Part shown: piece after piece, positions 1 through 6,439 of the stretch
Numbering within the stretch: position 1 is the first letter of the stretch
Layout of the letters: each line of letters starts with the position of its first letter
Assembly (NCBI GenBank): GCA_029856525.1
Contig: JAHQXC010000071.1
Span: 1 to 6,439, forward strand
Reading direction: 5' to 3'
DNA: 6,439 bases
Source: Candidatus Odinarchaeia archaeon
GTDB taxonomy: Archaea > Asgardarchaeota > Odinarchaeia > Odinarchaeales > Odinarchaeaceae
The notes under the pieces: generated by a model
Told to the model about the DNA's origin: nothing
What the model saw: the letters and a program-made list of their open reading frames with translations, nothing else
Database searches by the model: none
Position numbers and translations under genes: made by a program

Positions 1-211
1 TGAGGAGTCTGTTAGAGAAGAGGTTGAAAGCGTGGAGTCATCTGAATCTGAGATGAAGTATTATGCAGATGAGCTGCGTAAACTGGAAGGTTTAACAGAG
101 AGAGATATTAAACAGATATTAAATGAGATGAAAGATCTTTCTGAAGATGAAAGGAAAACAATGCTGGAAGCTTTAAAAGAATCCTATTTATCGAAGAATG
201 ATGAGATTTAA
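1..211 (+). CDS. 3' end of a hypothetical protein (5'-partial; acidic linker plus C-terminal helical domain)
   Basis: Frame 2 is open from nt 2 to TAA at 209-211: EESVREEVESVESSESEMKYYADELRKLEGLTERDIKQILNEMKDLSEDERKTMLEALKESYLSKNDEI*. Purine-rich coding-like composition; ends 16 bp before the next co-oriented gene. Not in the ORF track because the start lies outside the window. Confidence 0.85.
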   Translation, partial: EESVREEVESVESSESEMKYYADELRKLEGLTERDIKQILNEMKDLSEDERKTMLEALKESYLSKNDEI

Positions 212-227
212 TTAAAGATAAAAGCTG

Positions 228-1328
228 GTGGAGACGGTGCCTGAGGGAATAATAGTCGGGAAATGGGATGATGTGCAGGGTGTAGTGTTATACGCTAAAT
301 ACCCTGAAACAGTTGAGATAGCGGACTATAATCTTATGAGAATATTCACAAGCCACGCGGTAGGTGAAGCTCAAGCAGGGTTTCTAGCACTAACACTTGA
401 AGAGGAGAATATGAATGTTGCAAGCTATTTTACAGGAATACACCAGAAACCGCAGTATTTTATATCACTGCTTCTCTCAAAAGACGAGGATGCGAAAACA
501 TATGAGGAGAGCCTCCTAGATATCGCCACAGAGCTGCTTGAAAAAATAGATGCACCTAATTTTAACGAGATTCTAGCCGAAGCTTTTCAAAGACTTTCTA
601 AAGCAATTGTGTTAACCGATGAGCAGAGGCTTGCACTTATATTCAAAGATGATATTCATAAACTAGCCTATGAGAGATTAATTAAAGGTCCAGCTACAAT
701 TAGTATGATAGCTAATTATATTCAAGAAAACAGCGGTGTAACAAGAGTTAACCCTGATATATTGATTTCACCGCTCATAAGACTAGGCTATGCTCTTCAG
801 GGATGGGTCCCCGGATATGCTGAACAGTTTGTGTTTCTAGTTAGAGATTTTACTATAACAAGAGCGCCGGCTGAGAAGATTATTAAACAAGCGGTTAAAG
901 GGGAGCCGACTCAAAGGATTGCTAGAAGATATTTAAGAAACGTTAAAGAATTTTTCACAAATTATAATGTTAACGTTGATGAAAGCGGGGATTTAGCTGA
1001 AATTCTTATAAACCCTGAATACTATGAGATAATAAAAATGCTTAGAGAGAAGCCTCTTCTTTTAACAGAGATTAAGTCCTGTTTAGGGCAGCAGAAACTA
1101 GGCTGTGAAGCGGCTTTAAAAAACCTAAGTGAAAAGAATATTATTGAAGTATACCCGGCAGAGAATCAGGGGGATAACTGGATTTTATTAAAATCCGATA
1201 TTATCATTCATACATTCTTCCCTGAGTATCTTCTAGAAGCTTTAAGGGGTAAGCTAGCCTCAGGGGAGTTATCATCTGAAACAGTTATAAAACACCTAGA
1301 GCTTTTACAGCAAAATTATTCCCCGTAG
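228..1328 (+). CDS. Longin/uDENN-like domain protein with two tandem winged-helix-like modules (Asgard-type, NPRL2/folliculin/DENN-like N-terminus)
   Basis: 366 aa. The N-terminus GIIVGKWDDVQGVVLYAKYP fits the beta1-[FW]D-x3-G-x5-YP pattern of uDENN/NPRL2/folliculin-type longin domains, followed by a longin-like helix/strand pattern to about aa 125. Residues 130-246 and 251-364 align with each other as helix-turn-helix plus beta-wing modules. The CDS is secure; the family call is by eye. Confidence 0.7.
   Translation: METVPEGIIVGKWDDVQGVVLYAKYPETVEIADYNLMRIFTSHAVGEAQAGFLALTLEEENMNVASYFTGIHQKPQYFISLLLSKDEDAKTYEESLLDIATELLEKIDAPNFNEILAEAFQRLSKAIVLTDEQRLALIFKDDIHKLAYERLIKGPATISMIANYIQENSGVTRVNPDILISPLIRLGYALQGWVPGYAEQFVFLVRDFTITRAPAEKIIKQAVKGEPTQRIARRYLRNVKEFFTNYNVNVDESGDLAEILINPEYYEIIKMLREKPLLLTEIKSCLGQQKLGCEAALKNLSEKNIIEVYPAENQGDNWILLKSDIIIHTFFPEYLLEALRGKLASGELSSETVIKHLELLQQNYSP
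615..1319 (+). repeat. Protein-level internal duplication (aa 130-246 vs aa 251-364) in the 228-1328 gene
   Basis: LALIFKDDIHKLAYERLIKGPATISMI vs LAEILINPEYYEIIKMLREKPLLLTEI; LIRLGY...FVFLVRDFTITRAP vs LSEKNI...WILLKSDIIIHTFFP; GEPTQRIARRYLRNVKEFFTNY vs GELSSETVIKHLELLQQNY. No obvious DNA-level identity, so an old duplication. Confidence 0.7.
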
Positions 1329-1337
1329 ACTAATCGC

Positions 1338-2480
1338 TTAATCGAACACATGGTTTTTATTACTGAATAATTCTTCGGGTATAAGATATACGATTACCGC
1401 TCCCGAGATTATTATAATACTTAGAATAGTGAATATCAGTGTAATGCTTCCTATAACGAAAAGCGGTTCAAGTAAAGCTATTGAGATCATTCTAACACCG
1501 CCTAATGCTATACTTGTGAAAAGTATTAGCGCGTTATATTTTTCTCTACTTATTGAGCGGGAGAGTAAACCCCAGAAAGGAGCGGCGATGAGAGCTATAC
1601 TGAGAGAGGATATCCACGATCCCACTGTGAACACCTCTACCGACTTCGAGAACCCGATGATAATCATTGATAGCCCCTCCATAATTAAAGCTGAGATTAA
1701 TAATATTCTAGCCTTGTTACGATCGAAGAAACGGCCTGCAATAATATAGCTTAGAGATACGAGGATGTTAACAATCGTCTGAATGATACCCATGTTAAAC
1801 TCTGTGCCTGCTAATTGATTTAATAGAACTGGTTGATAGATCCATCCTGGAACACTGATAACCCCGTACACTAAGGTGAATAAGAGTATAATTAATCCTG
1901 TTTTATTATTCAAATAGTTTTTTAGAGCACTGAAATCTATTTTTTTAAAATTCCAGTTGAATCTTCTTATTAGAAGCGCTGATAAAACAGCCGGGATTAG
2001 TAGGAGAAGAGAAATCACGAAGAGTTCACCGTAGCCTATATAAGTTATGATAAATCCGCCGATTATAGGACCTATCATTGAAGCTGTGTTCATTAAACTA
2101 TATAATAATCCGATTTTAAAACCTCTATTCGATTTAGGCAGGTAGATTGCAGCTAAATCCATAACAGACCAGTATAATCCGATAGCTAACCCGAAGGTTA
2201 ACGCCATAATATGCCAGTTTAAATACGAGTACAGCGAGTAATAGAAGAATCCTCTTATTAAAAGAGATAAAGCCATTAGAATATGCCCTTTATTCATAAA
2301 GAATAGCAGGGATAGCGTTGAACTTAATATGTTGAATGCGAACATTATAATGAAGAATAAGGATAACTCGGATAAGTTTAAGCCTGCTTTTAACAGGAAA
2401 ATAGGTAGAAAAATCCCTATAGAACTGTGAGAGATACTTCTAAAGATTTCTGTTATATATAATCGGTTCAAAGTATCCAT
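1338..2480 (-). CDS. Major facilitator superfamily (MFS) transporter, substrate unknown
   Basis: 380 aa, about 12 hydrophobic segments in two halves. MFS motif-A-like loop GRFFDRNKAR in the C-half, GPIIGGFII in TM5, and a basic central loop (IRRFNWNFKKIDF). Confidence 0.92.
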   Translation of the reverse strand: MDTLNRLYITEIFRSISHSSIGIFLPIFLLKAGLNLSELSLFFIIMFAFNILSSTLSLLFFMNKGHILMALSLLIRGFFYYSLYSYLNWHIMALTFGLAIGLYWSVMDLAAIYLPKSNRGFKIGLLYSLMNTASMIGPIIGGFIITYIGYGELFVISLLLLIPAVLSALLIRRFNWNFKKIDFSALKNYLNNKTGLIILLFTLVYGVISVPGWIYQPVLLNQLAGTEFNMGIIQTIVNILVSLSYIIAGRFFDRNKARILLISALIMEGLSMIIIGFSKSVEVFTVGSWISSLSIALIAAPFWGLLSRSISREKYNALILFTSIALGGVRMISIALLEPLFVIGSITLIFTILSIIIISGAVIVYLIPEELFSNKNHVFD

Positions 2481-2529
2481 AGTATATCATTTCTTTAACT
2501 TGTGGCGATTGAAGAAATATTAAGATTAA

Positions 2530-2545
2530 TATTAAAGCTTTTCTT
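2530..2545 (-). promoter_or_regulatory. BRE-TATA promoter candidate for the MFS gene
   Basis: Minus strand reads AAGAAAAG-CTTTAATA (purine-rich BRE 2545-2538, TATA 2537-2530), about 50 bp upstream of the MFS ATG. Confidence 0.6.
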
Positions 2546-2547
2546 AG

Positions 2548-2558
2548 GTAACTGTTAC
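2548..2558. promoter_or_regulatory. Perfect palindrome GTAAC-T-GTTAC just upstream of the MFS BRE; possible operator
   Basis: Dyad seen directly; its position next to the BRE is where archaeal TFB-recruiting regulators bind. Function is inferred. Confidence 0.35.
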
Positions 2559-2565
2559 TGTAATG

Positions 2566-2586
2566 AAAAAACTTAGATTTCTAAAA
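2566..2586 (-). terminator. U-tract terminator candidate for rfcL
   Basis: Minus strand just after the rfcL stop reads TTTTAGAAATCTAAGTTTTTT: a T4 run, a small TTAGA/TCTAA dyad and a T6 run, typical of archaeal oligo(dT) termination. Confidence 0.5.
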
Positions 2587-2591
2587 CTATT

Positions 2592-3839
2592 TTACCGTGA
2601 TTTTCTAACCACGCCGGTAAGCCAGTTAACCTCCTCGTCTGCGAAGTCGAAGTATTCTGCTAGTTTAGCGGCTTTACTAGGATTATTTTGAAAAATTATT
2701 TTAAGAAATGGGAGGAAAACAGAGTGTGCTTTTTTAGCGCTAACATGACATTTCAACTTTATTTTTAAACAAATATTTTCAACTAATTCCCTCTCCTTTT
2801 TCGAAGCGCTTAGAAGATTTATCCAAGAGGGAAACTGGTATTGTTTATACCCGTATTTATCGGTGACAGCTGATGAAACACCGGCTGTCATAAGAAGGAT
2901 GAAATATTTTAGGATACTCCAATTATTTGTTCGAATTATTTTAGATAGGAGTATATCCGCTTTTGAAAGGTAATCGTAGATGTTTTTAAGTTCCACCGGT
3001 GTTTTAGCGTGGAGATAAGCGTTTTCGGAAACCCATTTAAAGAACATATCATAGTCCATATCTACTGTGTTGAATGCTGCTCTAGCAGCCTCTAAGGTTT
3101 TAGCTCCGAAAAGCTGTTTTAACGCTTCGAAAACCTGCACGGTTCTATCACGGCTACCGGTGAAAACAATCTCGCTTTCACGTAAAACTTTCACACCTTC
3201 AGCGAAAAACTGTAGGTCGTTGATTGCGGAACGTATATCTCCGCCACTAGCTTCAGCTATCTTCTTCAAAGCAGCCTCCTCATATTCAACGCCTTCAAGT
3301 TCACAGATCTTTTTAAGAATATTTAATATACTGGCTGCGGTGACCCTCCTATACTGCACTGTTAGACATAAATCTCTTATAGGCTTCAAGTTTGGAGACC
3401 AAGGGTCGTTTGCCGTCATTATTATCGGGTTGACGGTGGATTTTAATATTTTAATAAGCTCGTTGATACCTCCTTTATCCTCGCTGCCTGAGATACCGTC
3501 AACTTCATCTATTAGTATTATTCTAATTTTCGAGGGGAGTAAGCTTGCCTGAATTGAAGCAGCTCCGACGATTTTTTTCATGCTTTCAGCGTTACGTTTA
3601 TCTGACGCATTTACTTCGAGAATGTCAAGGTTTAGCTGTTGAGCTATAGCGTGAACTGTTGCAGTTTTACCTGTCCCAGGAGGTCCGTATAATAAAAGTG
3701 CTTTTTTATCACGTTTACCGTTAATCCAGTCTTCAACCCATTTTAAGACTTCTTTAGCTTTAGCGTTATTACCTGTTATCTCATCAACTGTTTTAGGCCT
3801 GTATTTTTCCGCCCATAGTTGTTCGGCTCTAGCTATCAT
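2592..3839 (-). CDS. rfcL: Replication factor C large subunit (clamp loader)
   Basis: 415 aa. RFC box LWAEKYRPK, Walker A GPPGTGKT, NASD motif, Walker B ILIDEVDG, IIMTANDPW and GDIRSAINDLQ. The SRC motif of small subunits is absent, and the long C-terminal collar domain is that of large subunits. Weak SD-like AGGCGA upstream (3849-3844). Confidence 0.96.
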   Translation of the reverse strand: MIARAEQLWAEKYRPKTVDEITGNNAKAKEVLKWVEDWINGKRDKKALLLYGPPGTGKTATVHAIAQQLNLDILEVNASDKRNAESMKKIVGAASIQASLLPSKIRIILIDEVDGISGSEDKGGINELIKILKSTVNPIIMTANDPWSPNLKPIRDLCLTVQYRRVTAASILNILKKICELEGVEYEEAALKKIAEASGGDIRSAINDLQFFAEGVKVLRESEIVFTGSRDRTVQVFEALKQLFGAKTLEAARAAFNTVDMDYDMFFKWVSENAYLHAKTPVELKNIYDYLSKADILLSKIIRTNNWSILKYFILLMTAGVSSAVTDKYGYKQYQFPSWINLLSASKKERELVENICLKIKLKCHVSAKKAHSVFLPFLKIIFQNNPSKAAKLAEYFDFADEEVNWLTGVVRKSR

Positions 3840-3908
3840 AGAATCGCCTAGTTTAAATAATGTTTAATTTTCTTATTTACGTTATTATATTGTTTTTTAT
3901 TTAAGAAG

Positions 3909-3925
3909 ACCGATAAATTTAAAAG
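3909..3925 (+). promoter_or_regulatory. BRE-TATA promoter candidate P1 upstream of tfb
   Basis: ACCGATAAA-TTTAAAAG matches the canonical archaeal ACCG-N5-TTTA arrangement. Predicted start site about 3948-3952. Confidence 0.6.
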
Positions 3926-3930
3926 GCATA

Positions 3931-3947
3931 ACCGTAATATTTATATA
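3931..3947 (+). promoter_or_regulatory. BRE-TATA promoter candidate P2 upstream of tfb
   Basis: ACCGTAATA-TTTATATA with a perfect TTTATATA box at 3940-3947, 22 bp downstream of P1. Predicted start site about 3970-3973. Confidence 0.65.
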
Positions 3948-3958
3948 TGAGAATGTGA

Positions 3959-4054
3959 GCTGGCGCTTAGTATATATTTTAGTTAGAGTTCTTTATCAAC
4001 TTTTCTCTGCCGAGTTGATATTAGCTCTATCTAAAGTATATACTAAACACCAGC
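3959..4054 (+). other. 96-nt long imperfect hairpin / inverted repeat in the rfcL-tfb intergenic region (putative tfb 5' leader structure)
   Basis: Pairings: GCTGG 3959-3963 / CCAGC 4050-4054; 16 bp 3967-3982 / 4031-4046; 7 bp 3984-3990 / 4023-4029; 9 bp 3994-4002 / 4012-4020; 9-nt loop 4003-4011. 38 pairs in total, three of them G.U on the + strand. The structure is directly visible; its function is unknown. Confidence 0.85.
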
Positions 4055-4056
4055 AG

Positions 4057-4072
4057 TATTAATATTTACGGT
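4057..4072 (-). promoter_or_regulatory. Minus-strand BRE-TATA-like element facing P1/P2 (possible rfcL or antisense promoter)
   Basis: Minus strand reads ACCGTAAA-TATTAATA, a near mirror of P2 (ACCGTAATATT at 3931-3941). It overlaps the tfb SD. Confidence 0.4.
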
Positions 4073-4074
4073 GA
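4070..4074 (+). promoter_or_regulatory. Shine-Dalgarno site of tfb
   Basis: GGTGA 6 nt upstream of the ATG at 4081, indicating a leadered mRNA. Confidence 0.7.
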
Positions 4075-4080
4075 ATTTAT

Positions 4081-5022
4081 ATGTCTAAAGTTTTAGAGAA
4101 AAAAGATAAAAATCAACTGGGCTTAGCTTGCCCAGAGTGCGGTAGCACTGAGCTTATTCGCGATTATACTAGAGGGGAGAGTATTTGCAGTAACTGCGGT
4201 TTAGTTATCCATGAACATATGGTTGACTCAGGCCCGGAGTGGAGGGCTTTCACAGCTGAAGAGAAAAATCAGAGAAGCAGAGTCGGCGCGCCGACCACTT
4301 TTAGAATGCCGGATAAAGGTTTAAGCACAATGATAGGTAAACAGAACACAGACAGCTTCGGTAAAAAACTATCAGCTAAGAAGAGAAGATTAATGTATCG
4401 TTTAAGAAAATGGAATTTTAGAAGCATAATACACTCGTCTAAGAGAAGAAACCTAGCTCACGCCATGTCGGAGATGCAGCGGCTGGCCAGTCAAATGGGT
4501 ATCTCACGTGATATAATGGAGACCGCGGCAGTCCTATATAGGAAAGTTATTGAAAACGGTTTAACCAGAGGCAGATCAATAGATGCTATGATAGCCGCCT
4601 CCCTGTACCTTGCATGCCGGCTTCACAATTTACCAAGACCGTTAGATGAAATAGAACAGTACTCACGGTTCGATCGAAAAGAATTAGGGTACTGTGTTAG
4701 AACAATTCTATCTAAGCTTAAAATAAAAGTCCCCAGAGCTAAGGCGACCGACTTCATACCAAGATTCGGTAACGAGCTCGGACTCTCAGCTAAAACACAG
4801 AGAACAGCTATTAAAATACTAGAGCAGGCTAGAGAGAAGGGGTTAACCAGCGGTAAAGATCCTACAGGATTAGCTGCAGCAGCCCTCTACATAGCTTCGA
4901 TGCTTGAAGGGGAGAGGAGAACTCAATCAGAGGTCTCCAGGGTCGTCGCTGTAACAGAGGTGACGGTTAGAAACAGATACAGGGAGCTTATAAGAGATCT
5001 TAACATTCAAATAGGACGTTAA
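4081..5022 (+). CDS. tfb: Transcription initiation factor IIB (TFB), possibly an alternative paralog
   Basis: 313 aa. Zn ribbon CPEC...CSNC, B-reader GPEWRAF, DKGLST, two cyclin repeats with RGRS and GKDPTGLAAAALYIAS, and the BRE-binding helix-turn-helix TQSEVSRVVAVTEVTVRNRY. Confidence 0.98.
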   Translation: MSKVLEKKDKNQLGLACPECGSTELIRDYTRGESICSNCGLVIHEHMVDSGPEWRAFTAEEKNQRSRVGAPTTFRMPDKGLSTMIGKQNTDSFGKKLSAKKRRLMYRLRKWNFRSIIHSSKRRNLAHAMSEMQRLASQMGISRDIMETAAVLYRKVIENGLTRGRSIDAMIAASLYLACRLHNLPRPLDEIEQYSRFDRKELGYCVRTILSKLKIKVPRAKATDFIPRFGNELGLSAKTQRTAIKILEQAREKGLTSGKDPTGLAAAALYIASMLEGERRTQSEVSRVVAVTEVTVRNRYRELIRDLNIQIGR

Positions 5023-5062
5023 AGATAAAATAAGGTTAGTTCAAAAAGAAACGGCGGTGTAA

Positions 5063-5245
5063 ATGATATACCTTGTCGCAGCGGTAATCTTATTAATCAT
5101 AGCTGTGATCTTCACTCTATCACTATTAAGTGATCTACCTGAGAAAGATAACCTTAAACTGGGTAAAACCATTCCATTAACGATAATAGTGAGCCTAACA
5201 TTAGGCTTCGGATTGCATTTCCTTCTCCTAGCATTAGGAGTATAA
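5063..5245 (+). CDS. ost5: OST5/TMEM258-like two-transmembrane microprotein (oligosaccharyltransferase accessory subunit-like)
   Basis: 60 aa with two hydrophobic helices separated by a short charged loop (SDLPEKDNLKLGK). The C-terminal SLTLGFGLHFLLLALGV closely resembles the conserved second helix of human TMEM258 as recalled (SLFMGFGVLFLLLWVGI). GGTG SD-like at 5056-5059. An in-frame TAA directly upstream fixes the start. Confidence 0.7.
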   Translation: MIYLVAAVILLIIAVIFTLSLLSDLPEKDNLKLGKTIPLTIIVSLTLGFGLHFLLLALGV

Positions 5246-5286
5246 TAATTCCACGCGATCTTTGTTAAACTCTTAAAGGTGGTTTA

Positions 5287-5478
5287 TTGACTTTTAAATT
5301 TTCAATTAAAAAAGAGAGTATTCGAGAAGAGGAAATGATACTTATAAAAAGCGAGCCTTTAACCGATACTAAATGCGGTGTATGCGGTGAGAGATTAACA
5401 GTTAAAGTATACTGGTTTAACGGAAAATTGAAGAGAAAAATATGCTGTGATAAATGCAAGGCAGAAGTATGGAAGTAA
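5287..5478 (+). CDS. Small Zn-ribbon protein (CxxC-x20-CxxC)
   Basis: CGVC and CDKC knuckles flank a beta-hairpin-like LTVKVYWFNGKLKRKI. TTG start preceded by AGGTGG (5277-5282); alternative ATG start at 5335 (47 aa) preceded by GAGG. Co-oriented with tfb and the OST5-like gene. Confidence 0.75.
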   Translation: MTFKFSIKKESIREEEMILIKSEPLTDTKCGVCGERLTVKVYWFNGKLKRKICCDKCKAEVWK

Positions 5479-5670
5479 CCAGCCTCCTTTAATGGATAGG
5501 CTCCCCCACGCTTCATTCAATCCCGTCAATCTTCCATGAAAGCTTGCACGCTCAAGTGAAGATGATATAAAGTGCTCGAATATAATCGAGTATAACGGTC
5601 AACCTAGTGGCTTAAACACTCTACCTGTTCGAAGCTGAAAACACCGCATCATTTATGAGCTGGCGGGTAC
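5479..5670. ncRNA. Candidate structured non-coding RNA or regulatory UTR (family and strand undetermined)
   Basis: No credible protein-coding ORF. 88/192 nt are G+C (46%), versus 26/111 (23%) in the 2481-2591 spacer and 10/50 (20%) in 5671-5720. Several local hairpins and a potential terminal CCAGC/GCTGG pairing. Confidence 0.35.
5643..5659 (+). promoter_or_regulatory. BRE-TATA-like element upstream of the 5721 gene
   Basis: ACCGCATCA-TTTATGAG has the same ACCG-N5-TTTA spacing as P1/P2 but a weaker TATA. Predicted start about 5683. Confidence 0.35.
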
Positions 5671-5720
5671 ATATAGAAAATAAGCTAATAGTAGACTAAT
5701 AATTATTATATGGTGGTATT

Positions 5721-6068
5721 ATGGTTGAAGAGGTTCAGCCATTATTTTTTGAAGTATACAGCCTAGAAGATCTTGTAAGATTAGCTATCAGCGTTGTACT
5801 TCCCGCTCCAACCCAGATCTTTCATTATAAGGAGGGCGACAGCCACATATATTTTTGTTTAATCCCTGTTTTAGGATTAACAGGAGCTAAACCTGTGCCA
5901 GCCGTATATTACTGTAAAACTTTAAAAGAGGTTAAAGGACCATACGCTCTTATAAAAAGCGACGGTGAACCTGAGCAGGTAGAATTCGCTGATAGCACTA
6001 AGAGAGGGTGGCATGCGACTGTTATAGTAAATCTTAAAAAAATACCAGAGTCATTTAAATTCTCTTAA
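5721..6068 (+). CDS. Conserved archaeal hypothetical protein (resembles the uncharacterised TACK-type 'cren protein' family)
   Basis: 115 aa. The pattern EVxSLEDLVRLA...HIYF...VYY...YALIK...E.VEFADSTKRGW...IVNLKK.P resembles a small uncharacterised cren/thaumarchaeal family as recalled. GGTGGT SD-like at 5712-5717. Confidence 0.75.
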   Translation: MVEEVQPLFFEVYSLEDLVRLAISVVLPAPTQIFHYKEGDSHIYFCLIPVLGLTGAKPVPAVYYCKTLKEVKGPYALIKSDGEPEQVEFADSTKRGWHATVIVNLKKIPESFKFS

Positions 6069-6439
6069 TCCACCTTCTTTTTAACAATAACTCCTGTGCC
6101 ATTTTTCACATTTCGCAGTAAATCGAATGGAGGGATAAGCCTCCCGCAGAGATTAACCTCAGAGTAAGGCTGGGTAGCTCCGAAGAAAATGCATAAAGCA
6201 TCCCCCATAGGCCAGTAAGCTATATCTCCTGCGCTTACAGTTTTAACAGGCTTCTCTCTCCCAAGATTCACACCAGCTTTGAAATAAATTTCCTCACCGT
6301 AAAGACTCGCTTTACCTTTTATAGGAAGCTTATAATATAAGGCTTCAACAGTACGCGGAGCTTTAGTTCTTATAAGCTCCCCTGACACAACACCCACACC
6401 TATAAATTCTATAGAAATAGGGTAGACATTAACCTCAGT
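6065..6439 (-). CDS. Cyclophilin-like fold protein (DUF369/TM1367-like), 5'-partial
   Basis: Signature APRTVEAL...LPI.G.A..YGEEIYF...GDIAYWPMGDALCIFFG.TQPYS.VN..G. The frame stays open upstream of the GTG at 6397 to the window edge (TEVNVYPISIEFIG...), so the true start is probably outside the window. Stop overlaps the stop of the convergent 5721-6068 gene. Confidence 0.88.
   Translation of the reverse strand, partial: TEVNVYPISIEFIGVGVVSGELIRTKAPRTVEALYYKLPIKGKASLYGEEIYFKAGVNLGREKPVKTVSAGDIAYWPMGDALCIFFGATQPYSEVNLCGRLIPPFDLLRNVKNGTGVIVKKKVD

Follow-up and report, generated by a model that had tools for sequence, protein, structure and literature searches.

Introduction

The best-described proteins with a layout like that treated here are NPRL2 and NPRL3 (Npr2/Npr3, GATOR1/SEACIT), in which an N-terminal longin domain is followed by two or more winged helices (WH) (PMC3747258), the WH domains serving contacts with proteins and not with DNA. 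Among Asgard archaea, proteins that join a longin domain to the NPRL2 C-terminal domain were reported from Thor genomes and a small number of Loki genomes, and fusions to two-component domains were reported as well (10.1101/2020.10.19.343400); the asCOG families 'NPRL2-like longin domain' of Liu et al. (10.1101/2020.10.19.343400), Asgard-specific longin proteins judged closest to NPRL2, were used in PMC9834061. C9orf72, the non-catalytic longin protein of the C9orf72-SMCR8-WDR41 Arf GAP, carries the motif W33-D34...G38(-P39) in its beta1-beta2 loop, of which W-D is essential (PMC12290439). AP (sigma, N-terminal mu) and COPI (zeta, delta) adaptors are cytosolic, contain longin domains, read short tail motifs and are linked to Arf-like GTPases, and ESCRT-II (Vps22/Vps25/Vps36) uses two consecutive WH domains for protein-protein contacts. 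Genes for longin, roadblock and small-GTPase proteins are numerous in Asgard archaea, and the pre-eukaryotic role of such 'trafficking' parts is a central question of eukaryogenesis.

Here we present a longin-WH-WH gene from a stretch of 6,439 nucleotides (the window) of contig JAHQXC010000071.1 of a Candidatus Odinarchaeia archaeon. With moderate confidence, we read its product as a cytoplasmic adaptor that would clamp the membrane-proximal tail of the surface protein encoded upstream. The family may be one of the NPRL2-like longin asCOGs; the asCOG tables of Liu et al. aside, we found in the literature no account of a longin plus tandem-WH architecture, of a tandem-WH clamp, or of surface-protein pairing or fusions in Asgard archaea.

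Gene layout

The contig begins within the tail of a surface protein, the end of which takes up the first 211 bases of the window, and the longin-WH-WH gene is the second of the gene pair, with the surface-protein gene directly upstream. Translation probably begins at the second GTG, position 237 (363 aa), because this codon gives the MPEG N-terminus of all homologues and of the database record and because GGTGGAG lies 5-11 nt upstream; the residue numbers of the original prediction are therefore three higher than those of the likely protein. Residue numbers throughout refer to the 366-aa reading from GTG 228. The features are as follows.

2-211, + strand: closing 69 codons of the gene upstream, for the C-terminal part of a type-I surface protein's cytoplasmic tail
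92-154, + strand: acidic helical tail motif LTERDIKQILNEMKDLSEDER, kept at the tail end and outside the confident predicted interface
212-236, + strand: spacer of 25 nt with a Shine-Dalgarno-like GGTGGAG at 226-232, the operon junction as read from sequence
237-1328, + strand: longin-WH-WH gene, 363 aa from GTG 237 (alternative GTG 228, 366 aa)
237-605, + strand: longin domain, aa 4-126 (AF2 topology and VIA Z 9-11.8 against solved longins)
264-281, + strand: W-D-x-x-x-G loop between beta1 and beta2, aa 13-18, the most conserved longin surface element
615-965, + strand: WH repeat 1, aa 130-246 (AF2 model and hhalign)
846-971, + strand: aa 207-248, the WH1 wing with its tail helices, forming one side of the predicted clamp (complex model)
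975-1325, + strand: WH repeat 2, aa 250-366, of ArsR/SmtB-like shape (VIA)
1203-1319, + strand: aa 326-364, the WH2 wing with its tail helices (FFPEYL and HLELL..Y among them), forming the opposite side of the predicted clamp (complex model)

Domain structure

The AF2 model of the whole protein (pLDDT 89.6, pTM 0.72) consists of a longin domain and two WH repeats. According to DSSP, aa 7-124 of the model are arranged as beta-beta-alpha-beta-beta-beta-alpha-alpha (strands 7-14, 18-25, 51-57, 62-68 and 77-84; helices 33-46, 89-105 and 112-124), which is the longin-superfamily topology in about 120 residues. An identical pattern of helices and strands then occurs twice (aa 131-244 and 250-364). 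When the halves of the family alignment were compared using hhalign, repeat 1 matched repeat 2 with a probability of 96.4% (E 1.1e-9, 109 columns in register), whereas longin-versus-WH controls yielded 0.2-0.3%.

The original prediction, which foresaw an N-terminal longin domain and a C-terminal half made of a duplicated WH module, is borne out on both counts, and its motifs lie where it placed them (WDDVQG at aa 13-18, AKYP at 23-26, IHQKPQ at 71-76, NY at 245-246 and 363-364). The wing motif L-x-x-D-x-x-I-x-x-x-P that it gave for both repeats is exact in repeat 1 (L204 to P214), but repeat 2 (L321 to P332) has one residue more before the proline. A folliculin- or DENN-like architecture, also proposed, is not supported, the region after the longin domain being two winged helices and no DENN domain.

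Winged-helix half

Modelled alone (pLDDT 92.2), the C-terminal half matched generic WH domains of the ArsR/SmtB/MarR type and ESCRT-II (Foldseek, and VIA wide against the PDB). WH2 superposed on ArsR/SmtB/MarR domains with VIA Z of 8.5-9.4 (74-80 residues aligned, 14-23% identity; rmsd 2.3-2.8 for HlyU, BigR, SmtB and Phr). The best tandem-WH matches were ESCRT-II chains (E 1.4e-2, 192 columns), although the likeness is weak and ESCRT-II lacks a longin domain and has other partners.

The ArsR-like shape might suggest a transcription regulator, in which the WH domains would bind DNA, the longin domain would serve as sensor or docking site and the surface-protein tail would sequester or tether the protein, in a ToxR-like manner or with regulated release. 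Among PDB sequences, neither the protein alone nor a profile found a significant match; the best, a profile match to the Pyrococcus regulator PH1932 (E 0.024), points weakly the same way. Further pointers are an NCBI record that calls one homologue a winged helix-turn-helix protein and a TrmB-HTH coiled-coil protein whose gene comes next in 21 of the 23 Loki-type loci and which is fused, in the own genome, to a longin domain of the longin-WH-WH family. We nevertheless consider such a regulator improbable. The proteins are acidic (family pI about 4.7-5.3), their recognition helices and wings have a mean net charge of about -0.5, no basic recognition helix or wing is present and the recognition-helix columns vary across the family; judged by sequence, the two repeats do not look like DNA binders. 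A search of the protein against Pfam yielded no HTH match (HTH_5/HTH_20) at E<=1. The invariant residues belong to the wings and tail helices (F-L-x-x-D-x-x-x-x-R-x-P in repeat 1, F-P-E-Y-L plus H-L-x-x-L-x-x-x-Y in repeat 2) and are modelled on the receptor peptide (see below), and many members of the family are permanently fused behind the transmembrane (TM) helix of giant surface proteins.

Upstream surface protein and predicted complex

Full orthologues of the upstream protein occur in two Odin genomes (862 and 880 aa), in both cases directly followed by the longin-WH-WH gene. They are type-I membrane proteins: a signal/anchor at the N-terminus is followed by an ectodomain with many N-glycosylation sequons, a single TM helix (about 682-702) and a tail 160-180 aa long, with the end of which the tail piece in the window aligns. 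Receptors of the family carry a basic juxtamembrane motif after the TM helix, P-x-h-h-R/K-K-I-R ... R-D/E-x-h-h, in fused and split forms alike; the Pro is the sole invariant residue among 21 diverse receptors.

The window does not reach the juxtamembrane part of the tail, and so the complex was modelled on the pair of Odin LCB_4, which is 88% identical to that of the window. Module and tail reached a score of 0.82 (runs 0.81, 0.86 and 0.82), compared with 0.00 for the best of three controls; as a rough calibration with custom alignments, 58 of 80 solved complexes attained the mark of 0.82, as did 2 of 110 mismatched pairs. The runs have 67% or more of their contacts in common, with a partner pLDDT of 62 or higher. 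In the predicted interface, tail residues 12-60, from the invariant Pro on, face module residues 204-245 and 323-361, and the invariant WH residues are set on the invariant juxtamembrane motif. The interface takes in 9 of the 13 invariant columns of the C-terminal half (p 2.6e-5) and 10 of the 19 invariant tail columns (p 1.5e-3).

The acidic motif LTERDIKQILNEMKDLSEDER at the end of the tail is found in the own genome only in the two surface-protein tails that adjoin the two paralogues, with 0 matches in shuffles, the pattern having been derived from the same tail sequences on which it was scored. A similar acidic motif ends the tail of a receptor from an unrelated lineage (L065). As a candidate binding site it was rejected, since it lies outside the confident interface of the complex model.

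Distribution and gene neighbourhood

The longin-WH-WH family is present in 312 of 400 Asgard genomes, often in several copies. The own Odin genome encodes two full-length paralogues, each with its own surface-protein neighbour and not paired together. The Loki-type operon is found in Lokiarchaeum and Prometheoarchaeum. In a survey of 30 related loci with 1.5-kb flanks, about 27 had an abutting upstream same-strand ORF whose TM helix lies 75-190 aa before the end, about 27 had spacing as tight as in the window, down to direct abutment, and 20 of the about 27 TM-bearing ORFs carried the motif Y..FKYPP[LMF]VRKIR after the TM helix; these counts overstate independence, because neighbouring loci are related. 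A wider survey found 20 of 34 module genes next to type-I surface proteins. Nine larger proteins (588-2548 aa) contain the whole module, separated by about 85-105 aa from the single TM helix that precedes it, and the five fused proteins long enough to score have ectodomain matches to Laminin_G_3, DUF2341 or CarboxypepD_reg. A profile of the TM-juxtamembrane region detected 2-7 long ORFs in each of five module-bearing genomes, one of them without a training sequence; in five module-less genomes (91-95% completeness) it found nothing in four and one weak match in one, a weak test of co-occurrence because all five belong to one family.

The original prediction had proposed a check of the neighbourhood for small GTPases, and in other lineages this was fruitful: 7 of the 34 surveyed copies abut an Arf/Roc-like GTPase gene, another 3 lie no more than two genes away from one for a GTPase-domain protein, and in 1 the receptor and GTPase contexts coincide. 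Receptor and GTPase contexts are interleaved on the family tree, where the GTPase-linked copy GTP_L050 is sister to two receptor-linked copies (support 100/100), and the two key surfaces are conserved whether a copy is receptor-linked or GTPase-linked. No GTPase lies next to either Odin paralogue; the closest GTPase orthologue is encoded elsewhere, on contig C85. The linked GTPases match Arf/Roc best in Pfam (1e-23), with weak matches to SRPRB (E 7.4e-6) and Gtr1_RagA (E 1.8e-5), and carry an N-terminal alpha/beta extension, which showed no significant similarity to the longin profile (hhalign probability 0.5%). By eye, the order of elements in this extension is longin/roadblock-like. A TM helix proposed at residues 23-41 of the L044 GTPase is more likely a hydrophobic helix of the extension, because orthologues score no TM helix there.

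The tight operon link to sequon-rich type-I proteins of up to 2,400 aa, the SRPRB match and the coiled-coil TrmB-N proteins of the same operon would also fit a factor for the biogenesis or sorting of giant surface proteins, working in the style of the SR-alpha longin (SRX) with the Arf-like GTPase SR-beta, or anchoring them to a coiled-coil scaffold; the juxtamembrane segment would be held during membrane insertion, glycosylation or placement. This, too, seems to us unlikely. It would be wasteful to fuse a catalytic chaperone one-to-one, the SRPRB match is much weaker than that to Arf/Roc, and nothing ties the locus to Sec or SRP genes. The proposal overlaps with that of an adaptor in that both need tail binding.

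Longin domain and relation to NPRL2/NPRL3

The longin domain superposed best on the GATOR1 chain 8fw5_B (VIA Z 11.8, 122 residues aligned, rmsd 2.6), followed by a Lokiarchaeal longin (8yqg_B, Z 11.7), the SEA-complex chain 8adl_S (11.2), Lst4 (10.9) and VAMP7 (10.6). NPRL2, Npr2, Lst4 and the Lokiarchaeal longin are thus about equal matches (Z about 11-12), and sigma and zeta subunits follow at about 9. The highest sequence identity among the longin matches, 16-18%, is to C9orf72, which shares W-D-x-x-x-G in the beta1-beta2 loop at the same spacing, the equivalence being drawn from numbering and loop position and not from superposition. Among 137 family members, the loop residues are conserved at 91% (W), 78% (D) and 96% (G); together with H43 and S-Y-x-x-G they form the conserved longin face. 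Unlike in C9orf72, Gly18 is followed by V/A/T and not by Pro, and the C-terminal part is a tandem WH and not DENN.

Like C9orf72, the protein has no Arg finger of its own. No longin column contains Arg in at least 50% of the 137 members, as judged by column conservation and not by superposition on Arg78 of NPRL2; at position 16, Arg is found in only 41%, and the Odin protein has Val. This agrees with the earlier reading that the candidate loop lacks Arg. The longin-WH-WH protein itself is probably not catalytic, because there is no conserved Arg finger.

The likeness to NPRL2/NPRL3 stood in part. The order of a longin domain followed by at least two WH domains is shared, and the best whole-chain Foldseek matches were GATOR1/SEAC chains (E 8.6e-5 to 5e-4); in the ESM Atlas, NPRL2 clusters were the best matches outside Asgard, although with low TM-scores (0.40-0.41 over about 200 residues). 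A language-model atlas search returned the own family only (Promethearchaeota and Thorarchaeota clusters). At the level of sequence, Pfam NPR2 (PF06218) and NPR3 (PF03666) gave no match at E<=1, a sub-threshold match to DUF1235 being the only one for the protein. The C-terminal half has generic WH likeness, with no NPRL2/3 or GATOR1 chain among its best 50 PDB matches or best 10 ESM Atlas rows, although this alone does not establish a difference. The family further differs from NPRL2/NPRL3 in having no conserved Arg finger, no GP motif and no DEPDC5 context. To our knowledge, coupling to the tails of surface proteins is not known for NPRL2/3.

True orthologues of NPRL2/NPRL3, serving nutrient signalling as longin-paired paralogues of a GATOR1-like GAP on a Rag-type GTPase, might be read from these whole-chain matches, the domain order, the two paralogues in the genome, the NPRL2-like longin families known from Asgard archaea (10.1101/2020.10.19.343400) and the Gtr1_RagA match, but are very improbable given the missing Pfam and C-terminal matches, the low TM-scores, other longins (Lst4, VAMP7, DENND1, Lokiarchaeal) within about 1 Z unit of NPRL2, the lack of a conserved Arg, linked GTPases far better matched as Arf/Roc than as Rag, and paralogues that adjoin their own surface proteins and not each other.

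Proposed function

The reading as a tail-clamping adaptor draws on predicted structures and gene order, that is, on the computed fold, duplication, gene linkage, fusions and co-conserved surfaces and on a predicted complex that beats its controls. The gene product, a member of an Asgard-wide family, would be an acidic, soluble adaptor in the cytoplasm, its two WH repeats together forming a pseudo-symmetric clamp built on the invariant residues. The clamp would hold the basic juxtamembrane helix behind the single C-terminal TM helix of a large surface protein, glycosylated and of type I, the partner in Odin being presumably the product of the gene immediately upstream. With the tail held in this way, the N-terminal longin domain would be left free, and its conserved face could offer a docking site to an additional partner, most likely an Arf/Roc-like small GTPase with the N-terminal alpha/beta extension, or another longin protein. 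We infer that the tail is bound in cells and that the longin domain engages the GTPase; a direction of signalling, and a role as GAP, GEF or effector, would be part of the same proposal.

A tentative and on balance doubtful extension is that of a minimal pre-eukaryotic cargo-adaptor, in which the longin adaptor would read a juxtamembrane sorting or signalling motif common to many type-I surface proteins of Asgard archaea and couple these proteins to an Arf-like GTPase switch and, where the operon is of the Loki type, to a coiled-coil scaffold. It would differ from the AP and COPI adaptors in that the tail is predicted on the WH domains and not on a longin subunit, and in that the Odin system has no coat, appendage or solenoid parts. 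We know of no vesicle system shown in Odinarchaeia.

Significance

The family offers a testable handle: the peptide motif of the surface proteins and the clamp of the soluble longin protein are both defined, fused and split forms occur naturally, and Arf-like GTPases recur as neighbours. The Asgard receptor-to-adaptor module may also involve a small GTPase. If true, this would be the first receptor-to-adaptor-to-GTPase chain proposed for archaea, and it would suggest that the longin plus winged-helix layout seen in NPRL2/3 had its origin in an adaptor for membrane proteins. Were the cargo-adaptor proposal true as well, the logic of eukaryotic adaptor/GTPase traffic or receptor signalling would already have been assembled in archaea, and would be widespread across Asgard lineages.

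The window and the target gene

The window is archaeal and carries genes for TFB (tfb), the RFC large subunit and a cyclophilin-like protein, together with the following features.

Features of the window (coordinates, strand, description)
92-154, +, acidic helical tail motif in the upstream gene, conserved between Odin tails
228..1328, +, target ORF (longin domain and two winged helices; the 'module')
1338..2480, -, MFS transporter gene
5063-5245, +, Ost5-like 60-aa two-helix ORF, directly behind tfb

The target ORF shares 88% identity with OdinLCB4_001190 of Candidatus Odinarchaeum yellowstonii, and its named relatives are all Asgard (Odin, Hod, Hel, Hermod and Promethearchaeota, with Thorarchaeota in the Atlas). 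The start codon first assumed, GTG 228, is probably wrong; the second GTG, at 237, is likely to be the start, giving a 363-aa protein that opens with MPEG, as in every homologue, with a GGTGGAG site just upstream. Residue numbers below follow the 366-aa reading from 228. All sequence motifs listed in the original prediction were found in their places, except that the wing motif has one extra residue in repeat 2. The module and MFS transporter genes are convergent, with stops 9 nt apart (1328-1338), in all Odin loci examined. The 60-aa ORF matches Pfam Ost5 (PF05251; E 5.7e-7, 30.2 bits vs. a cutoff of 27.4). Ost5 is a subunit of the eukaryotic oligosaccharyltransferase, and the ORF is of interest given the nearby sequon-rich surface proteins.

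Fold and duplication

The AlphaFold2 model of the module (27-sequence family alignment) has a mean pLDDT of 89.6 and a pTM of 0.72. Residues 7-124 are modelled as beta-beta-alpha-beta-beta-beta-alpha-alpha, and VIA-align matched this domain to the GATOR1 chain 8fw5_B (Z 11.8, 122 residues, rmsd 2.6), the Lokiarchaeal longin 8yqg (Z 11.7), a SEA-complex chain (11.2), Lst4 (10.9) and many further longins (Z 9-10.6). Because the top matches are tied, the predicted longin fold is certain for the modelled domain and the longin subfamily is not.

The order helix-helix-helix-helix-strand-strand-strand-helix-helix occurs twice in the model (131-244 and 250-364). Profile-profile comparison of the two repeats gave a probability of 96.4% (E 1.1e-9, 109 columns in register) vs. 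0.2-0.3% for longin-versus-winged-helix controls, and the suspected duplication is therefore real. Folded separately, the C-terminal half (pLDDT 92.2) matched generic ArsR/SmtB/MarR winged helices (Z ~9) and, as a tandem, ESCRT-II (E 1.4e-2). It consists of two winged helices and not a DENN domain, so that the folliculin/DENN part of the original prediction fails.

Association with type-I surface proteins

Bases 1-211 of the window are the 3' end of another gene, which is complete in two Odin genomes (862 and 880 aa). The protein ('receptor') has an N-terminal signal or anchor and an ectodomain with abundant N-glycosylation sequons; a single TM helix near residue 690 leads into a 160-180-aa cytoplasmic tail. 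The gap between its stop and the module gene is 33-90 nt in these genomes and 25 nt in the window.

An exhaustive HMMER search for the module family yielded 309 cluster representatives, nine of which carry the module as the C-terminal part of a larger protein (588-2548 aa) with a single TM helix 85-105 residues ahead of it; the longer ones have Laminin_G_3, DUF2341 or CarboxypepD_reg matches in the ectodomain. Fused and split forms have a juxtamembrane sequence in common (fused, P-x-F-V-K-K-V-R; Odin, Y-P-K-I-I-R-K-I-R; Loki-type, Y-P-P-L-V-R-K-I-R). The proline opening the motif is the sole invariant residue in 21 aligned segments from diverse lineages.

Of 400 Asgard-phylum genomes, 312 match the family profile, mostly with several copies each; the genome studied here has two full-length paralogues and three shorter longin relatives. 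In about 27 of 30 loci (1.5-kb flanks) an abutting upstream same-strand ORF has a TM helix 75-190 residues short of its C-terminus, followed by the juxtamembrane motif in 20 loci. Regarding the 34 module genes with wide flanks, 20 adjoin a type-I protein. With a TM-juxtamembrane profile, every one of five module-bearing genomes gave 2-7 long ORFs; one of these genomes, in which the module is GTPase-linked and receptors lie elsewhere, had supplied no sequence to the profile. Among five module-less genomes (91-95% complete) four gave nothing and the fifth one weak match, a co-occurrence that is only suggestive, since all five belong to one family.

Predicted complex of tail and module

As the window lacks the juxtamembrane part of the tail, the complex was modelled on the orthologous natural pair of Odin LCB_4 (module 88% identical), with alignments for both chains. 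The score was 0.82 (runs 0.81, 0.86 and 0.82) vs. 0.00 for the best of three controls; of 80 solved complexes 58 scored this high, as did 2 of 110 mismatched pairs, a rough calibration since own alignments were used. Agreement between the runs covers at least 67% of contacts, and partner pLDDT is at least 62. The model supports, rather than shows, binding of the receptor tail by the module; we know of no similar solved complex.

On the tail side the confident interface (residues 12-60) is the conserved juxtamembrane motif, from the invariant proline. On the module side it comprises residues 204-245 and 323-361 (LCB_4 numbering; +3 for the window), where the model has the wing strands and the tail helices of the two winged-helix repeats. 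It includes 9 of the 13 invariant columns of the C-terminal half (p 2.6e-5) and 10 of 19 invariant tail columns (p 1.5e-3). The two repeats together would form a pseudo-symmetric clamp, and its predicted use of both would explain why the L-x-x-D...P wing and helical tail are kept in each.

Winged helices also invite a reading as a membrane-controlled transcription factor, which we regard as improbable. The winged helices are poor candidates for DNA binding: family members are acidic (pI ~5), and in the recognition helices and wings, which lack conservation, net charge averages close to -0.5.

Gene neighbourhoods

Loci of module relatives and neighbours (G000, the genome studied here; L numbers, surveyed loci)
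L038 (G000 contig C47) 828-5483, -, surface-protein gene with acidic helical motif at the tail end
L038 (G000 contig C47) 5876-10175, -, conserved block of the second paralogue (also L002 16843-21092, L044 15273-18088)
G000 contig C85:5662-6573, -, orthologue of module-linked Arf/Roc-like GTPases (E 1.3e-64)
L040:10730-12679 and L041:7408-9372, TrmB-HTH coiled-coil genes
G000 contig C21:9434-10819, -, longin-TrmB fusion gene
G000 contig C119:9103-15253, +, neighbourhood of a stand-alone 132-aa longin of the module family

The second Odin paralogue likewise adjoins a type-I giant (1551 aa, TM 1324-1342), whose 209-aa tail carries an acidic helical motif twice. Both Odin tails adjoining the paralogues end in this motif (L-T-E-x-[DE]...E-[LM]-x-x-L-[SP]-x-x-E-[RQ]), and a similar one closes a receptor tail from an unrelated lineage (L065). 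The motif lies outside the confident predicted interface. The block of the second paralogue encodes, in order, two proteins of 416 and 256 aa, a JAB/MPN protein whose C-terminus bears a TM helix, the module and a 137-aa protein of no known family, relatives of which adjoin modules in L043, L007 and L064. It may be meaningful that a membrane-anchored, deubiquitinase-like enzyme is encoded beside a receptor adaptor.

The survey for small-GTPase neighbours proposed with the original prediction was positive in other lineages: a 280-320-aa Arf/Roc-like GTPase abuts the module in 7 of the 34 genes (Pfam Arf 1.7e-23, Roc 4.9e-21, SRPRB 7e-6, Gtr1_RagA 2e-5), with an N-terminal extension of ~125 aa. 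A larger GTPase-domain protein lies within two genes in 3/34; receptor and GTPase contexts occur together in 1/34 and neither in 3/34. The extension of the C85 orthologue, also ~125 aa, is longin/roadblock-like in appearance by element order, and by eye its gene adjoins others resembling ESCRT-III (Snf7-like) and Vps4 (MIT-AAA).

In the maximum-likelihood family tree receptor-linked and GTPase-linked copies are intermingled: no fewer than 2-4 changes are needed to account for GTPase adjacency, and one GTPase-linked copy groups as sister to receptor-linked ones (support 100/100). Key residues of the longin face and winged-helix clamp are the same in both kinds of copy. That the module instead serves the biogenesis or anchoring of giant surface proteins, with which it is paired and fused, is about as improbable as a transcriptional role.

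In 21 of 23 Loki-type loci the gene that follows the module encodes a ~650-aa TrmB-HTH coiled-coil protein. Its closest relative in the genome studied here (E 9e-62) has an N-terminal longin domain of the module family, and this fusion is a second Rosetta-stone link. The stand-alone longin on C119 is flanked by a 360-aa protein on one side and a KaiC/RecA-like ATPase on the other, followed by a 1297-aa protein that has ~10 TM helices and a large ectodomain; the locus may be another membrane-coupled longin unit. In family members P0100 and P0118 the module is at the N-terminus of ~1,000-aa proteins with SIR2_2 and TPR domains, a combination typical of NAD-consuming defence or STAND-like proteins.

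Comparison with NPRL2/NPRL3 and C9orf72

Whole-chain Foldseek placed GATOR1/SEAC chains first (360-460 modelled residues, E 8.6e-5 to 5e-4), with a TM of only ~0.26 because domain orientations differ. In the ESM Atlas the best non-Asgard clusters bear NPRL2/Npr2 names (TM 0.40-0.41 over ~200 residues), C9orf72 being next. NPRL2/3 have been described as having a longin domain and, after it, at least two winged-helix repeats (PMC3747258), the same order as in the module, so the proposed GATOR1-like architecture is genuine. The likeness stops short of family membership: the protein has no Pfam NPR2/NPR3 match at E<=1, and the C-terminal half gave generic winged-helix matches, with no NPRL2/3 entry among the structure matches listed (PDB, ESM Atlas). 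NPRL2-like longin families of Asgard archaea have already been published (10.1101/2020.10.19.343400; PMC9834061).

In an alignment of 137 family members the longin domain conserves W13 (91%), D14 (78%), G18 (96%), P26 (99%), H43 (93%), S66 (93%), Y67 (82%), G70 (85%) and L83 (95%). No longin column has Arg in half or more of these members and loop 71-76 is variable, in line with the suspected lack of an arginine finger. At position 16, which falls within the W-D loop, 41% of members have Arg and the window protein has Val. A recent survey of GAP longins reports a G-P motif before beta2 and an Arg finger for FLCN, NPRL2 and SMCR8, and for non-catalytic C9orf72 an essential W33-D34 close to G38-P39 (PMC12290439). 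The W-D-x-x-x-G of the module has exactly the C9orf72 spacing, matched by numbering and loop position and not by superposition, although its Gly lacks the following Pro. By this spacing the module appears to resemble a non-catalytic C9orf72-type partner more than an Arg-finger subunit. Without a conserved Arg it is unlikely to act as a GAP by itself, and a true GATOR1-type GAP subunit, for all the shared domain order, is likewise an improbable reading.

Proposed role

No description of the tandem-winged-helix clamp, of its pairing or fusion with type-I surface proteins or of the shared juxtamembrane motif was found in the searchable literature. The module protein is most likely a cytoplasmic adaptor. 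Its tandem-winged-helix clamp is predicted to hold the juxtamembrane helix of the adjacent surface protein; fusions, gene order and co-conservation support this step. The longin domain, left free, would offer its conserved W-D...G face to a further partner, most plausibly the Arf/Roc-like GTPase that recurs as a neighbour elsewhere, or another longin protein.

Follow-up and report, generated by a model that had tools for sequence, protein, structure and literature searches.

Introduction

Why does a 96-nt inverted repeat stand directly in front of a gene for a basal transcription factor in an uncultured Asgard archaeon, and does it act as RNA or as DNA? The repeat occupies part of a 241-nt spacer between the divergently oriented genes rfcL (minus strand) and tfb (plus strand) of a Candidatus Odinarchaeia archaeon. 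The window analyzed here is the whole 6,439-nt stretch of contig JAHQXC010000071.1, and all positions refer to it unless another locus is named; the assembly to which it belongs (GCA_029856525.1, designated G000) consists of 127 contigs totaling 1.32 Mb, with a completeness of 93%. A sequence-only reading of the window had proposed the foldback as an undescribed cis-regulatory RNA or cruciform in the predicted tfb leader.

To our knowledge, archaea have so far yielded very few cis-acting RNA elements, and the literature searched contained none that we could find for Asgard archaea. When the transcriptome of T. kodakarensis was published in 2014, leader-based regulation in archaea still lacked direct in vivo evidence (PMC4247193). 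We conclude below that the hairpin is most plausibly a new candidate cis-acting structure of the tfb leader, restricted to one genus.

The intergenic hairpin and its neighboring genes

Folded with RNAfold as plus-strand RNA, positions 3959–4054 formed a 96-nt hairpin with 38 pairs and a free energy of −43.5 kcal/mol. From the outside in, its helices comprise 5 bp, a C.A/G-C/C.A segment, 16 bp, a single U.U, 7 bp, a 3 × 2 internal loop, 9 bp, and a 9-nt loop, which is the same anatomy as that given in the sequence-only reading. The fold also bore out the three U.G pairs named there on the plus strand (3977/4036, 3989/4024, and 4002/4012) and the two outer C.A mismatches, which correspond to G.U on the minus strand, and the AGTATATA(T/C)T dyad described for each arm (3969–3978 and 4035–4044) was seen in the sequence. 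Dinucleotide shuffles of the plus strand had a mean energy of −15.6 kcal/mol (z −9.9), with none of 200 equal to the native fold, while the minus strand folded nearly as well as the plus strand (−42.5 kcal/mol, z −9.7). Folded as DNA, the two strands gave −19.8 and −22.8 kcal/mol. The hairpin is real and lies far beyond chance, as had been supposed from its length.

Three parts of the hairpin can be distinguished. The conserved core (3969–4044) contains 14 + 7 + 9 bp, and its non-Watson-Crick pairs in this genome are all U.G on the plus strand, except for the one U.U. The outer stem consists of a 5′ half (3959–3968; 5 bp, the C.A/G-C/C.A segment, and 2 bp), which is the least regular part, and a 3′ half (4045–4054); a homologous outer inverted repeat, changed in both arms, is present in the nearest outgroup, L057. 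The apical loop (4003–4011) has 9 nt here and at most 13 nt, in the congener G003, and its sequence is unrelated between species.

The gene downstream of the hairpin, tfb (4081–5022, plus strand), encodes a protein of 313 aa with a Zn ribbon and two TFIIB repeats (Pfam PF08271, 9e-19; PF00382, 2e-43). The gene on the other side, rfcL (2592–3839, minus strand), encodes the replication factor C large subunit, with the Pfam AAA, Rad17, RFC lid, and RFC1 C-terminal domains. The genus has two TFBs. The tfb product differs at only 1–5 amino acids among five lineages and is the more conserved of the two paralogues, the other being 95.6–97.8% identical among lineages, so that the earlier description of tfb as encoding an alternative TFB is unsupported.

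Further genes of the neighborhood were recorded in passing. A 60-aa ORF right after tfb (5063–5245) matches Pfam Ost5 (E 5.7e-7, 30.2 bits, cut-off 27.4), Ost5 being oligosaccharyltransferase subunit 5, and an Ost5-like ORF adjoins tfb in other Odinarchaeia lineages as well, at times on the opposite strand. A 366-aa ORF upstream of the MFS gene (228–1328) had no Pfam match at E 0.001. In the outgroup lineage L053–L055 (positions 1–2945 of that locus), the gene order is rfcL(+), MFS(+), tfb(+), as opposed to MFS(−), rfcL(−), tfb(+) in the window, and the Ost5-like gene is inverted and followed by an AdoMet synthase gene, which indicates local rearrangement around tfb.

The congener Ca. Odinarchaeum yellowstonii LCB_4, which has a closed 1.418-Mb chromosome, is a thermophile from a hot spring (PMC9246712), and thermophily was taken from this congener. 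A search of the 93% complete assembly for reverse gyrase (TIGR01054) gave nothing above the cut-off, with a best score of 146 bits that covered the topoisomerase part only; at this completeness, such a result falls short of proving absence. According to the nearest-neighbor model, the hairpin of the window's genome, which has its −43.5 kcal/mol at 37°C, retains about −10 kcal/mol at 75°C and reaches 0 at 90°C, and the hairpins of the other four lineages melt slightly earlier.

Conservation of the hairpin in the genus

Each of the three other species of the genus has a single copy of the spacer with the hairpin, at 83–89% identity. A fifth version came from L045, a metagenomic lineage obtained through look-ups of TFB variants (Logan/JGI), so that the alignment comprised five lineages, namely four genomes of the genus and L045, with G001 and L045 forming a close pair. 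These lineages have diverged widely at neutral sites: 183 of 247 four-fold degenerate columns (74%) in rfcL, tfb, and two small ORFs were variable, and the pairwise four-fold divergence in tfb was 0.39–0.57, apart from 0.10 for G001/L045. Other spacers in the window were barely alignable, with 0–14% invariant columns. The spacer at 5481–5720 is one of these and differs in this respect from the rfcL–tfb spacer; any RNA proposed there would be without sequence-level conservation in the genus.

Within the hairpin, variability followed the base pairs. Only 18 of the 80 paired columns (22%) were variable, and 9 of 60 (15%) in the core, as against 15 of the 20 unpaired columns (75%), which is the same rate as at four-fold sites (paired versus unpaired, Fisher P 2e-5). 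The comparison held inside the arms, where 6 of 9 internal-loop and bulge columns were variable compared with the 9 of 60 paired core columns (P 0.002), and in the apical loop 9 of 11 columns varied, with indels. All five gap columns fell at unpaired positions, and the 2-nt insertion of G003 pairs with a former bulge U and with an A>G change on the opposite arm. The arms as a whole were 3–5 times less variable than four-fold sites.

Standard pairs made up 90.5% of the cells over the five lineages, and helix 2, with four variable pairs, was still 100% paired. By a parsimony reading, about 10 of 17 stem changes kept the pair, compared with 14–17% expected from the local neutral spectrum, which is rich in transversions (binomial P 1e-4 to 3e-3). 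Pair 1/96 occurs as G-C, G.U, and A-U, and pair 3/94 as U-A, U.G, and G.U. Among these five sequences, two of them close, changes on both sides were found in one pair only, and the covariation values did not exceed the shuffle control, since 55–105 of 500 shuffles reached those observed. Two pair-breaking changes occur in the 16-bp stem of G001, and the outer part is disrupted in L045. A lack of compensatory conservation in relatives had been named beforehand as grounds for abandoning an RNA reading; what was found is that pairs are kept in about 10 of 17 changes and that a single pair has changed on both sides. The conserved structure and pair-keeping substitutions expected of structured leader RNAs in general are thus present, with a covariation signal within the range of the shuffles. 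To judge from the alignment, the hairpin is kept by selection in all five lineages, in a pattern that tracks base pairing.

One part of the stem is conserved more strongly than this pattern would require. Only 2 of 28 columns were variable in the mid-stem, the most conserved part of the hairpin, and wobble changes numbered 0 in its 14 pairs versus 6 in the other 16 core pairs. Helices 2 and 3 tolerate wobble changes, but the mid-stem, which contains the TATA-like dyads, shows none, and so its sequence is under constraint beyond pairing.

Promoter-like motifs and the predicted tfb leader

Directly upstream of the hairpin lies a nearly invariant block (3870–3958; 11 of 89 columns variable), which holds tandem BRE/TATA-like motifs and probably the rfcL promoter too. 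Its left part (3886–3910) is conserved without an assigned reason. The first TATA-like box, P1, is TTTAAAAG at 3918–3925, preceded by ACCGATAA, and the second, P2, is TTTATATA at 3940–3947, preceded by AACCGTAA; taken as units, the two motifs read ACCGATAA-ATTTAAAAG (3918–3925) and AACCGTAAT-ATTTATATA (3940–3947). With the rule that transcription starts about 23 bp from the TATA box (PMC4247193), the motifs predict starts near 3949 for P1 and near 3970, at the foot of the core, for P2. The tandem block stands 115–135 nt before the tfb start codon.

A P1/P2 pair of conserved sequence, with the same spacing and orientation, is found 140–220 nt before tfb in the outgroups L057, L059, and L053, and the only exception among the Odinarchaeia lineages examined is the sister genus g2, where one similar motif stands about 210 nt upstream. 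In L053–L055 the upstream gene is a co-oriented MFS transporter gene, so that only tfb needs a promoter there, which suggests that the P1/P2 motifs serve tfb. Since this conserved promoter-like block lies upstream of the hairpin, the hairpin would be within the tfb leader. Only 26 nt separate the hairpin from the start codon, too few for a TATA box plus a leader with a Shine-Dalgarno motif at the published spacing (PMC4247193). A transcript starting near 3949 would have 10 nt before the hairpin and contain all of it, and one starting near 3970 would have about 0 unpaired nt at its 5′ end.

The predicted leader of 110–135 nt would be unusually long, because the TATA-like motifs of this genome mostly begin 36–75 nt before start codons (−75 to −36); for its Shine-Dalgarno motifs, the peak is at −15 to −6. 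The 3′ arm contains the palindromic GTATATAC, whose position at −44 relative to the start codon is typical of promoters in the genome, and if this were the real core promoter of tfb, the hairpin would lie outside the mRNA. A promoter model built from 55 TATA-like sites of the genome gave no usable BRE signal, and only 10 tRNA genes were found for a promoter consensus.

The ribosome-binding signals of tfb are separate from the hairpin. A Shine-Dalgarno-like GGTGA (4070–4074) begins after the 15-nt gap noted earlier from the 3′ end of the hairpin and is 7 nt before the start codon, and in leader folds from either predicted start, positions 4055–4083 were unpaired at 75°C. A thermosensor stem that would hide the Shine-Dalgarno motif does not fit this arrangement, as both the motif and the start codon are outside the stem. 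RNA thermometers of the ROSE or fourU type were rejected for the same 15-nt distance and the unpaired state of 4055–4083 at 75°C. Anti-Shine-Dalgarno pairing of GGUG with CACC (3′ outer arm) or ACCG (3931–3934) was also rejected, as it amounts to only 4 bp, is not conserved in G002 or G003, and is absent from the 75°C folds.

Two other leader functions were considered and discarded. Termination by archaeal RNA polymerase needs an oligo-T tract, and the sequence after the hairpin, AGTATTAATATTTAC, has a longest T run of 3 in all five lineages, so that an intrinsic terminator or attenuator was dropped. A K-turn bound by L7Ae was dropped on reading the fold, in which the internal loops are CUU/UU and a single U.U, without tandem G.A. 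Separately, a mini-ORF (ATG AGA ATG TGA, 3947–3958) abuts the hairpin; its last codons are ATG and a stop (TGA, TAA, or TAG) in the five lineages, with two purine positions varying, and its conservation may be due to chance.

A proposed role in the tfb transcript

The explanation that we prefer, and to which we give about an even chance of being right, is that the hairpin is a single-stranded structure kept by selection, most likely in the plus-strand tfb transcript, where it would make up most of a 5′ leader of about 110–135 nt. Transcription would start at one or both of the tandem BRE/TATA promoters, near 3949 and 3970, and the RNA would fold into a stem-loop at its 5′ end or within about 10 nt of it. 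The length of the AU-rich stem would keep the fold at hot-spring temperature; because the predicted stability falls to about −10 kcal/mol at 75°C, such a stem may have to be long in a thermophile.

The stem includes neither the Shine-Dalgarno motif nor the start codon. The hairpin would therefore not work by masking the ribosome site; it would act directly on the mRNA, either as a 5′-proximal block to 5′-to-3′ decay or as a protein-binding platform. Archaea do have 5′-to-3′ exoribonucleases, of the aCPSF2/RNase J group (PMC3792030). The extra sequence-specific constraint on the mid-stem AGTATATATTTTAG and its partner points either to a factor that binds there or to an additional role as DNA.

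Palindromic DNA as an alternative

The same mid-stem also bears on an explanation at the DNA level, in which the locus is a palindromic control region whose arms are mirror-image BRE/TATA-like sites and whose fold is a by-product of dyad symmetry or a cruciform. We consider this a serious rival, though on balance rather unlikely. In one variant, the arms would be decoys for TBP/TFB and would block or tune the upstream promoters; in another, they would form a divergent promoter pair, with tfb driven from the 3′ arm and a leftward transcript from the 5′ arm. A symmetric regulator on the inner repeats is a further variant. Each arm does carry the TATA-like dyad, in the very stretch that has the fewest variable columns and none of the wobble changes of helices 2 and 3, the GTATATAC site at −44 is inside the usual range of the genome's TATA-like motifs, and the two strands fold near equally, with outer mismatches that favor the minus strand.

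The pattern of change in the relatives is harder to reconcile with a protein site on duplex DNA. Because the arm spacing varies, with a loop of 9 to 13 nt, a purely duplex symmetric protein site is disfavored; in addition, one arm of G003 carries the 2-nt insertion and G001 has a 1-nt deletion in an internal loop, all at unpaired positions. Unpaired columns within the arms change at the neutral rate and their paired neighbors do not, and the stem changes are enriched in pair-keeping transitions, in contrast to the transversion-rich neutral spectrum. Furthermore, G001 has two changes in the TATA core of the 3′ arm, which are the same on several independent contigs. The joint change of both outer arms relative to L057 does not discriminate, since the half-sites of a homodimer would also change together.

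Which strand is folded

For the preferred reading, in which the structure forms in RNA, the strand matters. The non-canonical cells of the core comprised 13 G.U on the plus strand, 1 G.U on the minus strand, and 4 mismatches, and the outer 10 pairs comprised 30 Watson-Crick cells, 6 G.U on the plus strand, 10 G.U on the minus strand, and 4 mismatches. In none of the five lineages was the plus-strand fold less stable than the minus-strand fold, and RNAalifold gave −39.7 with a favorable covariation term for the plus strand and −35.5 with a penalty (+1.8) for the minus strand. The plus-strand neutral spectrum has a 2:1 excess of A>G/C>T over T>C/G>A, for which reason the plus-over-minus bias among wobble-forming transitions (9 versus 2) is not significant alone (P 0.23 after allowing for the neutral bias). 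Thus, of the sequence-only reading's view that the U.G pairs mark a structure kept at the RNA level on the plus strand, the part concerning the inner helices stood, and new changes in the relatives follow it, but the strand preference did not reach significance. The plus strand is favored but not proven.

The strand data also bear on the idea that the hairpin belongs to a separate small RNA transcribed from P1/P2, or to a minus-strand or antisense transcript, which we regard as quite improbable. A minus-strand RNA would fold at −42.5 kcal/mol, and the outer mismatches are G.U on that strand in all lineages, with one such C.A recurring in the outgroup L057. No oligo-T run follows the hairpin on either strand, however, and no room is left for a tfb promoter downstream of it, while the 13:1 ratio of core wobbles and the covariation penalty both speak against the minus strand.

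Distribution and copy number

The hairpin was treated as a family by means of a covariance model built from the five lineages, which found one match per genome in the four genomes of the genus and none in the other 147 of 151 Asgard genomes. In the sister genus g2, the divergent rfcL/tfb pair is kept with a spacer of about 290 nt, in which a comparable hairpin was not found. Three outgroup lineages (L057/L058, L059, and L053–L055) were reached through TFB clusters at 87–93% identity, and a metagenome scan with TFB for further orthologues returned one locus, cut at residue 4.

In the nearest outgroup, L057 (TFB 93% identical), and in L058, a 100-nt foldback lies at the same place (L057:1142–1241). 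It retains the outer inverted repeat GATTGGCG ... CGCCAATC, which differs from that of the window by changes in both arms and by one extra pair, and forms a perfect 8-bp outer stem GATTGGCG/CGCCAATC with one C.A mismatch and an interior that is mostly unrelated and weakly paired. At −22 kcal/mol (z −2.9), it is much weaker than the hairpin of the window. Only fragments are kept at the L059 locus, and the L053–L055 locus has a foldback of 11 bp + 6 bp. The covariance model had no match at the outgroup loci, and the likeness of L057 was established by alignment and inspection only. Since the sister genus and the three other Odinarchaeia lineages are without a comparable hairpin, the long hairpin is restricted to one genus and is labile outside it.

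Within the window's own genome, the hairpin stands alone. BLAST of a 136-nt stretch against this genome returned only the stretch itself and chance words of 14–34 nt. In a palindrome scan that covered all 1.32 Mb of the assembly and allowed 3–60 nt between in-register arms, the hairpin was the longest inverted repeat and the sole locus with at least 21 of 24 Watson-Crick arm pairs. At least 15 of 16 arm pairs were found at only 7 loci, and those besides the hairpin have folding energies of −12 to −22 kcal/mol. Among the runners-up are C65:19698–19746, C75:9967–10002, and C8:9622–9659, which pair at 15 of 16 arm positions and reach −14 to −22 kcal/mol on the better strand. A cmscan of the whole window against Rfam 15, on both strands and with E up to 1, gave no match, in agreement with the earlier statement that no known riboswitch or ncRNA family is recognizable, and a gapped pattern of the arm pair had no match in viral contigs.

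A dispersed repeat of the MITE kind, against which the sequence-only reading had proposed to search the genome, was rejected on these results, as BLAST, the palindrome scan, and the covariance model agree on one locus per genome across the genus. With its length of about 100 bp, near-complete dyad symmetry, terminal inverted repeats, and intergenic position, the hairpin does resemble such elements, and its long form is found in one genus only, with the interior replaced in the nearest outgroup. Nevertheless, that it is the relic of a MITE-like palindromic mobile element, or a neutral palindrome without function, seems highly improbable. It occurs once per genome, both here and in the congeners, occupies the same site in all lineages, shows no target-site duplication, has no counterpart in viral contigs, and is under apparent purifying selection; a neutral palindrome would be expected to decay at such divergence, whereas the arms vary 3–5 times less than four-fold sites.

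A chromosome-maintenance site, such as a replication origin element or a dif-like Xer site, is scarcely credible: although a single-copy, conserved, intergenic inverted repeat beside the replication gene rfcL is just what archaeal dif sites were originally found by (PMC2958812), there is no 11-6-11 unit around the arm dyads or a central repeat (by eye; criteria from PMC2958812), the central spacer varies from 9 to 13 nt, no skew switch was seen in the window, and the Cdc6_C matches (orc1/cdc6) of the closed congener G002 are at 503, 606, and 625 kb, a distance of 250 kb or more from its hairpin at 248.7 kb, with the LCB_4 chromosome, which we infer to be G002, permuted so that its putative origin is position 1 (PMC9246712). 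A terminus, considered because 248.7 kb is opposite "position 959350," was dropped, the published chromosome being permuted to start at 959350.

Relation to known leader structures

No comparable element for an archaeal tfb gene was described in the literature searched. Among bacterial systems, leaders of the ompA type carry a 5′-terminal stem-loop that stabilizes the mRNA against 5′-end-dependent decay. The tfb stem-loop is likewise predicted to begin no more than about 10 nt from the mRNA 5′ end, and it is upstream of the ribosome-binding site and separate from it, but its stem is far longer (38 pairs), AU-rich, and conserved in sequence at mid-stem, and its 5′ end is a predicted one. Two bacterial sigma factor genes, rpoH with its thermosensor and rpoS with its leader hairpin, have leaders that occlude the ribosome-binding site or the start codon. 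They share with tfb a long structured leader, predicted in the case of tfb, on the gene for a promoter-recognition factor, but the Shine-Dalgarno motif and AUG of tfb are outside the hairpin and unpaired at 75°C, and there is no homology.

In the primary transcriptomes of the hyperthermophiles T. kodakarensis (PMC4247193) and P. abyssi (PMC3849170), a minority of genes have leaders of 50–300 nt that are thought to be cis-regulatory. The Odinarchaeia host resembles these archaea in using Shine-Dalgarno motifs and mostly short leaders, but their long leaders were reported to be without strong predicted structure, whereas the predicted tfb leader consists mostly of one near-perfect hairpin whose pairing has comparative support. 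Its fixed position and single copy also set it apart from MITE-like repeats.

Implications

A more far-reaching version joins the two levels considered above into a feedback sensor, in which TBP and TFB bound to the dyads of the duplex arms, downstream of the real promoters, would throttle tfb transcription and the RNA hairpin would set the life of the mRNA or recruit a factor. We consider this combination improbable; if true, it would be an archaeal counterpart to the way in which leaders control bacterial sigma factor genes, and would occur among the prokaryotes closest to eukaryotes.

The reach of the preferred reading, a cis-acting hairpin in the tfb leader, is limited to one uncultured genus, outside which the structure is evolutionarily labile. 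If the hairpin controls the level of TFB, it would mean that a thermophilic Asgard lineage tunes its basal transcription machinery post-transcriptionally, and it would show how a structure of an AU-rich genome may survive 70–80°C by means of length and not of GC content.
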